From: Nitrososphaerota archaeon
Lineage (GTDB): Archaea; Thermoproteota; Nitrososphaeria; Nitrososphaerales; Nitrosopumilaceae
Assembly (NCBI GenBank): GCA_021323705.1
Contig: JAJPKL010000041.1
Coordinates: forward strand, 264 to 64,263
Reading direction: 5' to 3'
DNA: 64,000 nucleotides
Part shown: positions 1-64,000 of the stretch, one piece after another
How the letters are laid out: each line of letters begins with the position of its first letter
Position numbering within the stretch: position 1 is the stretch's first letter
Translations under genes and position numbers: made by a program
Notes under the pieces: generated by a model
What the model saw: the letters and a program-made list of their open reading frames with translations, nothing else
What the model was told of the DNA's origin: nothing
Database searches by the model: none

Positions 1-1
1 C

Positions 2-355
2 ACAAACGTGTCAGAGCCAATCCAATATGTTGCCATGAAAGCTCTTGAAGCTGGGACCACCGATAATACTAAAACTATCAAGTCCAGACTAGAAGTGGTA
101 GTAATGAGAGCAAGGGAAATGGGATTAGAATTTATAGAACCGGACGGGGCAATGTATGTTTTTGCCAGAGTGAAAAGGCCACAATTTGACTCGATCGAGT
201 TTACAAACAAGCTTTTAGATTATGGTGTCGCTATAGCCCCAGGTGAAGGGTTTGGAAACTATCAAGGGTTTGTCAGAATATCAGCTTGTCAGCCAGAGGA
301 AACACTTAACCAAGGAATGAAGATAATAGAAGAGACAATGAGGAAGCAAAAATGA
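2..355 (+). CDS. PLP-dependent aminotransferase class I/II (aspartate aminotransferase-like), C-terminal part; 5' end outside window
   Basis: C-terminal motifs PDGAMYVF, GVAIAPGEGFG, VRIS; frame open to window start; lies directly upstream of tyrA. Confidence 0.85.
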   Translation, partial: TNVSEPIQYVAMKALEAGTTDNTKTIKSRLEVVVMRAREMGLEFIEPDGAMYVFARVKRPQFDSIEFTNKLLDYGVAIAPGEGFGNYQGFVRISACQPEETLNQGMKIIEETMRKQK

Positions 356-1206
356 AGAAGAAAATAGCAATAATTGGCGCAGAGGGTCAGATGGGCAAGT
401 GGTTCACAAAGTACTTTCTTGAGAAGGGTTTTGAGGTGATTGGATACGATGCAGAAAAAGAGATCCAAAACAAGGCAGTCACAAAGGCACAGTCACTTGT
501 AGGCGCAATACTTTCTGCAGATTATGTAATTTTGTGCATTCCAGTAAAGCGCACACCTGAGACCATAAGGTTGATTGCAAAAGAAATGAAAAGAGAGTCC
601 TACCTTATTGACATTTCGTCACTGAAGCTAAAGACTGCCGCAGCGCTGTCAAAGATTCCAGACAAGGTGATACCAATCTGCATTCATCCAATGTTTGGTC
701 CAGGGACTAAGAAGCTGAAAGGTCAAAATGTAATATCAATTCCAATTCGAGACGCAAAAAAGGAACTTGGCGTGGCAAAATCATTATTTCCCGAGGCAAG
801 TTTTGTCCAGATAGATGCAACAGAGCATGACAAAAAGATTGCAATAATTCTTGGCATGACACACCTTGTTAACTTGGCTCTTGCAAACATTCTTGCAAAG
901 GAAGAAAACTTTACGCTGGTTGAAAAGATGGCAGGGACCACGTTTAAGGCACAGAAGCTCCTCACTGCAGGAATTATGACCGAATCTCAGGAACTAATTG
1001 AGACAATAATCTCAAACCCAGAGATAAGAAAGTATGCAGAGGAATTCTGGAAAGACATAGGCAGGATGCTTATTTTGGTTCAAGAAAACAGGACAGAAGA
1101 GATTCTCAAATATGTTGCAAGTGCAAAAGAGAGGCTTGCAAAGAACATCGATATGGACGATGCATACAAAAAGCTAGTATCCATGGTAAATGCTGTTGAA
1201 AAATAG
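352..1206 (+). CDS. tyrA: Prephenate dehydrogenase
   Basis: Rossmann IAIIGAEGQMG, DISSLK, IHPMFGP, EHDKKIA motifs. Confidence 0.92.
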   Translation: MKKKIAIIGAEGQMGKWFTKYFLEKGFEVIGYDAEKEIQNKAVTKAQSLVGAILSADYVILCIPVKRTPETIRLIAKEMKRESYLIDISSLKLKTAAALSKIPDKVIPICIHPMFGPGTKKLKGQNVISIPIRDAKKELGVAKSLFPEASFVQIDATEHDKKIAIILGMTHLVNLALANILAKEENFTLVEKMAGTTFKAQKLLTAGIMTESQELIETIISNPEIRKYAEEFWKDIGRMLILVQENRTEEILKYVASAKERLAKNIDMDDAYKKLVSMVNAVEK

Positions 1207-1608
1207 TTGAACTCTACAAATATTGTAACTGTCTTTTTAACTCACAACAGCAAGTACCTCATACTAAAACGAAGCAATAATGTAAAATCAATGAAAAACC
1301 TCTGGGCAGGAATTTCAGGAATCATAGAAGGAAACGAAGATCCTACATACAGGGCAAAAAAGGAGATACTTGAAGAGACCGGAATAACAGAAGACAAGCT
1401 TACATTCCTTAAAAAAGAGCAGCAGATGAAGGTAGAGTCACAGTATGCAAACCACGAATGGTTGATTCATCCTTTCCTGTTTGCCGTAAAAGACCCCCAA
1501 ATCACCCTGAACTGGGAGAACCAAGAATATGCATGGATTTGCCCTTCCGAGCTTTCAAAATACCAAACAGTGCCAAGCCTTGACAAGGTTCTAGCCTGCT
1601 TGCTGTAG
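1207..1608 (+). CDS. NUDIX hydrolase
   Basis: Nudix box-like GIIEGNEDPTYRAKKEILEETG; LNWEN motif; TTG start. Confidence 0.88.
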   Translation: MNSTNIVTVFLTHNSKYLILKRSNNVKSMKNLWAGISGIIEGNEDPTYRAKKEILEETGITEDKLTFLKKEQQMKVESQYANHEWLIHPFLFAVKDPQITLNWENQEYAWICPSELSKYQTVPSLDKVLACLL

Positions 1609-2925
1609 TTTTTCTTCTCTTACCTCAGGCTCGGCATATCTCTGCTGCGGCAGCATGATGTACACACATGCTCCTCCGCACATTGTACAGGGTACGGTAT
1701 TTCCCTTGAGCTGGCCAGTCCTTGCATGTATTTTTGCAGCCTCTTCTGGGTCAATTGACAGTGCAATCTGTTTTTCCCAGTTGAGTGTTCGTCTTGCCTC
1801 TGTCATCTCCATGTCCCACTTGATTGCCTTGTCGCGCAGCTTGACCAGGTCTGCAGCATGCGCTGCAATCCTGTATGCAATCAGCCCCGCCTTTACCTCC
1901 TCGGCGTTTGGCAGTGCAAGATGTTCTGCAGGAGTAAGATAGCAGAGCAGGTCTACCCCTTCGCTTGCAGACACTGCAGCTCCAATTGCACTGGCAATAT
2001 GATCATGGCCTGAGGCTACGTCAGTTACAAGCGGCCCAAGTACGTAATAAGGCACGTCGCCTATCAAAGATTTTGCCAGCCTAACGTTTGCAGCAACCTC
2101 GTTTAGCGGTACATGGCCAGGACCTTCCACCATGACCTGGATGTCTTTTTCGTGTGCTCTTTTTGTGAGCCTCGAGATGTTTATCATTTCCTGCACCTGC
2201 AGCTCATCATGAGAGTCAAGTATGGAGCCCGGTCGCAGTGCATCACCTAAGCTGAATGTGACATCATATTTTCTTGCAAGCTCTATCAAATAGTCAAAGT
2301 GTTCATAGTACGGGTTTTCCTTGTCATACTTTAGCATCCATGCGGCAGTGATGGTTCCTCCCTTGCTTACTATACCGCCGTGCCTTTTTACTGCCAAGAT
2401 TCTTTTGGCAATCTCTTTTGTTATGCCAGAATGTATTGTAGTGTAATCAACTCCATCTTTTATGTTGCTCTCAAATGCATTTAGATAGTCGTCCTCTGTG
2501 ATGTCAAGGGGGTTCTTGTGCTTTTCAACTCCATAGTTGTATGCCTCGTAGACTGGAACGGTACCAAATGTTATTGGTGCTGCCTCAAGCAGAGTCCTTC
2601 TGAAAAGTCCCACGTCTCCTCCGTCGCTTAGGTCCATTATAGTATCAGAATGATGTTTTACGGCCACCTTGGCCTTTTTTACTTCCTCCTCAAGATTTTG
2701 GTGTAGTGTGGAATTGCCAATGTTGACGTTGACCTTTGTCTTCATCCCCTTGCCGATTCCAACCACGTGAATCTTTTGCGGTCTTGCATTGTTATGAGGA
2801 ATTATGATGGAACCGCTTGCTATCTTTGGAAGGAGCCACTCAAGAGTTACATTCTCGTCTTTTGCCACGGTCTTCATCTCTTCTGTGGCCATGCCCCTTC
2901 TGGCAGCGCTCATTTGTGTTCCCAA
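1591..2925 (-). CDS. thiC: Phosphomethylpyrimidine synthase
   Basis: KVNVNIGNS, FSLGDALRPG, MVEGPGHVP, CYLTPAEHL, C-terminal CTMCGGAC cluster motif. Confidence 0.97.
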   Translation of the reverse strand: MGTQMSAARRGMATEEMKTVAKDENVTLEWLLPKIASGSIIIPHNNARPQKIHVVGIGKGMKTKVNVNIGNSTLHQNLEEEVKKAKVAVKHHSDTIMDLSDGGDVGLFRRTLLEAAPITFGTVPVYEAYNYGVEKHKNPLDITEDDYLNAFESNIKDGVDYTTIHSGITKEIAKRILAVKRHGGIVSKGGTITAAWMLKYDKENPYYEHFDYLIELARKYDVTFSLGDALRPGSILDSHDELQVQEMINISRLTKRAHEKDIQVMVEGPGHVPLNEVAANVRLAKSLIGDVPYYVLGPLVTDVASGHDHIASAIGAAVSASEGVDLLCYLTPAEHLALPNAEEVKAGLIAYRIAAHAADLVKLRDKAIKWDMEMTEARRTLNWEKQIALSIDPEEAAKIHARTGQLKGNTVPCTMCGGACVYIMLPQQRYAEPEVREEKLQQAG

Positions 2926-2979
2926 TTTACTCTTTTTACCAATCGATTGAATTTAAACGTGAGTTTCTTGTGATGCTAT

Positions 2980-4284
2980 TTGTTGAATGTATTAACCATA
3001 GCAGGTTCTGATCCGTCTTCTGGCGCAGGCATTCAGGGAGATATAAAGACGTTCACGTCTCTTGGCGTGTACGGGTTTGCTGTTGTCACCGCACTGACAA
3101 GCCAAAACTCTTCCAAGTTCTTCAAGTCAGAGCCTGCATCACCTGACATCATAAAAAGTCAGATAAGATCAGTCATTTCAGATTTCAAGATAGACGCAAT
3201 CAAGATAGGAATGGTCTACGACAAAAAAACCATTAAAACAATTTACAACGAATTGAAAAATGTCAAGGTACCAACTGTTCTTGACCCAGTCTTCAGATCA
3301 ACGACTGGCGGCGTTTTGTTGCATCCTGACGCAATTTCTGATTTCATAAAGTTCTTGATTCCCATTTCACATATCATCACGCCAAACATACCAGAGGCAG
3401 AAAAGATTGCAGGCATGAAAATAAAGTCTATGAATGATGCAAAAAAAGCTGCCCTCAAAATAAATTCCCTAGGAGCAAAAAATGTCGTAATCAAAGGAGG
3501 TCACATGAGAGGCAAGAAGGTTGTCGACCTTCTACTTGAAAACAAGAGATTCCATCTCTTTTCCCAAAAAAGACTTCCAAGGGAGAGTCATGGCGGAGGA
3601 TGTATATTTTCTGCCGCCCTTTGTTCAAGTTTGGCCAAAGGGGAGAGCCTGCCAGAGTCAGTCAGGCATGCGCAAGAGATCTCACTTGAGTCTATCAGAG
3701 GAGCTGCAAGGGTAGGCAGGGGGTTTTCCATTGTAAGACAGAAAAGTGTAGACATGATAGAAAAAAAACTTTCAGATGCAATGCAGAAATTTATCGAGAT
3801 TGACGGAATTTACAACTACATACCAGAAGTGCAGACAAACTTTGTCTACTCCAAGCCCAACCCCAAAGTCATCTCGGACATACTTGGACTTGAGGGCCGC
3901 TTGATCAAAGTGGGAAGTTCGGTTCAGCCAGTAGGAACGCTCAAGTATGGTGGCTCAAGACATGTAGGAAACGCGGTCTTGGAAGTTGCAAAAAAATTTC
4001 CTTCGGTCAGGTCTGGCCTGAACATCAAGTATGATACAAAAACAATCAAGAAAGCAATTGCAAAGAGATTTTGCGTCACATACTACGACAGGACATCAGA
4101 GCCAGTCATTTCCAAGCATAAGGAAGGAAAGACGATATCGTGGGGAATCAAGTCTGCCCTCTCAAAGATGAAGGTGCCTCCTGATGTGATATACCACACA
4201 GGTGATCTTGGAAAAGAGCCGATGATCCTGATATTTGGCAAGTCTCCAAAAGATGTCCTGACAAAGCTTGGCAAGATTACGTAG
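2980..4284 (+). CDS. thiDN: Bifunctional HMP/HMP-P kinase with C-terminal ThiN (thiamine-phosphate synthase) domain
   Basis: IAGSDPSSGAGIQGD, ITPNIPEAE, HGGGC motifs, then ThiN-type IPEVQTNFVY...GGSRHV...GKEPMI. Confidence 0.93.
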   Translation: MLNVLTIAGSDPSSGAGIQGDIKTFTSLGVYGFAVVTALTSQNSSKFFKSEPASPDIIKSQIRSVISDFKIDAIKIGMVYDKKTIKTIYNELKNVKVPTVLDPVFRSTTGGVLLHPDAISDFIKFLIPISHIITPNIPEAEKIAGMKIKSMNDAKKAALKINSLGAKNVVIKGGHMRGKKVVDLLLENKRFHLFSQKRLPRESHGGGCIFSAALCSSLAKGESLPESVRHAQEISLESIRGAARVGRGFSIVRQKSVDMIEKKLSDAMQKFIEIDGIYNYIPEVQTNFVYSKPNPKVISDILGLEGRLIKVGSSVQPVGTLKYGGSRHVGNAVLEVAKKFPSVRSGLNIKYDTKTIKKAIAKRFCVTYYDRTSEPVISKHKEGKTISWGIKSALSKMKVPPDVIYHTGDLGKEPMILIFGKSPKDVLTKLGKIT

Positions 4285-4332
4285 AATAATTTTATCCTTC
4301 AGAATAAATACTACATTCTTAGACTACACTTT

Positions 4333-5034
4333 ATGAAGGCTGTAATTTTGGCCGGAGGTCTTGGAACAAGACTTCAACCCTACACCACATTTCTTCCAAA
4401 GGCAATGCTTCCACTCGGCGACAAGCCACTGCTAGAACACTTGATTGAATGGGTAAAGGGCAACGGCGTTGATTCATTTGTGCTGTGTGTCAGTTATCTG
4501 AGAAAAACAATACAAGATTATTTCGAGGACGGGAGCAGGTTTGGTGTAAAGATAGAGTATGCCGTTGCAGACAGGCCGCTTGCAACTGCAGGCCAGCTAA
4601 AGACAGCGCAAGAGTTTCTTGATGACACATTTGTCTGCGTGTATGGAGATTCAATTTTTGAGTTTAGCTTGAAAAACATGATTAATTATCACAAAAAGAA
4701 AAAGGCCTTTGTCACGATGGGTCTGTACGAGTACAAGACAAAGCTTCCCTATGGTTTCATAGAGATGGACAAGACAAACCGTGTCAAGTCATGGCAGGAA
4801 AAGCCAGACGTCAAAGGAAACATCAACATCGGGTGCTATGTGATGGAGCCCGGAATTCTCAACCTTATCCCGGAAGGCAAGCCCTACGGAATGGATCAGG
4901 TCATTCGCACTGCTCTTGCCAAGAAGCACAGGGTTACAGGATATCCAATAAAGAAAGGCTTTCTTGACATAGGTGACAAGGCATCCTACCGACGCGCCTA
5001 CCAGCACTATTTGGAAAGGCTTGGCCAGATCTGA
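4333..5034 (+). CDS. Sugar-phosphate nucleotidyltransferase (single NTP_transferase domain)
   Basis: AVILAGGLGTRLQP, PKAMLP, YGD motifs; no LbH tail. Confidence 0.9.
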   Translation: MKAVILAGGLGTRLQPYTTFLPKAMLPLGDKPLLEHLIEWVKGNGVDSFVLCVSYLRKTIQDYFEDGSRFGVKIEYAVADRPLATAGQLKTAQEFLDDTFVCVYGDSIFEFSLKNMINYHKKKKAFVTMGLYEYKTKLPYGFIEMDKTNRVKSWQEKPDVKGNINIGCYVMEPGILNLIPEGKPYGMDQVIRTALAKKHRVTGYPIKKGFLDIGDKASYRRAYQHYLERLGQI

Positions 5035-5043
5035 GTCGCAACC

Positions 5044-5490
5044 ATGGCAGAAATCAAGATACGAAAACTCCAGAAAAAAGACGTGGCCAACGGCTATCTG
5101 CATACGCTTGACTCGCTTAGAAAGGCAAGCGACCTGAGCCAAAGAAAGGCCCAGTCAATTTTTGACAAGATTTCTTCAAACCCAAACGAGGCAATCTATG
5201 TTGCAGTGATGGATTCCAAGGTGGTTGGAGCCGCAAGCATAATCATCGAGCAGAAATTCATTCACGGTGGAGGCAAGGCAGGACACATCGAGGATGTTGC
5301 AGTAGCAAAGGAATTTCAGGGAAAAGGAATAGGCCAGAAGGTTGTCCGCGCCCTGCTTGAACACGCCCAAAAACAAGGATGCTACAAGACAATTCTTGAC
5401 TGCTCAGATGATCTGATTCCTTTCTATGAGAAGCTCGGGTTTAAGAAATATTCAAACGCAATGAGATTTGATCACCGGTCAAAGACGTAA
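5044..5490 (+). CDS. GNAT acetyltransferase, glucosamine-6-phosphate N-acetyltransferase (GNA1)-like
   Basis: EQKFIHGGGKAGHIEDVAV, QGKGIG, GCYKTILDC, FYEKLGF. Confidence 0.85.
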   Translation: MAEIKIRKLQKKDVANGYLHTLDSLRKASDLSQRKAQSIFDKISSNPNEAIYVAVMDSKVVGAASIIIEQKFIHGGGKAGHIEDVAVAKEFQGKGIGQKVVRALLEHAQKQGCYKTILDCSDDLIPFYEKLGFKKYSNAMRFDHRSKT

Positions 5491-5912
5491 TCTCTTTTTG
5501 GTTTTGGTTTTAGGCGGAACAGCAGACCTCCCACTATAATTACCGGTATCGATACGCCCATGAATACTGTCGGTACTAGTTTTACTTCTTGAGTGACCTC
5601 TGCTGGCGGTATGTGCGGTACTATGGTGTTTGCATAGTTCATTCCAACTAGAGTTATGATTCCACCTGCAATGATAAGAGAGCCACATAATCTTGAGCCA
5701 TATTTTCTAGCCAACAAAAATGATGAACCCGCAAGTATCAGTGCAGGCCCCCCGCTGATTGAAAGAAACTCTCTGATCTGATCAGATGGGTCTACATCAT
5801 AGGTTGGATTTTTGTAAACATTTACTAGAAAATTATCAATTGCAATTATCTGACCCGTAAAAAGTATAAACATGCCAAGGCTTGCTGCAGCTATCCATTG
5901 TTCAACGGCCAC
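5472..5912 (-). CDS. Hypothetical membrane protein (about 4 TM segments)
   Basis: Long ORF with four hydrophobic stretches and basic C-terminus. Confidence 0.75.
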   Translation of the reverse strand: MAVEQWIAAASLGMFILFTGQIIAIDNFLVNVYKNPTYDVDPSDQIREFLSISGGPALILAGSSFLLARKYGSRLCGSLIIAGGIITLVGMNYANTIVPHIPPAEVTQEVKLVPTVFMGVSIPVIIVGGLLFRLKPKPKRDYVFDR

Positions 5913-5954
5913 AGTTTTTCTTGTCCTCCCTCAATAAATAAATCAAGTGCTTTT

Positions 5955-6971
5955 CTAAACTATTCCAACTAAACCCGCTAGTTCTTTTCTGCACGACGAA
6001 CCAAGTTCCTCTGCAGATTTTTCTGGAGTTATCTTGTTCAAAAAGACACCGTAACCCCTTTCAAGACCAGACCAAGAGCCAGACTGCGGATAAACTTCGA
6101 TGTGCCAGTGAATCTGCCTGTTGTTCTTCTTTTCGGGAGATAGGTGAAACACCATGTTGTATGAAGCACCCTTCATCGTATTTGCAAGCCCCCCAAGTGT
6201 TGCGCGCAGGATCAAGGACAGATCATTTATCTCCTTTTGTGTTATCTTTGAAAAACTTGTTGTGTGTTTTTTTGGATATATCCAAAACTCATACGGATGT
6301 GACGGAGCCCACGGACAGAATGCGATAAACCCTTCAGTCTGGAGTATCTGTCTTGGGCCACTGGTTTCAGTGGTTACAGTCTGGCACATCGGGCATATAC
6401 CCTTCTCGTTTAGTATCTTGTGTGCAGCATCTGCTTCCTGCTCTATTACAGGCGGTATGGTTGAAAACGTGACCACGTTGAGGTGCGGGTGAGTTATTGG
6501 GCTTCCAGCCTCCTTCCCATAATTTACATAGATTGAGACGTATGTAACTCCTCTCTGTGTGTAAAGCCACCTGAGCCTATCTTGGATTACAACCAAAACG
6601 TTTGACCATTGTTCAACCGAGATGGTAGCAAGCGAGTCCTTGTGTTTGTCGGATGCAACCACCACATAATGATAACCATATGCAGGTTCGCTGTAAAGCG
6701 GCCTGTCGCTGTACGAGTTCTCAGACGTGGTAGCAACGACAGGATTTTTGCTTTCAAAAACTCTTACAGACCAGTCTTCAACATAATAGTCTTCGGTATC
6801 CTGCAGCCTCTGCAGCATTCCATCTTTTGCGACAAGCGATAGTGATGACGGGTTTGTCATGGATTCGTTTCCAGGACAGTACGGGCACTTCTTGGAATCT
6901 GCATCATGTTTGTTATTTTGAGAGACTATGACAAATCTATCAACAACATAGTCCTTACGTAGATCCCCCAT
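5955..6971 (-). CDS. galT: Galactose-1-phosphate uridylyltransferase (HIT superfamily)
   Basis: CPYCPGNES, GSPITHPHL, CPMC, HWHIEVYP motifs. Confidence 0.88.
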   Translation of the reverse strand: MGDLRKDYVVDRFVIVSQNNKHDADSKKCPYCPGNESMTNPSSLSLVAKDGMLQRLQDTEDYYVEDWSVRVFESKNPVVATTSENSYSDRPLYSEPAYGYHYVVVASDKHKDSLATISVEQWSNVLVVIQDRLRWLYTQRGVTYVSIYVNYGKEAGSPITHPHLNVVTFSTIPPVIEQEADAAHKILNEKGICPMCQTVTTETSGPRQILQTEGFIAFCPWAPSHPYEFWIYPKKHTTSFSKITQKEINDLSLILRATLGGLANTMKGASYNMVFHLSPEKKNNRQIHWHIEVYPQSGSWSGLERGYGVFLNKITPEKSAEELGSSCRKELAGLVGIV

Positions 6972-7084
6972 ATACTGCTAAATTCCCGATCTGCTAATTT
7001 AAAACCTTTTCAATGATCGGAAGAGGTACAATCTTCCAGAGCTATAAAACGTAAAAATTCATGCTTGAAAACAGTATTTCCAAG

Positions 7085-7351
7085 TCATTGTGACAGCGCG
7101 TCCAAGAATTTTACAATCTCCACATGATCAGGAAAGTCAGACAAGTTTTCTTTGATTGATTCTATCATGAATTTGTACGAGTTGCCGTACAGTTCTTTGA
7201 GCGTTTCCCTCAAAGGAACTGGATGTTGGTAGCAGTCCGAAAGATCGATGTTGTATTTTTCTTTTAGGTGTTTTGTGACCTCGGCATATCTCCGAGAATC
7301 AATATCTATAAGTGTCTTACCAATTGCCAATGAAACAAGATTTCTCTTCAT
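7085..7351 (-). CDS. Stand-alone small thaumarchaeal domain protein (DUF3227/NitrOD5-like); ORF track start 7372, likely start 7351
   Basis: LAIxxTL...LKEKY...DCYQHP...LKELYG pattern; aligns with C-terminus of 12823..13287. Confidence 0.7.
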   Translation of the reverse strand: MKRNLVSLAIGKTLIDIDSRRYAEVTKHLKEKYNIDLSDCYQHPVPLRETLKELYGNSYKFMIESIKENLSDFPDHVEIVKFLDALSQ

Positions 7352-7358
7352 TGAGAAG

Positions 7359-7625
7359 TCATCGCATGTCATGGTTATCTATCACGTCCACACACTCCAC
7401 ATCCCAAAGATACGATTTTGATACATTCTTGCACCGCATACCTTCAATGTATTCAGCATTCTGGCACCAAGCAACACTGGCAAGTCGATTCAATTGATAA
7501 ACTGGGTCTACAATACACCCTCGGGTTGGCTGCGCATCATTCATCCTGTAGAATGACGTGTTTTGATACATCCAGTAACATACCCCTTGATTGTTGATAT
7601 TGCCTTGCGCACATGGAACAAACAA
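7359..7625 (-). CDS. Possible Cys-rich hypothetical protein
   Basis: 88-aa ORF filling an otherwise empty gap, 6 Cys; no recognisable family. Confidence 0.35.
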   Translation of the reverse strand: MFVPCAQGNINNQGVCYWMYQNTSFYRMNDAQPTRGCIVDPVYQLNRLASVAWCQNAEYIEGMRCKNVSKSYLWDVECVDVIDNHDMR

Positions 7626-7704
7626 ACTTGCTACAATCTGCCAAAAAGGGGTTTAATCAAAAATACCCTTAAATTGGTACAAAATTCCCTCGAAAACATA
7701 TACC

Positions 7705-8262
7705 ATGTCTACAGAATCGTTGAGGCGAGATCATGCATTGATTGAAAAAGTGCTCAAGGCAATGTGGGCCACCATTCCTCTGTTGCAGGGCGGAAAAACT
7801 ATTCCAGAGCCTGTAATATCTCAGGTCATAGACTTTACAAAAAATTTCACTGATGTGTGCCATCACGGCAAGGAAGAAAACTCGCTCTTCCCAGAGCTTG
7901 AAAAGAAGGGAATGCCAAAGGACAGCGGCCCTATAGCAGTGATGCTAATGGAACATGCGCTTACACGAAAGCTTGCTGCAAGGATGGAAGAGTCTTCCAA
8001 GACATATGTGAGTACAGGAGATGCAAAGCAACTCATCACAGACATGCAGGAATACATCAATCATGTTGTCCAACATATTTGGAAGGAGAACAACCGACTG
8101 TTTGAAATGGCAGAGATGGCACTACGAAACGATATAGAAAGGATAAACCAAGAGCTTTCAAGTGTGGAATCAGAGAAGCTCAAAGAAATCGGCAAGACAA
8201 GAGAGTCTTATGAAAAACTTGCCGAAGATCTTTCAAAACAATTTCCACTGCAAGAAGGATAA
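7705..8262 (+). CDS. Hemerythrin/HHE cation-binding domain protein
   Basis: DH...CHHGKEENSLFP...EH...HIWKENNRLF hemerythrin ligand pattern. Confidence 0.9.
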   Translation: MSTESLRRDHALIEKVLKAMWATIPLLQGGKTIPEPVISQVIDFTKNFTDVCHHGKEENSLFPELEKKGMPKDSGPIAVMLMEHALTRKLAARMEESSKTYVSTGDAKQLITDMQEYINHVVQHIWKENNRLFEMAEMALRNDIERINQELSSVESEKLKEIGKTRESYEKLAEDLSKQFPLQEG

Positions 8263-8386
8263 TTCGTTATTCTAATACAGTAAAATACCCAAACAACTTG
8301 AATATCATACGCTTCTTGCATCAACATGAAAACAGTGCATACATATAGTGCGGAGTCCTTTTGCAAACAAAACAGGATGATGTGAA

Positions 8387-8824
8387 TTGGCAGTAAAAGA
8401 TGGTGACACAGTAAAGGTCGAGTACACTGGAAAACTTGATGACGGTTCAATCTTTGACAGCTCTGAAAACCACGGAAAGCCGTTAGAGTTTCAGGTAGGC
8501 TCAGGCCAAGTAATTATCGGATTTGACAGCGCAGTTTTAGGAATGAGCGAGGGAGATGAAAAAGAATTCAGGATACTTCCTGCACAAGCATATGGAAACC
8601 ATGATCCTACACTTGTACAAAAGGTTCCAAGAGAGATATTTCCTCAAGATGCTGAGCTTGTGCCGGGGCTGGTTTTTGAGGCAGGTCTGCCAACCGGTGA
8701 GAGAGTGCCTGCAACGATTTTCGAGGTAGGGGAGGGAACGGTTACAGTTGACCTCAATCATCCGCTAGCAGGAAAGACCCTCAACTTTAAGATAAAACTC
8801 AAAGAGATAGTTGCATCCAACTAG
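8387..8824 (+). CDS. slyD: FKBP-type peptidyl-prolyl isomerase (SlyD-like, with IF domain, no His tail)
   Basis: VKVEYTGKLDDG, VIIGFD, VDLNHPLAGKTLNF. Confidence 0.9.
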   Translation: MAVKDGDTVKVEYTGKLDDGSIFDSSENHGKPLEFQVGSGQVIIGFDSAVLGMSEGDEKEFRILPAQAYGNHDPTLVQKVPREIFPQDAELVPGLVFEAGLPTGERVPATIFEVGEGTVTVDLNHPLAGKTLNFKIKLKEIVASN

Positions 8825-8968
8825 TTTTTCAGTTTGAAACAGGAAACTGAGTTTTGATTTGCGGTACCTGAACAAATTCAGATCGATTCAAAGTCAAACG
8901 TTTATGTAAGATATGGAAAAACCGGAAAATGAGGCTGAATAAAGATTACCGATAATTCAAAAATTCAC

Positions 8969-10225
8969 ATGATCTATGTCTTGCTTGATGGAATAGGAGA
9001 TCTTCCCCATCCAGACTTGAAAGGCATGACGCCCCTAAGCTATGCCAAGACACCAAACCTGGACAAGCTTGCAAAAAATGGCACCATAGGCGAGGTCATC
9101 TCAGTTGGAAAGGGGATAGCACCACAGTCAGACATTGCAGTCTTTAACATGCTAGGTTACAGATTTGTAAATTCGGAATATGTTGGGCGAGGAGTGATAG
9201 AGTCAATTGGCATTGGAATTGATTTCAAAAACGGCGACCTTGCTCTGCGCGGAAACTTTTCTACTGTTAACGATGAGCGCGTCATAACAGACAGAAGGGC
9301 AGGCAGAAAGATTGAGAGGGAGGACGCAGTTGCCATTGCTCAGGAACTTGAGAAGAAGATCAAGTTCTCAAACCCAAAAGCGTCGGTCGCAGTCTCTCCA
9401 ACCATAGGTCACAGGGTCATAGTAAGAATACGATGTGACGGCGAGTTTTTGTCGCCTGATGTAAGCAATACAGACCCAGCGTATGCAAGAATTGACGGCA
9501 TGGGAGTTGCCAAAGCAGTTGGCGATTTCTTGAAGATTGAAAAGTCTCTTCCGTTAAACGAGTCGGCAGGAGCCAAGCTTTCTGCATCTCTGATAAATGA
9601 ATTTACAGACCAGTCCCTTGCCATCATGAAAAACAGCGAGGTAAACAAAAGGCGTGCAGCGCAAGGCAAGAAGCTCTTAAATTCCATCCTGCTGCGCGAT
9701 GCCGGAAACAAATTCCCAGATGTCATCCCAATAAACCAACTGCATCAGATGAAGTTCTCCTGTATAGTTGACATGCCGGTAGAGATAGGCATTGCAAACG
9801 TCTTAAAGATGCAGACTTTCAGCGCGGGGGGCCTTACAGACTATGAGGAAAAGGCAAGGGTGGCTGCAAAGGCAATGGAGACGCAAAACGCCATCTATGT
9901 ACACATCAAGGGTCCTGATGAGTTCGGCCATGATGGAGATGCAGTGGGCAAGATGAACAACATTGAAGAGATTGACAAGAGGTTTTTCGGTACGCTGCTA
10001 GACATGATAGATACCTCAAAGGTGGCAGTCGTAATATCAGGAGACCACTCAACACCCTGCATCAACAAGGGACACAGCGACGACCCCGTTCCAGTCCTGA
10101 TATCAGGGGACTCGGTCAAAAAGGATGGCACGACTAGATTCACCGAAGAGCAGGCAAAGAAAGGAAAGATAGGATTGCTTGCAGGGGCAGATGTTATCAA
10201 GACAGCAATCAATCTCATCAAATAG
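8969..10225 (+). CDS. apgM: 2,3-bisphosphoglycerate-independent phosphoglycerate mutase, archaeal type
   Basis: LDGIGD, PQSD, YVHIKGPDEFGHDGD, SGDHSTP, HSDDPVP. Confidence 0.93.
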   Translation: MIYVLLDGIGDLPHPDLKGMTPLSYAKTPNLDKLAKNGTIGEVISVGKGIAPQSDIAVFNMLGYRFVNSEYVGRGVIESIGIGIDFKNGDLALRGNFSTVNDERVITDRRAGRKIEREDAVAIAQELEKKIKFSNPKASVAVSPTIGHRVIVRIRCDGEFLSPDVSNTDPAYARIDGMGVAKAVGDFLKIEKSLPLNESAGAKLSASLINEFTDQSLAIMKNSEVNKRRAAQGKKLLNSILLRDAGNKFPDVIPINQLHQMKFSCIVDMPVEIGIANVLKMQTFSAGGLTDYEEKARVAAKAMETQNAIYVHIKGPDEFGHDGDAVGKMNNIEEIDKRFFGTLLDMIDTSKVAVVISGDHSTPCINKGHSDDPVPVLISGDSVKKDGTTRFTEEQAKKGKIGLLAGADVIKTAINLIK

Positions 10226-10778
10226 TAAAAGTGCTTATCTTTCCAGTTTTGATTATATCAGCAACTTTTTTCTTGAATCCGTCAATTTCAATATCGTGAT
10301 ATATACCGGTAGAAGTTGCAAGTTTTTCCATTGCACGGTTCATTATAGATAGGCAGATCTCGTCTTCGTCTTTTTGATAGTGAACAAGTGCCGCTGCAAC
10401 AAGAATTATTCCTTGTACAAGATCTTTTTCGCCTTCATAGGTTGCCTTCCATACACCTTCAAGAACTTCGTGACACTCCCAAAATCTTTCGTTGTTGAAA
10501 TAAAATACAGCGTCATCTAGTGCTTTTTCTTTTTCTATCTTTTCCTCAACCAGATGCCTTGCATGATCAAGATCTCCAAGCGGAGCTAGTTTTTCAATCA
10601 AGACGTTGAGATCTTCTTTTGCAACTGACACATCAAACTCCAAATATTTTTTTGACACTCGTGTATCCCTGATAAGAGAATCAAGCCCCTCAGTCAAGTC
10701 ATCTGCCCTTTTCAACAGCACAGGAGCATCGCGTGGCAGATATCCAGAATTCTTTAAGTGAAGCATGAATCGGTCCAC
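10218..10778 (-). CDS. DUF309 domain protein
   Basis: FNNERFWECHEVLEGVW...QGIILVAAALVH. Confidence 0.85.
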   Translation of the reverse strand: MDRFMLHLKNSGYLPRDAPVLLKRADDLTEGLDSLIRDTRVSKKYLEFDVSVAKEDLNVLIEKLAPLGDLDHARHLVEEKIEKEKALDDAVFYFNNERFWECHEVLEGVWKATYEGEKDLVQGIILVAAALVHYQKDEDEICLSIMNRAMEKLATSTGIYHDIEIDGFKKKVADIIKTGKISTFTI

Positions 10779-10861
10779 GTTGTACCGATGATGTAATTTC
10801 TTAAAATGTTAGCTGTTGAGCCATTAAGATTTATATGAACTATTAAAAGGACTCACAATAC

Positions 10862-11221
10862 ATGTCCATGATTGAAGTAACACGAGATGTAAAGAATCCT
10901 CTACTCTCAAGAAGAGAGATTACGTGTACCTTCAAAGGACTTGCAGGAAAGCTCAAAAGACTAGAGGCTGTAGAGATGATTTCAAAACAATTCAATCTCG
11001 AAGGCAAGATTGTAATTACGATAAATCTCAAAAATGACACAGGCAGGCCATTACTTTCAGGCACTTTCTACGTCTACGATGACGAAAAACTGGCAAGGGA
11101 GCACCTCAAGGCAGCAGTTTTCAAGAGACTTGAGAAAGCAAAAGCTGCACTAGCAAAAGAAGTCGAGGCCGCACCAGCTGAGGCCAAGCCTGCTGAAGAA
11201 AAGAAGGAAGAGACAAAGTAA
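10862..11221 (+). CDS. rps24e: 30S ribosomal protein S24e
   Basis: NPLLSRREI motif; adjacent to S27ae. Confidence 0.85.
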   Translation: MSMIEVTRDVKNPLLSRREITCTFKGLAGKLKRLEAVEMISKQFNLEGKIVITINLKNDTGRPLLSGTFYVYDDEKLAREHLKAAVFKRLEKAKAALAKEVEAAPAEAKPAEEKKEETK

Positions 11222-11394
11222 TGGCAGGCAAGAAAGGATCAAGCCCTTCGGTTTACAAGTACTATAAGGTAAAGGGAGACAAGGCTGAAAAGGCCAAAAA
11301 AGAATGTTCCAGATGCGGCAAGGGAGTTTTCATGTCAGAGCACAAAGACAGACGAACTTGCGGCAAGTGTGGCTATACCGAATTTACAAAATAA
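11221..11394 (+). CDS. rps27ae: 30S ribosomal protein S27ae (57 aa; not in ORF track)
   Basis: Manual translation MAGKKGSSPSVYKYYKV...CSRCGKGVFMSEHKDRRTCGKCGYTEFTK; ATG overlaps the S24e stop. Confidence 0.95.
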   Translation: MAGKKGSSPSVYKYYKVKGDKAEKAKKECSRCGKGVFMSEHKDRRTCGKCGYTEFTK

Positions 11395-12099
11395 TCAGTA
11401 CAGTTTTCTTTTTCGCAGCTTCGAGGCTCTCTGTTCTATCTGTTCCAATTTATGCATCAGAGACTGGTCCAACTTTGTCTTGGCAAGAACATCTGCCGGA
11501 ATCTTGACAACATTGCTGTCAAGTGCCATATTTATTGTGGGCAGTTTTTTCTGGATCCAGTTTTTCAGCACCTTGTCTTCTAGTTTATAGTCCCTAAACC
11601 CTTCTGGAAACTTCTTTGTGATATGCAGGAGCAGGGTCTTGTCGTCAAATACAGCCCTTGGCTCAAAGAGTTTTGTTGTATCAGCATACATGCTTTCAAA
11701 GAGATTGCCTGAGAGTTCGTCTGAGACCATCTCCATCTTGGACATCCGTTTTATCAATTCCAGATAATGCAAAAATTCGTGCGCCAGTATGGCATGTATT
11801 GTACCCTTTAGTCCATAGGCAACAAGAGGTGCAGTTATCTGGATTATTATCTCCACCTTCTCATTTGCGATTACAGGTATAGTCCTTGCAAAGAATATGC
11901 CGTAATCAAATGAGCTGGCAGGCTGGGATATGACAACTGACGGTTCTATGTATGCAAGTGGAAAGTTTATTCCCGAAGCTTTTTCTATTCTGCCTATTCC
12001 TTCAAGCACTATTCCAAACCTTTTGACTATTAGCGAGTGAATCTTGTCAGACAAAATGCCGTTTTTGTGAGCCTCGTTTACCTTTAACAGTGGATCCAA
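11395..12099 (-). CDS. Hypothetical protein with HEXXH zincin-like motif
   Basis: 234-aa ORF containing HAILAHEFLHYLE. Confidence 0.75.
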   Translation of the reverse strand: MDPLLKVNEAHKNGILSDKIHSLIVKRFGIVLEGIGRIEKASGINFPLAYIEPSVVISQPASSFDYGIFFARTIPVIANEKVEIIIQITAPLVAYGLKGTIHAILAHEFLHYLELIKRMSKMEMVSDELSGNLFESMYADTTKLFEPRAVFDDKTLLLHITKKFPEGFRDYKLEDKVLKNWIQKKLPTINMALDSNVVKIPADVLAKTKLDQSLMHKLEQIEQRASKLRKRKLY

Positions 12100-12206
12100 T
12101 CAAAAAATCTTGAATCCGACTATAATAAAACCTTGATATCATTCTCTCAGATTTCTCTAGCGCAACCCAAAAACTTGTGTGTCCTTTACGAACAAAATTT
12201 TCCTTC

Positions 12207-12359
12207 TCAGCCTTTCTTTTTGTATGAATCTAACAATTTTTCAAGAAATATGCTGTTGTCAAGCTCTGGGTTTGCTTTCTTTGCATCATGTACTGCCTTT
12301 AGAAATCTCGCAAAAGTCTGCTCTTTTACGGTAATTGTCTTGTATTCTTTTCGTGGCAA
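12207..12359 (-). CDS. Small ribbon-helix-helix-like protein (50 aa; not in ORF track)
   Basis: TTG start; MPRKEYKTITVKEQTFARFLKAVHDAKKANPELDNSIFLEKLLDSYKKKG; beta-strand KTITV then two helices; AT-rich box upstream. Confidence 0.65.
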   Translation of the reverse strand: MPRKEYKTITVKEQTFARFLKAVHDAKKANPELDNSIFLEKLLDSYKKKG

Positions 12360-12470
12360 TAGCAGTACTGGATAGTATCCTTTTGATAAATTCTTCGTAG
12401 AATTTTTACAGAAATTTCTTGTAGTATTTTCACTTCAATGGGAATTAGAGCAAAAATGGGTGCGGTACGC

Positions 12471-12731
12471 CTAGTGACCTTTTCTTCTCAGATATTCAAT
12501 ATCAATAGTCATCTTGATTATTGCAGATTCCATCTTGGAAAATTCTTTCAATATTTTGTCATTTGTGTCTGTCTTTCCCAGGTTGCATCTTATCTTCATC
12601 ATTATTTTTGTCATCTCAAAGAGCGTCGGCACCAAGTCGGTGACTGAGCTGCCGCTTTTTTTCACCACAAGCCTGCTGTTCCTTCCCATCGAGCAGTCTA
12701 CAGGCAGTGCAAATTCATTTTCAAGCAGCAT
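12471..12731 (-). CDS. Hypothetical protein (86 aa)
   Basis: ATG-started ORF with helical C-terminus in gap between genes. Confidence 0.55.
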   Translation of the reverse strand: MLLENEFALPVDCSMGRNSRLVVKKSGSSVTDLVPTLFEMTKIMMKIRCNLGKTDTNDKILKEFSKMESAIIKMTIDIEYLRRKGH

Positions 12732-12822
12732 TTCTCATTTGAGAAACATAGAATCCGTATAAAACAATTTGTACCGTAACAATGAAATGGTAATTCACAA
12801 GAGTATTTCCCATTTTTGGAAA

Positions 12823-13287
12823 TCATTTTTTGCTATTTAGTTCATCCAAGAATTCCCGTATAGAAGAATAATAAGCAAACTCGCCCAAGACCGTTTTTAT
12901 TGACTTGGCTACAACTTCGTGCACATTTTTATCAAAATTTCGTTCAAGAATTTTTTTCAGATACTGCGGGTTCTCAAGGCAATCAAATACATTGGCGTTG
13001 TAATCTTCCTTTAGCTTTGTAGTCACTTTATCAAATATTGAATGACCCATGTTAAGCAGTGTGCTTTCTATTGCAAGACCTACAAGTATTCGTTTTGGCT
13101 TTTTGTCTAAGCTGTTAGATAGAGGAGCGCTTTCCATTTCTTCCGTTTTGACATTTTTTCTGTGCTGTTTTCCAGTCATTAGCTCAAGATATTGAAAGTT
13201 GCAAGACGGGTTTGAGCAGTGGTAATTTCCTGAACCGAGATCAAATTCAATGAGTGCTTTTTTACAATCTGGGCAATTTACCATCAT
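12823..13287 (-). CDS. Zn-ribbon + DUF3227/NitrOD5-like domain protein (ORF track start 13386; likely start 13287)
   Basis: CPDC...CSNPSC N-terminus; C-terminal domain homologous to 7085..7351. Confidence 0.72.
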   Translation of the reverse strand: MMVNCPDCKKALIEFDLGSGNYHCSNPSCNFQYLELMTGKQHRKNVKTEEMESAPLSNSLDKKPKRILVGLAIESTLLNMGHSIFDKVTTKLKEDYNANVFDCLENPQYLKKILERNFDKNVHEVVAKSIKTVLGEFAYYSSIREFLDELNSKK

Positions 13288-13351
13288 GAAATCAAGTACC
13301 GTACCTTTTTTCAAATATTTATTTGTGTATGATAGTGTCTGGATAGATCTG

Positions 13352-13741
13352 CTAGGAAAAGTGCTTTTGTATGTTTTCAACCTCAATTTTTATCCATTCA
13401 CAAAAGATCTTCCATGTAGAGTCGTCGGTGGTGGCCCACTTGAAAAATGTGAACATTATACCAGTAGAGTCCTTTGAAAACGGTATAACTCTCAAGTATG
13501 CCGGCGTTAGCTGCTGTTCTGTTGCTCCGGCATAGATATCAATCAAGCCTGATTTTGGGTCAGCTTCAAGTTTTACAAAAACTTCCCCCAGCGGAGTTGA
13601 TGCCTTGTACTTTCCATTTACAATCATTAGCTTTTTTACAAATTGTGTGCTCCACTTTGGCAGGTTTTCTATATCAGACAGGAACTGAAATACCACATCT
13701 TTTGGCACTGATACGACGCAGGTTTCTGTGACAGATTCCAT
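13352..13741 (-). CDS. SRPBCC/polyketide cyclase-like family protein
   Basis: VFQFLSDIENLPKW motif. Confidence 0.75.
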   Translation of the reverse strand: MESVTETCVVSVPKDVVFQFLSDIENLPKWSTQFVKKLMIVNGKYKASTPLGEVFVKLEADPKSGLIDIYAGATEQQLTPAYLRVIPFSKDSTGIMFTFFKWATTDDSTWKIFCEWIKIEVENIQKHFS

Positions 13742-13811
13742 ATTGCCACTTTTCGTGAGATTTACTTTAACATTGTTTTTTGTCTGTTATTTTTAAAAAA
13801 TGCGACTGGGC

Positions 13812-14765
13812 TTAATCAAGACATATCGGATTGTTAAGACAGAGACGTATTGTGTTGACAAGGTTTGCGTTGTCCAGCTTTACTCCTGACATGTCTGCGT
13901 TTTTCAGGTCAGAGCCTGTCAGGTCTGCATTACTCATGTCTGCTCCCGACAGATCAGCTCCTTCAAGTTTTGCCTGACCAAGCTTGGCCCACGTCATCTT
14001 AGAGTTTACAAAACTAGTGCTTGTTAGGGTGGAACCAGTCAAGTCTGCAAAAGATAAGTTCACATCAGGAAGATCAGAGTAGGACAGATTTGCACCTGAA
14101 AGGTTTGAATTAAAGAAATTTGCGCCTGCAAGTTCGGAGTTTGAGATGTCAGCTCCTTTTAGGTTAGCACCAAAAAAGTTAGTACCGTAAAACCTGCCAT
14201 AGGTCAATTTTGCTCCAGAGATATCCGCCCTGCTTAGGTCTGCACCTGAAAGGTCTGAATCGCTAAGGTTTGTGCCGTGAAGTTTTACGTCTACTAGACT
14301 TTCAAAAGCTAGATTTGCACCTGAAAGGTTTGCACCGTCAAGATTTGCACCAGACAGGTCGGCACCACTAAGATTAGACTTGGAAAGATTCACTCCTTTG
14401 AGCACTGTGTCTGAGAGATCTGCTCCGCTTAGGTTTACGTTAGATAGATCCCTGCCGGAGAAATCACATTCGCTCCAATTTATTCCTGCGGTAGCAGCAC
14501 TCATGCAGTTTAGGTTAGTGCTACTAGAAGATTGTGTTGGATAATTCTGCGAGGTTGTCAGTACCAACATTCCGTTGTTCACAAGTTGCTGCAGTACTGC
14601 CAGAAAATCATTATCACTAATCTGGCCGTTCACCCATGACTTGGCATTTTTCTTTACTGCATCAGGAATGACGACGTTTCCGTTAGATGTGGCAAAGCTT
14701 GACTGGGTAAAAAGCAATACTAGCACCAATACGGCCAGAATAGAGAATTTTATTGTTTTTTTCAT
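13812..14765 (-). CDS. Secreted pentapeptide-repeat protein with thaumarchaeal IPxxVK..W..GQISD.DF module (likely start 14765)
   Basis: Signal peptide MKKTIKFSILAVLVLVLL; about 40 A(D/N)LxX repeats. Confidence 0.9.
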   Translation of the reverse strand: MKKTIKFSILAVLVLVLLFTQSSFATSNGNVVIPDAVKKNAKSWVNGQISDNDFLAVLQQLVNNGMLVLTTSQNYPTQSSSSTNLNCMSAATAGINWSECDFSGRDLSNVNLSGADLSDTVLKGVNLSKSNLSGADLSGANLDGANLSGANLAFESLVDVKLHGTNLSDSDLSGADLSRADISGAKLTYGRFYGTNFFGANLKGADISNSELAGANFFNSNLSGANLSYSDLPDVNLSFADLTGSTLTSTSFVNSKMTWAKLGQAKLEGADLSGADMSNADLTGSDLKNADMSGVKLDNANLVNTIRLCLNNPICLD

Positions 14766-14819
14766 TGGCTTGCTCCACCTAAACTTGGGGTATGCATCTG
14801 TTTTCCAACACTCCCCCAC

Positions 14820-17498
14820 TTAATCCCTACCATGTCCATGCTGCTTTCCACGGTCTTCTTTACCTTCCTTTCCGTGATTGTTTTGCTGCTGTACTTGTTG
14901 TTGTACCTGTTGTTGTAGTTGCTGTTGTTGCTGTGCTTGCTGCTGTATCTGTTGTTGCTGCTGCACCTGCCGCTGTTGTTGTACCTGTTGTTGCAGTTGC
15001 TGTTGTTGCTGCACTTGCTGCTGTGCTTGCTGCTGTATCTGTTGTTGCTGCTGCACCTGCTGCTGTTGTTGTACTTGTTCTTCTTGGTGGCTTGACATAG
15101 TCTGTTCCTTCTGCTGTTTCAAATGTTCAAAGTTCTGTTCCCACTGATGTTCTAGCTGAGAATGTTTTACATGGCCATGTTCTGATTGTTGCCATTGCTG
15201 CATTGATTGTTTCTGGTCCTGCTGTTGGTATGACGATTGCTGCTGTTGTGTTTGTTGTGCTTGTTCTTGAAGAGATATTTGTTGTTCCTGTTGCTGCTGA
15301 ATGGAGGCTTGTTCTTGTTGCTGACCTAAAGAAGAATCTCCAGTGTGAGGATTATGCGATTTTCCATCCCCGTGCCCCCACATCTGCCATTCATGCTGCA
15401 ATATCTGAGAATTCAGATCGTTTAGAGAATTATCCTTTGTTAATCCTGAATTGTCATCTGATGATGACTTGGCATGCCTGTGGTGTCTGTGCCAGAAGTG
15501 ATGCTGTGTTGGTCCATCCTGTTGTGCTGTCGGAGGATCTTCCTCTGTGGACGTAGGGTCTTGTTGTGTGGTTGACGGATCTTGTGTAGGAGGATCTTGT
15601 GAGGCAGGCGGTTGTGTACTTGAGGAGTTTTGTTGCAGGGATGTTGGGGGTGCAGTTGTTGAGTTTTGTGGCGGTGCGGTAGAGTTTTGCTGTATTGGCA
15701 TAGTTGAATTGACTAGCTGAATTATAGAGCCTGATGCACCGGGGGCAAAGTTATCATCTCCAGAATATGTTGCCATTATTGTATACGAACCTTCAGAAGG
15801 CGATATGTTAATTGAGACGGAATTTCCAATGAGTGTTTCGGTTCCTATATCCATTCCATCTTCATAGAACGTTACATTTCCAGTTGGAATTCCAGAACTT
15901 GGATACTGTGCATTTATTGCATCAGTGAACACTATTTGCTGGCCTTGGATAGATGGGTTTTCAGATGATGATAATGTTGATGTCACTCTAGCTTGGTTTA
16001 CTGTAAGAGTCAGAATACCAGTACTTGCAAAAGAGTTCTGGTCTCCAGAATACACTGCAGTTATGACGTGCAACCCCACCGAAAGAGAAGGTGTGCTCCA
16101 TCCTGCCTTCCCTCCAGATAATAATACGGGCGCTCCCATGTCATTTCCATCAACCTGGAATTGGACCGTGCCGTTTGATGTAGAAGGCGATACTACTGCA
16201 GTAAACACCACGTATTGTCCCCATACAGACGGATTTGCAGACGCGACCAATGCTGTACTGGTATTTGCTTTTGAGGTAAGGCTTGACTGTCCCGAACCCT
16301 TTGTGTGTACAAGGTCGCCGCTATAGTTTGCGCTGATTTGTATCGTTTTTGGCAAAGCTGGCGTACTGTATGTAGTACTACACGCAAGAGTGCCATTATT
16401 TTGTGGAGAACAGGATACGGCTCCAAAAGTGCCCCCAGCGTTAGAATCACCAAATGTTACAGTTCCTGATGGCATTGTCTTAGAACCAGAGTCTGAGAGC
16501 ATCGCAGTAAATGTCACGGTGGATCTTGGAGATGCCGAGGCCGGGTTTGGGTGCAGGTTTACCAGAGTCGGGCAAAGGGGAGCAGGAGAGTTTCCTTGCA
16601 ATGTGACAGTACTTGTAAAGGATGACCCGCAGTTGTCATTAACGGTTCCTGCATTTTTGAAAATATTTTTGTTATAAATTGCACCAAAGTTTGATATGGT
16701 GTAGATGTTTGTGATATTTCCTGAATTTGTCACATTTACGCCAGACCCCACCTCAAGCGTAGTACCACCCCCTATGAACAGGGCGCCACTTGGGTTGATG
16801 ACCATATTTGATACAAGTGTAACTGTGCCTGTGTTGTCAAGCTCGGTATAGTTTGAGATCTCAGGCGATAGCGACAGGAGGCCGGGGTTTGTAAATGCGC
16901 CCTTGTTGTCAAATGTTCCGCTTTCCATTTCTATGATTCCTTGATTGTCAAGGGTTCCCTCTTTTTGGTTCAATACAAGTCCGTTGTTATCAAGAAAATT
17001 GTCTATCTTGAAGCTGCCCGCATTTGTTATGATCCCAGACTCTTCGTTTGAGACTGCGCCAGAGGTACCAGTAGATAAAAGATCTTTTTTGTTGTCAACT
17101 ATGCCAAAATTAGTAAGAGTTCCTCCTTGGCCATTTTCCGTGCTGGCTCCAACTATGATAAATCTTCCAATGTTAGTTAGATTTCCCATGTTGATTATTG
17201 GAGCAGAGTCGTTTACATCTGCCATGTTTACAAGTGAAACATTTGATCCAATGGTGACTGAATCAGTTTGGTTAAGCAAGACGTTTGAATTGAGTGTACA
17301 TGTTGAGCTGCCGTTTGCATAGCTCCAAACACCATGCAGGGCAGTACATGTTGTCTTGCCTGTCGAATCATCAGATATTATAAAGTCAGTGGCCGCAGCA
17401 TCATGTGTTGCATAGATGACAAATAGCGATAAGATGCCCAAAAATGAAAAGAACAGGCTCCTGTTCAGACTCACAACGCCTCCACAAGTACGGTACAT
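14820..17498 (-). CDS. Large secreted protein: Asn/Gly-rich beta-repeat region, about 3 bacterial Ig-like domains, P/T/Q linker, His-rich segment, polyQ tail
   Basis: Hydrophobic signal; repeated NxG turns; three 'ST.L..S.NPS..GQ.V.FTA.V...GTV.F...A.YSGD' Ig repeats; Q-rich C-terminus. Confidence 0.85.
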   Translation of the reverse strand: MYRTCGGVVSLNRSLFFSFLGILSLFVIYATHDAAATDFIISDDSTGKTTCTALHGVWSYANGSSTCTLNSNVLLNQTDSVTIGSNVSLVNMADVNDSAPIINMGNLTNIGRFIIVGASTENGQGGTLTNFGIVDNKKDLLSTGTSGAVSNEESGIITNAGSFKIDNFLDNNGLVLNQKEGTLDNQGIIEMESGTFDNKGAFTNPGLLSLSPEISNYTELDNTGTVTLVSNMVINPSGALFIGGGTTLEVGSGVNVTNSGNITNIYTISNFGAIYNKNIFKNAGTVNDNCGSSFTSTVTLQGNSPAPLCPTLVNLHPNPASASPRSTVTFTAMLSDSGSKTMPSGTVTFGDSNAGGTFGAVSCSPQNNGTLACSTTYSTPALPKTIQISANYSGDLVHTKGSGQSSLTSKANTSTALVASANPSVWGQYVVFTAVVSPSTSNGTVQFQVDGNDMGAPVLLSGGKAGWSTPSLSVGLHVITAVYSGDQNSFASTGILTLTVNQARVTSTLSSSENPSIQGQQIVFTDAINAQYPSSGIPTGNVTFYEDGMDIGTETLIGNSVSINISPSEGSYTIMATYSGDDNFAPGASGSIIQLVNSTMPIQQNSTAPPQNSTTAPPTSLQQNSSSTQPPASQDPPTQDPSTTQQDPTSTEEDPPTAQQDGPTQHHFWHRHHRHAKSSSDDNSGLTKDNSLNDLNSQILQHEWQMWGHGDGKSHNPHTGDSSLGQQQEQASIQQQQEQQISLQEQAQQTQQQQSSYQQQDQKQSMQQWQQSEHGHVKHSQLEHQWEQNFEHLKQQKEQTMSSHQEEQVQQQQQVQQQQQIQQQAQQQVQQQQQLQQQVQQQRQVQQQQQIQQQAQQQQQLQQQVQQQVQQQNNHGKEGKEDRGKQHGHGRD
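14881..15070. repeat. CAG/CAA-rich low-complexity tract with about 90-bp internal duplication
   Basis: 14931-14970 is identical to 15021-15060 (ctgtgcttgctgctgtatctgttgttgctgctgcacctgc). Confidence 0.9.
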
Positions 17499-17698
17499 AT
17501 AAAATAACCTGAGTGAGTTTTAGAGATCTGACTTGATTTGTGCTCTAAACTTTCCTGTAGTGATACGAATACTTTCAATTGTGACTCGGGTTCTTCGAAT
17601 AATGGTTTAAAAAAATTACGCATCTTTTTTCTGTAATAATTATACAGTGGCGCACGTTATAGTGGTATTAGATTCAATGATGACAGATCGTTAAAAAG

Positions 17699-18859
17699 TC
17701 ATCTAATTACAGTTATCTTGTGAAAATCAAACTTGGCGCACCTGCAGTTTGTTCCAAGTACACTGGATATGCTTGGCTCTACTTCTTGCCCTGCGACAAA
17801 TCTTTTCAGCGGCATTCCTCCATCAGATTCCATTTTCATCCTAAATGAATTTCCAGATATTTTCTTGATCCGTATGTTGTAGATGGATTTCTTGTTTTTG
17901 TGCGAATTTTCGTATAAAATTATTGGTTGTTCTTTGAGTTTTTGCAGTTCTTCAAGGAGTGCAGGTTCTATCTCATTTTCTGTCTCTACTTCCATCACTA
18001 CTACAGTGCGAAATCTTACAGGATCTGAAGGTATCTTATTGATGACCCGCAACCCAAGTATTGAGATTTTATCAAGGTCAATCTTTTTTCTGAAAAAAAT
18101 TTTCCTTTTGTGTGGATTGACAAGTTTTGCAAAAAATGGCCTTCCGTTTCCCACAACAAGGCTTGACTCATCCTCACCTCCTATCCATGTAATCCTTGCC
18201 TGTTGCGCACCAAACTTTTCAATCAAAAATCTTGCTATCTTTCCCTCTACGCTGTTAAACTCCCGCATTCCAGAAAAGTCACACACAAAACATCCTCTTC
18301 CCTCACATTGATCACATGGTTTTTGTTTTTGAGGTAGTCCTCTGATGTTTTTTGTGTATCTTGCCTGTAACAGTATGGCGCGCGGTTTTATCTCACAATA
18401 ATCCCTTTTGAAATCAATTGTAAACACCATGTCTGGGTTTTGATAGTCCACAACAGATTTGGTTTTTCTTGAAAACAATTTTCCCATCTCCCTTGTTATG
18501 TCGCTCTTTATGCTTACAATTCCTCGGAGTTTGAACTTGGAACGAATTATGTCATCTCGGTCATGAATAGACGGCTGCAGTACAGCTCCAATCAAAAAAG
18601 TAGAAAACTGATATTCCTTTGATGCCTCTAGTATTTTTTTTACATGTGTAGCAAGGTTTGACATCAAGTTTTTACAAATGTAACATGTTTTAGGTTGTTT
18701 TTGCTCTAGTTTGCTTCGAATCTTATGTCCAAGTCTCTTGTGCGATACCACTCCAAGCTTTCCTGCAAACATTCTGCCAAGGCAGTGATCACACAGTGGA
18801 TGTTCTTTTAAAATTCCTCTTGTGTGCTCCAAGACCACGGCTAGCTTTTTCTTGTCCAC
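17699..18859 (-). CDS. pus10: tRNA pseudouridine(54/55) synthase Pus10
   Basis: LCDHCLGR, CYIC, YTKNIRGLPQ, GGEDESSLVVGNGRPF, GGMPLKRFV. Confidence 0.88.
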   Translation of the reverse strand: MDKKKLAVVLEHTRGILKEHPLCDHCLGRMFAGKLGVVSHKRLGHKIRSKLEQKQPKTCYICKNLMSNLATHVKKILEASKEYQFSTFLIGAVLQPSIHDRDDIIRSKFKLRGIVSIKSDITREMGKLFSRKTKSVVDYQNPDMVFTIDFKRDYCEIKPRAILLQARYTKNIRGLPQKQKPCDQCEGRGCFVCDFSGMREFNSVEGKIARFLIEKFGAQQARITWIGGEDESSLVVGNGRPFFAKLVNPHKRKIFFRKKIDLDKISILGLRVINKIPSDPVRFRTVVVMEVETENEIEPALLEELQKLKEQPIILYENSHKNKKSIYNIRIKKISGNSFRMKMESDGGMPLKRFVAGQEVEPSISSVLGTNCRCAKFDFHKITVIR

Positions 18860-18925
18860 CGAGATATCGTAAATGCAGGCAGGTATTATTCCTAATCAGG
18901 AAATGCGGTATACATCCATCCTATT

Positions 18926-19309
18926 CTATCTTGACCTCATAACCTTGCCAAAAACCAATCCCACGTTTGAGCGGTCAAATGGCTTTACAACATAGTCTCT
19001 GGCGCCAAGCTTCATTGCATCCTGAACGATGTATTTCTGCTCTACTGCAGTAACCATGATTACCTTGGCCTTGGGATCAATCTTCATTATCTCCCTTAAA
19101 GCCTGAACACCGTCCATTTTTGGCATGTTGACATCCATTGTTACAATATCAGGTTTGAATTTCTTGTACGAGTCAACTGCCATCATGCCGTCTCCTGCCT
19201 CGTACACCTCAGATGCTATTCCTTGGTTGATCAAGATGTCTTTCAGTACTGTTCTCAGAAAGGAGGCGTCATCGACCACAAGTATTCTGGGCTTTTGAGC
19301 AGTTGACAT
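18926..19309 (-). CDS. Stand-alone CheY-like response regulator
   Basis: VVDD, MDVNMP (phospho-Asp), VTA, VKPF. Confidence 0.93.
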   Translation of the reverse strand: MSTAQKPRILVVDDASFLRTVLKDILINQGIASEVYEAGDGMMAVDSYKKFKPDIVTMDVNMPKMDGVQALREIMKIDPKAKVIMVTAVEQKYIVQDAMKLGARDYVVKPFDRSNVGLVFGKVMRSR

Positions 19310-19486
19310 TTGGCATCAACGCCCTCATACCAAGAAATGCCCATGAGGCAGATCTGGAAGACAATGATTTTTAGAAAATCCGGTGTTTTTATTTTGGATT
19401 TTTCTTAATGAAACTCTATACATTTTCTGTAGTGACGCATCAGATATTGATATCTCCAAGTGTGTACGGGACGAACAAACATCTTG

Positions 19487-20155
19487 CTAATATGGATATA
19501 GTTTTTGCCTTGTTTCCTTGTCAGTTACGCTGATTGCCTTTGTGGGACAAGTGTGTGCGGCGTCAAGAATCTTTTGAGATTTGGCACCTTCTTCGTTGAT
19601 TACTTTGGATTTTGGATTGACCCGTACATTTTTTTCTACATGAAATACAGTAGGAGCTATGGTTTCACAGCTACAGCAAGCAATACATCTTTCCGGATCA
19701 ACCCGTACTGATACTGGAGTTTCCTGTTCTACTTGGATGGGTTCTGTATCTGTTCTTACCTCTGCTCTCATTCTTTCATAATAGTCCCAGAATGCCTCCT
19801 CATACTGTTTCCAAAAATCTTGGTATGCACTTTCTGCATATCTTGTATACCTAGTCCAGTCCTCATGTGGGGTCCTGTCGCTTTCCCGTGCCCCCCAAGA
19901 GTATTTTGAGCCAAAGTCATGCCTTTTTCTTGTTTCATATTTTGAGTGATCCTGGCTTGCGCCAATGCTTCTTTTGTAATCTGCGCGAAGCGTCTGGTAG
20001 GCTTCAGATATCATCTTGAACTTTTTGCTATCCTGGTCCTTATTTCTGTCAGGATGGTGTTGCAATGCCAGTTTTCGGTATGCTGACTTGATGTCCTTCA
20101 TCGTGGCACCTTCCTTTAATCCCAGTACCTGATAACACTGGTAGCTGTTCAACAC
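19487..20155 (-). CDS. DnaJ-ferredoxin fusion (J domain + Fe-S domain)
   Basis: J domain with HPD; C-terminal CIACCSCETIAP...CPTKAI. Confidence 0.92.
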   Translation of the reverse strand: MLNSYQCYQVLGLKEGATMKDIKSAYRKLALQHHPDRNKDQDSKKFKMISEAYQTLRADYKRSIGASQDHSKYETRKRHDFGSKYSWGARESDRTPHEDWTRYTRYAESAYQDFWKQYEEAFWDYYERMRAEVRTDTEPIQVEQETPVSVRVDPERCIACCSCETIAPTVFHVEKNVRVNPKSKVINEEGAKSQKILDAAHTCPTKAISVTDKETRQKLYPY

Positions 20156-20221
20156 TCATAGTTCGTTTAACTATTTTAAAACGCTTTTTGCTGTATTATT
20201 TGGCTAATCACAAGGCATCCT

Positions 20222-21841
20222 TTAGCTTTTCACTGAAGGTAACACAAACGCAAACGTGGCGCCTTTCCCGTTAGAGTTGTTTCTTCCCCATATTTTCCCC
20301 CCATGGGCCTCGACTATGCTTTTTGATATGTACAGGCCAACGCCTGTACCGCTGTGATGTTTTGTGGCAAATTTTGTAAAGAGGCTTGACATGATATCAG
20401 GATCAATTCCCATGCCAGTGTCCTTGATGGATACCATCACCTCATCTTTGCCCTTCTTTAAGGAAACCGTAATGGTGCCTTCTCTAGTAAATTTTAGCGC
20501 GTTGTGAATCAGATTGGTAACTATCTGAGTGACCCTTTCCTTGTCGGCTTCCACAAATACTTGACCCGGGTTAGAAAATGACATCTCAATACTTGTATCT
20601 GCAGGCATGTTTCTCAGCTGATATCTAAAGTCTTCCACTATAGATGACACAAGGTGCGACAGATCAAATTTTTCTTTTCTTATCATTAGAGTCTTGCTTT
20701 GAATTCTTGTCATATCAAGCAAGTTGTTTGACAACAGTTTAAGGCGCAGTGCGTTTCTTTGTATGGCATCCACATTTGACTGGTTTTTGTCTGGCTCCGA
20801 CTGCAATAACTCGGAATAAGTAAGGATTGCCTGTATGGGGGTCTTTATCTCATGGCTTGCGATGTTTATGAATTCTGCCTGCAGCCTCTCGTGGTCTTTT
20901 AGTTTTTCGTTTAGTTCATCAGATTTCCACAGAAGCTCAAAGAACAACCTAATTGACTGTATAAGCGAAATGCTGTTTGAAAACAGACCAAAGCCCAGCG
21001 TCTTTGAAAATTCTTTGACCATTTCTTCTCTGACTTCAGATATGAAGAATTTCGAGTTGTCAACTATTATGAGTCCTATCTCGCCCTCGGTCCCGTTTAG
21101 TATGTTGATATGCGGATAGTTAGCATGAAGATATTTTACTAGTTCGTCGTTCTCGCTGTTTATGGGGCAGATTATTCGTATCTTTATGTTCTTTGTGGAT
21201 GCCATCATCAGTTGGTCAAAGATTCCAAGTTTGTACAGCCTCACCATGGATTTGCTCTGCGTTAGAAGCAGCAGGACCTCTTGTTTTACGGAATTTGCAA
21301 GAGTTGCAATGATTTCAGTTGAACGCTGCTGATCATTTATGACCTCAAAGAACTCTGGCTCCATTCCCTGTTCTATTTCCTTTAGTTTGCGTTCTGCTAC
21401 AATAGACCTATTCCACAGCGTCTCAAAGATGTGTCTTTGAATTTGAACCAGTTGTTTTGCATTAGAGTAGATTGCATGCGAGACAGGCTTGATTTCCTGC
21501 AGTGTGGCTGTAGCCAGAAATTCATCATCTGTTACGCCAAAGGCTCCCCGTATCCCATCCAGATGCCTAAATTCAGGAATTATTCCCATGAGCAACTTGC
21601 AGAATTGCAGGTTTGTTTTTGAGATTTCTGTGATGTACCTTATTCTAACTCCCTTTTGTTTGAGATGGTTTAAGATCTCAAGATAATTCTTAAATCCAAA
21701 AGTTTCAAGTGAGCTACCTGAATCAGCGTAGATGTTAATCTCTTTTCGTGTATCAAATGCACACTGTTTCCATTTTTCTAAAACATCATGTTGGCCAAAG
21801 AGAACTTCAGTTTTTTCAGTAGAGCTCTTGGCAAGAACCAT
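20222..21841 (-). CDS. Cytoplasmic sensor histidine kinase
   Basis: ASHEIKTP H-box, NLIHNALKF N-box, DTGMG, GTGVGL; no TM segment; duplicated N-terminal sensor region. Confidence 0.93.
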   Translation of the reverse strand: MVLAKSSTEKTEVLFGQHDVLEKWKQCAFDTRKEINIYADSGSSLETFGFKNYLEILNHLKQKGVRIRYITEISKTNLQFCKLLMGIIPEFRHLDGIRGAFGVTDDEFLATATLQEIKPVSHAIYSNAKQLVQIQRHIFETLWNRSIVAERKLKEIEQGMEPEFFEVINDQQRSTEIIATLANSVKQEVLLLLTQSKSMVRLYKLGIFDQLMMASTKNIKIRIICPINSENDELVKYLHANYPHINILNGTEGEIGLIIVDNSKFFISEVREEMVKEFSKTLGFGLFSNSISLIQSIRLFFELLWKSDELNEKLKDHERLQAEFINIASHEIKTPIQAILTYSELLQSEPDKNQSNVDAIQRNALRLKLLSNNLLDMTRIQSKTLMIRKEKFDLSHLVSSIVEDFRYQLRNMPADTSIEMSFSNPGQVFVEADKERVTQIVTNLIHNALKFTREGTITVSLKKGKDEVMVSIKDTGMGIDPDIMSSLFTKFATKHHSGTGVGLYISKSIVEAHGGKIWGRNNSNGKGATFAFVLPSVKS

Positions 21842-21983
21842 ACATTAGAATACAAGTTTTTGTTTTTAAGATGCTATGAAAAATTATTCTATTTGATCAA
21901 TATGTTGTTTGATTATAGAAAAGTCAACGCAGTTTTCAAACCATCAAATGATCTAGAAGAAACAGACATTGAGTTTATAGATT

Positions 21984-22439
21984 TTGTCAACCATTTGGAT
22001 TTTGATGCTAGCTGTAGACGATCTCATAAAGGAACTAGATGGCCTGATAACATCAATAACCTCTAGTCAGTCCCTCCACAAGGCGTCAGATAACAGAAGG
22101 ATTGGAATAATTGGACTAGATATCTCAATAATGGTAAGTCCTCTCAATTTACCAGAAGATACACAACGTGGTATCACACCACAATATAGGCCAACAAGCA
22201 TAGAGCCCCTAATAGATGTCATTGAAGATAGCGAAACGATACGCATCATTGCAGTTTTGTCAGGTATTAGAAAGGAGGATGTCCACTATATGGTAAAAGA
22301 GAATTTTCTGGAGATAAAGATATTTGACGAGCGCATATACAGAAAAAGAATACCGTTGAGCGTAGAACCAGAACATGTTTCTGTAAAATCAACCACCATC
22401 AACAATTCCGTCTTGGAGATAGTATTTGCCAAGTCGTAA
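21984..22439 (+). CDS. Small heat-shock protein (Hsp20/alpha-crystallin domain); start may be 22005
   Basis: EPLIDVIE...GIRKEDV...YRKRIPL...NNSVLEI. Confidence 0.82.
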   Translation: MSTIWILMLAVDDLIKELDGLITSITSSQSLHKASDNRRIGIIGLDISIMVSPLNLPEDTQRGITPQYRPTSIEPLIDVIEDSETIRIIAVLSGIRKEDVHYMVKENFLEIKIFDERIYRKRIPLSVEPEHVSVKSTTINNSVLEIVFAKS

Positions 22440-22571
22440 AACAACAAGATAGCATCAAAATCCAATCGCAGAAGAATATGCAAATCTAATTTTTGGCTCC
22501 TAGCATAGAAGTTCGATACAGGTTATTTCTACCCTCAATTTTTATACAAATTTTTAGAGTATCTATTACCT

Positions 22572-22763
22572 TTGAACATAAGCAGTACAAAAGCAAAGGA
22601 GATTGCCGTACGGTTTTTGCAACAATACCACTCTGTTGTATTGACATCAGCAGATCTGAAAGGAGATGTATGGATTATTACAGCAAAAGTCGGCTTTGCT
22701 CCAAACCAAATAAGGCGGATACAGGTTGATGTAGAGACTGGTAAGATAATGGGATATGCGTAA
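22572..22763 (+). CDS. Small hypothetical protein (PepSY-like fold suspected)
   Basis: 63 aa; AKEIA..FL helix then beta-strands ending VDVETGKI. Confidence 0.6.
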   Translation: MNISSTKAKEIAVRFLQQYHSVVLTSADLKGDVWIITAKVGFAPNQIRRIQVDVETGKIMGYA

Positions 22764-22797
22764 ATCTATTTAGTGATTTTTGTATTCCATCTGTCTT

Positions 22798-24123
22798 CTA
22801 TCCAAGGCCCATCTTGCGCAACATTCCCTGCATCTGTCTGCCCTTGGATGCCTTCATCATTGTTTTAGAGTTCTTGTAGGCCTTCAATAGTTCTTTTACC
22901 TCATGCTCCGGCCAACCAGAACCTCGTGCAATTCTCTTTACTCTCGATGCATTTATTAGATCAGGGTCTGCTTTTTCCTCCTTTGTCATGGACTGTATGA
23001 CAAATCTCCATCTCTCCATGCGCTGCTCCTGCTGGTCTAGCTGGTCTTCTTTTACCATTCCAGAAAAGCCTGGCATGTTTTCCATTATGCTTCGCAGGCC
23101 TCCTGCCTTTGTTGCCTCTTCGATTTGAAAATAAAAGTCCTCCATGTTCATCTTTCCGTGTGATATTCTCTTGAGCCTTTCCTCATTTCCTTCAGTCTCC
23201 AGCCTCTTTGCCATGTCAAGCAGCGCTTGTATGTCTCCCATCCCAAGCAGTCGTCCAACAAATCTAGTTGGTGAAAACTTTTCGAGGTCATCAATTCGTT
23301 CTCCAGTACCTATGTACATGATTCGTGCTCCTGTTGCAGCCGCAGCGGCCAAGGCTCCTCCACCCTTTGCACTGGAATCAAGTTTTGTTATGATTATGCC
23401 TCCCACTGGAACAGTCTTGTGAAATGCCTCTGCCTGATTGTAGCACTGCTGCCCTATTGTGCCGTCAATTACAAGCAGTGCCAAGTCGGGATTTGCAACA
23501 TGGCTTATTCGTGTCATTTCATCAAGTAGATCTTTTTCTTCCTTGTGTCTTCCCGCAGTATCGATTAGTACAATATCAAAGTTTTTTCCCTCAAAGTGTT
23601 TCAGCCCATTTTTTACAATTTCAGGCGAGTCCTTGTTTCCTTCTTCGCCATAGACCTCTACATTTGCCTTTTCACACATTGTCTTAAGCTGTGTCAAGGC
23701 CCCAGGCCTGTAAGTATCTGCACCAATTACGCATACCCGGTATCCCTGTTTTGTCAGATACTTGGCAAGCTTGGAAGTTATTGTAGTCTTTCCGCTTCCT
23801 TGAATTCCAAGCATAAGAACGCGGTTCATCTTTCCGGGCTGGAAAGAATACTCGTTTTCTGTTCCTAGCAGTTTTGATAGTTCGTCATACAAAATTTTTA
23901 CAATGTGGTCCTTTCTTGAGAGGCCCGGAGGCGGGGTCTCTTTGAGTGAGCGCTCCTCTAAATTTTTTGTAATCTGAAAAACAAGTTTTACGTTTACATC
24001 TGACTGTAAAAGTGCTCTCTGGATATCTTTTGAGAGCTCTTTGATTAGGGCCTCGTCTATGGCAGATGAGTTTACTATTTTTTTCAGCGCAGCCCTAAGT
24101 CCTGTCTTGAGTCCATCTAACAT
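22798..24123 (-). CDS. srp54: Signal recognition particle protein SRP54
   Basis: GIQGSGKTT, DTAGRH, TKLDSSAKGG, SRVKRIARGSG. Confidence 0.97.
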   Translation of the reverse strand: MLDGLKTGLRAALKKIVNSSAIDEALIKELSKDIQRALLQSDVNVKLVFQITKNLEERSLKETPPPGLSRKDHIVKILYDELSKLLGTENEYSFQPGKMNRVLMLGIQGSGKTTITSKLAKYLTKQGYRVCVIGADTYRPGALTQLKTMCEKANVEVYGEEGNKDSPEIVKNGLKHFEGKNFDIVLIDTAGRHKEEKDLLDEMTRISHVANPDLALLVIDGTIGQQCYNQAEAFHKTVPVGGIIITKLDSSAKGGGALAAAAATGARIMYIGTGERIDDLEKFSPTRFVGRLLGMGDIQALLDMAKRLETEGNEERLKRISHGKMNMEDFYFQIEEATKAGGLRSIMENMPGFSGMVKEDQLDQQEQRMERWRFVIQSMTKEEKADPDLINASRVKRIARGSGWPEHEVKELLKAYKNSKTMMKASKGRQMQGMLRKMGLG

Positions 24124-24806
24124 TGCTTTTCCAAAACAGCTTCGGTTATTTCAAACCTTCCTCTGTATCCATCCCAAGTCTTGTTTGATTTTATTATCTT
24201 GATGCATCCAGAAAAGAGAGGACAGCCAATTACAAATGTCTCGGCTTCGCCTCCCTCAAATGATATGTTCAGTCCATGTTTTGACGAGATTGCAATTAAC
24301 TTTTCCACATCTTGCAGTGTTACCTCTTTTCCAAGCCAGGCATCGTCAAGGCCCTCTGCTGTAACGCTTGTTACAATAAAACGGAATCCTGACTGCACAA
24401 GCTCTCGAAGGTAGCTTTGTTCGTTTACATTCCAAAGAGGCGCAACAACTGTAAGGCCCACGCCGGAACAAATTGTTTCAAAGTGATTTTTCTGAAATGC
24501 ACTTCCTATTCCCCCGTGGACCACTCCCTCTATTCCGAATTCCTTCTTTGCCTTTTCCAAGGCATTTTTCAGCTCGGCCACCTCTACTGCCGTTTCGTTA
24601 GAATCAACCCTGACTATGATTTGTGGGAGATTCATCAGTCGCGCCTGAAGTCTTGTCAGTTCAATGTTTGGATGGTGCAATAGGTGGCTTTCTTCCGATC
24701 TTGGAAATATAGTAACAAGGCATGAAATTGTATGCCCATCAGACTTGGACTTGAAGATGGCAAAGGTGCTGTCCTTTCCTCCCGAAAAGAGTGCTGCTAG
24801 TTTCAA
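24117..24806 (-). CDS. dph6: Diphthine--ammonia ligase
   Basis: LFSGGKDS PP-loop, GEGGE-like SFEGGEAETFV. Confidence 0.9.
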   Translation of the reverse strand: MKLAALFSGGKDSTFAIFKSKSDGHTISCLVTIFPRSEESHLLHHPNIELTRLQARLMNLPQIIVRVDSNETAVEVAELKNALEKAKKEFGIEGVVHGGIGSAFQKNHFETICSGVGLTVVAPLWNVNEQSYLRELVQSGFRFIVTSVTAEGLDDAWLGKEVTLQDVEKLIAISSKHGLNISFEGGEAETFVIGCPLFSGCIKIIKSNKTWDGYRGRFEITEAVLEKQC

Positions 24807-24834
24807 TTGGTATCTTGCATAAAGTTCGTTTCAA

Positions 24835-24957
24835 TTAATTTTTTTCCAGCTCGGATACTTTTTTGAGACAGTTCTCACATAGGGCAAGGTGGTCCTTTAG
24901 TGTTACCTCCACGTTTGATGCGAGGCAGACGTGGCATAGGCCTTTCACATGTATCAT
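24835..24957 (-). CDS. Zn-finger micro-protein (40 aa; not in ORF track)
   Basis: MIHVKGLCHVCLASNVEVTLKDHLALCENCLKKVSELEKN, CxxC-x15-CxxC; co-oriented between aIF5A and dph6. Confidence 0.7.
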   Translation of the reverse strand: MIHVKGLCHVCLASNVEVTLKDHLALCENCLKKVSELEKN

Positions 24958-25068
24958 AACAAAGTCATAGCGTATAACTTATTCGAGAGAAAGCCTTGGA
25001 TGCCTCAATTACTCATAACCATCATCATAGTATCAGTTGGCTTTTCTCGTCATCATCAGCATCCGAAT

Positions 25069-25479
25069 CTAGCTTTTGATTCGGACTATAATAGTTCTAT
25101 CCATTACCTTCCAGTATTCAACGTCTTGTCCCTGTGCAATCTTGTCCTTTACCTCATCTTCTATCTGTGAGACATCGAAGACCTCAAAGGTTTCAGAATC
25201 CATGACTTGTACAATTGCATCTGTCTTTGATATCACAGAGCCCACTCTCTTATCAATTAGCGGTACCTGTACCTGCGCACTCACTGGTGAGACGTGCGGA
25301 TATTTTTTCTTGTCAAATATACCAACGCCCACAATTCTTGCCTTGGCAGCACCATGTTTTCCTGGTTTGCTTGTGTCGTATTCCACGATCTTGCAAGGCT
25401 CTTGGTTTGGGCTATCTACTGGGAGCAAGATGTAAGATCCAATTTTAAGTGAACCAAGTTCGGAAGGCTTGCTCATCAC
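25069..25479 (-). CDS. eif5a: Translation factor aIF5A
   Basis: SKPGKHGAAK hypusine motif. Confidence 0.97.
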   Translation of the reverse strand: MMSKPSELGSLKIGSYILLPVDSPNQEPCKIVEYDTSKPGKHGAAKARIVGVGIFDKKKYPHVSPVSAQVQVPLIDKRVGSVISKTDAIVQVMDSETFEVFDVSQIEDEVKDKIAQGQDVEYWKVMDRTIIVRIKS

Positions 25480-25511
25480 ACAAACAGAATTTGGCAGAGT
25501 ATATAACTTTT

Positions 25512-26123
25512 TTATTTTATTTTTTCAATGACAGAAAGGTTGAGAAGATTGGTCAGCCTGATCCCTTTTCTTGCAACTTCTTTTCTTGTTTTTTCACAAT
25601 ACTTGTTGTCACTTTGGTGTGTGTTGTCACTTGAGACCTCAAAGACAACCAAGTTGTCACAGTATGGAAAAGTAAACTTTGGAGTTTCAGTCGATGACAT
25701 GTGTAGAGTTCCACATTCTGCTCGCCTCACCCTATTGCGCTTTGCTACAATGAGTGCAAGATCATAAAGATCAGATTCTGAGTGACCATAGTCCAGATAG
25801 TAGACGGAGATGAGATTGAGCTTTTTTTCAGTAAATCTCTCAAAAAATTCGTCATATCTCGAAAATACAAAGGTGGGCCTGTCCTGCTTGTACTTGTTGA
25901 TCTGATCTAATGCAAGTTTCTGGTCATTGAATCTTGCAAGGAGATACGTGTTTGTGTGGGAAGGAAAGTAGGCATTGCCGTCCTCTGAAAAGGTGGCCGT
26001 TGCAAAGTACATGCTGTTAACATGTTCTGATTTTTCTAACGATTCTTTCAATTTTAACGAGGATTCATTGTGTAAATATGGTGCACATACGTATCCCCCA
26101 TCAACAATCCCCGAACCAGACAC
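25512..26123 (-). CDS. Hypothetical protein
   Basis: 203-aa ORF, GTG start, codon style like neighbours. Confidence 0.7.
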   Translation of the reverse strand: MSGSGIVDGGYVCAPYLHNESSLKLKESLEKSEHVNSMYFATATFSEDGNAYFPSHTNTYLLARFNDQKLALDQINKYKQDRPTFVFSRYDEFFERFTEKKLNLISVYYLDYGHSESDLYDLALIVAKRNRVRRAECGTLHMSSTETPKFTFPYCDNLVVFEVSSDNTHQSDNKYCEKTRKEVARKGIRLTNLLNLSVIEKIK

Positions 26124-26262
26124 GTGATCGGGATCATTGTACTTTCTTATATGTAGTTTGGTCGGCCCTAAATTTTCCCGATCTGTTTCAAATTTTGGAA
26201 AATATGGAGTTATTTTTCCCAGCGATAATTATTTAATACGAACAATCTGGATGAAAATCGGT

Positions 26263-26385
26263 CCCACGCTAGCTCAGCCTGGTAGAGCTTCCGGCTGTAG
26301 TGGTTGGCTTTAGGCTAACCGTCATCAGCCTATCAGGCTTACAGAAACCGGAGTGTCGCAAGTTCAAATCCTGCGCGTGGGACCA
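26263..26385 (+). tRNA. tRNA-Tyr(GUA) with 46-nt intron at 37/38 (26301-26346); CCA encoded
   Basis: Acceptor CCCACGC/GCGTGGG (C1-G72), anticodon arm TCCGG-CT-GTA-G|A-CCGGA, GTTCAAATC T-loop; BHB helix CTGT/ACAG. Confidence 0.95.
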
Positions 26386-26429
26386 TATACATCATAAAAT
26401 TCAAAAAGACTGAATTTACTATACTATCA

Positions 26430-26936
26430 GTGTCAGAAGATTCAGGCTGGTCTGCGCTGGATGAGATAGACCAGAAAATTATTGCGATTTTAAACAAAAA
26501 TGCAAGGACGCCGTCCAAGGAGATTGCATCCGAGCTTAGAAATTCTGGAGTAGACGTTTCTGACAGGACCATAAGAAAAAGAATAGAGCGTCTTGAAAAG
26601 AGCGGAATCATAAAAGGATACAAAGCAGTTCTCAGCGGAGTCTCCGCTACGGATGGATTTGAGGCATTATTCGTGAAACTGAAGATTGCGCGCTCTCTTA
26701 ACACGCAAGTAGAGTCGATAAAGGACTTTGCAAAAACTTTTTCGAATTATCTTTTTGTTGCAACGCTTGATGGCGACTGGAATATGTTAATAGTAATGAG
26801 GCTTGATGGTGCAGAAAAGAATCCGACATCAAAGATAGTAGAAAAGTTTTCTGATCAAATTTCAGATTACAGAATAAGCAACATTCAGATGAAAGATGTC
26901 AATCCCTTGAACATGTCCCTTGTTCTTCTTACCTGA
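26430..26936 (+). CDS. Lrp/AsnC family transcriptional regulator
   Basis: LDEIDQKII..L.KNARTP...IA...SDRTIRKRIERLEKSGIIKGY. Confidence 0.9.
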   Translation: MSEDSGWSALDEIDQKIIAILNKNARTPSKEIASELRNSGVDVSDRTIRKRIERLEKSGIIKGYKAVLSGVSATDGFEALFVKLKIARSLNTQVESIKDFAKTFSNYLFVATLDGDWNMLIVMRLDGAEKNPTSKIVEKFSDQISDYRISNIQMKDVNPLNMSLVLLT

Positions 26937-27675
26937 TCTGATTTTGTTCCGTGACATCAAGTGCATTTTTTAGTTCGTTTATTGTAAACGGTTTTTGAAT
27001 AAATGCAGTAGAGCCAAACCCTATTGTCTTGCGTACACGTGGTTCACTTTTTTCGTCAGCAGTTATCAAGATGATTGAAAGATCGGGTTTTTTCTCCAGA
27101 AGTTTTTTTGCAACTGCATCTCCTGTAAGGTCTGGCATTTGCATGTCAAGCAATATTACTGGATTCTGCGAGTCATTGATCAGTTTTGTAACAAGCGTCA
27201 AGGCGCTTTTTCCATCTTTTGCTGTCTTGATATCACCATATCCAAGCTGTTCAAGATAGCTTCTAAGTCGTAGTGTTATTGCAGGACTGTCATCTACTAT
27301 AACAATAGGCCTTTTTTCTTCCACAACTTTTGGAACGTATTTTTTTGCCTCTTCAGAGATTTTCATTGCCTTGTCTACTTGGCCAGACTTGAGGAAGCAT
27401 TTGGCTGCACACTGGTATGCATATGGCGAGTTAGCATTGTTCTTTTTTGCAATCTTGAGGTAGTACTTTGCTGCAAGGTCATACTCTTCTTTAGTATCTT
27501 TTCCCTGTTTTGTCTTACATTCAGAGGCAAGAAATAGATAGATCCCAGCCTTGAAATCCTCCTTTTTCATCTCTTTTTGTGCCAGAGTCATAAACAAATT
27601 GTAGGCTGAAACGTTTTGGTCATTTCGCATATAGGTACATGCCAAATCAAACTTTTCAAGATCTGCGTCCAACAC
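26929..27675 (-). CDS. Response regulator: N-terminal helical-repeat (TPR/SNAP-like) region + C-terminal receiver
   Basis: IVDD, LLDMQMPD, ITAD, IQKPF; Ala/Tyr-rich helical repeats N-terminally. Confidence 0.88.
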   Translation of the reverse strand: MLDADLEKFDLACTYMRNDQNVSAYNLFMTLAQKEMKKEDFKAGIYLFLASECKTKQGKDTKEEYDLAAKYYLKIAKKNNANSPYAYQCAAKCFLKSGQVDKAMKISEEAKKYVPKVVEEKRPIVIVDDSPAITLRLRSYLEQLGYGDIKTAKDGKSALTLVTKLINDSQNPVILLDMQMPDLTGDAVAKKLLEKKPDLSIILITADEKSEPRVRKTIGFGSTAFIQKPFTINELKNALDVTEQNQIR

Positions 27676-27797
27676 TCAGGTAAGACAGTACAAGATTATA
27701 TTTTTTGGGCCTCATGCCACAATGGTAAAATTCTTGACTTGGACAATCAAAAGAGCAAATCCAACAGATATTATAAAGATAATACAACTGATACCTA

Positions 27798-28457
27798 GTG
27801 ACTGAGGAAAATACTAGCACCGGGCTTGCACAGCCTCCGGTTAACATTCTCTTTACGCCCCTTGACATATCAAAAAAAGACGTCTGGAGCATCGATATCA
27901 CCCGTATACTGCAGATGCTGATATCAATTTTAAACCAAACAGACAAGAAGGATCTCCGAGTAGCAGGAATTGCCGCTCTTTCTTCGGCGATGATTCATAG
28001 GATGAAGGTGGAAAGCATATTTGCATTGCAGAGGGCAGCAATGGAGAAAAAGCCGCTCAGTCAAAGAGAAGATGTCGACATTGAGGTAATAAACATGCCA
28101 TACAGGCACGAGTCTACCTATCCAGTCACACTAGATGAGTTGCTCTCTGTACTTGAGAATCTGATTGGAACCATAGCCAACCCCCGTTCAAGCCGCAGGC
28201 AGATGGAGTTTGAGCCTGTCCAAGTACCCAACTTTGACGACTATTTCATCTCGCTTGAGAAGATAATTGGCCAATACGAAGAACTCATAATGAACAAAAT
28301 CAGGCCAACAGGTTCGGGTTCCTTTAGGAACATAACTGCAGAGCTTGAGTTGATAGATGTCATAAGGTGTTTCTTTGCAATTCTCTTTTTGGCAAGAGAT
28401 CTCAAAGTAGATCTAGAACAGACCGAAGGCGACATTATCGTATCCATCGCAAAATAG
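27798..28457 (+). CDS. scpA: Segregation and condensation protein A (kleisin)
   Basis: DVWSIDI..L...DLRVAGIAALSSA..HRMKVE; C-terminal FFAILFLA..KVDLEQ. Confidence 0.85.
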   Translation: MTEENTSTGLAQPPVNILFTPLDISKKDVWSIDITRILQMLISILNQTDKKDLRVAGIAALSSAMIHRMKVESIFALQRAAMEKKPLSQREDVDIEVINMPYRHESTYPVTLDELLSVLENLIGTIANPRSSRRQMEFEPVQVPNFDDYFISLEKIIGQYEELIMNKIRPTGSGSFRNITAELELIDVIRCFFAILFLARDLKVDLEQTEGDIIVSIAK

Positions 28458-28524
28458 GTTTACAAGCAGATCAACTGTCAGTAGGAATTTGATTTAAGTA
28501 TCTTCCATCCTCCTTTTTGTATAG

Positions 28525-29124
28525 ATGGGAAAGGTAGAAGATGATGAGGCAATCGCTAGGCTGGAGGCTGCCCTATACTCTGCAGGAAGACCGCTCTCAA
28601 TTGAAGAATTGATAAAGGCGTCAGGGACAGAGTCAAGAACCAAAACTCTTGCTCTGATGACGGCTATAGTAAAAAAGACCAAGTCCACCTTTAAGGCAAT
28701 AGAAATTTCTGCCCTACCGGACGGTTCGTATGTCTTTCAGCTAAAACCAGAATACAATACAGTGATAAGAAAATATGCTTCAAAACCCTTGCTTCCTACC
28801 GCAACTTTAAAGACGTTATCATATATTGCATACATGCAGCCAATCTCCTCAAAGAGGCTGGTTGAGGTTAGAGGCTCTGGAGTGTACATGCACCTCAAGC
28901 TTCTAGAGCAACTCGCATACATTGAACACCAAAACGTGGGCAGGCTCAAGATATACAACACAACAGAAAAGTTCCAAAAATATTTCGGAATTCAGGGAGA
29001 CAAGGACTTGTTAAAGCAGAAACTTTTCACAAAAGTCAGATCCTCAAACCAAGGTTCTACAAACCAAGCTACTACACCACAGGCAGAACAGACTACAGAA
29101 ACAATTACACAGGCAACCCAGTAA
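28525..29124 (+). CDS. scpB: Segregation and condensation protein B
   Basis: LEAALYSAGRPLS, LKTLSYIAYMQPI, YNTTEKFQKYFG. Confidence 0.93.
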   Translation: MGKVEDDEAIARLEAALYSAGRPLSIEELIKASGTESRTKTLALMTAIVKKTKSTFKAIEISALPDGSYVFQLKPEYNTVIRKYASKPLLPTATLKTLSYIAYMQPISSKRLVEVRGSGVYMHLKLLEQLAYIEHQNVGRLKIYNTTEKFQKYFGIQGDKDLLKQKLFTKVRSSNQGSTNQATTPQAEQTTETITQATQ

Positions 29125-29182
29125 GACTGGAAGTACCGTGTGTTCTAGATGGTATAAATTAGAGTTACTTTATCGACTGCTT

Positions 29183-29563
29183 ATGAAGAAGTCTGTAGAA
29201 AATCTTGCCACAAGTAAGATTACAGGTGGAAGAAGATACCCTCTAAGGACTAGAAGAAAATACGAAATCGATAGATATTCAGTCGAGGCAATCCCCGGTC
29301 CCCACGTAACTGTTACAAGAAAAGTTCGTGGCAAAAATGTCAAGACTTCGCTCAAGACTACAGATTTTGTAAACTTATCAATACCAGACGGCAAGGTAAA
29401 GAAAGTTAAGATCATCAAAGTTCTAAAAAATCCTGCAAGCAGTGATTATGAAAGACGCGGTGTAATTTCAAAAGGCGCAATTTTGGAGACCGAAGATGGT
29501 CAGTGCAAGGTAGTTTCAAGACCTGGTCAAGACGGCGCAGTAAATGCAGTTTTGATAAAGTGA
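29183..29563 (+). CDS. rps8e: 30S ribosomal protein S8e
   Basis: KITGGRR, RKVRGKNVK, VISKGAI, SRPGQDGAVNAVL. Confidence 0.96.
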   Translation: MKKSVENLATSKITGGRRYPLRTRRKYEIDRYSVEAIPGPHVTVTRKVRGKNVKTSLKTTDFVNLSIPDGKVKKVKIIKVLKNPASSDYERRGVISKGAILETEDGQCKVVSRPGQDGAVNAVLIK

Positions 29564-29570
29564 TTACAAA

Positions 29571-29870
29571 ATGAAGGATTACGAACATGTCGTAATCTGG
29601 CTTGATTATTTCAACAAGACACTTCCAAAAAAAATGGGCAGACGTGTTTCTCGCGAAAAAAGCGTTTTTGATCCTTCGCTCAAAGAATTGATAGATGCTG
29701 CAAAAGCAGCAGGATTTGACCCGACCGAAACTAACGACCAGGTAAGATTTCCAAGAAGGCCATATGTCAGGTCCGGCTACATCGTACTTTCCAAGGGGCA
29801 GCCAAAGGCCAAGATGATCTCTGCCATTGCAGACAAGCTTACATCGCGAAGGGCAAAACAGACCAAGTAA
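29571..29870 (+). CDS. srp19: SRP19 protein
   Basis: VIWLDYFN...GRRVS...FPRRP. Confidence 0.9.
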   Translation: MKDYEHVVIWLDYFNKTLPKKMGRRVSREKSVFDPSLKELIDAAKAAGFDPTETNDQVRFPRRPYVRSGYIVLSKGQPKAKMISAIADKLTSRRAKQTK

Positions 29871-29945
29871 AGAGCTAATCTAGCTCGTAGCTAAAGTAAT
29901 TTTGACAGAACTCTATTGATAAGAGTAATAGACTTGATTCATTAA

Positions 29946-30215
29946 TTGCAGGAGGTAGGCGAAGTATTGCATCTAGCTAGTAGCGGTAGGGTAGTGATCA
30001 GACTTTCCAAACCGTTACGCGATGGTCAAATAATTGTAGACAGTTCGGGAACCAAAGTCGCCAAAGTTTCAGAAATGATAAGTCCTGTTGATGCACCATA
30101 TGCATCCGCAATTCCGCTTACCAATAATATCAAAAGGCACATCGGACAGCACGTGTACATCGTCGACGAATCTCCTGTAATGAAACCAAAAAGATTCAGA
30201 GGAAAAAGAAGATGA
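29946..30215 (+). CDS. gar1: H/ACA RNP component Gar1/Naf1
   Basis: VAKVSEMISPVDAPYAS motif; S8e-SRP19-Gar1-TFB context. Confidence 0.8.
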   Translation: MQEVGEVLHLASSGRVVIRLSKPLRDGQIIVDSSGTKVAKVSEMISPVDAPYASAIPLTNNIKRHIGQHVYIVDESPVMKPKRFRGKRR

Positions 30216-31171
30216 ACATAACAGAACTACAGACACACTGTCCAGAATGTCGTTCAACTTTGATTGATGACATTCACAGTGGAGAAAAAATTTGTTCTGG
30301 CTGCGGACTGGTCGCAATGGAGCAGATGTCAGACTATGGCCCAGAATCAAGAGCAACAAACCCAGAAGAAAAAATGAAATCTGCAAGAGCAACAGGTCAA
30401 ACGACTTACTCACAGCACGACCTTGGAATCAGAACTGAAATTGCAATAGGAAGTAAGGACTTTAGTGGAAAAACAATTTCAAGCGACATGGCACTTCAGA
30501 TGTACAATCTGAGAAAATGGCAAACAAGAATCAGGGTTGCATCGCCAAGGGAGCGCCGACTTGCAAACATCCTGTCAAAGATAGGAGAGACATGCCAGTC
30601 GCTGGCATTGCCAAGAAACGTAATCGAGACGGCTTCAATGATATACAGAAACTTTGAAGGTCAAGCAGAGGCAAAAGGCAAATCTGTTGCCTGCATGTCT
30701 GCTGCAACAATATACATGGCGTGCAAGCAATGCGATGTTGTAAGATCACTTGATGAGATTTGCTCTGCAACTGGGAGCACAAAAGACGAGAGAATGAATG
30801 TAAAACTCACTGCGAAATATTACAGAATGCTCGTCATGGAGCTTGGGTCAAAGACAGCACCAGTAGTAACCCTTGAGAAATACATCTCAAAGATAGCAAA
30901 TCTGGCAAAGCTTGAGGTTCGCGTAGAAAGGCTTGCCGCCGAGATTGCAGAAAAGACAGACGATCACAACCTGGCAGATGGAAAGGCTCCAAATGGCCTT
31001 GCTGCTGCCTACCTATACATCGCGTCAACACTTCTTGGGCAGAGTATTTTGCAAAGAGATGTCTCAAGCGTGGCAGGAATCACGGAAGTTACTATACGAA
31101 ACAGGTGCAAGGAAATTCTGACAGCCTATAAGATCAAGGTCATCCTAAAACCAGCGTTAGCCAAAAACTAA
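30212..31171 (+). CDS. tfb: Transcription initiation factor IIB
   Basis: CPEC...CSGCG Zn ribbon, two cyclin repeats, GITEVTIRNRCKE. Confidence 0.95.
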   Translation: MNITELQTHCPECRSTLIDDIHSGEKICSGCGLVAMEQMSDYGPESRATNPEEKMKSARATGQTTYSQHDLGIRTEIAIGSKDFSGKTISSDMALQMYNLRKWQTRIRVASPRERRLANILSKIGETCQSLALPRNVIETASMIYRNFEGQAEAKGKSVACMSAATIYMACKQCDVVRSLDEICSATGSTKDERMNVKLTAKYYRMLVMELGSKTAPVVTLEKYISKIANLAKLEVRVERLAAEIAEKTDDHNLADGKAPNGLAAAYLYIASTLLGQSILQRDVSSVAGITEVTIRNRCKEILTAYKIKVILKPALAKN

Positions 31172-31269
31172 CCCCTTTCCTTTTTGTTTATTTCTTACAA
31201 ATGACCATAAATTCATTCTTTGGATAATTGTATCGTCACATTTATACCAGAAAAATCCTTCGGTGTACC

Positions 31270-31707
31270 ATGTCAAGAAAAGCATCATTTGTAACATTGC
31301 TAACCCTTGTTTTGGTTATATTTTCAAACATGTATTATGCTACTGCTTATTCTGGAACAATATCAATCATGCCAAACAGTACAAGTACCATGAATGAAAC
31401 CATTACTGAGATTACTATGCTAAATGGTACAAGAATGGTAACTGACAGCAAGATGTGCCTTGCCAGTGTTGACAGATGTGTAATGGTAAAAATGATGCAC
31501 CTGCCTCCAAAAATACAGATGGAGGCTGGGATTGGAGCACTCGATGTAGCATGCAATTCAGGTTTTCAGCTAATTCTCAAGGCGACTGATGCGACACCTG
31601 CCTGTGTCACTCCGTCTACTGCAGCCGAGTTGATACTCAGGGGGTGGGCCTTAGGCCAAGATGAACTAACAAAGATAAAAATGATGTACGAGCCAAACAG
31701 GCAATAA
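31270..31707 (+). CDS. Secreted/membrane-anchored hypothetical protein with thaumarchaeal C..G.QL..K..D..PACV.PSTA..L..RGW module
   Basis: N-terminal hydrophobic helix; CNSGFQLILKATDATPACVTPSTAAELILRGW. Confidence 0.72.
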   Translation: MSRKASFVTLLTLVLVIFSNMYYATAYSGTISIMPNSTSTMNETITEITMLNGTRMVTDSKMCLASVDRCVMVKMMHLPPKIQMEAGIGALDVACNSGFQLILKATDATPACVTPSTAAELILRGWALGQDELTKIKMMYEPNRQ

Positions 31708-31942
31708 ATCAATTTACAATTTCTGCGATTTTTTCCAGCATACCACTTGTTACTTTTCATCAGACCTCATTCTAAAAACTTGGAACAGCTTACAGGAATG
31801 CGTTATTTTTCTAAAATTATATTTCTAGACAACCTTCCAACATATTATGTCGCGTTGATTCGTGTCTTATTCACAAAAAATTCAGTTAGCTTGATCTAAT
31901 TTTTTGTTAGATTATATATCGAAAAGATGTTGAAAGGTATGC

Positions 31943-32728
31943 ATGGCAATACTTGAAATCAAAGACCTTCATGCTCAGAGGGAAGGAAAAGAGATTCTCA
32001 AGGGAGTAAACCTCAAGACGGGTCCAGGCGAGGTTCATGCCATCATGGGTCCAAACGGATCAGGAAAGAGTACTCTAGCTTATACCATTTTAGGTCATCC
32101 AAAATATGAGGTAACAAGTGGAGACATTTTGCTTGACGGCCAAAGTATCTTAGATATGACTGCAGACGAGAGATCAAAGAAAGGATTGTTTTTGGCGTTT
32201 CAGTACCCAACGGAAGTCGCTGGCGTTGGATATTCACATTTTCTTAGAACAGCATACAACGCGCTAAGCAAGTCGCTTGGAGACCAGAACCGCGAAGTCT
32301 TTTTGACAGTAAGAGAATTTCAGAACTATCTGAAAAAGAATCTCGAACAAGTAGGTCTCAGACAAGATTTTCTGTCAAGATATCTAAATGAAGGATTCTC
32401 AGGCGGAGAAAAGAAACGATCCGAAGTTTTGCAGATGGCAGTATTACAACCAAGGATATCAATATTGGATGAGCCTGATTCTGGTCTTGATATTGATGCG
32501 GTGCAAGCAGTTGCAAAAGCAATAAGCCAAGTATCAAGAAAGGACGCGACGGTAATTGTGATTACCCACTATGCAAGAATTCTCAAGTTCCTCGATAAGC
32601 TTGATTATGTGCATGTGATGGCGCAGGGAAAGATGATAAAGGAAGGTCCAAAGGAGCTTGCAGACGAATTGGAGCAGAAGGGATATGCATGGCTCGGGAT
32701 TCAGGACGCATCAAACCAGTCAAGTTAG
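31943..32728 (+). CDS. sufC: Fe-S cluster assembly ATPase SufC
   Basis: GPNGSGKST, AFQYPTEV, NEGFSGGEKKR, LDEPDSGLDID. Confidence 0.96.
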   Translation: MAILEIKDLHAQREGKEILKGVNLKTGPGEVHAIMGPNGSGKSTLAYTILGHPKYEVTSGDILLDGQSILDMTADERSKKGLFLAFQYPTEVAGVGYSHFLRTAYNALSKSLGDQNREVFLTVREFQNYLKKNLEQVGLRQDFLSRYLNEGFSGGEKKRSEVLQMAVLQPRISILDEPDSGLDIDAVQAVAKAISQVSRKDATVIVITHYARILKFLDKLDYVHVMAQGKMIKEGPKELADELEQKGYAWLGIQDASNQSS

Positions 32729-32783
32729 TAGTCTAAAATTTCTTACATAGCAAAAGAAACCCCGTTTCTGAAAATATCGCAAC

Positions 32784-32936
32784 ATGTCAGAAGAGAATCA
32801 ACCAAACAACTTCTATGCAGACTGTATGAAGTATTTTGATTCACTAAGAAAGCAGGGAAAGCAGGACTTTGCTTTTGAGGACGAGTTTTTCTACACAATG
32901 CCTGCACTATCTGAAAAGATGATAATTGAAAAATAA
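32784..32936 (+). CDS. Small hypothetical protein (50 aa; not in ORF track)
   Basis: MSEENQPNNFYADCMKYFDSLRKQGKQDFAFEDEFFYTMPALSEKMIIEK; fills the sufC-tRNA gap. Confidence 0.65.
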   Translation: MSEENQPNNFYADCMKYFDSLRKQGKQDFAFEDEFFYTMPALSEKMIIEK

Positions 32937-32999
32937 ATCGATATCACGAATCAAAACTTTCGGTTTGAGTTTATATATTCAGTGATTAAATCTCTCGTT

Positions 33000-33099
33000 G
33001 CAGAGGTATCGAAGCCCGGCCAACCGAGAAGGACTCAAGATCATGGCATAGGAAATCCTTTCCCTTAGGGGTTCGGGGGTTCAAATCCCTCCCTCTGCA
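33000..33099 (+). tRNA. tRNA-Leu(CAA) with about 15-nt intron (33040-33054) and long variable arm
   Basis: Acceptor GCAGAGG/CCTCTGC, anticodon arm AAGGA-CT-CAA-G|A-TCCTT, GGGGGTTCAAATCCCTC T-arm. Confidence 0.9.
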
Positions 33100-33233
33100 T
33101 TCTCCTTGCTTTTTTTGCCCTTCTTTGCCTCTGTTTGCGTGTTGGCTCATCAAATCCTCTATGATTCTCTCCCATGGATATCAATGATAGTGTTTATTAC
33201 AAAATTTTTTCCATCATATACCATCTGATACCA

Positions 33234-34445
33234 ATGAATCAAAAGTTGCCAGGTCCAAACTCAAAAAAAGTCATATCCAAGATGAAAAAGTATGCGTATG
33301 ACTCTACCTTCATGTACCCCCTTGTAATTGCAAACGGTCATGACTGCATCATCGAGGATCTGGACGGCAACAGGTTTCTTGATTTTACTTCCAACATAGG
33401 GGCATGCCCAATAGGTTATTCTCATCCCGACGTGCTTGAGGTACTGGCAGAATATTCTACAAACGGTACCCATAAGATTGCAGGGCAGGACTTTTACTCA
33501 AAAGAACATGCTGACCTTGCAGAGACGGTATCTGCCATACTGCCAAGAAATTTTAAGGCATTTTTCATCAACAGTGGGGCTGAGGCAGTGGAGAATGCAA
33601 TAAAGATTGCATACCGAAATATGGGTCCCCTCCCAGGAATTTCGTGCCTTGGAGCATTCCATGGCAGAACACTTGGAGCCCTCAGCTTCACTTTTAGCAA
33701 GCCGGTTCACAAGTACAACTTCCCAGAATTTCCGGTCAAGAGGATCAAGTTTTGCACAAGAGATGACGACCCAGAAATTGATGCAGTCGAGTCTCTTCTC
33801 AAGGAGAACAAGATAGCATTCATCTTGACAGAGGTAGTTCAAGGCGAGGGCGGTTACAATGTTGCAAGCAAAAAGTTCATCAAAAACTTGAGAAGGTTTG
33901 CAACACAGTATGGTGTTCCGTTGATCTTAGACGAGGTTCAGTCAGGAATAGGACACACTGGCAAGTGGTGGGCCTTTGAGCACTATGGAGTAACGCCTGA
34001 CATCATGAGCGCTGCAAAGGCATTGCAAGTGGGGGCTACTTTTTACAATAAGAGATTAGAGCCAAGTGAGAGATCCGCATTGTCTAGCACGTGGGGCGGA
34101 GGCAGCAGAATAGACATGGCAATCGGAGCAAGGACAATCCAGGTTATAAAACGAGACAGATTGCTTGAAAATGCAACCAGAATGGGAAACATCTTGAAAA
34201 AAGGATTGCGGGAACTTGTCGGCAAAAAAGGAGTGAGTGATGCCAGAGGTCTTGGTCTTATGATCGGACTAGAATTTGACACAAGGGCTCGCAGAGAAAA
34301 AAAGATTGTCGAGTTGTTTGAAAATGGCCTTCTAACTCTCGGTGCAGGCCAAAAGTCCCTTAGGATAATACCTCCTATAATCATAACAAAAGAGCAGGTA
34401 GAGAAGGGGCTAGAAATTATGATACAAGTTTTATCCAAAAATTAG
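33234..34445 (+). CDS. Class III PLP aminotransferase (4-aminobutyrate/acetylornithine type); ORF track start 33174
   Basis: NSGAEAVENA, AFHGRT, EVVQGEGG, LDEVQSGIG, AKALQ. Confidence 0.92.
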   Translation: MNQKLPGPNSKKVISKMKKYAYDSTFMYPLVIANGHDCIIEDLDGNRFLDFTSNIGACPIGYSHPDVLEVLAEYSTNGTHKIAGQDFYSKEHADLAETVSAILPRNFKAFFINSGAEAVENAIKIAYRNMGPLPGISCLGAFHGRTLGALSFTFSKPVHKYNFPEFPVKRIKFCTRDDDPEIDAVESLLKENKIAFILTEVVQGEGGYNVASKKFIKNLRRFATQYGVPLILDEVQSGIGHTGKWWAFEHYGVTPDIMSAAKALQVGATFYNKRLEPSERSALSSTWGGGSRIDMAIGARTIQVIKRDRLLENATRMGNILKKGLRELVGKKGVSDARGLGLMIGLEFDTRARREKKIVELFENGLLTLGAGQKSLRIIPPIIITKEQVEKGLEIMIQVLSKN

Positions 34446-34503
34446 AGCGTTATTTTTAAGACTTGGGAAGGCCATCAGTATTTTGTGAAAATATTAATTC
34501 AGA

Positions 34504-34908
34504 TTAAATTTGTCGTATCCGAGTTTTTTCCACATCAATGAACATTATAAAGAGACATTTTTTATGATCCCCTTCTGTCCTTATCATACCACATTTGGCA
34601 CATACTCTGGATGTAGTTTTTTTACAAATACGACAAAAGGTATACTGAATCAAAGGTCCGTTGCATTTCCCACATATAAAAAATAGTTCCCTTGAAATCT
34701 TGTCTCTGTCTATTCGTAATCCCTCATTTGATAGGTCTATTTTTTTATCATAATTTTTTTCTCCAGTTTGATTATTTGAGATGTTTTCTAGTATTTTCAA
34801 CAGATGAGTAAAATCACCAGATTTACCGCTTTTTCCTGTCATAATGATACACCATATCTGCAAAATATTATTAGTCAATAACTTTGCATTTGCGGTATGC
34901 CTTGTCAT
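34504..34908 (-). CDS. Hypothetical double Zn-ribbon protein (true start uncertain)
   Basis: C-terminal CGKC-x10-CRIC-x7-CAKC-x8-HKKC. Confidence 0.6.
   Translation of the reverse strand: MTRHTANAKLLTNNILQIWCIIMTGKSGKSGDFTHLLKILENISNNQTGEKNYDKKIDLSNEGLRIDRDKISRELFFICGKCNGPLIQYTFCRICKKTTSRVCAKCGMIRTEGDHKKCLFIMFIDVEKTRIRQI
34889..34901 (+). promoter_or_regulatory. TTTGCGGTATGCC element, copy 1
   Basis: Exact 13-mer also at 38115-38127 (-) and 40614-40626 (+). Confidence 0.5.
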
Positions 34909-34965
34909 AAAATTGGCAAATTACAATATTTATCTAAAATAGTTTAAATCCATACTAGAAGTTAA

Positions 34966-36825
34966 GTGTCTAACAATATGAAAATTGCTCATATCATACT
35001 CATTAGCACCTCGGCTCTGTTTGTGATATTTGCTTTAGATGGATACATAACCCTAGAATTAAATCAGAAAGAATTACGAAATTCTATCGAATTAAGAAAT
35101 GAAGCTCAGGCAAATACTATAATCCAAAATCTTGACAAATTTATAGAAAAACGAATTAACGATGTAAACTCTATTTCCAAAACTGATGAAATTCAAAGTG
35201 TGATTATTCTTTCAAATTATAAAATGGATAAACAAAAAAATCAAACAGTAGATGCAACTAATGAGTTAGAAGGTGCAATTCCTTTTCTACCAACCAATGC
35301 AAGTGAACTTTCTCAAAACTTTACTAATATGATAGATTTTTACAAAAACGAATATGGTTTGGACATTTCAAATAACTTGTATGTCACTAACCAGTATGGT
35401 GCTTTCATAACAATAGACGGCCAAACATCAAATTATGTACATTACACAGAAAATTGGTGGCAGTCTGCAAAAAATGATGGGATTTATTTTGGAGAATTAC
35501 AGCATGATGGAAATTCATTTACCTATTACATCCCCATGGCTCTAAAAATTGTAGATTCTAAAGGAACATTTCTTGGAGTCATTAAAGCATCTCTGGATCT
35601 AGACAGCCTGCTTCATGATTTTGAAGGAGATGTTTCTCTTCTTAAGACTACTGGAAAAAATGTCATTTTGCTTGATAAAAGTGGAAAGATCATCTACAAA
35701 GATGGAATAAAATACAACCCTTCCGCATCGCCAATCCCATATTACAATAAGCTTACAGCAGATAACGGCATTGTAGAACCAGACAACTATACAGACGGTT
35801 TGCTGGCAGTATATTCCAGATCAATAGGGTATGGGATTTTTTCTGGATTTGGGTGGATGGTGGTTCTAACGCAAGACCCATCTGCCATCAATACAGAATT
35901 TGAGAGTAACGCAGTATCTATCATAACATTTTCTGCAGTAGGAATCATAGGTTCCATTTTGATAGGAATTTTTGCTTCCTTTTTCATAGCGAAACCAATC
36001 ATGAAATTATCAACTATTACAAAAAAGCTGTCAGAAGGGGATTTCAACATAAGAGCGCAGAAAGGCCGTCTTTATGAAATAGGAGTGATTGTGGAGTCGT
36101 TTAATAACATGGCGCTATCCCTCAAGAAGCTTATAGAGACCGAGGTAAAGCTTGCAGAAGCCAATGCCAAGATAAAAAATGAGAGATTGACTGCTATTGG
36201 AGAATTAGCAGCCAGTCTAGCACATAATATGAAAAATCCTCTGACCACTATACAAAGTTCATCTGACATACTAAAGAGGAGCTATAAGGGAGATAACAAA
36301 GAGATAAGCGAAGTTGCATCTAGGATGAACAGAGCGATTGATAGAATGTCACAGCAAATTGATGATGTTCTGAATTTTGTGAGACTCACACCGTTGAATC
36401 TAGAAGTTACCACGTTGATCCCTTTGGTCAAGTCAGTTATCAAAACAATTGAGATTCCACCAAATATAAAAATCGAGATTCCTGTTAACGATTTACAAAT
36501 AAATTGTGATGCAAGAAAACTGGAGATAGTTTTTACGAACATTATACAGAATTCAGTTCAAGCAATAGGAAACAAACCAGACGGAATAATATCTATAAGA
36601 TGGGATGGGAATAGCGACATGGTAACAATTGAGATCGAAGACAACGGTGAGGGAATACCGCCTGAAATATTACCTAAGCTCTTTGAACCACTTGTGACTA
36701 CAAAGATGCAAGGAACTGGTCTTGGTCTATCTACATGTAGAAACATTATTGAGCAACATGGTGGCACTATAACGGTTAAAAATAATCCTACTACCTTTAC
36801 CATAAAATTGCCTAAAACACATTAA
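34966..36825 (+). CDS. Membrane sensor histidine kinase (TM-Cache-like-TM-HAMP-HisKA-HATPase)
   Basis: Two TM helices, HAMP, LAHNMKNPL H-box, NIIQNSVQA, DNGEG, GTGLGL. Confidence 0.93.
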   Translation: MSNNMKIAHIILISTSALFVIFALDGYITLELNQKELRNSIELRNEAQANTIIQNLDKFIEKRINDVNSISKTDEIQSVIILSNYKMDKQKNQTVDATNELEGAIPFLPTNASELSQNFTNMIDFYKNEYGLDISNNLYVTNQYGAFITIDGQTSNYVHYTENWWQSAKNDGIYFGELQHDGNSFTYYIPMALKIVDSKGTFLGVIKASLDLDSLLHDFEGDVSLLKTTGKNVILLDKSGKIIYKDGIKYNPSASPIPYYNKLTADNGIVEPDNYTDGLLAVYSRSIGYGIFSGFGWMVVLTQDPSAINTEFESNAVSIITFSAVGIIGSILIGIFASFFIAKPIMKLSTITKKLSEGDFNIRAQKGRLYEIGVIVESFNNMALSLKKLIETEVKLAEANAKIKNERLTAIGELAASLAHNMKNPLTTIQSSSDILKRSYKGDNKEISEVASRMNRAIDRMSQQIDDVLNFVRLTPLNLEVTTLIPLVKSVIKTIEIPPNIKIEIPVNDLQINCDARKLEIVFTNIIQNSVQAIGNKPDGIISIRWDGNSDMVTIEIEDNGEGIPPEILPKLFEPLVTTKMQGTGLGLSTCRNIIEQHGGTITVKNNPTTFTIKLPKTH

Positions 36826-36877
36826 ATTGAGACAAGATTAAAGCTAAAAATACTCATTTGTGAAATTCCAAGTTAGA

Positions 36878-37246
36878 ATGACACAATTGAAAAAAACGAT
36901 CCTTTTAGTGGATGATGATGTTGATCTTTTGGAGAATACGTCTTTTATGATAAAAAGTATGAATTACGAGGTAATTACTGCACAAAATGGTGAAGAAGGG
37001 GTTAGCAGGTACAAAGAAACAAAGCCTGATCTTACACTTATGGATATAAGAATGCCAATGATGGATGGATATGAGGCGTTTTACAAAATAAAACAATATG
37101 ATTCCAATGCCAAAGTGGTTTTAATTACTGCGTATTATATCGATGAAGAGAAGCATCAAAAAGCCAAGACAATGGGATTGATGGCAACGGTAAACAAGCC
37201 TTACACATTTGAGACATTAGAAAAATTGGTTCAAAAATATGTATGA
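36878..37246 (+). CDS. Stand-alone receiver-domain response regulator (alternative start 36860)
   Basis: LVDDD, MDIRMP, ITA, VNKPY; directly after kinase. Confidence 0.92.
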   Translation: MTQLKKTILLVDDDVDLLENTSFMIKSMNYEVITAQNGEEGVSRYKETKPDLTLMDIRMPMMDGYEAFYKIKQYDSNAKVVLITAYYIDEEKHQKAKTMGLMATVNKPYTFETLEKLVQKYV

Positions 37247-37252
37247 TTCCAA

Positions 37253-38119
37253 TCAGAGGTTGTCCAGATTCTTTATTAATCTAAACCTGTCTTCGTAGAA
37301 CATTATCACTTCATTAAGAAAATCATAATACCATTTCTTGAGTTCATCATCTGCATTGAACAGCTTCTTCCATTTCCTTATTTCAAGATGAGTTTCTTTT
37401 GTCTCAAGTACAGGCTTTGAAGGTAAAAGAAGATGAGTGTAAAACCAATACGATATTTGATCGGCAAGATCTCCTTCTCTAATGGATTCAAAGTTACTTT
37501 GATATTTTATAGAAATAAAAGTCAGAATTTCATAGATTGGGAATTTTGATGCCTTTGTAACTTGAACATTGTCTAAAAATAAACCTGATGCAAGAAACCT
37601 CAATCTGTAAACCTCGTTTCCTATCATTGATTTCAAAAACTGCCATTTCCCAAAAACATAAGGCAAAACATTTGAATATTTCGAGGCTATTGTGTCAAAC
37701 TGCTTGTCTGTAAAATCCAAAACGTCAAAACAGTAAAGCAACCCATGTAAAGAAAGCCGGTACAGATCCGAGGGACCCCGAAGATGACTTTTTCCATCCC
37801 TTACAACAAGTCCCACATCTATTACTCCCATCGTTTTCTTCCCCCTGTCCTTTCGGCCAACCAACAGCCTGCGATATTCCTTTTCTTTGGTTCTTATTGC
37901 ACCTGTGTTGTTGGAAAGATGAGTCTTTGCCATTCCCCATGTAGTGAGAGGACCGTTGAGAGCTAGGATTTCGAGCAATCTTTGAACGTTTTCCTGATGT
38001 TTAGATGACGTACGTCTTCGATATGAATAACTGCCAAAGAGACGCCTAGCAGTAGGTCTAGTATAAAGCTTGTAGGCAGATAGATTACCATATGTTGTTA
38101 CCAGCTCTGAATTTGGCAT
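37253..38119 (-). CDS. Hypothetical protein, possible N-terminal winged helix
   Basis: 288-aa ORF; LLEILALNGPLTTWGMAK...YRLSLHGLLY. Confidence 0.72.
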   Translation of the reverse strand: MPNSELVTTYGNLSAYKLYTRPTARRLFGSYSYRRRTSSKHQENVQRLLEILALNGPLTTWGMAKTHLSNNTGAIRTKEKEYRRLLVGRKDRGKKTMGVIDVGLVVRDGKSHLRGPSDLYRLSLHGLLYCFDVLDFTDKQFDTIASKYSNVLPYVFGKWQFLKSMIGNEVYRLRFLASGLFLDNVQVTKASKFPIYEILTFISIKYQSNFESIREGDLADQISYWFYTHLLLPSKPVLETKETHLEIRKWKKLFNADDELKKWYYDFLNEVIMFYEDRFRLIKNLDNL

Positions 38120-38127
38120 ACCGCAAA
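38115..38127 (-). promoter_or_regulatory. TTTGCGGTATGCC element, copy 2, containing the start codon of 37253..38119
   Basis: Exact 13-mer; TTATAAG about 22 nt upstream of the ATG. Confidence 0.55.
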
Positions 38128-38169
38128 TGGTTGGCTATTCTCTTATAATAATTTTGTACTCGAGACCAT

Positions 38170-39405
38170 ATGGAATGTGATCAAATTGTGTCAGAATATT
38201 TGCGCAATCATACAAAAAAACTGTCGGCAGGATTACCAATCAATAAAAATAAAAATTTGACCATTATTGAAGATACAAAGAGTAACATTTCTTTTTCCCA
38301 TAAATTTTTGGCATTTTCAATCATTGTTATGGTGGTGTTTTTCTGGGCTGTATTCAACAATGAGGCACATGCCCAAGATGCGAAACGAATCAATTTAGTG
38401 CCAACATGGGTAAAGCACGACGTTAGTTGGTGGCTAGATAGAGAGATTTCAGATAAGGAATTCCTCTCAGTTCTCAAGTGGTTAGCGGAAAATCAGATTA
38501 TCAATGTAAGCACAGTCTCAGCAGATAAAGAGAACATGATGACTCACATCCCAGATTCTGCCAGATCCATATCCATGCTTTGGTTGCATGACCAAGTGAC
38601 TGATGCAGAATTTCTAAATCAAGTCAGATACATGATAAAACATGTATCAATAGATAAAGTCGGTAATGAACGTAGGTCCTTAAGTGGAAATGCAAATGAT
38701 ATCGTGTTTCCTACCAGTGCACGGATCTTCATAACATCTGTAAAAGAAAATGGCACAGCAAAGGGCGTTACCCTAGAGGTAAATCCAGACGAATCTAACA
38801 TTTACAAGCAAATTTCGGTGTGGAATGAGACCAAGAAATACGCTTTTGTCATACCGATCTTTACGCATGTAGCATATCTGGAGCCCGGATATTACACATA
38901 TTATCGAGGTAATTGCGATATTAATTGCCTAACTAAAAAAATCGATACGAACATCCCATTAGATTACCCAGCTAGCGGAAATGCGGTACAAGTTCTTTCG
39001 GCTTTGGGATATGAGTCCATAACAGATGTCGACATAGACAAGAATCCAGAGATCTTGAAGAAATACGACAAGATCGTATTGTTGCATAACGAGTACGTAA
39101 CAAAGAGAGAGTTTGACGCAATAACGAGTCACCCTAATGTTATCTATCTTTATCCTAATGCACTTTATGCTGAAGTGAGTACGGATTACAAAACAAACAC
39201 AGTGACACTTGTAAGAGGGCATTCATATCCTCAGATGAACATACAAAATGGATTTGATTGGAAATTTGACAATTCGAAACAAGAATACGATACAAATTGT
39301 ACTAACTGGAAGTTTACCAAAGTTATCAATGGTCAAATGTTAAATTGTTATCCAGAATTTAGAATACTTTCAGATCCCTCTCTTTTGCAAGAGGTAAAGA
39401 GGTAA
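38170..39405 (+). CDS. Surface protein: TM/signal, two thaumarchaeal IP.W...WW...ISD.EF modules, C-terminal alpha/beta domain
   Basis: LVPTWVKHDVSWWLDREISDKEFL and IPDSARSISMLWLHDQVTDAEFL; YDKIVLLHNEYVT...YLYPNALY. Confidence 0.8.
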   Translation: MECDQIVSEYLRNHTKKLSAGLPINKNKNLTIIEDTKSNISFSHKFLAFSIIVMVVFFWAVFNNEAHAQDAKRINLVPTWVKHDVSWWLDREISDKEFLSVLKWLAENQIINVSTVSADKENMMTHIPDSARSISMLWLHDQVTDAEFLNQVRYMIKHVSIDKVGNERRSLSGNANDIVFPTSARIFITSVKENGTAKGVTLEVNPDESNIYKQISVWNETKKYAFVIPIFTHVAYLEPGYYTYYRGNCDINCLTKKIDTNIPLDYPASGNAVQVLSALGYESITDVDIDKNPEILKKYDKIVLLHNEYVTKREFDAITSHPNVIYLYPNALYAEVSTDYKTNTVTLVRGHSYPQMNIQNGFDWKFDNSKQEYDTNCTNWKFTKVINGQMLNCYPEFRILSDPSLLQEVKR

Positions 39406-39409
39406 AGAC

Positions 39410-39631
39410 ATGAACTTCATAAGATTATCCACCGTCACAATTTTAACCATAATGGTCAGTTTTTCAATTTTATCTTATTCTATGGCTGATGCACATAGTA
39501 CAATAAGCACATTCCAGTGGAAGAAAACTCGATCAAAAGATCACATACCAGTAGAATTAGAAAAACGTCTTACAGAGAATCTAAAGAATCTTCGTAAAGA
39601 CATTGAAAGCAGACACGGGATTCACTTGTAA
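39410..39631 (+). CDS. Small hypothetical protein with signal-peptide-like N-terminus
   Basis: 73 aa, ATG 4 nt after previous stop. Confidence 0.5.
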   Translation: MNFIRLSTVTILTIMVSFSILSYSMADAHSTISTFQWKKTRSKDHIPVELEKRLTENLKNLRKDIESRHGIHL

Positions 39632-39652
39632 TACATACCTTATACTACGATC

Positions 39653-40531
39653 ATGAACATGAGTTGTACCAAATTGTCTTCTAACTTTTCAAGATATGGA
39701 CTCTATCTAGCCCTAATCTTCTCTGTATCTATCAGTATTGTCAATATGTTTCCTGTATTTGCCGTTCCACCACATATAGTTGAGAATTCTCCCCCACTGC
39801 TTCTCCATACAGATAAACAATCGTATGTGAAAGGTGATACAATAACAATTTCAGGTCATGTCAAGGCTACCATAAATAAAACCCCAGTAACAATTCAAGT
39901 ACTAAATCCAAATCTGAATTTGGTACATATAGCACAGATAGAAGTTTCAAGGGATGGTAATTTTGCATTTCCAGTTCATGCTGACGGTCCTTTGTGGATA
40001 ATTGATGGAAAATATACCGTAAAAGCTGAATACATCGTTTCACGAGTAACCTCGCTTACTACATTTGATTTTAAGAGTCAAACTTTACCAGAGAGTGGAA
40101 TTATATCAGTGAGAGATCCTACTAGTAGCCAATCATTTCAGATAAACTATACCATAACAGAGGGCACAATAAAAGAAATCAACGTGGACTCTAGAGGTGT
40201 AGCATTGGCGATTGCAATTAATTCAACAAATGACGGTTCACTCACACTAAAGATTCCAAGGCAGCTAATTGATGCAAAAAAAAATGATGGTACAGACGAA
40301 AAATTTCTTGTTTTCATAGATGGAAACCAAGTAAAAGAAATAGATGATGAGTCAGATGTAGAGTATAGGATAATATCACTGAATTTTTATCATGGCGAAT
40401 CAAAAATTGAAATAATTGGTACACAGATAGTTCCTGAATTTAGATATCTTGTTATGCCCATTGTTATCACATTAATGACATTTGTAATCATAATATCAAG
40501 GATCAGGGGGAGAATATCTGGAGGGGTTTGA
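39653..40531 (+). CDS. PEF(G)-CTERM sorting-domain surface protein
   Basis: Signal peptide; C-terminal IIGTQIVPEF-TM helix-basic SRIRGR. Confidence 0.85.
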   Translation: MNMSCTKLSSNFSRYGLYLALIFSVSISIVNMFPVFAVPPHIVENSPPLLLHTDKQSYVKGDTITISGHVKATINKTPVTIQVLNPNLNLVHIAQIEVSRDGNFAFPVHADGPLWIIDGKYTVKAEYIVSRVTSLTTFDFKSQTLPESGIISVRDPTSSQSFQINYTITEGTIKEINVDSRGVALAIAINSTNDGSLTLKIPRQLIDAKKNDGTDEKFLVFIDGNQVKEIDDESDVEYRIISLNFYHGESKIEIIGTQIVPEFRYLVMPIVITLMTFVIIISRIRGRISGGV

Positions 40532-40554
40532 TAGTCTCCAAGTTCCCTCCAGAT
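40516..40554. terminator. Possible hairpin between convergent genes
   Basis: 10-bp perfect inverted repeat ATCTGGAGGG/CCCTCCAGAT spanning the stop codon. Confidence 0.35.
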
Positions 40555-40613
40555 TATTTGGTAGGTCTGTTAAATCCAAAAGCGATTTCTTATAACAAAA
40601 GTATTGATTTTGG

Positions 40614-40626
40614 TTTGCGGTATGCC
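40614..40626 (+). promoter_or_regulatory. TTTGCGGTATGCC element, copy 3
   Basis: Exact 13-mer; TTATAAC about 25 nt upstream of its ATG; points antisense into azoR. Confidence 0.5.
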
Positions 40627-40656
40627 TTTGGTTCCAGTTTCACTGATATTCAGATT

Positions 40657-41274
40657 TTATTTATACCACTCTTGGGCTATTTTTTGCACTTGATTTATGT
40701 ATGATTTGAGAGCGGGGGCTTTTCCATCTCCGGCATTCATTCCTTCTGCAAGAACTCCGCGCACGTCTGAATATCCCATGAACTGAAATTCGGTCTTGCC
40801 AAGTGACAATGCATGTTCATACGATGCCATGGGCTCTTTCCCATAAAATCCTCCGCTTGAAACAAGCACCAATGCCTTTTTGTGTTTCATCAAACCAACA
40901 TATTTTCCATCTTTGACATCCCATGTCTTTCCCTTTAGCATTACAGAATCAAACCAGGCTTTTACAGGTGCAGGCATTGAGAAATTAAACATCGGATAAG
41001 CTACAACCACAATGTCTGCTGATGTCAGTTGTTCAGTCATGCGGTCCATCTTTTCAATAGATTTTTGTTGTCGTGATGTAAGGCCTTGTCCCAGATAGTT
41101 TCTTTGGATGTATGCTGCCAAGTTTTCTTCCAAGAAAAGGTCTGGCACGTCCATTGAAATATTCAGCTCTTCGATGTCAGAGTTTTTTATCTCCGATCTA
41201 AATGCGTCTACTAGTTTCTTTGTGTTTGATCTCTCATTTCTTGGCGTATAGTGAACAAGTAGTGTCTTCATCAA
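40657..41274 (-). CDS. azoR: FMN-dependent NADH:quinone oxidoreductase/azoreductase (AzoR/AcpD family)
   Basis: SNTKKL, VVAYPMFNFSMPAPVKAWFD, LVSSGGFY, FMGYSD. Confidence 0.9.
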   Translation of the reverse strand: MMKTLLVHYTPRNERSNTKKLVDAFRSEIKNSDIEELNISMDVPDLFLEENLAAYIQRNYLGQGLTSRQQKSIEKMDRMTEQLTSADIVVVAYPMFNFSMPAPVKAWFDSVMLKGKTWDVKDGKYVGLMKHKKALVLVSSGGFYGKEPMASYEHALSLGKTEFQFMGYSDVRGVLAEGMNAGDGKAPALKSYINQVQKIAQEWYK

Positions 41275-41276
41275 AT

Positions 41277-42221
41277 CTACATTCCCAGTTGCTTTCTCAA
41301 TATTCTGGCAACGTTTCTAATCGTTACGCTACTAACACCTGATGCCTTGGCTATGTCTTTCTGGGTGGCTTTTTCCTCGTTTATTATGCCAGACATGAAT
41401 ACAGCAGTTGCTGCAAGTGAGACAGGATTTTTCCCATCTGTTAATCCCCTCCCGTGTGCCTTACTGAGTATGTCTAGCGCGTCTCTTTTTGCTTTTTCAC
41501 TGAAACCTACCATCGTTCCTATCTTTGATACAAATTCCAAGGGATTAAACGACTCTACCTGCAATTCCAACGATTTGACAAGCACTCTATAGTGTCTTGA
41601 GAGATCCTTAAAGGAGACGTTTCCAGCCTCTGCAATTTCTTGGAGTGTCCTAGGCACATTAGATTCTCTGCAGGCCACATAAAGTGCCGAAAGAATCATT
41701 CCAGATATGGTCCTTCCTCTAATGATGTTCTTGGTTAACGCCTTTCTGTACAGATATGCAGCTCTTTCTATGACAGCATCTGATATCTCCAATTTTGACT
41801 GGGCGCTTTCCATGATTACAAATGCCGACCTAAGATTTCGTTCCGAGGAGTTTGCCTTACTCCTGCTATCCCATGTTCGCAGTCTGCTGAAGGTATACTT
41901 CATGTATGACGATATTGAGTTTCCAGAGGCATCCCTGTCTGCATTCCCAATCACTGTAGAGAGTCCCTTGTCGTGTATTGATAAAGTTGAAGCAAGTCCT
42001 GTTCTAGAATTTTGCGCATAATCTTCCATTGTAAAAGATCTCTGTTCAGGACCCAAATCCTCGACTTTATCTGCAAGCACAGAGCCACAACTCGCGCATA
42101 GGATCTCCCCTCTAATACTGTCAGTTACTAGCGGGCCATGCGAGTTTCCACTGGCAGGACATTTCTCAGTCCTTGACTGGAATACAAACTCTTGTCTGGG
42201 GGTCTTATTACTAACTATCAT
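41277..42221 (-). CDS. tfb: Transcription initiation factor IIB paralog
   Basis: Zn ribbon C..H...CASCG, EDLGPE, two cyclin repeats, GVSSVTIRN. Confidence 0.93.
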   Translation of the reverse strand: MIVSNKTPRQEFVFQSRTEKCPASGNSHGPLVTDSIRGEILCASCGSVLADKVEDLGPEQRSFTMEDYAQNSRTGLASTLSIHDKGLSTVIGNADRDASGNSISSYMKYTFSRLRTWDSRSKANSSERNLRSAFVIMESAQSKLEISDAVIERAAYLYRKALTKNIIRGRTISGMILSALYVACRESNVPRTLQEIAEAGNVSFKDLSRHYRVLVKSLELQVESFNPLEFVSKIGTMVGFSEKAKRDALDILSKAHGRGLTDGKNPVSLAATAVFMSGIINEEKATQKDIAKASGVSSVTIRNVARILRKQLGM

Positions 42222-42224
42222 TTG

Positions 42225-42255
42225 TATAGTTACTATATACTTGAAAGTATTTAAA
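42225..42255 (-). promoter_or_regulatory. TATA (TTTAAATA, 42255-42248) + 13-bp palindromic operator (42237-42225) of tfb-azoR
   Basis: TATAGTWACTATA palindrome 10 nt downstream of TATA, 3 nt before the ATG; same layout at 42785-42815. Confidence 0.7.
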
Positions 42256-42334
42256 ATATCAAGTTAATCCATGTATATTAGATTAACTTTCGGTAAGTGG
42301 TTTGTAAGAATCACTTTAGAAGAAGCAGTGAAAG

Positions 42335-42742
42335 CTATTCGGATTTTTTTGGTTTTGAATAAATTTCTTTTAAAATTTTAGGTTTGCCATCCTTGAATAT
42401 GTCTTTTGCACAATACTGCATGGAATAAGCTGCCATAGCCTCAAGTACTGGTTTTAGCGCAAGCCCCTTTTTTGTCATGGAGTATTCTATCTTAACCGGC
42501 GTTCCAGGGTAAATTCTCTTCTCAATTAGACCATTTTTTTCCATCTCCCTCAACCGGGCAGACAACGTCTTTGGATTTATTCCCTCAATTGACTCCAAAA
42601 ACTCGTTGAATCTATGCTGTCCAAGTCTTGTCATGTTACGGATAATATGAATAGTAAATTTTTTACCAATAATTTTAAACGTGTTATCGATGGGGCATGT
42701 CTTTAGAGAGTCAAGAACAATTTTACATTCTTCGTCTGTCAA
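42335..42742 (-). CDS. HxlR/DUF24 (MarR-type) winged-helix regulator with N-terminal Cys
   Basis: CPIDNTFKIIGKKF, RFNE...GINPKTLSARLREMEKNGL...KIEYSMTKKG. Confidence 0.92.
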   Translation of the reverse strand: MTDEECKIVLDSLKTCPIDNTFKIIGKKFTIHIIRNMTRLGQHRFNEFLESIEGINPKTLSARLREMEKNGLIEKRIYPGTPVKIEYSMTKKGLALKPVLEAMAAYSMQYCAKDIFKDGKPKILKEIYSKPKKSE

Positions 42743-42784
42743 CTTACCATCCTCTCATCTAATTTCTTTATAGAAACTTTCCAA

Positions 42785-42815
42785 TTTAAATACTTACCTT
42801 TCTATAGTTACTATA
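42785..42815 (+). promoter_or_regulatory. TATA (TTTAAATA) + 13-bp palindromic operator TATAGTTACTATA (42803-42815)
   Basis: Identical 13-mer and 10-nt TATA spacing to the tfb promoter. Confidence 0.7.
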
Positions 42816-42825
42816 AGAAAGTAAT

Positions 42826-43161
42826 ATGAAATGCGAATCAGAAAGATGCGACATAGAACATGCAACCTGTTCGTGTAGTTCTGAGATGGAATGTGGCGGT
42901 TGCGGTTGTGAATCAGAAGATCCCATAAACCGCGTGATCAGCGAATGGCACCAGGCCTTCCATGACGCCGTACACGAGGCACAGGTTGAACGACTCAAAA
43001 AGAGAATTGAGGCAAACTTTGGACCCACCATGGACAAAATTGCAGATGCGATGGTTGAAACCGCAAGCAAGGTTTTCCAGTCCATGCTGGTACAATCAGA
43101 AAGCAAAAAAGAACTTGGAGCAAAGTTGCAAAAGATATTTTCTGAAACAGGTAGGAGATAA
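42826..43161 (+). CDS. Hypothetical protein with Cys-rich N-terminus and helical C-terminus
   Basis: 7 Cys in the first 28 aa (CSCSSEMECGGCGC), then amphipathic helices. Confidence 0.8.
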   Translation: MKCESERCDIEHATCSCSSEMECGGCGCESEDPINRVISEWHQAFHDAVHEAQVERLKKRIEANFGPTMDKIADAMVETASKVFQSMLVQSESKKELGAKLQKIFSETGRR

Positions 43162-43200
43162 ATCCCATACTCCCCTATTCCCTACTATTTTTTATCCAGA

Positions 43201-43715
43201 TTATTTCTTGTCTGCAACCTTTTGTTTTCTAGATATCATTAGAGATAAAGTTGCATATAGACCAATGAATGCTATTTGAAAGTACTCTATTTGAGGGATG
43301 CTTGCAATACCCCGTGGTGGCGGCCCTCTTGGAAAGTGTGGTATATTTTCGCCACCTGTCCAAGTCCACTCTGAGACATATTTCCAGGTGTAATGTTTTC
43401 TGGTACATGCGCTGTGGGTATGCTTCCAAATAGACTGTGGGTATGAGTAGCAAACCACAGTGCAGTAAATACTACGGTTCCAACGATTCCAATAATTTGC
43501 CATATTCTACCCCATCGCTTTATGACAGGAACTGCCCAAAAAATTTGTAAAATGCCTCCAACTAGGAACAGTATTCCTTCATCTACCTCTCTTGATATTG
43601 ACATTGGAACCATCATCAAGTGCAATATTCCTGCAATTACGCTAGTTGCAGCAGCAACAATCGAGACTAGTAAAATTTTACGGTCTTTAACTAGAGTTTG
43701 ACTCATCTTCCACAA
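43201..43715 (-). pseudogene. Membrane protein gene split by an apparent single-base frameshift near 43355-43362
   Basis: ORF 43287..43715 (3 TM) shifts into frame of 43201..43503, which supplies PHFPRGPPPRG linker and a fourth TM helix. Confidence 0.6.
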
Positions 43716-43862
43716 ATATAGAAATCTAGATTATAATCCATTATCTAACAAAGTGAACTAATAATGTACCGCAATTTTTATAATGAATGGAAGGAATAAC
43801 CCCCGTTTTGCTAGAAGTCTTTTGTTTCACATAATTTAAAAAATAAATCAACACATAGTTTT

Positions 43863-45119
43863 CTAGTACGCCTGATACTTGTCGCCAAGCTCAAGTGATG
43901 CGAGCTTTAGTTTCAAGACCTCATTTGCCCCTTCGTAAATTATTATTGCACGTGAGTCCAAAAAGTGCCTTGTCACCCTATTTGTCTTCTGGTATGCAAA
44001 TGAACCAAATATTTGAACTGCCCTGTTTGCGCAATCAAATGCAGCATTTGTGGCATGTAACTTGGCAATAGCTGCAAGCCTGTCTGCCCTTGCCCTCAAT
44101 GCAGAATACTCCTTGTCTTCACGGTTTAATTTTTCCTGCCATTGAGAATCACTTTCCTTGAGATTTTCTACGTAATCATGCAGTTTTTGTCTTGCTACGG
44201 CTGATCGATAAACAAGCCAACGTGAGCTCTCAATGTTTACTATCATGGATGACAGATGTTCCTGAATCAGTTGTTTCTTTGCAAGAACGGTTCCATGCTG
44301 TTGCCTTTTTTGTGAATGTTTGATGGATTCGTCAAGGCAGTCTTTCATCACTCCAATTGCCCCAGCTGCAACGCTTAGCCTTCCATCTATCAAGGCACTG
44401 TATGCAATGCTTAGTCCCTTCCCTTTTGTTCCCAAAAGGTTCTTTTTTGGAATCATACAATTTTCAAATCTTATCTCAGCGTTCTTTATGCTGAGTAGCC
44501 CCATCTTATTTTTCATCTCTTCTGCATGAAATCCCTTTGAATCTGTATCCACAATAAATGCAGAGATCCTGTCATCTGGTCCTCTTGCATACGTGGTCAT
44601 GACTTTGGCCATTGTTCCATTCCCAACCCAGTGTTTTTTTCCGTTTAGGATAAAACTGTCTCCCTTTTCCTCGAATTTCGTGGTCATTGAACCTGGGTCG
44701 CTCCCCGCATCAGGCTCTGTGAGAGCAAATGCCATGATGCTTTTTCCGGATGTTGCATCTGGAAGATACTTTCTTTTTTGTTCCTCATCTGCCCAGTTTT
44801 GCAAAACCATCTGACCTATGGATACATGTGCAGAAAAAAATGTGCGCAACGAATTTCCTTCTCTGCCTATTCTTTCAAGTGCAAATGCATATGTCAGGAT
44901 GTCATATCCCAGGCCTCCATATTTTTTTGAAATCGGACATCCAAGCATTCCAATCTTTCCAAATGTAGGAACTGTCATGTCATTTGATTTTTCTTCAAGA
45001 TAGCACCTTGTTTCATGCTCTCTAATAGACTTACAGGCCTGGTCTACTTGTTCAAGAAATTTTTTTTGGTCGTCAGATATCTCAAAGTTCATCTTTGAGA
45101 GATTAGAGTATGACATCAC
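43863..45119 (-). CDS. Acyl-CoA dehydrogenase
   Basis: AFALTEPDAGSD, LNGKKHWVGNG, GRLSVAAGAIG, RQQHG, IYEGANEV. Confidence 0.93.
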   Translation of the reverse strand: MMSYSNLSKMNFEISDDQKKFLEQVDQACKSIREHETRCYLEEKSNDMTVPTFGKIGMLGCPISKKYGGLGYDILTYAFALERIGREGNSLRTFFSAHVSIGQMVLQNWADEEQKRKYLPDATSGKSIMAFALTEPDAGSDPGSMTTKFEEKGDSFILNGKKHWVGNGTMAKVMTTYARGPDDRISAFIVDTDSKGFHAEEMKNKMGLLSIKNAEIRFENCMIPKKNLLGTKGKGLSIAYSALIDGRLSVAAGAIGVMKDCLDESIKHSQKRQQHGTVLAKKQLIQEHLSSMIVNIESSRWLVYRSAVARQKLHDYVENLKESDSQWQEKLNREDKEYSALRARADRLAAIAKLHATNAAFDCANRAVQIFGSFAYQKTNRVTRHFLDSRAIIIYEGANEVLKLKLASLELGDKYQAY

Positions 45120-45154
45120 CTGTACTTGTAGTATACGGCAATAAGATTATCGTG

Positions 45155-45286
45155 TCAGGCTCGTATCATGTCAATCTCTCGTACCCTATGTTTTGATAGA
45201 TCAACATGCAAGTTGGCGTGGGATTCGTCAGTAAAAATAAGATTACACCTATAACATTTCCACGCCTTGGAGCTCACGATATACAT
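45155..45286 (-). CDS. C2H2 zinc-finger micro-protein (43 aa; likely start 45286)
   Basis: WKCYRCNLIF...HANLHVDLSKH. Confidence 0.7.
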   Translation of the reverse strand: MYIVSSKAWKCYRCNLIFTDESHANLHVDLSKHRVREIDMIRA

Positions 45287-45489
45287 ATACAATTTTTGTT
45301 TATAAGGATATTGAACGATTTGTCTATTTGTTACAAAAAGGAGATTCTTTTGCAATATTGTTCTACGAAATTCAAAAATAACAACTAAATCATGAAATTC
45401 TCAGCCAAGCACAACCTGGTAACCATCACACAACCAGTTTATGTCCATGTATTTTCATATGGAAAATGTTGAGTTTCAAGATTCATTCC

Positions 45490-46104
45490 ATGAAAAAATT
45501 GGAAGAGTATGTGCAAAGAAAAGTTGCAAAAAACGATCCTGCACATGGTTTTGATCACATCATGAGGGTTTACAAAAATTCAAAAAGACTTGCAGAAAAA
45601 GAGCACGCGAGTGCTAGGCTCGTGCTTGCAGCAGCACTATTACATGATATTGTATCATATCCAAAATCAGATCCTAGATCCAAGCGTTCCTCCGAGCATA
45701 GTGCTACGAAGGCAAGTCGGGTTCTTGCAAAACATGGCTATGCAAAAGATGAGATAAAGATAATCTCGGATGCAATACGTGATCATAGCTTCTCAAGAGG
45801 CACAGTGCCCGCCACACTCACAGGAAAAATACTACAGGATGCTGACAGACTTGACGCTATTGGTTCAATAGGGATAGCAAGAACATTTTCTGTCGGTGGT
45901 TCAGAGAGAAGACAATTCTACCACAGCTCAGACCCTTTTTGCAAGGTACATGTTCCAGACGATAAAAAGTGGACGCTTGATCATTTTTACAAAAAGTTGC
46001 TACTTTTAGAAAGAAAGATGAACACGCACAGTGCAAAACTTGAAGCAAGAAGAAGGGCTAAGATAATGAAGCAGTTTCTAGACGAGCTCAAGACAGAAAT
46101 TTAG
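45490..46104 (+). CDS. HD-domain metal-dependent phosphohydrolase (ORF track start 45466)
   Basis: AHGFDH, LLHDI, IRDHSF, LQDADRLDAIG. Confidence 0.92.
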   Translation: MKKLEEYVQRKVAKNDPAHGFDHIMRVYKNSKRLAEKEHASARLVLAAALLHDIVSYPKSDPRSKRSSEHSATKASRVLAKHGYAKDEIKIISDAIRDHSFSRGTVPATLTGKILQDADRLDAIGSIGIARTFSVGGSERRQFYHSSDPFCKVHVPDDKKWTLDHFYKKLLLLERKMNTHSAKLEARRRAKIMKQFLDELKTEI

Positions 46105-46412
46105 CCGTAGTCAATGTATCGTTTGAATCTCTTTTCTATCTCTTGATTTTTTCCCTGCAGTATTCTGTCCATCTCTTGCTGATATATCAAGCGAATGTGT
46201 CTGCTCATGTCTGCAAGCTTTTCATCATTAGAATAGCACGTAACTAGAGGGTCAAGCATCTTGTAGTATTCCACAACCTTGTTCCTAAATTCCACAACGT
46301 TTGGTCTTCGAATTTTATTCATCCTAAACCATATGGTTGCCCAACTTGCTCCCACAACATGTGGCAATAGGTCAAATGCTCTATCTATCTCAAAACCGTC
46401 ATCGTCTCTCAT
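46101..46412 (-). CDS. Hypothetical protein
   Basis: 103-aa ORF, translationally coupled to hemB. Confidence 0.75.
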   Translation of the reverse strand: MRDDDGFEIDRAFDLLPHVVGASWATIWFRMNKIRRPNVVEFRNKVVEYYKMLDPLVTCYSNDEKLADMSRHIRLIYQQEMDRILQGKNQEIEKRFKRYIDYG

Positions 46413-47389
46413 TTTTCGCTAAGCGCTTTTGCGGCAATCTTTGAGAAATATGTTACTATCATGTCAGCCCCCGCCCTCTTTATAGCAGTCAAGATCTCAA
46501 GTGTGACTTCCTTCTCATCTATCCACCCCTGCATTGCAGCGGCTTTCACCATTGCATACTCGCCTGAAACGCTGTATGCAGATATTGGTACGTTGAACCT
46601 CTCCCGTGTCATTGCAATCAAATCAAGATATGCCAGCGCAGGCTTTATCATTACAATGTCCACCCCTTCGGCAATATCTGTCTCCACTTCCCGTATTGCC
46701 TCTTTTGGGTTTGTGTACGGCAACTGGTAGGTTTTTCTGTCTCCAAACTGTGGTGCAGAGTGCGCCATGTCCTTAAAGGGTGAATAAAGGTTTGACCGGT
46801 GTTTTGCAGAGTGGGACATTATTGCCACATCTTTAAATCCAGCATCATCAAGTGCGTGCCTTATTGCCTTGACTTGTCCGTCCATCATGGCAGACGGGGA
46901 TACAACGTCAGATCCTGCCTGAGCCTGGCTCACCGCGGTCTTTGCCAGCACCTCGAGGCTAGAGTCATTGTCAATCTTGTCTCCCTTTACAAGTCCGCAG
47001 TGTCCCGAGCTTGTGTACTGACAGAGGCAGACATCTGACATTATGGCAATCTTGTTTCCAAGGTTTTTTCTTATTTCAGATATTGTCTTTTGTACAACAC
47101 CGTTCTCAGAAAACGCAGACGTTCCCTTTTCGTCCTTGTCAGAAGGTATACCAAAAACCATTATTGCTGGAATGTTTAGATCTGCAATATGGCTTACCTC
47201 ACTTACCACATCTTTTAGCGGCAGTCTCTCAAATCCCGGCATGGCTCCTCCCTCAAGTTTTGATTGAAGATCTTCTTGTACAAATATTGGACAGATGAGA
47301 TCCTTTGGAGAAAGTCTGACCTCTTCTAGCAGCTCGCGAATTTTGCTGCTCTGCCGTAGCCTTCTAAGACGGACATTAGGATAAGACAT
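46409..47389 (-). CDS. hemB: Porphobilinogen synthase
   Basis: RLRRLR, DVCLCQYTSSGHCG, SPSAMMDG, MIKPAL, YSVSGEY. Confidence 0.97.
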   Translation of the reverse strand: MSYPNVRLRRLRQSSKIRELLEEVRLSPKDLICPIFVQEDLQSKLEGGAMPGFERLPLKDVVSEVSHIADLNIPAIMVFGIPSDKDEKGTSAFSENGVVQKTISEIRKNLGNKIAIMSDVCLCQYTSSGHCGLVKGDKIDNDSSLEVLAKTAVSQAQAGSDVVSPSAMMDGQVKAIRHALDDAGFKDVAIMSHSAKHRSNLYSPFKDMAHSAPQFGDRKTYQLPYTNPKEAIREVETDIAEGVDIVMIKPALAYLDLIAMTRERFNVPISAYSVSGEYAMVKAAAMQGWIDEKEVTLEILTAIKRAGADMIVTYFSKIAAKALSEK

Positions 47390-47423
47390 TACAAAAATTA
47401 CAATTTTCTAGCAATATAACTTG

Positions 47424-48680
47424 TTACTCTTTTGTCTTATAGTCAAAGAGTTTTGTGACTGTCTTGAGGATCTCAGAATCACCCTGTTCTGATGCTTTTC
47501 TGAGGTTGTTCATCGGTACTGATATGATATCTTCTACAATTGCCTGTGTCAGCTGATCAATGATTCGAATTTTTTGCTCGTCTTTTTCTCCAAGCATCTG
47601 CAATGCCTTTTTGAGTTCCTTGACTCGTGCCTGATCAATTTCTTTGAAGACATTCTTTACTATTGGTTCAACCTCTAGTCTTTTCATTGCTGCTTCCATT
47701 ACTGGCAACTCCTCGTTAATTATCTTCTCCGCTGAAGAAACCACACCCATCCTTGTACGCATGTTTTTGTCCACCATCTCTGCAATCTGATCTAGGTTCA
47801 TCATCTTTATCTTCTTTATAGTAGTCACCCTTTCATCCACGGTTCGTGGGTTTGACAGATCCATTATCATCATGCCGTTTTTGCGCGATTCCATTGCTTC
47901 CTTAATTCTTTCATATGTCACCAAGAAATATGGTGCCACCGTCGCGACAAAGAGAACATCAAATGATTTGAAGTTTGCAATGGACTCTTCAAACTTGACA
48001 GGGTGTCCCCCTGCAGTCTCTGCAAATGACTTGGAGCGCTCAAACGTCCTGCTCGTTACATCAAAATCTATGCCACGCTTTTTGAGCGATTTTGCTACAA
48101 GGCTTGCTGCCTCTCCTGTTCCAATCAATAATATTTTTTTAGATTTCAGGTCATCAATGTTTTCTTCAGCAAGTTTTACTGCCATAGAACCAATTGAGAC
48201 GCTTCCCTTGCTTATTCCAGTTGCATGCCTTACCCTTGTGCCAACTCGAATTGCTTTATCAAACAAGGTGTTAAGCGCACTGCCGGATGCTTTTAACTGT
48301 CGTGCTGCATTGATTGACTCTTTTACCTGGCCCAAAATTTGTTCCTCGCCTACAACAAGAGAGTCAAGTCCAGAAGTGAGTTTTAACAAGTGTTGGTATG
48401 CGTCAGTCCCCTGGCTTACCTCAAGGTTTCCTTTGAACGCGTTTTCTTCAAGTCCTGACACTGATGCCCAAGTCTTTTTTATCTTTTCAAGGTTGGCATC
48501 ATCTCCAAATCCAAACAATTCAACTCGGTTACAGGTCTGCAACAAAACACATTCTTGCAGTCCAGAGTGTCTCAGAAAGGACTCGTACGCAGAATCAAGA
48601 TCCCTAAACGTAAACCTCTCAAGCATGTGAATCGGAGATTTTCTAAAAGTAACTCTTGCATTGATTACCTCACTTGTCAA
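47424..48680 (-). CDS. hemA: Glutamyl-tRNA reductase
   Basis: LQTCNRVE, SGLDSLVVGEEQILGQ, IGTGEAA, DLSNPR. Confidence 0.96.
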   Translation of the reverse strand: MTSEVINARVTFRKSPIHMLERFTFRDLDSAYESFLRHSGLQECVLLQTCNRVELFGFGDDANLEKIKKTWASVSGLEENAFKGNLEVSQGTDAYQHLLKLTSGLDSLVVGEEQILGQVKESINAARQLKASGSALNTLFDKAIRVGTRVRHATGISKGSVSIGSMAVKLAEENIDDLKSKKILLIGTGEAASLVAKSLKKRGIDFDVTSRTFERSKSFAETAGGHPVKFEESIANFKSFDVLFVATVAPYFLVTYERIKEAMESRKNGMMIMDLSNPRTVDERVTTIKKIKMMNLDQIAEMVDKNMRTRMGVVSSAEKIINEELPVMEAAMKRLEVEPIVKNVFKEIDQARVKELKKALQMLGEKDEQKIRIIDQLTQAIVEDIISVPMNNLRKASEQGDSEILKTVTKLFDYKTKE

Positions 48681-49330
48681 TTCGAATCACCCAACATCTC
48701 GATCACCTGTTTCTGTGCTTTTTTTAGATTTCCGTCAGCTATTAATTGTTTGATACGATTGTCATTCATAACCCTGTAGAGGAATTTTTTGCGTTCAGGA
48801 AACGTGCCAAGTTTTGTCTTTGCGGCACGCCTGGCAAAGTCCTGCAGTTTTATTTGATAGATATCTTCTTTTTTGATGAGTTTTTTGAAAACCTTCTCGG
48901 CCTGCATCCGCAAACGTCGAGCCATTGCCGGGCTTCGTCCACCAGTGGATACTGCAATCTGCACAGTATCTTGTATATTTATGACAGATCCGAACGCAAA
49001 GTCGCTGACCTCTGGGTCGTCTGCAGCATACGCATAGCAACGCATCTTCTTTGCCTGCTCCACTATTTTTCTGTTCAGAGCCCTGTCATCAGTGGTTGCA
49101 AGAACTGCAAGTGGTTTGTATTTTTTTAAAAAGCCCGCATTTACAAGTTTCATTTTTTTAAATTCAATCTTTTTTTGCTTGACATATTTGTCTATCTGCC
49201 TGTTAGTCGAGTCGCTAATTAGAAGAATCTTACAGTCTTGCGTCAGCAAAGCATTGACCTTTTTTAGACCTTCGTTGCCTCCCCCTACAACAATTACCAA
49301 ATTTCCTTTTAGATTGAGGTCAACTATCAA
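48677..49330 (-). CDS. sirC: Precorrin-2 dehydrogenase/sirohydrochlorin ferrochelatase (SirC/Met8p-like)
   Basis: VVGGGNEGLKK, DDPEVSDF, IAVSTGGRSPAMAR. Confidence 0.88.
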   Translation of the reverse strand: MIVDLNLKGNLVIVVGGGNEGLKKVNALLTQDCKILLISDSTNRQIDKYVKQKKIEFKKMKLVNAGFLKKYKPLAVLATTDDRALNRKIVEQAKKMRCYAYAADDPEVSDFAFGSVINIQDTVQIAVSTGGRSPAMARRLRMQAEKVFKKLIKKEDIYQIKLQDFARRAAKTKLGTFPERKKFLYRVMNDNRIKQLIADGNLKKAQKQVIEMLGDSN

Positions 49331-49410
49331 TAATTTTGCTGTCTTTGTAAGATATTTATAGATTCCATGAAAATCTAGGTAACGTTTTTAATTGTAATTA
49401 CGATTCGTTT

Positions 49411-50454
49411 TTGGTATACATGGACAAGCTGGACAAGGAAATTCTAAATGAGATTCAATGGACATTTCCTCTAGTTCCAAGACCATATTCTGCGATCGCA
49501 AAAAAATTTCAGATTTCTGATGAAGAATTGATGAAACGACTGCTCACACTCAAAGAGTCTGGAATAGTGAGACAACTTAGTGCAATCTTTGACACGCGAA
49601 GACTGGGTTACAAGAGCGCGCTTGTTGCAATGGCAATTGATGCAGACAAGCTTGACTATGTTGCAAGTCAAATTAACAGGCATCCAGGGGTAAGTCACAA
49701 TTATGAAAGAAATCACGAGTACAACCTGTGGTTTACTCTGGCAGTTCCTCCAGGTTCTGATCTCAAGTCGGAGATTGACAAGTTTTCAAAGTTAAACGGA
49801 ATAAGAAAGATCAGAATGCTTCCCACCATCAAGCTCTTCAAGATTGGGGTGAAGCTTGAGATGGTAGAAGAGAAAAAGGCAGAGGTAAAACCAATCGAGG
49901 AAAAGAAAAAGATTACCGAGGTCAAGTTTGTTGCCACTAAGGAGGACAAAAACTACATACGCGAACTGCAAAAAGATCTAGATATAACAGAGAGGCCATT
50001 TTTGAAATCTGCACAAAACCTAGGCATAACAGAAGAGCAACTGCTTGAAAAGGCCAAGCACTATGAAGAAATTGGAGTTATGCGCAGGTTTGCGGCAATA
50101 CTCAGACACAGAGAAGTTGGTTTTGTATCAAACGGCATGATAGTATGGAAGGTTCCAGAGGAGAGAATAGATGAGGTAGGCGCAAAACTTGGTGCATTTC
50201 CGCAGGTAAGCCACTGTTACCAGAGACCGGTCTACGCAGACTGGCCATACAATGTGTTTTCCATGGTACATTGCAAGTCAAACGACGAGGCGCAAAAGAT
50301 TGCACAGGAGATTGAAGGTCAGATAGATGTACACGATTACAAAATATTGTTTAGCTCACGTGAATTCAAAAAGACTCGTGTTGAATATTTTGTAGAGCAT
50401 GAGTTCAAGATAGAAGAGACCATCCCTGCAATAGATGCCACAAAAACAAAATAA
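49411..50454 (+). CDS. ahbAB: Fused siroheme decarboxylase alpha/beta (AhbAB; NirDL/GH-like)
   Basis: Two Lrp-like halves with FPLVPRPY, VSHNYER..YNLWFT, VSHCYQRP...WPYNVFSMVH. Confidence 0.88.
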   Translation: MVYMDKLDKEILNEIQWTFPLVPRPYSAIAKKFQISDEELMKRLLTLKESGIVRQLSAIFDTRRLGYKSALVAMAIDADKLDYVASQINRHPGVSHNYERNHEYNLWFTLAVPPGSDLKSEIDKFSKLNGIRKIRMLPTIKLFKIGVKLEMVEEKKAEVKPIEEKKKITEVKFVATKEDKNYIRELQKDLDITERPFLKSAQNLGITEEQLLEKAKHYEEIGVMRRFAAILRHREVGFVSNGMIVWKVPEERIDEVGAKLGAFPQVSHCYQRPVYADWPYNVFSMVHCKSNDEAQKIAQEIEGQIDVHDYKILFSSREFKKTRVEYFVEHEFKIEETIPAIDATKTK

Positions 50455-50465
50455 AAGGAAAAGTT

Positions 50466-50789
50466 CTACTGTATCTGTACCTGTGAACTAGGAACTGCGT
50501 TCAGCGTTACCGTGATTGTCTTTACCCTGCTTTTGTACATAAAGTACTTTTTGCCAGCAGCATTTGTTGCACCAGAGATCTTGACAAAGCCAAGCTTGTG
50601 CAGTTTCCTTACCCATCTATACACCTGAGTAAGAGGAATATTGCACGCGGTGCTTATTTCGTATGCAGATCTTGGCAAGTCCATGCTGTATTCAAGCACC
50701 TGCATGGCCTGCTCGTTTGAAATTATCTTCAGTACAGCATCACGGATGTTTTCCTGCTCTACATCTCTTCCTAAAAGAATTACCTGCAC
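50466..50789 (-). CDS. Small winged-helix (ArsR-like) protein
   Basis: SAYEISTACNIPLTQVYRWVRKLHKLGFV. Confidence 0.8.
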   Translation of the reverse strand: MQVILLGRDVEQENIRDAVLKIISNEQAMQVLEYSMDLPRSAYEISTACNIPLTQVYRWVRKLHKLGFVKISGATNAAGKKYFMYKSRVKTITVTLNAVPSSQVQIQ

Positions 50790-50861
50790 AAGTAAGGTTT
50801 TGTTTGATATAATATAACAAGGGCGATTAGAATGCGTTTATGTGCAAACAGTTGCAAACAT

Positions 50862-51392
50862 TTAGTCGCTGAACTTGAACGAGATCATGCCAGCATTATA
50901 GTCAAACTGGATTTTTTTGTCAAGTACGTCGGCAAATATCAATTCAAGAACCGTCTTGTGGTACAAGGACCAGTTTTCACCAAGATCGTGTTTTACGATA
51001 AATGTATGAAAACCATTTTTCATGTTGTGATTTATCTCAATTGATGATGCCTTCATCCTTGCTTCAAACCAAGACAGAAAAGAGCTTAGACTGATATCTC
51101 CTTTCATAAACAGTGCAATATCCCGTACGACATTTTTCCCAATCCTGTTTGCCATGTCTATTATCTCTTCTTTTGACATCTTTCCAAATAGCTCGACAAT
51201 TATCGGCTTGGCAATAGGTACCATCCCAACCTTTGACTCGTACATGTCCCACTCTACATATCTCTTGAAGATCTGGTTGACAAATGTGTTGAGGCTCGTC
51301 TCTCGGTGCTCTGACTCTAGGCGAAGTTTGTTTAGCACGTCCTCGTCTATTCGAAATGTCATTGTTGCTGTCTTTTTTGTAGTCAGAACCAT
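50862..51392 (-). CDS. Hypothetical protein with N-terminal ribbon-helix-helix
   Basis: TMTFRIDEDVLNKLR...SLNTFVNQIF. Confidence 0.78.
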   Translation of the reverse strand: MVLTTKKTATMTFRIDEDVLNKLRLESEHRETSLNTFVNQIFKRYVEWDMYESKVGMVPIAKPIIVELFGKMSKEEIIDMANRIGKNVVRDIALFMKGDISLSSFLSWFEARMKASSIEINHNMKNGFHTFIVKHDLGENWSLYHKTVLELIFADVLDKKIQFDYNAGMISFKFSD

Positions 51393-51449
51393 TGTTTTAC
51401 ACCATTTCTTGATTTGCAGATTTGTTGGAGTTGGAAATTGTCAAGATCT

Positions 51450-52448
51450 TCACGCTGTCTGTGCAGATGCCTTGAGTTCATACGGAGGCCACTGGTTGAA
51501 GAGTTCTGTTATTTCTTTTTTATCTGACAAACTGAGGTATTTGCCGTCAGACATTTGCGAGAACATTACAATCTCTTCCTCACTTACTACAGTTGGAAGA
51601 ACTGACGATATGCCCTTGTGCGAGAGAATGAATTTGATTGCAAGCTCAGTGATGTTCCATCCGTATCGCTTTGCAACAGGCATGAGCTGCTCAACTTTTT
51701 GGAGCGACTGCCTTACCCAGTCTCCGCTTCTTACAGAACGATGGTCTTTTTCACTAATCTTTGTGTCTGCCGTTACCTTTCCTGTCAGTATTCCAGAGGC
51801 ATCAGGGACCCTTACAAGAATTCCTACGTTATGCTTTTCACCTTGCTCTATCAGTATGTTTCCAGGATTTTGTTCAAGTATGTTGTATACGGTTTGGACC
51901 GCAGCTGCGTTTGTGCGTTCCATTGCCTCAAGCCCCTCCTGTGTCCACCCAATGGCCGGTCCAAGCGCAATTTGATAGCTTTTGATTGTTCCCTCCCTTA
52001 CTTTATTGTCAAGGTGGTCGAAGATCTTCTTGTCTCTTATTGTGTGGATCTTTGGATTGTGCAATCCATATACATCTAGATAATCGGTTTGCAGTCTTTC
52101 AAGGCTCTTTTTTAATGCGTAATCAGTGAATTCTGTTGTAAATTTTTGCGGAAGTTCCCTGTGTCCTATCTGCTCTGCACTGTAAATGTCATAACCATAC
52201 TTTGTTGATATCACAACTTCGTTTCTCATGCCAGCAAAAACTTCGCCTATCAGCTGCTCACTTTTTCCTCTTCCGTAGATATCCCCAGTCTCAAAATAGT
52301 TAATTCCAAGGTCATATGCTCGTTTTAGCAGTCGCTTGGCCTCGTCATCTTCAATCTTTTTTCCCCACCAGTCAAGGCCCAGAGTCCATGCTCCAAATCC
52401 AATCTCTGACACCTTGATTCCGCTTTTGCCAAGAGTTCGATATTTCAA
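51450..52448 (-). CDS. Aldo/keto reductase
   Basis: VSEIGFGAW, FETGDIYG, ISTKYG, SLERLQTDYLDVYGLHNP, YNILEQ. Confidence 0.93.
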   Translation of the reverse strand: MKYRTLGKSGIKVSEIGFGAWTLGLDWWGKKIEDDEAKRLLKRAYDLGINYFETGDIYGRGKSEQLIGEVFAGMRNEVVISTKYGYDIYSAEQIGHRELPQKFTTEFTDYALKKSLERLQTDYLDVYGLHNPKIHTIRDKKIFDHLDNKVREGTIKSYQIALGPAIGWTQEGLEAMERTNAAAVQTVYNILEQNPGNILIEQGEKHNVGILVRVPDASGILTGKVTADTKISEKDHRSVRSGDWVRQSLQKVEQLMPVAKRYGWNITELAIKFILSHKGISSVLPTVVSEEEIVMFSQMSDGKYLSLSDKKEITELFNQWPPYELKASAQTA

Positions 52449-52993
52449 TTTACAATTCTCCTAAATTCTGCCAATTGCGATTCAAGTTCAGCATCGCTCA
52501 AAACAGCTTTTCCAGCCTCTGAATTTACATTTAATTCTATCCAAGATTTGCAACCGTGATAATCTGGCAGCACAGGTATCTCAGCAGGCTGGATCTTGAA
52601 GACCTTAAGGAAGAGTGCAGTCATTGGTTTTGACGGCATCCAGTTACTTCGCTCAACAATGTAAGAGTCGCTCCAGATGTGAAACGGTGAGAGTTGTTCT
52701 ATTTTTTCCATGGATGAGATGTCACGTTCCTCCAATACCTCTGCAATAGATGTTATTCTGTTGTACCCCTCCCTTGGCTGGCTTTCCCTTGCGTCTGCAA
52801 GATATCCATAGTATTGCGATTTCAGCGATGAGTTGTCTTGGTGTTCGTATGTTGGATATAGTGCAAACTTTGGAGCCTCCACTCTAAATCCAGACGCTGT
52901 CTCTAAAATTCCGCCCTTTCTTAACAAGACTGTCTGGTTTCCATTTTCAAGTGCTTTTACTACGGTTGCCCATTCCTTTAGCGCCTTCATCAT
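52445..52993 (-). CDS. DUF1802 family protein
   Basis: ALKEWA...LLRKGGI...LYPTYEHQ...YHGCKSW. Confidence 0.88.
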   Translation of the reverse strand: MMKALKEWATVVKALENGNQTVLLRKGGILETASGFRVEAPKFALYPTYEHQDNSSLKSQYYGYLADARESQPREGYNRITSIAEVLEERDISSMEKIEQLSPFHIWSDSYIVERSNWMPSKPMTALFLKVFKIQPAEIPVLPDYHGCKSWIELNVNSEAGKAVLSDAELESQLAEFRRIVN

Positions 52994-53661
52994 CCTAGGC
53001 TCCTTATCAGAGGGATAAGGTCTTTTTTGACACAGACTATCATAGGAGTGTCAACCTGGACATATCCGCTGACTTTTGTCTCCCGGAGGTCCATTATCAG
53101 GTCCTGAAACCTGTCAAGAATGTTGGTCTCAAAGGCAAGCATAAAGTCCTCATCGTGGATTCCAAATGAATACGTGGTGTTCAAGTTTACATCAGGATAT
53201 TTTTGTCCCACAGCAATGTGTTCTGCCATCATCTCTTTTCGTTTTTCAAGTGGAAGAAGATACCACTCTCTTGTCTTGATAAATGGATATACAACGACAT
53301 ACTTTTTTTGCTCCTCTCCCCCAAGCCATCCACGTGCTGCGGGATTTTTCACATATACTGATGGTCTTGTACACGAAAGATAGACATGTGTTGGTACAAT
53401 ATATTTCCCAAAAACTGTCAAGTATAACTTTGAGATAACGTCTTGTATCTTTTCAACTGATTCTGATGCAAACCATAACAAAAATTCTGCGTCATCTCGC
53501 AAGCCAAGAGTAGAATATGATCGGAATTGAATCTGAGAGTTTTTTAGGACGTTTTCCACTTCCTTTGCAGACTCTTCTTTTGCAAGGTCTGCCATCCAGC
53601 GCCACTTTGGATCAACTTTGAAGAAGGCGAAGTTAAAGAACGTTCTTGGCTGCTCGCTCAT
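52990..53661 (-). CDS. chdC: Chlorite dismutase-superfamily protein, coproheme decarboxylase (ChdC/HemQ)-like
   Basis: VYPFIK (catalytic Tyr/Lys positions), WYLLP, proximal His in MMAEH; no distal Arg of true Cld. Confidence 0.75.
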   Translation of the reverse strand: MSEQPRTFFNFAFFKVDPKWRWMADLAKEESAKEVENVLKNSQIQFRSYSTLGLRDDAEFLLWFASESVEKIQDVISKLYLTVFGKYIVPTHVYLSCTRPSVYVKNPAARGWLGGEEQKKYVVVYPFIKTREWYLLPLEKRKEMMAEHIAVGQKYPDVNLNTTYSFGIHDEDFMLAFETNILDRFQDLIMDLRETKVSGYVQVDTPMIVCVKKDLIPLIRSLG

Positions 53662-53777
53662 GCCGTCTTGATTTACCTATTGGCTATTTAAAATCTAACC
53701 ACGATATTCTCCACTGGTGAATCGAACCTTAGAATGAATAATATGGCAATGGGCCAAACCACAAGCGAAGGTCAAAG

Positions 53778-53876
53778 ATGAGCAGAAAGAAAGTATTGAC
53801 AATTGCAATTGGGTCCATTTTTGGTGTCTTCATAATAACAATGGTCTTCCTTGTAATCGGTTCCTACTCTCCCTAA
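53778..53876 (+). CDS. Single-TM micro-protein (32 aa; possibly frameshifted from upstream ORF 53734..53781)
   Basis: MSRKKVLTIAIGSIFGVFIITMVFLVIGSYSP. Confidence 0.55.
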   Translation: MSRKKVLTIAIGSIFGVFIITMVFLVIGSYSP

Positions 53877-54037
53877 GAAATCAAACTGCAATTGGACCTC
53901 TTTTATCATATCATAATTAATCACCGTGGATCTAAAACTTGACGTCAAGAATTCTGATGACTACATCTCAACACCCGATAAGTTAGTGGAAGTTTGTAAC
54001 AAAACACTTATTATTTGAGCTCGGAGAATTTTTCTAA

Positions 54038-54337
54038 ATGCCAAATATAGGCCAACTCAACAAGCCGCAAAACAGACTAGAGCCAGTTGAAGGGATAATA
54101 GACAGCATCAACGAACCAAGGACTGTAAACCTCAAGACAGGTGGACAGGCCCAAGTTGCAGATGCCATACTAAAAGACGAGACGGGCCAGATCAAGCTAA
54201 CCTTGTGGGATGCTCAAATAAAGATGGTAAAACAGGGCTCAAAGGTCAGAATAGAGAATGGATACATCAGCACCTTCAGAGGAGAAAACTCCCTCAACGT
54301 AGGCAAGTACGGCAAGCTTGAGGTATTAGAATTCTAG
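54038..54337 (+). CDS. ssb: Single-stranded DNA-binding protein (single OB fold)
   Basis: VADAILKDETGQIKLTLW...VRIENGY...LNVGKYG. Confidence 0.9.
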   Translation: MPNIGQLNKPQNRLEPVEGIIDSINEPRTVNLKTGGQAQVADAILKDETGQIKLTLWDAQIKMVKQGSKVRIENGYISTFRGENSLNVGKYGKLEVLEF

Positions 54338-54939
54338 ATATACCTAGACTGATTTTTGCTTTTTCTCCAGTCCATTACGGAAAGTACTATTCCAGCAATA
54401 ACTGCAATTATTCCAAATATCAACATAAAGCCAGCAGCTGCTAGAGGCACTATGTTTTTGTTAAATGGCGAGTTTGGGTCAGTTAGGGCTCTTGATTTTT
54501 CAGGGTTTTCAGTGAACATCATCTCTGCAGTAATAGATGAACTTCCAGTGTTTTCCACGTTAAAGTTGTACGTGTCCATCTTGGGTATGACAAATGATTT
54601 TATGAATATTGGATCCGCATCTGTATAAGATCCAAACTTGTCACCAAACGTATTTGTGACATTTATTGCAGCGTGGTTGTCTTGTTTGTAATCTGTAATG
54701 TAGAGCCCCCACATTAGTGGAACTTGGGAAGATGATGTGGTATGGGAAAAGGTGTACGTCATTCCAGGCTCGATTGTTTCCTTTTCGGATACCTCATCGA
54801 ACATGCTTTCTGGAGATGGAAAGAATCCATTTCCGCCAAGGTTTGAGCCTGCACGTTCCATAATAGAATAAGACAGCAAAAATGCAACAGATATCAGTGC
54901 TGCACCTATGACAACAACAATGGGACCGCGTTTTTTCAT
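54334..54939 (-). CDS. Hypothetical membrane protein (N- and C-terminal TM, central beta domain)
   Basis: Hydrophobic termini. Confidence 0.75.
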   Translation of the reverse strand: MKKRGPIVVVIGAALISVAFLLSYSIMERAGSNLGGNGFFPSPESMFDEVSEKETIEPGMTYTFSHTTSSSQVPLMWGLYITDYKQDNHAAINVTNTFGDKFGSYTDADPIFIKSFVIPKMDTYNFNVENTGSSSITAEMMFTENPEKSRALTDPNSPFNKNIVPLAAAGFMLIFGIIAVIAGIVLSVMDWRKSKNQSRYI

Positions 54940-55715
54940 TAGCTGATGTACCCCAGCTTCTTATCAGGTTGCTGCATGGGCAAAGATTCTGGAGAGTGTC
55001 TTGCTCCCATCTGTTCTTCGATTGTCTTGACAAGTTGCTTGGTGTCTTGCGCTTTTTTTGAGATGCCGGTTAAATCCAGTTTAAGGTTCAATATTTTGGC
55101 AAGAGTTTCAAGCACAACTTTTGAGGCCATGGCATCAACCACATATCCCGAAGTCTCGCCAAGCAGGCAAACACCTGTTATGTTCTTTCTCTTTCCAACT
55201 CCAATTATCAAACCATTCATTCCTGTAATGCTTCCGCTGTTCATAGAGTATACGCCATATTTTGAAAATTCTTTTACAATTTCAGGCGATGTGCTTGTTC
55301 CATAAACCCGTTGAATCTTTGCAAAAGATCCTGTGATGTATGCAGCAAGTGTGTAAATTGTCTTTACGCCAAGTTTTTCGCAAATCTTGGTTATCTCCTC
55401 TGCCATCTGATATTCGCTTTCTGGGGTAACAGGCTGGGCATCCCCGCTGAGAAGAACAAGGTCAAGTGACTTTCCTTTACAGTAATACAAGGTATTTTTC
55501 ATAAGATCTACAGTTCCATCAGGCTGAATGAGTACTTGGGGTGGAAATGATGAAGAAAAGATGCTTGCAAAAGGAACTCCCTTTAGTTCTTCGATTAGAT
55601 GATCAACTGCTAGTTTTCCAACGTACCCGCTTCCAGGAAGGCCACATATCAGCGAAGGGTTCTTGAGCTTTGGCATCTCAGTTATTTCCACCATAATTTT
55701 GTTAGGAAGCGACAT
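54939..55715 (-). CDS. Proteasome assembly chaperone PAC2 family
   Basis: ICGLPGSGYVGKLAVDHL, GMNGL, CLLGETSGY.VD..AS. Confidence 0.9.
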   Translation of the reverse strand: MSLPNKIMVEITEMPKLKNPSLICGLPGSGYVGKLAVDHLIEELKGVPFASIFSSSFPPQVLIQPDGTVDLMKNTLYYCKGKSLDLVLLSGDAQPVTPESEYQMAEEITKICEKLGVKTIYTLAAYITGSFAKIQRVYGTSTSPEIVKEFSKYGVYSMNSGSITGMNGLIIGVGKRKNITGVCLLGETSGYVVDAMASKVVLETLAKILNLKLDLTGISKKAQDTKQLVKTIEEQMGARHSPESLPMQQPDKKLGYIS

Positions 55716-55761
55716 GGCATACGGAAAAAAAGTTATTCAATATTAATTAAGCGTAGGATTG

Positions 55762-56625
55762 CTACCTGCGTCTAGATTTTGATCTTTTTGCCTTTCTTTT
55801 AATGCGCCTTTTTGTCATTCTTTTCTTTGTTGCTTTTTTTGTTGGCGCTCGTCTTTTTGCAACTCGTTTTGTTCGTGTTCTAGCCTTTCTGGTAATTCGT
55901 TTTCTTTTGGTTTTTGCCTTTACCTTTCTGGCAGCCTTTCTTTTGGCATGCTTTCTTTTTGCTCTCTGTAGTTTTCTTTTTGCCTTTCTTCTCTGCTCTA
56001 AAGACTCGGCCAATTTTTTCTCAATTGAATGCAGAGTCTTTGTTGTCTGCTCTTCTCTTTTGATAAGTGATTGTACTTTGGGTCTGAGTACGGACTCGGC
56101 TTTTTCACTTGACTTGAGCTGTTGAACTAGAACCGGCTTTACATGAGTCTGTTTTCTTAATTGAGAATCAAGTCTTGTTTTTTCTTTTGCAAGCTGCTCA
56201 ATCTGGCTCTCAAGCCTTGCCTCTGCCGCTTCGCGTTCCTTCATTCCAGATCGCAACTCTGCTATCTTTTCCTCGGTAAATCGCAATCTTTCCTGTGCCG
56301 ATGCCTTATCTTCGGAGGAACCATAATCAATTTGCTGTTTGATGCTGTCTTGGGTATCAAGCTCATGCTTTAGCCTCTCTTCTGATGTAAGCTTGAGCCT
56401 GGCAATACTTTCTTTTTGAGCGCGGTATTGATTTAGAAGCTGTGCCACGTGTGAAATCTGTCTTGCCAGTGTCTCCTTTTTGCGTTCAAGGGATGCAAGA
56501 CCAGATGATGATCTTCTTTTGAGTGAAAGCGTCTCCTTTAGATTATTCTCGCTTTTTCTTCGTAATTTTGCAACCTCAGCCTTTTTTGCCCTATATGATT
56601 TAGTGAGTGCCTCCAGGGATGCCAT
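55762..56625 (-). CDS. Coiled-coil protein with highly basic Lys/Arg-rich C-terminal tail
   Basis: Long heptad-rich region followed by a K/R/A/T tail. Confidence 0.8.
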   Translation of the reverse strand: MASLEALTKSYRAKKAEVAKLRRKSENNLKETLSLKRRSSSGLASLERKKETLARQISHVAQLLNQYRAQKESIARLKLTSEERLKHELDTQDSIKQQIDYGSSEDKASAQERLRFTEEKIAELRSGMKEREAAEARLESQIEQLAKEKTRLDSQLRKQTHVKPVLVQQLKSSEKAESVLRPKVQSLIKREEQTTKTLHSIEKKLAESLEQRRKAKRKLQRAKRKHAKRKAARKVKAKTKRKRITRKARTRTKRVAKRRAPTKKATKKRMTKRRIKRKAKRSKSRRR

Positions 56626-56737
56626 GCGTTTTATGAGACTTTGTAATTGATTAAGTTTTTGTTATGATCAGGATTTGACATAAGAGTTAAAATTTTTAAC
56701 ATGTTTTTCTAATTTTTTCTTAAAATTTGCAGATGTT

Positions 56738-57097
56738 TTGCAGGTAGAACAGGTAGATTTTATTTGGCAACATCAAGAAAAATGCATGGAATTTCATCCA
56801 TCTCAGATACCCATCTCAAAAACATTTGAGATTGATGATGAGATAAAGGCACCAGAGATTGCATCCGAGATGGTAAGTCTAGGCTTTTCATCGCAAAAGG
56901 GAGGGTTCAGGGTTATTATGACAAAGGAAAAAAATACTGCAAAAAAAATTGGGTTTACTTTGATAAATGAGCTCAACTTGGGACTGCGAAAGGCAAAACA
57001 AGAGCGAGATGTCAGATATTGGATATACAGTTATGATAAAGATCATTTTGCTATGGTATTGATAAGCTCCAAAGTGTTAGACAAGCTAGGTCTTTGA
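56738..57097 (+). CDS. Hypothetical protein
   Basis: 119-aa ORF, TTG start. Confidence 0.7.
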   Translation: MQVEQVDFIWQHQEKCMEFHPSQIPISKTFEIDDEIKAPEIASEMVSLGFSSQKGGFRVIMTKEKNTAKKIGFTLINELNLGLRKAKQERDVRYWIYSYDKDHFAMVLISSKVLDKLGL

Positions 57098-57745
57098 CTT
57101 GTCAAAGATCAGTTCAATCTTGAGCTTCTTTGACATCACATCTGCAAGCAAAATCCCAAGAACTGCGCCGCCAATTACTGTAGTAGGATATTCTTGCAGT
57201 AAGTATAGTCTGCTTACAGATACAAGAATTGGATACAGCCATATCAGGTGAGATCCTCGAGGAAACCTCCTAGATAGGGCATATCCAACAATAAATGCAA
57301 AGATGGTTGTTCGAACCGTGTGTCCTGCTGGGAATGTACCGTCTACCTGACATGGAATTCCCACATCTGCCCCTGATGTGATGGCCAGCTTGGCTCCCAT
57401 AAAATTAAGATCAGGTTTTTCATATCCCGTATAGCACCTCATGTAGGCTGCAATTATAGTCCCTATCAGAAGCGAAAGTAGTAAAATGAGGCCCAGCCTT
57501 CTTGTGCTTTTTTTAATAAAAAGCACTATTGCCACAAATATTGGATATAGGACCCAACCAATCTCAGAGAAGAACTGCATGGCATGGTCAACAAGTGTGT
57601 TTCCTGCCAGTTTTTGCATCGAATTCTCAAAACTGTTGTCAGGATTTAACGGGATTTTTGCACTTGCCAGATATATCAATACCAAAAATGATAGTGCTAA
57701 AAGGAAAAATGTTCTACTTCTTACATCAAAGACCCATTTTTGCAC
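57086..57745 (-). CDS. PAP2-family phosphatase (membrane)
   Basis: FPAGH and SRLYLLQEYPT motifs (catalytic His appears replaced by Glu-Tyr); TM helices. Confidence 0.78.
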   Translation of the reverse strand: MQKWVFDVRSRTFFLLALSFLVLIYLASAKIPLNPDNSFENSMQKLAGNTLVDHAMQFFSEIGWVLYPIFVAIVLFIKKSTRRLGLILLLSLLIGTIIAAYMRCYTGYEKPDLNFMGAKLAITSGADVGIPCQVDGTFPAGHTVRTTIFAFIVGYALSRRFPRGSHLIWLYPILVSVSRLYLLQEYPTTVIGGAVLGILLADVMSKKLKIELIFDKSKT

Positions 57746-57887
57746 AGAAAGTTCCTCCCTGATACATATATCTACACATTAGTCGAAAGTGGATCCATAT
57801 TAAAGTGAGATCAATTTTTCTAGAAAATTCCACGTCTGATATGTTTCACGACTAAAGGATTTTAACCACCACCAAGAAAGGATCGCC

Positions 57888-59096
57888 GTGAGAATTCTAA
57901 CTCTTGACGATTTTGATACCAAAGGTAAGACTGTATTTCTGCGCGTCGACATGAACTGTCCCATAGATCCTGCCACCATGAAGATAATTGAAACAAGCAG
58001 GATTAGGGAGTCCACCGAATCTCTCAAGGATCTGGAGGGGGCAAAGGTGGTGATTGCATCACACCAAGGGCGTGTGGGCAACAAGGATTACACTGGAATG
58101 GAAAACCACGCCAAAGTTCTAGAAGAGATTCTTGGGCGCAAGATAAAGTATGTAGAAGATGTCATAGGATCAGAGGCTCAGAATGCAATAAAAAACATGA
58201 AAGAAGGCGACATCATACTGCTTGATAACGTCAGACTTTGTGCCGAAGAAAATTACGAGTTTTCAGCTCCTGACGCAGCACAGACAATCATGGTAAAACG
58301 TCTCTCAAAGTTATTTGATTTGTGTGTACTCGATTCTTTTCCAAGCTCACACCGCGCACATCCATCAATCATTGGGTTTGCACATGTACTTCCTGCATGT
58401 GCTGGGAGGTTGGTTGAGCGCGAGGTAAAAAAACTAGATGAGATACTTACAGTAGCGAAGGGTCCTCATGTTGTGGTACTTGGCGGATCAAAGGTGATAG
58501 ACAGGCTTGAAGCCATAAAGGAATTGATTCAAAATGGACGGGCAGACCAGGTGCTACTCACTGGAGTCATAGCAAATGTGTTTTTGAGGGCACAGGGAAG
58601 AATCAAGTTTCCTCTTGGAATCAAAAGAGAAGAAGAGGTAGTGCAAAAAGCCCATGCTCTTATCGGAGAATATCCCGATGTCTTTTCTGTTCCAGTCGAT
58701 ATTGCGATAGAAAAAAACGGCAAGAGAGTTGAGATGGATGTACGTGAACTTGTCAAGGGAGACAGCGTATTTGACCTTGGTCCAAAAACGATAGAATACT
58801 ACCTAAAATCAATACAGAGTGCAGGAACTGTATTCATGAGTGGGCCTGCAGGATTTTTTGAAAACGAGAACTTCAAGTATGGAACGGAGGAATTGTTAAA
58901 AGGTGTAGCAAATTCCTTTGCCACTACAATAGTGAGTGGAGGTCACCTTACTGCCGCACTCAAAAGATACGGCTTGGCAGAGAAGATAAACCACATCAGC
59001 ACTGCAGGCGGTGCACTGGTACTATATTTGACTGGTGTGAAACTTCCAATGATTCAGGCCCTAGAAGAGGCCGCTGCAAGATATCGTTCTAAATAG
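57888..59096 (+). CDS. pgk: Phosphoglycerate kinase
   Basis: LRVDMNCP, SHQGR, LLDNVR, LGGSKV, GGHL, HISTAGGA. Confidence 0.96.
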   Translation: MRILTLDDFDTKGKTVFLRVDMNCPIDPATMKIIETSRIRESTESLKDLEGAKVVIASHQGRVGNKDYTGMENHAKVLEEILGRKIKYVEDVIGSEAQNAIKNMKEGDIILLDNVRLCAEENYEFSAPDAAQTIMVKRLSKLFDLCVLDSFPSSHRAHPSIIGFAHVLPACAGRLVEREVKKLDEILTVAKGPHVVVLGGSKVIDRLEAIKELIQNGRADQVLLTGVIANVFLRAQGRIKFPLGIKREEEVVQKAHALIGEYPDVFSVPVDIAIEKNGKRVEMDVRELVKGDSVFDLGPKTIEYYLKSIQSAGTVFMSGPAGFFENENFKYGTEELLKGVANSFATTIVSGGHLTAALKRYGLAEKINHISTAGGALVLYLTGVKLPMIQALEEAAARYRSK

Positions 59097-59427
59097 TTGT
59101 CTTACATTGCGGGTTCGGGCAGATGCGCGGTTCTAGCTTTCCAAGGTACACCTGCTGGTTACAAGACTTGCAGTCGTGTTTTTCAACCACGTCGAAGATC
59201 TTAAACCATTGGGTAGTAAAATTCTGGGCAATCGGCCTTATCATGCCTTCTTCGTGCAGTTGTTTGAAGTATGGTTCCATGTCATCAATCGTGAGTGAGC
59301 TGTCAAGTCCTTCTCCCTTTAGTATCTCAAATATCTCATCGTTTGTGAACCTCAAGTTTGGATCATTGAACTTTTCAAAGATTACCTTCCTTATCTTGAG
59401 TGGTATTACTTGTGTTTGTGGTGCCAA
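59089..59427 (-). CDS. Hypothetical protein, C-terminal Zn ribbon
   Basis: CKSC...CPNPQC. Confidence 0.75.
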   Translation of the reverse strand: MAPQTQVIPLKIRKVIFEKFNDPNLRFTNDEIFEILKGEGLDSSLTIDDMEPYFKQLHEEGMIRPIAQNFTTQWFKIFDVVEKHDCKSCNQQVYLGKLEPRICPNPQCKTTI

Positions 59428-59428
59428 A

Positions 59429-59869
59429 TCAGTATAGACCAGATGCTTCTTCTTTTATCTTGTTTGCAGATGCCGTATCCTTTAGTTTCTCGGAAAGATA
59501 AGAGTACAGACCGGATTTTAGAACTTTGAGTGATAAGAGCGCGCATTTTATTCTGGCAGGTCCAAGGTCGTGCAGTCCCAGATTGTCAAGTATGTCTTCT
59601 TTTGAGAGTTTCTTTACAGTCTCAAAGTCTTTCCCCATGATGAGCTCTGTAAGCATTGATGCACTTGCCTGACTTATGGCACATCCCTTTCCGGTAAACT
59701 TGACGTCTACTACTTTGTTGTCTTTTATGTTAAGGTGCATCTCAAGCTCGTCACCGCAGAGAGGATTGCTGTCTCTTTGTGCAACATCTGGATTTGGTAG
59801 CTTTCCATAGTTTCTTGGATTTCTGTAATAATCAAGTATTATCTCTCTGTAGATATCTGCACTACTCAA
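59429..59869 (-). CDS. sufU: SufU/IscU-like Fe-S scaffold/sulfur acceptor
   Basis: NPLCGD, GCAISQASAS, RIKCALL. Confidence 0.93.
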   Translation of the reverse strand: MSSADIYREIILDYYRNPRNYGKLPNPDVAQRDSNPLCGDELEMHLNIKDNKVVDVKFTGKGCAISQASASMLTELIMGKDFETVKKLSKEDILDNLGLHDLGPARIKCALLSLKVLKSGLYSYLSEKLKDTASANKIKEEASGLY

Positions 59870-61110
59870 ATCTTAAACAACTCCTTTGCTCGGTAAAGTG
59901 ACTTGATGAAGGCATCTACCTCGTCCTTTGTGTTATAGATATAAAAGCTTGCGCGAGAAGTGGCTGAAACATCAAGCCTCTCCATCAGTACCTGCGCACA
60001 GTGATGTCCTGAACGGATTGCAATTCCGTCTTCATCAATTATTGTTGCAAGATCATGTGGGTGTATGTCGCCCAAGTTAAAAGATATCACACCTCCACGC
60101 TTTGTAGCATTCATGGGTCCGTAGATCTTTACTCCCTTTACCTGAGAGAGTTTGTCTAATGCATATTTTGTTATCTCAATTTCATGTTCTCTGACCTTAT
60201 CCATTCCTATCTTCTCAAGGTAGTCAATTGCAGCTCCAAATCCAATCACGTCAGCAATGTTTGGAGTTCCCGCCTCAAACTTGTATGGCAAGTCATTCCA
60301 GGAGGTTTCGTATTTGTGAACCTCTCGAATCATGTCTCCTCCACCGTTGAATGGAACCATGTTTTCAAGCAACTCTTTTCTTGCCCACAGTACACCAACA
60401 CCTGTTGGACCTAGCATCTTGTGAGCTGAGAATGCGAAAAAGTCACAGTCTAGTTTTTGCAGGTCTACTTTCATGTGAGGTACAGATTGTGCACCGTCCA
60501 CAAGAACTCGGACGCCTTTCTTCTTGCATTTCCTGACAATTTCTTCCGAGTCAGTTATGGTACCTAGTACATTTGACATCTGACTGAATGCAACTAGCTT
60601 TACCTTTCCAGTTTCCAGATACTTGTCAAGCTGGTCAAGTATGAGCTCACCATTGTCATCGACTCCAATGTATTCCAGCCTTGCGCCTTTTTCTTTTGTG
60701 AGCAACTGCCATGGAACAATGTTGCTATGATGTTCGTATTCTGTTGTAATTATAATGTCGTCTTTTCCAACGTTTTGTCTTCCCCAGGTATATGCAACAA
60801 GATTAATTGCCTCCGTAGTGCCCCTGACAAAGACAATTTCTTCACGATTCTTCGCATTGATGAATTTTGCAACCTTGTCTCTAGTAGATTCGTATGCAGC
60901 AGTTGCCTCTTCCGCAAGTTCATGAACTGCCCTGTGAATGTTAGAGTTATAATTTAGATAGTAATTGCTTATGGAATTGATTACTTGGATAGGCTTTTGT
61001 GTTGTAGCCGCGTTGTCAAAGTAGACCAGTGCTTTGTCTTTGTGAACTTTACGTTTTAGAATTGGAAAATCATTTCTAATATTTTCAATATTTATCATAC
61101 TTGTTTGCAA
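59866..61110 (-). CDS. sufS: Cysteine desulfurase SufS
   Basis: YFDNAATTQKP, FSAHKMLGPTG, RSGHHCA. Confidence 0.96.
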   Translation of the reverse strand: MQTSMINIENIRNDFPILKRKVHKDKALVYFDNAATTQKPIQVINSISNYYLNYNSNIHRAVHELAEEATAAYESTRDKVAKFINAKNREEIVFVRGTTEAINLVAYTWGRQNVGKDDIIITTEYEHHSNIVPWQLLTKEKGARLEYIGVDDNGELILDQLDKYLETGKVKLVAFSQMSNVLGTITDSEEIVRKCKKKGVRVLVDGAQSVPHMKVDLQKLDCDFFAFSAHKMLGPTGVGVLWARKELLENMVPFNGGGDMIREVHKYETSWNDLPYKFEAGTPNIADVIGFGAAIDYLEKIGMDKVREHEIEITKYALDKLSQVKGVKIYGPMNATKRGGVISFNLGDIHPHDLATIIDEDGIAIRSGHHCAQVLMERLDVSATSRASFYIYNTKDEVDAFIKSLYRAKELFKI

Positions 61111-61111
61111 A

Positions 61112-61432
61112 TTATTCTACCTCGAGATAGATTTCATTTTGTTCTATTTTAACATTGTAGGTTTTCAGCGGCACTTCAGCTGGTAGGTTTTGAGGCATTC
61201 CTGTTTCAAGATTAAATGTTGAGAGATGCAATGGACATGTCACCCCTTCCTCATTTAGTATTCCAGTTGAAAGGTCTGCCTCAGCATGAGTGCAAATCCT
61301 GTCCGTGGCGTAAACTTTGCCGTTTATGTTTGCCAAGAGAATTTTCTTGTCATCATAATCAAAATCTAACATCTCGCCTTTTTTCAACTCACTTGTGGCA
61401 CATACCTTTACCCATTTTGACAACATGTTCAC
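61112..61432 (-). CDS. Rieske-type [2Fe-2S] ferredoxin
   Basis: CTH...CPLH motif. Confidence 0.92.
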   Translation of the reverse strand: MNMLSKWVKVCATSELKKGEMLDFDYDDKKILLANINGKVYATDRICTHAEADLSTGILNEEGVTCPLHLSTFNLETGMPQNLPAEVPLKTYNVKIEQNEIYLEVE

Positions 61433-62829
61433 CTGTACTTGTAGTGGCTTTCAAAGATGTCAGCTTCTCGGTACCTTGTCTCTTCTACTTCAAGTATTGC
61501 CTTGAGCTGTTCGTCTGTTTTTATCTTAAGGTCTCTGCCAAGCCATTTAGATTCTATGAGATAGCTTATCCATGCGCGAATTTGATATGACATCTTCCTT
61601 GACAGCGGTTCTAGGAATCCTTCCACAATGATCTTCTGAGCTTCAGACTTGCTAAGACATCTGGTAGCAAGATAGAAGAGTTGCTCTTCGTCCATCTGGG
61701 CAACAGATGCAGAGTGTGTCGCTTTGACATCGTTTGTCAATATCTCAAGTCCTGGAATAGAGTCCGATTTTGCGCCCTTGTCAAGCAAGATAGAATGTCC
61801 TGCAAGGTATGATTCAGAGTGAGATGCTCCCTTTTCAATTCTTATCATTCCCTTAAAGAGTGACTTTGACGTATCTTTGAGAACTGATTTTTCCAATACA
61901 CGCCCTATGGTATATGGTGCGTTGTGTATGAGGTTTGAAGACAGATCAAATGACTGGTTCTTGTTTCCAAATACTACCTCAGTGTCATGTGCAGTTGCAC
62001 CGGTGCCGTTTAGATAGTTGTTTACCTTGTATCTTGAAAGATGTGAGCCAAACAATCCAAGATACCAGCTCATCCTTGCATCTTGCGCTATGTTTGCAGC
62101 CCTTGATGAAAAATTTACTGCGTTTTCATCCATGGCCTGCAATGTCACAAGTTCTAGATTGCTATTTGGTTTAACTGTGGTGTCAAGTACTTCAAGATAG
62201 GCCTGCTGTTTTGCAGATGAAGGTGCATAGATTTCCTGTACGATTGATGCATTACTGTTTTCGTCACAGATTATGACATTTCTTGATATTATAGAGGTCT
62301 GATCAAGTGCAAGTGATGAGATTATGTGTATTGGTTTTTCAAGTGATACATTTTTTGGAACATAAATACAAATTCCAGAATTGAAAAATGCATTGTTTAA
62401 TGCAACGTACTTGTCTTGTTTGGCATCAATTTTTTCAAACACTTGTTTTATTTTTTCCTCATGTTCCTTTATTGCATCATGAATAGAACAGATGACAACC
62501 CCTTTTGACTTGAGCTCAGATGGTAAGTTTATCTTTGAGATGTTTGTTCCTATCTGAATTATGCTTGGGTTGTCTGAGATTTCAGATAGTCTGTCCTTTA
62601 CAAAGTCTGGAAGCGTAGTATCAGAGCTTAGAGAGAAGGTTACTTGTGAAGAGTCCATCCGGTTGGCATCAGTATACTTGTTGTAAAGTGGAGATACCTC
62701 AGGTGGAAGTTTCTCGTAAATTGCAAACGAATTTTTCCTATAGTCTTTTAGCCATGATGGCTCATTGTTGGCATCTGAGATTTCATCTATGTGATTTGTG
62801 CCAAGCTTTGACAGGACAAATGATGACAT
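61429..62829 (-). CDS. sufD: Fe-S assembly protein SufD
   Basis: SIPGLEI...DVKATHSASVAQ, YLATRC..KSEA..IIVEGF. Confidence 0.9.
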   Translation of the reverse strand: MSSFVLSKLGTNHIDEISDANNEPSWLKDYRKNSFAIYEKLPPEVSPLYNKYTDANRMDSSQVTFSLSSDTTLPDFVKDRLSEISDNPSIIQIGTNISKINLPSELKSKGVVICSIHDAIKEHEEKIKQVFEKIDAKQDKYVALNNAFFNSGICIYVPKNVSLEKPIHIISSLALDQTSIISRNVIICDENSNASIVQEIYAPSSAKQQAYLEVLDTTVKPNSNLELVTLQAMDENAVNFSSRAANIAQDARMSWYLGLFGSHLSRYKVNNYLNGTGATAHDTEVVFGNKNQSFDLSSNLIHNAPYTIGRVLEKSVLKDTSKSLFKGMIRIEKGASHSESYLAGHSILLDKGAKSDSIPGLEILTNDVKATHSASVAQMDEEQLFYLATRCLSKSEAQKIIVEGFLEPLSRKMSYQIRAWISYLIESKWLGRDLKIKTDEQLKAILEVEETRYREADIFESHYKYR

Positions 62830-62856
62830 ATCTATTCAGGGTATGACAAGAGTCGG

Positions 62857-64000
62857 CTAGCCGACTGAGCCATCCATTTCCAGTTTGATTAGTCTATTGA
62901 GCTCTACAGCATATTCCATTGGAAGCTCTTTAGTAAATGGCTCGATGAATCCGTTTACGATGAGAGTTAGCGCTTCTTCTTCTGTAAAGCCTCTTGTCAT
63001 AAGATAGAATATTTGTTCGTCGCCTATCTTACCCACAGTTGCCTCATGGGTAATTGTTGCATCCTCTTGGTTGATTTCCATGTATGGATAAGTGTCTGTC
63101 TTTGAAGAATCGTCAAGCAGTAGAGCATCACATCTTACTGATGCCTTGACATTTGTTGCACCTTTGGCAACATGTAGCAGCCCACGATATGTAGTTCTAC
63201 CGTTACTCTTACTTACTGACTTGGAAGTAATTCTAGATGTAGTGTTTGGAGCAAGGTGAACCATTTTTGCACCGGTATCTTGATGTTGGTTTTTTCCCGC
63301 AAACGCAATTGATAGTGTCTCGCCGTGTGCCCTCTGTCCCAGCAGATAAACTCCAGGATATTTCATGGTGACTCGGCTTCCAATGTTGCCGTCGATCCAT
63401 TCGACTCGCGCACCTTCATACGCATATGCTCTTTTTGTTACTAGGTTGTAAACATCATTGCTCCAGTTTTGGATTGTAGTGTATCTCAGTTTGGCATTTT
63501 TCATTGCAATCAGCTCAACAACTGCAGAATGAAGCGATTCTGATGAATATACCGGTGCAGTGCAGCCTTCGATGTAATGGACTTCTGCTCCCTCATCTGC
63601 AATAATTAGTGTCCTTTCAAATTGTCCAATGTTTTCTTTGTTGATTCTAAAATAGGCTTGCAGTGGAAGATCTACCTTGACTCCCTTTGGTACATAGATA
63701 AATGAACCACCACTCCAGACTGCGCTGTTTAGTGCAGCAAACTTGTTATCTTCTGGAGGAATTACTTTACCAAAATATTTCTTGAAAATTTCGGGATGTT
63801 CTTTTAGGGCAGAGTCGGTGTCAAGGAAGAGTACGCCCTGTTTTGCAAGGTCTTCTCTTAGGTTGTGGTATACGACTTCAGATTCATATTGAGCTCCTAC
63901 TCCTGCCAAAAATTTCTTTTCTGCTTCTGGAATTCCAAGCTTGTCAAATGTTGCCTTCACCTCTGCTGGAACGCTGTCCCAATCTTTTTCTGTCTTTTCA
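62857..64000 (-). CDS. sufB: Fe-S assembly protein SufB (5' end outside window)
   Basis: [31 protein letters not shown]-like FYLMTRGF; frame open to window end. Confidence 0.97.

Follow-up and report, generated by a model that had tools for sequence, protein, structure and literature searches.

Conserved pairing of an HxlR-family regulator gene with a TFB paralog gene in Nitrosotalea-type archaea, and putative operators at their promoters

Gene organization of the locus

The locus lies at positions 40657 to 43161 of the window, that is, of the whole 64-kb stretch of DNA that was analysed. Three genes follow one another on the minus strand, a fourth is divergent from them, and two copies of a palindrome flank the regulator gene. 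The features are as follows.

42335-42742, minus strand: hxlR, HxlR/DUF24-family winged-helix regulator of 135 aa with a conserved TTG start (Pfam)
41277-42221, minus strand: tfb, TFB paralog of 314 aa (Pfam and NCBIfam)
40657-41274, minus strand: azoR, AzoR-like FMN-dependent NAD(P)H quinone/azo reductase (predicted), 205 aa from the TTG at 41274 (Pfam)
42826-43161, plus strand: Cys-rich ORF of 111 aa, divergent from hxlR (ORF list; homologs elsewhere)
30212-31171, plus strand: the canonical other TFB of the window, 31.5% identical to the TFB paralog
42225-42237, no strand assigned: putative operator O1, palindrome TATAGTAACTATA, 3 nt before the tfb ATG
42803-42815, no strand assigned: putative operator O2, TATAGTAACTATA on the minus strand, 10 nt upstream of the ATG of the Cys-rich gene
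42243-42255, minus strand: tfb core promoter TTTAAATACTTTC, TATA box at 42248-42255, 9 nt upstream of O1
42785-42797, plus strand: core promoter of the Cys-rich gene TTTAAATACTTAC, with the same 9-nt TATA-to-operator spacing as tfb
42280-42298, minus strand: conserved upstream block ACTTACCGAAAGTTAATCT, consensus ACTTACC-N4-GTTAATCTG (25-locus footprint)

The earlier note, made from the letters and the ORFs, had described a second TFB whose gene stops 2 nt before an azoreductase gene, and a Cys-rich protein nearby. This anatomy was borne out. The TFB encoded at 41277-42221 is the second of the window besides the canonical one, its stop codon TAG (41277-41279) is followed by two bases (41275-41276), and the AzoR-like ORF may open at TTG (41272-41274) or at ATG (41269-41271), giving a gap of 2 nt or 5 nt, respectively. 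The Cys-rich ORF is real and has homologs elsewhere. The closest homologs of both TFB and HxlR bear Candidatus Nitrosotalea names, and the sequencing runs found to hold the locus were DNA metagenomes from soil and mine, with no RNA run among them. Nitrosotalea are acid-soil ammonia-oxidising archaea (AOA). TFIIB genes are carried by thaumarchaeal ICEs (PMC6563490). Since the genes flanking the module are conserved chromosomal ones, e.g. acyl-CoA dehydrogenase, a mobile-element origin was rejected.

The HxlR-family regulator

The winged helix-turn-helix domain of the hxlR product (residues 24-113) matched Pfam PF01638 above the gathering score, with 84.9 bits against a cut-off of 20.8 (E 3.6e-24). 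Its best solved relative was YodB of B. subtilis (5hs7, 2.9e-18). The dN/dS of hxlR was 0.033. A structure model from 42 sequences was of low confidence (pLDDT 60.9) and too weak for a fold search.

A redox sensor of the DUF24 type had been proposed in the earlier note from Cys6, Cys16 in a CPI motif and a C-terminal Cys, and the protein does read MTDEEC6KIVLDSLKTC16PI...MQYC111AKD. When it was aligned to YodB, Cys16 corresponded to YodB Cys6, with Cys16-Pro17 pairing with Cys6-Pro, and Cys111 corresponded to YodB Cys101 (...DQFCE). By alignment, Cys16 is placed at the N-terminus of helix alpha1, the position of the reactive Cys in YodB (Cys6), CatR (Cys7) and HypR (Cys14), and Cys111 takes the place of the Cys that can close an intersubunit disulfide in YodB (Cys101). 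Among the close homologs, Cys16 and Pro17 were each found in 121/121, Cys111 in 113/121 and Cys6 in 108/121; C16, P17 and C111 were invariant across 42 HxlR sequences with identity down to 55%. The redox-sensor reading was strengthened by this likeness to YodB at both key cysteines, and Cys16 and Cys111 stood as conserved residues while Cys6, replaced by Pro in L002 and L020-22, did not. Judged by its Cys16 and Cys111, the regulator is of the YodB-like two-Cys type. YodB uses the same two residues, Cys6 and Cys101, for S-alkylation and for a disulfide switch (PMC8063818).

The HxlR family also includes activators (HypR and B. subtilis HxlR) and aldehyde sensors, which weighs against HxlR being a repressor that gates tfb. 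We consider it improbable that the protein is an activator, or responds to another signal such as aldehyde (as B. subtilis HxlR does), hypochlorite (as the activator HypR does) or a metal, rather than being a repressor inactivated by thiol stress or quinones; in that case the palindromes would have a role in activation or autoregulation. B. subtilis HxlR was the second-best solved relative, and the closest NCBIfam models were the peroxide-stress regulators RrpA and RrpB, both under the cut-off; these points favor such a role. Formaldehyde-sensing activators of the B. subtilis HxlR kind need a Cys-x-Lys pair in helix alpha1 (Cys11/Lys13), whereas the regulator described here has Cys16-Pro17-Ile18, without Lys at +2. 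This difference speaks against the activator reading, as does the invariant presence of both YodB switch cysteines.

The TFB paralog

Two stretches of the TFB paralog matched Pfam TFIIB PF00382 (104.5 bits against 23.6, E 3.1e-30), corresponding to the two cyclin-like TFIIB repeats. Scores were lower elsewhere: the Zn_Ribbon_TF model of Pfam gave 28.4 bits, just below the 29-bit cut-off, and the NCBIfam TFB subfamily gave 297.2 bits, under its cut-off of 384. On these scores the protein is a divergent member of the TFB subfamily. Its zinc ribbon is atypical. The canonical TFB of the window has a CPEC...CSGC ribbon; the paralog departs from the Cys4 form (CxxC...CxxC) at the first knuckle and reads C21-x6-H28...C42-x2-C45. 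Among the TFB matches listed, the first Cys was kept in 98/120, and H28, C42 and C45 in 119-120/120. GPEQR and HDKGLST, which may correspond to the B-reader and the B-linker, were conserved among the 120 orthologs listed. At least 120 orthologs were found at 65-100% identity, Nitrosotalea wherever a name was given. The dN/dS of tfb against L001 was 0.045, indicating strong purifying selection. Since tfb is deleted in L018 and its start is mutated in L019, the TFB is dispensable in some lineages, which weighs against a dedicated gate of HxlR over tfb.

Palindromes and core promoters

Two exact copies of the 13-nt palindrome TATAGTAACTATA, one on each side of hxlR, were found in the 64 kb; this pair is a new observation of the present analysis. 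O1 lies at about -12 to +1 of the predicted leaderless tfb start site, and O2 lies 61-73 nt upstream of the hxlR TTG, within the hxlR/Cys-rich intergenic region. Each coincides with a predicted transcription start and follows a TTTAAATAC TATA box at a distance of 9 nt. The pattern TTTAWATRCTTWC matched at 42243-42255 and 42785-42797 only within the window, and no further operator or TCACTT-TATA core site was found in these 64 kb. The near-palindromic TATA box at 42784-42792 probably also serves hxlR in the opposite direction.

Synonymous sites are saturated between the loci (pS 0.73-0.93; dS about 1.1 even for the closest one), and (G)TATA-N5-TATA(C) was retained at both places in approximately 29 Nitrosotalea loci. 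In O1, TATA-N5-TATA was invariant in 25 distinct loci plus L050-53. For O2, 21 of the 25 aligned loci had an exact TATA-N5-TATA and 3 had one mismatch, the site being degraded in L044. From the TATA box through to the tfb ATG, core promoter included, the sequence was nearly invariant in the 25 distinct loci while the adjoining intergenic DNA was randomised. Across the remaining 250 kb of the related loci, hardly any further copy of the motif was found. The block at 42280-42298 has a high information content and occurs once in the window; it may be an upstream regulatory site, and it is still present in L018, where tfb is deleted.

A conserved dyad of 13-15 bp thus stands at the predicted start sites of the two promoters that flank hxlR. 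From their adjacency to hxlR, their co-conservation with it and their resemblance to operators of the family, the palindromes are probably HxlR operators. The YodB operator is a 15-bp palindrome, TACT-N7-AGTA (PMC8063818), and the palindrome found here shares its GTAT...ATAC ends with the HypR box GTATCAAAATTGATAC (PMC3351151). No YodB-type TACT-N7-AGTA site was found at the locus. TACTTTCAAGTA, beside the tfb TATA box in this genome, was not conserved across loci.

It is very improbable that the palindrome belongs to another factor, or is an alternative TATA box or initiator for TBP and the TFB paralog, with hxlR a mere neighbour. The motif is indeed built from a pair of TATA tetramers, and by itself TATA-N5-TATA is not rarer than chance, with about 4 copies expected by estimate and 2 seen in 64 kb. 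However, the two copies are identical 13-mers on either side of hxlR, and in format the 15-bp dyad, whose half-sites are spaced by one helical turn, matches the operators of YodB and HypR. Moreover, a canonical TATA box is already present 9 nt upstream, at the correct distance to the start codon, and in L018 the site stays beside hxlR although tfb has been lost.

The position of the sites also bears on whether HxlR would activate or repress. HypR has its box upstream of hypO (PMC3351151), and O2 lies upstream of the TATA box of hxlR, an activator-like position. At tfb and at the divergent gene, in contrast, the site falls after the TATA box and before the start codon, which is repressor geometry. 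Archaeal repressors usually bind downstream of the pre-initiation complex (PMC4287449).

Conservation of the hxlR-tfb pair

The synteny search called for in the earlier note found tfb after hxlR in 30/31 Nitrosotalea-type loci; the azoreductase gene that had been counted as part of the unit was present in 3 loci, with a remnant in one more. The conserved unit is hxlR-tfb, not tfb-azoR. A scan of genome contigs with the TFB yielded two loci only, and the wider set came from a metagenome scan and contig look-ups.

In Nitrososphaeraceae, hxlR is divergent from a related TFB gene, i.e. the arrangement is inverted. This TFB is 45% identical to the TFB paralog vs 33% to the other TFB of the window, and TATAGTTAC elements adjoin its ATG. 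Two points weigh here against a gate of HxlR over tfb: the operator is less clearly palindromic, and the TFB is a candidate ortholog by sequence, not a proven one.

Genes that accompany the pair

The 205-aa flavoprotein encoded after tfb matched Pfam PF02525 Flavodoxin_2 over its full length (123.4 bits against 27, 1.3e-35) and FMN_red (6e-11). Its best 20 solved relatives were all FMN-dependent NADH-azoreductases (top 7e-20), and the score against the NCBIfam AzoR subfamily, 89.9 bits, was under the cut-off of 188. The protein is AzoR-like, with a predicted function. Orthologs directly after tfb were found only in L002 and L006, and L001 has a decayed remnant of 55 codons. The gene following tfb was thus azoR in 3 loci, this one included, and pirin in 12; the remaining loci had other or unknown genes there, or none. 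The quinone link drawn in the earlier note through azoR is therefore present in a minority of loci, which weighs against HxlR gating tfb in response to quinones.

Wherever a gene follows, its distance from tfb is -4 to +7 nt: +2/+5, +7 and -4 nt for azoR, and -4 or -1 nt for pirin. No conserved TATA box was found within the tfb 3' end across the compared loci, and an internal promoter for azoR or pirin in that region was rejected on this ground. The short gaps and the lack of a conserved internal TATA box argue for co-transcription of tfb and azoR. In this genome azoR is predicted to be the last gene of the tfb operon, as a variable accessory of the module.

The divergent gene also varies. In the Cys-rich protein, 9 Cys lie in a disordered N-terminus, and the C-terminal part, about 70 aa long, forms a conserved helical domain. 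The protein matched no Pfam or NCBIfam family, and its own family comprised 92 clusters in 1.84 billion representatives. A single-sequence model (pLDDT 63.7) placed helices at 33-65, 67-91 and 94-108 and was too weak for a fold search. Homologs occupy the same position in L003, L004, L018 and L023. Although a real ORF, as the earlier note had it, the gene is one of at least four alternatives at this place, others being a thioredoxin, a 28-aa CxxC peptide and a DUF2798 membrane protein. In L052/53 the divergent gene encodes a WCGPC thioredoxin. The Cys-rich gene is a putative divergent target of the operator in this genome.

The partners of the module (AzoR, pirin, FMN reductase, glyoxalase, MFS and thioredoxin) include classic electrophile-response enzymes, a point in favor of an ordinary detoxification operon under HxlR control, where the TFB is redundant or has a local role, with no second-tier regulon. 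We hold this explanation to be rather unlikely. In its local variant, the TFB would feed forward to boost the unusual promoter of its own gene, TCACTT-N5-TTTAAATACTTWC, and the restriction of that core promoter to the two module promoters in 64 kb would suit such a role. AOA encode 4-11 TFBs and several TBPs, and the specificity of the paralogs has not been shown (PMC7554672). The TFB paralog could be redundant with other TFBs, which also weighs against a gate dedicated to it. On the other hand, the constant companion of hxlR is tfb, whereas the enzyme may be exchanged or missing, and in L052/53 tfb is the sole downstream gene. The strong purifying selection on tfb, and a pairing with hxlR that outlasts an inversion between two AOA families, likewise speak against a simple detoxification operon.

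Proposed regulation

We favor, with slightly better than even confidence, a reading in which a thiol-based HxlR repressor of the YodB/QsrR type gates a dedicated TFB paralog, the two forming a conserved module of soil AOA. Induction, co-transcription and a regulon of the TFB's own are all inferred here. The reduced HxlR dimer would bind the palindromes at approximately -12 to +1 of the predicted start sites and block recruitment of RNA polymerase once TBP and TFB are in place. Quinones or other electrophiles would alkylate Cys16, or oxidants would produce a Cys16-Cys111' disulfide, and the modified HxlR would leave the DNA, allowing the module genes to be made. The output would be (i) the TFB paralog, (ii) a detoxifying enzyme from the same transcript, AzoR-like quinone reductase here and pirin in sister lineages, and (iii) a divergent thiol-related product, the Cys-rich protein here and a thioredoxin, the CxxC peptide or the DUF2798 membrane protein elsewhere. 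As the only constant target, the TFB paralog would redirect or sustain initiation at a second tier of promoters, a step that would resemble the action of YodB on spx in Bacillus or an alternative sigma factor.

Only tentatively do we extend this to hxlR-tfb as the archaeal equivalent of a stress sigma-factor switch, ancient and common to soil AOA, with genome-wide reprogramming of initiation under quinone or oxidant stress. In such a case the promoter preference of the TFB is possibly TCACTT-N5-TTTAWAT(A/G)CTTWC, as seen at the module promoters. In a sharper variant, the Cys-poor ribbon (C-x6-H...CxxC, first Cys often lost) could make the paralog a thiol-stress-proof spare TFB, which would sustain transcription at times when the housekeeping TFBs suffer electrophile damage to their Cys4 ribbons.

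Humic quinones and phenolics are generally abundant in acid soils, and AOA are notably oxidant-sensitive. A transcription programme for quinone or thiol stress, if true, would help to explain AOA niche adaptation, and the module would be a compact, genomically hard-wired archaeal case of a specific regulator over a general transcription factor. The locus pairs one TFB clade with a sensor of understood chemistry and a candidate operator that can be synthesised. It offers a testable clue to why AOA keep many TFB copies, a question that becomes accessible to experiment in cultured Nitrosotalea and plausibly in Nitrososphaeraceae.

Relation to known systems

The module is most like that of YodB, whose regulon comprises azoR1, yodC and spx. 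The two share the Pfam family and both switch Cys positions, YodB being the best solved relative; a 15-bp palindromic operator, an azoreductase target and a two-tier logic, which in Bacillus runs via spx, would also be common to both. YodB, together with PerR, represses spx, whose product binds RNA polymerase and acts on the thiol-stress regulon as its global regulator (PMC3479203). In contrast, the module described here is known from sequence alone, belongs to Archaea with a TATA/TFB-type promoter, and would have as its second tier a basal-factor paralog encoded beside the sensor gene, not Spx. Its putative operator is (G)TATA-N5-TATA(C) instead of TACT-N7-AGTA, and its enzyme partner is AzoR, pirin or none.

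QsrR of S. aureus, a quinone-sensing YodB-family repressor and a homolog with a solved DNA complex (4hqe, 1e-11), also has an N-terminal sensing Cys; it differs in being bacterial and a one-Cys S-quinonisation sensor. The QsrR operator, presumably GTATA-N5-TATAC, would equal the consensus found here, which we treat as a lead and not as evidence. To our knowledge, no transcription factor is a target of QsrR.

The earlier note knew of no such two-tier system in archaea. No description of an hxlR-tfb module, or of HxlR with TFB or AOA, was found in the searchable literature, so the module itself appears undescribed, but the idea has a precedent in RosR and tfbB. RosR, an oxidative-stress regulator of Halobacterium salinarum, directly regulates tfbB, and about one quarter of its indirect regulon was attributed to the tfbB product (PMC4287449). 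An archaeal oxidative-stress regulator thus stands over a TFB paralog there too, with the same two-tier idea. However, RosR is haloarchaeal, has a 20-bp palindrome and many targets, and is not an HxlR-family neighbour of the TFB gene; tfbB is one of 21 transcription-factor targets and not the core of a compact module. Phylum and sensing chemistry also differ.

Other TFB paralogs have been tied to stresses, namely Sulfolobus TFB3 (UV/DNA damage) and haloarchaeal TfbA-G (PMC6101594, PMC3261711). Like the paralog proposed here, they are induced by, or dedicated to, particular stresses or programmes, whereas the sensor above them is not a thiol-switch repressor encoded next door. No comparable case from ammonia oxidisers is known to us. 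The TFB paralog of this locus is full length, unlike the truncated co-activator TFB3 of Sulfolobus.

Gene organization of the hxlR-tfb locus

ORF calls, the sequence and Pfam searches agreed throughout with the locus anatomy described in the earlier note. The genes concerned are as follows.

Genes of the locus and the second TFB gene of the window
42335-42742, minus strand: hxlR, 135 aa, TTG start (Pfam HxlR, 3.6e-24)
41277-42221, minus strand: TFB paralog (tfb), 314 aa (Pfam TFIIB repeats, 3.1e-30)
40657-41274, minus strand: AzoR-like flavoprotein (Pfam Flavodoxin_2, 1.3e-35)
42826-43161, plus strand: divergent Cys-rich ORF, no family found in the Pfam search
30212-31171: second, canonical TFB, 31.5% identical to the TFB paralog

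The order on the minus strand across 40657-43161 is hxlR, tfb and the azoR-like gene, and two bases separate the TAG stop codon of tfb (41277-41279) from the TTG-ATG that opens the AzoR-like gene. In NCBIfam the flavoprotein was closest to azoreductases and the TFB paralog to a TFB subfamily, each with a score under the curated cut-off, and the solved structures most closely related to the flavoprotein were all FMN-dependent NADH-azoreductases. The structure models of HxlR and the Cys-rich protein were of low confidence. Searches of sequencing runs for the locus returned no RNA run containing it. We refer to hxlR, the adjoining tfb, the gene downstream of tfb and the gene divergent from hxlR as the module.

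The family of the Cys-rich protein is small (92 clusters in a set of 1.84 billion representatives, at 50% identity) and uncharacterised; its members have a variable, metallothionein-like N-terminus and a conserved, helical C-terminal domain carrying the motif W..AF..A..E....LK..I...WGP.MDK.ADAV.E. The zinc ribbon of the TFB-paralog clade (residues 21-45) reads C-x6-H...C-x2-C, not Cys4; its first Cys is substituted in 22 of 120 TFB orthologs, with His28, Cys42 and Cys45 retained. Between the module and an acyl-CoA dehydrogenase gene lies a 142-aa membrane protein (43287-43715, minus strand) with a weak DUF7475 match below the cut-off, conserved in two compared loci (L004 and L006) and having no evident tie to the module.

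Two identical palindromes in the module promoters

The 13-mer TATAGTAACTATA, a predicted operator not mentioned in the earlier note, occurs exactly twice in the 64-kb window, at 42225-42237 in the tfb promoter (O1) and at 42803-42815 in the promoter of the Cys-rich gene (O2), and the window has no other TATA-N5-TATA site. On the tfb sense strand, TTTAAATAC is followed after 9 nt by the palindrome and directly by CAA-ATG; for the Cys-rich gene, again read on its sense strand, TTTAAATAC and 9 nt likewise precede the palindrome, which is separated from the ATG by 10 nt. The extended core TTTAWATRCTTWC had no further match in the window beyond the two module promoters. The palindrome keeps its distance from the TATA box in both promoters, whereas its distance from the start codon differs, which indicates a transcriptional element. 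In archaea the centre of the TATA box generally lies some 26 bp ahead of the start site; given this spacing, both palindromes would cover roughly -12 to +1 of the predicted start sites, and tfb would have a leaderless mRNA.

A further block, ACTTACC-N4-GTTAATCTG (42280-42298, minus strand), is unique in the window and precedes the tfb TATA box by 23-42 nt. Nearly all loci retain it, including L018, in which tfb is deleted, and it may be an upstream activator site.

Conservation of the module in related loci

Loci for comparison (numbered from L001) came from a genome scan with the TFB as query (two Nitrosopumilaceae MAG loci), from a metagenome search by HxlR alignment (38 loci) and from look-ups of named homologs. 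These look-ups added L043 from the N. sinensis assembly, further MAG loci, and MAG contigs linked to Ca. Nitrosotalea okcheonensis through a TFB protein, that of L041, identical to one named for this species; the gene order there is hxlR-tfb-pirin-MFS. Nitrosotalea dominated the homolog lists of both TFB and HxlR, thereby identifying the genus of the window.

The DUF24-TFB-AzoR synteny envisaged in the earlier note was upheld for its first two members but not for the third: of the 31 loci with an HxlR at least 70% identical, 30 have tfb about 100-120 nt after hxlR, whereas azoR follows tfb only in the window, L002 and L006, with a 55-codon remnant in L001. The tfb gene has been lost in L018, and its start is mutated in L019. 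What follows tfb differs between loci, being a pirin (242 aa, overlapping by 4 nt or 1 nt) in 12 of them and unknown small proteins in L005, L043, L044 and L050; in L052/53 tfb ends the series and its next neighbour is convergent. On the divergent side of hxlR the gene differs as well: the Cys-rich protein in the window, L003, L004, L018 and L023, a 28-aa CxxC ORF in eight loci, a DUF2798 membrane protein in L020-22 and a WCGPC thioredoxin in L052/53. The module might be a plain detoxification operon, its TFB redundant or acting only locally, but with the enzyme interchangeable and tfb constant we consider this unlikely.

A footprint of 25 distinct loci anchored on the palindrome showed the segment cATTTTAAATACTT...GTgTATA-N5-TATACAA-ATG to be nearly invariant, with the DNA farther upstream unconserved and the operator less variable than the first tfb codons. 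The outer (G)TATA and TATA(C) of the palindrome are unchanging, and its five central bases vary (GTAAC, GTTAC, GTAGA, TTAGA, CTAAC). The site upstream of hxlR has the same conservation pattern and is followed by cAAAGGTAAG, a TATATAAAT box, GAAAGTGA, a Shine-Dalgarno-like AAGTGAG element and the conserved TTG start. Comparison of the loci with the window shows saturated synonymous sites (pS 0.73-0.93; dS about 1.1 even against the closest locus), so the non-coding conservation reflects selection; together with dN/dS values of 0.045 (tfb) and 0.033 (hxlR), the saturation also indicates that both genes are functional. The motif [GC]TATA-N5-TATA[GC] is essentially confined to these two positions across about 250 kb of related loci.

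The conserved 28-aa ORF MTTQTQHKHQWTVRSNHWQCNTCGKTYG, His-rich and with CxxC motifs, stands under the same operator, divergent from hxlR (L005:227-313, L007:3832-3918, equivalents in L008, L010-L012, L014 and L016); it matched no family in the Pfam search and likely escapes gene callers. The called start of the thioredoxin (L052:3047-3520, L053:3047-3484), which is the divergent neighbour in a single lineage, would put the operator inside the ORF, so translation may begin at another codon. In L018 (1010-3916) the Cys-rich gene and hxlR stand beside ergothioneine-synthesis genes, EgtB-like (DinB_2 and FGE-sulfatase) and EgtD-like (histidine methyltransferase), and a UBP-type zinc-finger protein gene. 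In the closest relative, the MAG locus L001 (TFB 90% identical), the surroundings of the module are decayed (2680-3400 and 4954-5118): besides the reduced azoR, the Cys-rich gene has an inverted internal segment and the neighbouring membrane-protein gene is frameshifted, with hxlR, tfb and both operators undamaged. This decay may be a misassembly.

HxlR resembles the thiol sensor YodB

The best solved relative of HxlR was B. subtilis YodB (5hs7, 2.9e-18), and in the alignment Cys16 falls on Cys6 of YodB (Cys-Pro) and Cys111 on Cys101. Cys16 and Pro17 are present in all 121 close HxlR homologs and Cys111 in 113; the three residues are invariant in 42 sequences down to 55% identity, Nitrososphaeraceae included. 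Cys6 of the window protein, also flagged in the earlier note, is kept in 108 of the 121 homologs but is Pro in L002 and L020-22. HxlR proteins that sense formaldehyde have a Cys-x-Lys arrangement, which is missing from the window HxlR. By sequence, the sensor is an HxlR/DUF24 member of the YodB two-Cys type. The operator of QsrR reportedly resembles the dyad found here.

YodB senses quinones via S-alkylation of Cys6 and diamide via Cys6-Cys101' disulfides, and represses azoR1 from a TACT-N7-AGTA palindrome (PMC8063818). HypR, of the same family, binds GTATCAAAATTGATAC (PMC3351151); this site and our dyad have GTAT...ATAC ends in common and are almost equally long (16 vs 15 bp). HxlR could instead be an activator or sense a signal different from thiol stress, a reading made improbable by the position of the sites and the cysteine pattern.

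Proposed regulation by HxlR and the TFB paralog

The gene order, the tight junctions, the pair of identical, conserved dyads that occupy equivalent places in the promoters flanking hxlR, the YodB-type cysteines, tfb as constant neighbour and the thiol-, quinone- or redox-related nature of the variable neighbours form the basis of the following model. Reduced HxlR would occupy the dyads and block polymerase recruitment. Modification of Cys16, with or without Cys111, by an electrophile or oxidant would release HxlR, allowing expression of tfb together with the downstream enzyme gene and the divergent gene, and the TFB paralog might then alter or sustain promoter usage. Binding of HxlR to the dyads is likely; recognition of the palindrome by some other factor seems very improbable. 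Thiol-based derepression is somewhat more likely than not, and a distinct regulon of the TFB paralog can be proposed tentatively. For the combined statement of dyad binding, thiol derepression and a distinct TFB regulon, we lean slightly in favour.

In bacteria, the gene of the global regulator Spx, which binds RNA polymerase, is under repression by YodB and PerR (PMC3479203), and in one archaeon RosR directly regulates tfbB, with much of the indirect RosR regulon running via TfbB (PMC4287449); both have a two-tier logic like that proposed for hxlR-tfb. Sulfolobus and haloarchaea are known to have TFB paralogs dedicated to stress. Literature searches on HxlR with TFB or with ammonia-oxidising archaea returned nothing relevant. 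The earlier view that no such system had been described in archaea stands for the linked pair in the literature found but not for the two-tier logic, already known from RosR-tfbB. For ammonia oxidisers, no description was found of a TFB conserved in physical linkage with a putative thiol sensor of the HxlR type and provided with a predicted operator.

HxlR-linked TFBs in Nitrososphaeraceae

The more distant HxlRs (55-65% identity) formed several groups. Seven Nitrososphaeraceae contigs of low GC content (L032-34, L046-49) encode an N-terminally extended HxlR and, divergent from it, a TFB with 45% identity to the HxlR-linked TFB of the window vs 33% to the other window TFB. Two TATAGTTAC elements precede the start codon of this TFB, and on the hxlR side an operator-like element is followed by AAGGTAAC and a TATA box. 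This suggests that the pairing of hxlR with these TFBs, putative orthologs, is older than the split of the two families.

Unlike the TFB paralog of the window, the HxlR-linked TFB of Nitrososphaeraceae has a canonical Cys4 ribbon. All seven contigs terminate within the hxlR-linked TFB gene, which suggests assembly breaks, perhaps on sequence common to TFB paralogs.

Follow-up and report, generated by a model that had tools for sequence, protein, structure and literature searches.

Organization of the locus

The window, i.e. the whole 64-kb stretch of DNA that was analysed, carries a gene for an HxlR-family regulator that is flanked by two promoters of the same layout. The palindrome common to both is termed P1. 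The features of the locus are listed below.

40657..41274, minus strand: AzoR-like FMN-dependent NAD(P)H quinone/azo reductase (Pfam Flavodoxin_2, 1.3e-35)
41277..42221, minus strand: TFB paralogue (tfb), 314 aa, first gene of the operon (Pfam TFIIB, 3.1e-30)
42225..42237, minus strand: candidate operator copy 1 (P1), TATAGTAACTATA towards tfb, exact match, about -16 to -4 from the tfb ATG
42238..42247, minus strand: 10-nt spacer CTTTCAAGTA from TATA box to P1, tfb promoter
42248..42255, minus strand: TATA box TTTAAATA of the tfb-azoR promoter, starting 34 nt before the ATG
42292..42298, minus strand: ACTTACC element, ~37 nt upstream of the tfb TATA box, in conserved columns of the alignment
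42335..42742, minus strand: hxlR, YodB-like DUF24/HxlR-family winged-helix regulator, 135 aa, TTG start (Pfam HxlR, 3.6e-24)
42785..42792, plus strand: TATA box TTTAAATA of the Cys-rich gene promoter
42793..42802, plus strand: 10-nt spacer CTTACCTTTC, which reads GAAAGGTAAG on the other strand
42803..42815, plus strand: candidate operator copy 2 (P1), TATAGTTACTATA, exact match, 10 nt before the Cys-rich ORF
42826..43161, plus strand: Cys-rich 111-aa protein, predicted target gene, paired with hxlR across Nitrososphaerota

The azoR gene begins 2 nt after the tfb stop codon, in one operon with it. The TFB paralogue scores 297 bits against the NCBIfam model of transcription initiation factor IIB, under the cut-off of 384, and the best NCBIfam matches of the AzoR-like protein, FMN-dependent NADH-azoreductase models, are also under their cut-offs. 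The 111-aa Cys-rich protein falls into no family of Pfam or NCBIfam. Its 47 homologues are all thaumarchaeal, and its AlphaFold model, of low confidence (pLDDT 68, pTM 0.30), has a small hairpin and one long helix. Judging by their promoters, the tfb-azoR operon and the Cys-rich gene are probably the targets of the regulator at this locus.

P1 is a perfect 6-1-6 dyad. The first-pass annotation had seen it twice in the window and nowhere else; indeed, a scan of the whole 64-kb window finds exact copies of TATAGTTACTATA at 42225-42237 and 42803-42815 only, and 100 dinucleotide shuffles of the window give no match. When two mismatches are allowed, one extra match appears at 29160, which is explicable by chance (0.85 expected). 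The elements follow each other as TTTAAATA CTTTCAAGTA TATAGTAACTATA CAA ATG at tfb, on the minus strand, and as TTTAAATA CTTACCTTTC TATAGTTACTATA AGAAAGTAAT ATG at the Cys-rich ORF, on the plus strand. The distances put forward earlier agree with this arrangement: both palindromes lie 10 nt downstream of the same TATA box, TTTAAATA, one of them 3 nt before the tfb ATG and the other 10 nt before the Cys-rich ORF, and the two promoters do flank hxlR. The 31-nt layout TTTAAATA-N10-palindrome is seen twice (42225-42255, minus strand; 42785-42815, plus strand), against an expectation of 0.01. Even the relaxed patterns TATA-N5-TATA (0.48 expected) and TTWAWATA-N10-TATA (0.03 expected) match just the two P1 sites in the window, and this confinement to two sites in 64 kb rules out that P1 is a generic promoter feature. 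The two promoters have further context in common, ACTT-N5-TTTAAATACTT; matches to ACTT-N5-7-TTWAWATA in the window are the two P1 promoters only (0.14 expected).

Promoter geometry

The sequence TTTAWATA occurs only four times in the window. For other genes of the window, TATA-like boxes stand 27-35 nt upstream of the start codon, a distance suggestive of leaderless mRNAs; tfb matches these apparently leaderless genes in its spacing from TATA box to ATG. At tfb, 10 nt separate the TATA box from P1 and 3 nt separate P1 from the ATG. P1 would thus be placed between the TATA box and the start site, a geometry that fits repression. The nearly symmetric TATA box at 42785..42792 may also serve hxlR in the opposite direction, where the spacer strand GAAAGGTAAG is directly upstream of it. 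The sequence of the window was found in no RNA run, the matching runs being soil and mine DNA metagenomes. Marine metatranscriptome contigs on a Nitrosopumilus-type locus (L025) indicate that the Cys-rich operon is transcribed there, and provide no usable start site.

The HxlR regulator

The product of hxlR has a winged helix-turn-helix domain of the HxlR type (PF01638; 84.9 bits, cut-off 20.8, E 3.6e-24). Among PDB entries it matches YodB (5hs7, 2.9e-18), HxlR (5.9e-16), HypR/YybR (5.5e-14) and QsrR (8e-12; its complex 4hqe about 1e-11), so that YodB 5hs7 is its best solved structure. Cys16 belongs to a C-P-I-D motif and aligns with YodB Cys6; all 121 sequences compared (120 homologues and the query) have it. 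It occupies the N-terminus of helix alpha1, where the reactive cysteine is found in YodB (Cys6), HypR (Cys14) and QsrR (Cys5). A second, C-terminal cysteine of the YodB Cys101 type is also present: Cys111 aligns with it and is conserved in 93% of the sequences, the intersubunit disulfide itself being only predicted. At the sequence level, P1 provides a candidate dyad operator at target promoters next to the regulator gene.

The motif [NS]PKTLS stands at the start of the recognition helix alpha4 and aligns with YodB S46-L50 around Lys48, which belongs to the DNA-recognition helix of YodB (PMC8063818). Presence of this motif correlates with that of P1. Among HxlR-anchored loci, P1 is found within 200 nt in 27 of the 33 with [NS]PKTL versus 2 of the 16 without it (Fisher p 4.8e-6, kinship ignored); the remaining 6 of the 33 have the helix motif and no P1 within that distance. 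Several HxlR paralogues occur per genome, e.g. L026 and L044 from one MAG.

Conservation of P1 among relatives

The first-pass annotation had proposed to look for the motif in orthologous promoters of other Nitrososphaerota, and the palindrome is kept there, 10-11 nt from the TATA box. The same TATA-N10/11-palindrome is found at the same positions in about 20 orthologous Nitrosotalea-like and Nitrosarchaeum loci, whose synteny is stable. Most orthologues have a 10-nt spacer between TATA box and P1; in three (L011, L012 and L016) it measures 11 nt. Within the hxlR-tfb intergenic region, an alignment of 18 tfb promoters shows the strongest conservation in the TATAGTAACTATAC block, and the sequence just past the hxlR stop codon is unconserved. 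The comparison shows P1 to be a conserved cis-element, as far as sequence can tell, at a constant 10-11 nt from the consensus TATA box upstream of it.

Gene order around P1 is not always the same. In L018 it is rearranged to tfb<-azoR<-|->hxlR->CysRich, and azoR, tfb and the Cys-rich gene are each preceded by their own TATA-N10-P1. P1 follows its target genes through this rearrangement. The order tfb-azoR is retained in L003-L009 and L019, while the Cys-rich gene and hxlR are paired in L002-L006, L018, L021, L023-L033, L039 and L040. Where the Cys-rich gene is degraded (L005, L007, L009) or replaced (L010-L015), P1 at tfb is perfect and hxlR is retained in every genome. The layout is also present in the cultured Ca. 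Nitrosotalea okcheonensis (L174), whose hxlR/Cys-rich promoter reads TTTATATA-N10-TATAGTTACTATA; a direct test is therefore possible in this organism.

The orthologues of site 2 keep the TATA...TATA arms, and their inner 5 nt vary (GTGAC, GTGAG, GTGGC, TCTAA, TCTAG). The conserved core of the candidate operator is TATA-N5-TATA, often GTATA-N5-TATAC, with (G)TATAGTWACTATA(C) as the predicted optimum. The form GTATAGTAACTATAC is seen at many tfb promoters. A different core had been suggested on the basis of a YodB-style box, TACT-N7-AGTA, overlapping site 2. This box is real (42809-42823), but its left arm reads GACT, GAGT, GGCT or TAAT in orthologues, and the tfb site is without such a box. We therefore reject it as the functional core and regard its resemblance to the YodB operator as incidental; since it is neither kept in orthologues nor present at tfb, the candidate operator differs from the YodB box.

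The earlier description inferred a small regulon, which at this locus would have two target promoters. Across relatives the set is larger: the same promoter layout precedes genes for thioredoxin, pirin, SDR, DUF2798 and a 28-aa zinc-knuckle peptide. Enzymes of quinone, azo or electrophile detoxification are thus among the predicted targets, the AzoR-like protein here and pirin, SDR, thioredoxin and DUF2798 elsewhere, and P1, going by these promoter sequences, is shown to precede a recurring set of redox and electrophile-defence genes.

P1 was also searched for in metagenomes by its DNA pattern only, with no protein anchor. Of the 119 loci obtained, 36 have an HxlR homologue within ~200 nt of the motif. 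Three of these (L076, L143 and L156; GC 0.28-0.33, HdrA/MvhD neighbours) belong to another archaeal lineage; their HxlR proteins are 32-38% identical to the one described here, and they carry the same divergent small Cys-rich ORF. Gene neighbourhoods show P1 in physical linkage with this HxlR subfamily, not only across Nitrososphaerota but also in at least one further archaeal lineage. That Nitrosopumilaceae share the element with an unrelated archaeal lineage, low in GC and anaerobic, suggests an old archaeal HxlR subfamily of fixed DNA specificity. The HxlR homologues of Bacillus, Priestia and Ureibacillus (L048-L050) have a different dyad, GTAACAA-N12-TTGTTAC, and are uninformative. TATA-N10-TATAGTAACTATA is also found before an RHH-antitoxin/PemK-type toxin operon in at least 30 loci. 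These belong to a different archaeal lineage of low GC and lack a nearby HxlR. It follows from this identical arrangement that sequence alone does not identify the binder.

Other conserved elements

Besides P1, the ACTTACC element at 42292..42298 opens a conserved block, ACTTACC-N4-GTTAATCT. Three of the eight copies of ACTTACC in the window are within this locus. Nitrosopumilus loci have the full palindrome ACTTACC-N4-GGTAAGT beside hxlR, and ACTTAC-N5-GTAAGT replaces P1 in the Cys-rich operon promoter of L025. ACTTACC/GGTAAGT could be a site for HxlR or for a second factor. A GAAAGGTAAGTATTTAAAT block upstream of hxlR is conserved in all Nitrosotalea-like loci, and a Nitrososphaera-type locus (L028) has a closely similar one upstream of its hxlR, with TATATAAAT instead of TATTTAAAT. 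The spacer CTTACCTTTC (42793..42802) is conserved more deeply than P1.

Another dyad, AACTAT-N7-ATAGTT, overlaps the tfb ATG. It was rejected as an operator candidate, being lost in L010-L015 (ATGATATCT). A duplication that placed the promoter, with the first tfb codons (MIV...), before pirin, SDR and mini-ORF genes explains its wide spread better.

What binds P1?

The reading we favour, and consider probable on the comparative evidence, is that the regulator is a YodB/QsrR-like thiol-based sensor and that P1 is the operator of this adjacent HxlR/DUF24-family protein. Archaeal repressors classically bind downstream of the TATA box (MDR1, LrpA, Phr). P1 has this position in every target promoter, at or just before the expected start site, which makes it unlikely that HxlR binds P1 as an activator or dual regulator instead of a simple repressor. 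Furthermore, YodB, the closest solved relative, is a repressor, and the activating box of HypR is located at -53 to -95 (PMC3351151). On the other hand, B. subtilis HxlR and HypR are activators of the same family (PMC3351151), and activation or autoregulation is conceivable at the divergent promoter, where P1 is upstream of BRE/TATA in the hxlR direction. There is also some small chance that P1 is the operator of another protein encoded elsewhere, its proximity to hxlR reflecting co-regulation, and that HxlR itself might bind ACTTACC/GGTAAGT. The toxin-antitoxin operon, with the same 13-mer at the same promoter position and no HxlR, points in this direction, as do the clustering of ACTTACC in the locus, the palindrome ACTTACC-N4-GGTAAGT by hxlR in Nitrosopumilus, and the ACTTAC-N5-GTAAGT found in L025 where P1 would be expected. 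However, HxlR is adjacent in 36 independent motif-anchored loci, including those with homologues of 32-38% identity, whereas no other DNA-binding gene is consistently linked to P1. The presence of P1 moreover tracks the HxlR recognition-helix motif, and P1 is kept where the Cys-rich gene is lost.

P1 and ACTT-N5-TATA-CTT might alternatively constitute a core-promoter signature for the downstream TFB paralogue, i.e. an autoregulated promoter class with no repressor site. ACTT-N5-TTTAAATACTT is indeed common to both promoters besides P1, tfb is the best-conserved target, and TTTAWATA boxes are rare in the window. This is nevertheless very unlikely, given that P1 occurs with HxlR but no adjacent tfb in Nitrosopumilus, in Ca. 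N. okcheonensis L174 and in L143/L076/L156, and that a perfect dyad 13-mer is typical of a dimeric wHTH site. We know of no case in which TFB reads a palindrome in this position, past the TATA box and ahead of the start site. Finally, the two 31-nt copies are mutually inverted and bracket hxlR ~580 bp apart, as terminal repeats would if hxlR were the cargo of a small mobile cassette. Neither this nor a chance repeat deserves serious credence. Copies also stand singly before pirin, SDR, thioredoxin and DUF2798 genes, with no hxlR there; the copies are always at a fixed distance from the start codon and the synteny is stable in ~20 genomes. Mobile-element terminal repeats are rejected as contradicted by these comparative data, and a chance repeat has an expectation of 0.01.

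A proposed model for regulation by HxlR

If HxlR represses through P1, the reduced dimer would insert its two recognition helices ([NS]PKTLS, start of alpha4) into successive major grooves, on the TATA arms. The bound protein would admit TBP and TFB and block RNA polymerase recruitment or promoter opening, given the position of P1 past the TATA box and ahead of the start site of a probably leaderless mRNA. Oxidation or S-alkylation of the invariant Cys16 (YodB Cys6) would shift the helices and free the DNA, perhaps via a disulfide from Cys16 to Cys111 (YodB Cys101) of the other subunit. Release of HxlR would then derepress both the tfb-azoR operon and the Cys-rich gene. At tfb, the perfect and nearly invariant site is expected to confer tight repression, and the Cys-rich site, with its variable centre, weaker repression.

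In a more speculative extension, possible but rather doubtful, the TFB paralogue would be an alternative factor gated by the HxlR sensor: under electrophile or oxidant (or nitrosative) stress, HxlR would leave P1 and the paralogue would be induced, which would in turn redirect RNA polymerase to a second promoter tier. The ACTT-N5-TATA-CTT context could be the signature read by this paralogue, giving a feed-forward loop. If true, this would give archaea an equivalent of alternative sigma factors under redox control, e.g. RsrA-SigR, and would be the first defined sensor-operator-general-factor cascade in ammonia-oxidising archaea. These globally important nitrifiers are genetically intractable and sensitive to peroxide, and we know of essentially no experimentally defined transcription factor-operator pairs in them. 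The locus offers a testable pair, namely a 135-aa protein and a 13-15 bp site, with a predicted thiol-reactive oxidant or electrophile signal and a defined target set.

Comparison with known systems

A search of the literature brought up neither a characterised HxlR-family regulator from an archaeon nor a characterised operator from Thaumarchaeota, nor a description of a thiol-sensor operator wired to a TFB paralogue and a reductase. Bacillus subtilis YodB, a MarR/DUF24 protein of the HxlR family, represses azoR1, yodC and spx. The present system resembles it in having a dyad (here a candidate operator) that overlaps the target promoter and an AzoR-type FMN reductase as target (PMC8063818, PMC6798810). 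The YodB box, in contrast, is TACT-N7-AGTA (PMC8063818) and the core here TATA-N5-TATA; unlike in YodB, the promoter is archaeal (TATA/TBP/TFB) and the predicted targets include a TFB paralogue and a Cys-rich protein. Both YodB and the Staphylococcus aureus homologue QsrR, a quinone-sensing repressor whose DNA complex has been solved (4hqe), regulate quinone reductases of the azoR1 type (PMC6798810, PMC3351151). The QsrR regulon comprises quinone reductases, a nitroreductase and dioxygenases (PMC6798810). Unlike HxlR here, QsrR is bacterial, has a single sensing Cys and has no general transcription factor as target. Its box is said, in work by Ji et al. (PNAS, 2013), to be GTATA-N5-TATAC. That would be identical in form to GTATAGTAACTATAC at many tfb promoters, which we treat only as a lead.

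The predicted position of the candidate operator, past the TATA box and ahead of the start site, would be that used by MDR1, LrpA and Phr, which block RNA polymerase recruitment. The archaeal redox regulators SurR, MsvR, RosR and OxsR, the last being the TrmB-family thiol-based regulator of Haloferax volcanii, have a link to oxidative or thiol stress, as is predicted for HxlR here. Such a link has been described for the H. volcanii protein (PMC9426492) and for RosR (PMC3443676). All of these regulators belong to other families than HxlR (ArsR/MDR1, Lrp, TrmB, PadR-like).

Sulfolobus TFB3 and Thermococcus TFB2 are, next to the haloarchaeal Tfb family, further stress-specific TFB paralogues; they have in common with the present one that a non-housekeeping TFB is under stress control, which is predicted here. 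The use of TFB paralogues in haloarchaea has been described (PMC2396416). Unlike those TFBs, the paralogue of this locus has a candidate thiol-sensor operator in its own promoter and would be cotranscribed with a detoxifying reductase. By its sequence, HxlR is a new archaeal member of the YodB/QsrR kind, and the unusual part is its predicted control over a TFB paralogue. A TFB under such a sensor would show how bacterial-type sensors are coupled to the eukaryote-like basal transcription machinery of archaea.

The palindrome and its two promoters

The 13-bp palindrome TATAGTTACTATA, a candidate HxlR operator, has exactly two copies in the window (GC 0.41), at 42225-42237 and 42803-42815. Shuffled sequence gives no match, and allowing up to two mismatches adds a single window match, at 29160, for which chance suffices. 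At both copies TTTAAATA is followed by exactly 10 nt and then the palindrome; this 31-nt pattern from TATA box to palindrome is observed twice in the window against 0.01 expected. The first-pass annotation, drawn from the sequence alone, had described this shared layout, with no copy elsewhere in the window, a palindrome lying 3 nt before the tfb ATG and 10 nt before the Cys-rich ORF, and promoters flanking hxlR, and it was right on each of these points. The promoters and genes are as follows.

tfb promoter, minus strand: TTTAAATA-CTTTCAAGTA-TATAGTAACTATA-CAA-ATG
Cys-rich promoter, plus strand: TTTAAATA-CTTACCTTTC-TATAGTTACTATA-AGAAAGTAAT-ATG
40657-41274, minus strand: AzoR-like flavodoxin-fold FMN reductase (Flavodoxin_2, 1e-35)
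41277-42221, minus strand: TFB paralogue (Pfam TFIIB, 3e-30)
42335-42742, minus strand: hxlR, YodB-like regulator (Pfam HxlR, 3.6e-24)
42826-43161, plus strand, after the plus-strand promoter: Cys-rich protein, 111 aa, about eight N-terminal cysteines

The looser patterns TATA-N5-TATA and TTWAWATA-N10-TATA match solely at these two promoters in 64 kb, so the arrangement is not a general promoter property of the genome. The consensus box TTTAWATA is itself rare in the window (4 copies vs 6.9 expected), and both promoters share ACTT-N5 5' of the TATA box and CTT after it. The block GTTAATCT upstream of the tfb TATA box is conserved in the tfb promoter alignment. Also upstream of this box, 42262-42269 and 42281-42288 form an inverted repeat (AGTTAATC...GATTAACT, 11-nt spacer), a region occupied in relatives by two direct repeats, TTAAYYTGATAT; the hxlR terminator may lie here, or this may be another regulatory site.

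azoR, whose best NCBIfam matches are FMN-dependent NADH-azoreductase models, starts 2 nt past the tfb stop codon, and the two genes form an operon under the minus-strand promoter. The TFB paralogue scores below the curated TFIIB cut-off. Its zinc ribbon (residues 21-45), C-P-A-S...H...C-A-S-C, has C-x6-H and CxxC where two CxxC pairs would stand, and scores 28.4 with Pfam Zn_Ribbon_TF, just under the cut-off of 29; a metagenomic orthologue (L113) shows the same C-x6-H. The Cys-rich protein matches no known family in Pfam or NCBIfam. Among its homologues, a few of which carry a SEC-C metal-binding tag, the cysteine cluster (first ~30 aa) is variable and sometimes absent; conservation is strong over the C-terminal ~75 aa (WHxAFxxAxHEAQVERLKKRI..FGPTMDK...KLQKIFSE), which are predicted to form one long helix (pLDDT 68). 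The adjoining membrane protein gene (43287-43715, minus strand) has only weak Pfam matches (DUF7475/DUF6056) and no palindrome in its promoter; its positional counterpart in Ca. N. okcheonensis (L174, 6434-6850) is annotated DoxX.

Conservation among thaumarchaeal loci

A scan with the HxlR protein, one genome per species, yielded 47 thaumarchaeal loci, the closest from uncultured Nitrosopumilaceae and Nitrosotalea MAGs, which places the window in a Nitrosotalea-like ammonia oxidiser; the DNA runs that contain the window sequence are soil and mine metagenomes. Conservation in orthologous promoters, which the first-pass annotation had proposed as a check, is found in L001-L019, L021 and L046, where both palindromes (up to two mismatches) keep their places with respect to hxlR. 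When 18 tfb promoters are aligned, conservation is highest in the TATA box and in TATAGTAACTATAC together with CAAATG; the DNA directly past the hxlR stop codon is unconserved. Many tfb-promoter copies form a 15-bp dyad, GTATAGTAACTATAC. The divergent Cys-rich promoter keeps the TATA...TATA arms but differs between loci in the five bases inside them (GTGAC, GTGAG, GTGGC, TCTAA, TCTAG), which argues for TATA-N5-TATA as the functional core, GTWAC being its preferred centre. From TATA box to palindrome the distance is 10 nt, or 11 nt in three loci. The YodB-style TACT-N7-AGTA pointed out earlier at the second site is present in the window but is not conserved in orthologues. Another dyad, AACTAT-N7-ATAGTT overlapping the tfb ATG, was rejected, being lost in L010-L015.

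The usual gene order is CysRich<-|->hxlR->tfb->azoR. L018 has tfb<-azoR<-|->hxlR->CysRich, with a separate TATA-N10-palindrome for azoR, tfb and the Cys-rich gene; the palindrome travels with its target genes. In one subclade (L010-L017) a conserved 27-28-aa ORF (e.g. MIKSQHKHQWTITSRHWQCSTCGKTYG in L010) replaces the Cys-rich gene opposite hxlR, behind the same promoter. The ORF follows this layout also in L101, L122, L147, L151, L163 and L130 (minus strand, after the site at 4706-4736). It resembles a mini zinc-knuckle protein and has no family match; one example, MMSQKQHEHKWAVVSHHWQCGICGKTYG, contains His-x-His and CxxC. L005, L007 and L009 have a degraded Cys-rich gene, yet their tfb site is still perfect. 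Among loci found through the HxlR protein, the sole gene constantly linked to the palindrome is hxlR. In cultured Ca. Nitrosotalea okcheonensis, hxlR is divergent from the Cys-rich gene, with the promoter TTTATATA-CTTACTATTC-TATAGTTACTATA-AGAAAGTAAT-ATG.

The closest relative (L001, 94% HxlR identity) has an apparently disrupted Cys-rich gene at 3768-3917: the ORF diverges past residue 13, a portion of the gene aligns with the opposite strand, and the palindrome is retained (TATAGTGACTATA). In Nitrosopumilus-type loci an ORF of ~45 aa precedes the Cys-rich gene and overlaps its start (ATGTATGGAATG; L025, 4663-4810); contigs from metatranscriptomes of marine sediment and vents span this L025 operon and do not locate its transcription start.

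Recovery by DNA pattern alone

A metagenome collection was scanned for TTWAWATA-N10-TATAGTWACTATA, giving at least 119 loci, and the gene downstream of each was classified.

Downstream genes among the matches listed
TFB: at least 22 loci
Cys-rich protein: at least 6 loci
28-aa ORF
Thioredoxin, divergent from hxlR
Pirin (Pfam, 4.5e-36): L063, L087, L088, L109, L132
Short-chain dehydrogenase (SDR): L093, L148, L157, L162
DUF2798
276-aa winged-helix protein

In 36 of the 119 matches listed, the site has an HxlR homologue no more than ~200 nt away. Three of these regulators (L076, L143, L156) share only 32-38% identity with the query; the contigs that encode them are low in GC (0.28-0.33), and on one of them HdrA/MvhD genes lie nearby. 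At all three loci the palindrome is perfect and a small Cys-rich ORF is encoded divergently, which argues that the regulator-site pair predates Nitrososphaerota. Several remote targets (pirin, SDR leader, mini-ORF fusion) start with the ATGATAGTTA of tfb (MIV...), indicating that the promoter and first tfb codons spread by duplication. In pirin and in a mini-ORF the copied start is fused to the N-terminus (L161 belongs to this set of loci as well); ahead of the SDR gene it makes up a leaderless upstream ORF of 16 aa, and the TGA of this ORF overlaps the TTG start of the SDR.

The regulator and possible alternative binders

The closest solved relative of the HxlR protein is B. subtilis YodB (5hs7, E 2.9e-18). 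Cys16 (invariant among 120 homologues and the query) aligns with YodB Cys6, and Cys111 (93% conserved) with Cys101, the two residues with which YodB senses quinones and diamide (PMC8063818, PMC6798810). [NS]PKTLS aligns with YodB S46-L50 around Lys48, which belongs to the DNA-recognition helix alpha4 (PMC8063818), and is kept in the three distant-lineage proteins (L076, L143, L156). A palindrome lies within 200 nt in 27 of the 33 protein-found loci with [NS]PKTL at the start of this helix and in 2 of 16 with other sequences, such as INAK(V/I)LS (Nitrososphaera-type orthologues), ISTKTLS or VTQRILT (Bacillus). Fisher's test gives p 4.8e-6, a statistic that ignores shared ancestry; the loci were found through the protein and are thus unbiased for the motif.

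A mobile-element or chance origin of the palindrome is excluded by the comparative data. Low weight is given to the proposals that HxlR activates instead of represses, that the palindrome is a core promoter specific to the TFB paralogue, or that a different protein binds it. Bearing on the last, an identical TATA-N10-TATAGTAACTATA precedes an operon for a DUF7557 (RHH-like) antitoxin and a PemK-type toxin at no fewer than 30 loci among the matches listed, from another low-GC archaeal lineage and with no HxlR nearby (L141 5243-5819, L054, L058, L066, L158 and at least 25 others). In the L141-type operon the 75-aa DUF7557 gene overlaps that of the 104-aa PemK/MazF-like toxin. The antitoxin is the likelier binder there, so the palindrome sequence alone cannot name the protein; these sites are probably antitoxin operators of convergent sequence.

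A second conserved element, ACTTACC/GGTAAGT, has three of its eight window copies in the 560-bp hxlR locus.

42292-42298, minus strand: ACTTACC, upstream of the tfb promoter
42742-48, plus strand: over the hxlR TTG start
42792-98, plus strand: between TATA box and palindrome

The element also lies upstream of hxlR in L024-L035. In Nitrosopumilus loci a full palindrome, ACTTACC-N4-GGTAAGT, adjoins hxlR, and ACTTAC-N5-GTAAGT lies at the L025 Cys-rich operon promoter (4651-4667).

Proposed mechanism

A TATA-like box precedes the start codon of most window genes by 27-35 nt (that of tfb starts at -34), which implies leaderless mRNAs. The palindrome would then cover roughly -16 to -4, the stretch in which archaeal promoters recruit RNA polymerase and open. 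A reduced HxlR dimer may bind the two TATA arms, the half-site centres (G/C flanks included) being ~10 bp apart and so in successive major grooves. The bound protein would occlude polymerase, TBP/TFB binding still being possible; this is the classic mode of archaeal repressors. The DNA would be released when Cys16 is oxidised or alkylated, perhaps with formation of a disulfide to Cys111', on the model of YodB (PMC8063818). By comparison with the YodB/QsrR regulons (PMC6798810), the target set (AzoR-like reductase, thioredoxin, pirin, SDR, Cys-rich proteins) fits a putative thiol/electrophile stress regulon.

The conserved block GAAAGGTAAG-TATTTAAAT upstream of hxlR suggests that the near-symmetric TATA box of the Cys-rich promoter may also serve hxlR, read the other way. 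The hxlR transcript would then have a leader of ~20 nt and, ahead of the TTG start, GAGAGG as its ribosome-binding site, and the palindrome would lie upstream of the hxlR BRE.

Comparison with known systems

A literature search found no paper on an archaeal HxlR-family regulon or on any thaumarchaeal operator. The unusual feature is that the best-conserved target is a TFB paralogue, which makes a cascade from sensor to general factor conceivable. The likeness to YodB/QsrR lies in the HxlR domain, both cysteines, a dyad beside the gene as candidate operator and a reductase target; unlike in YodB, the YodB box is not used. The core TATA-N5-TATA has the form of the S. aureus QsrR box, reportedly GTATA-N5-TATAC. 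We rate the system as one that would work like YodB/QsrR and that is new in archaea as far as the literature search shows.
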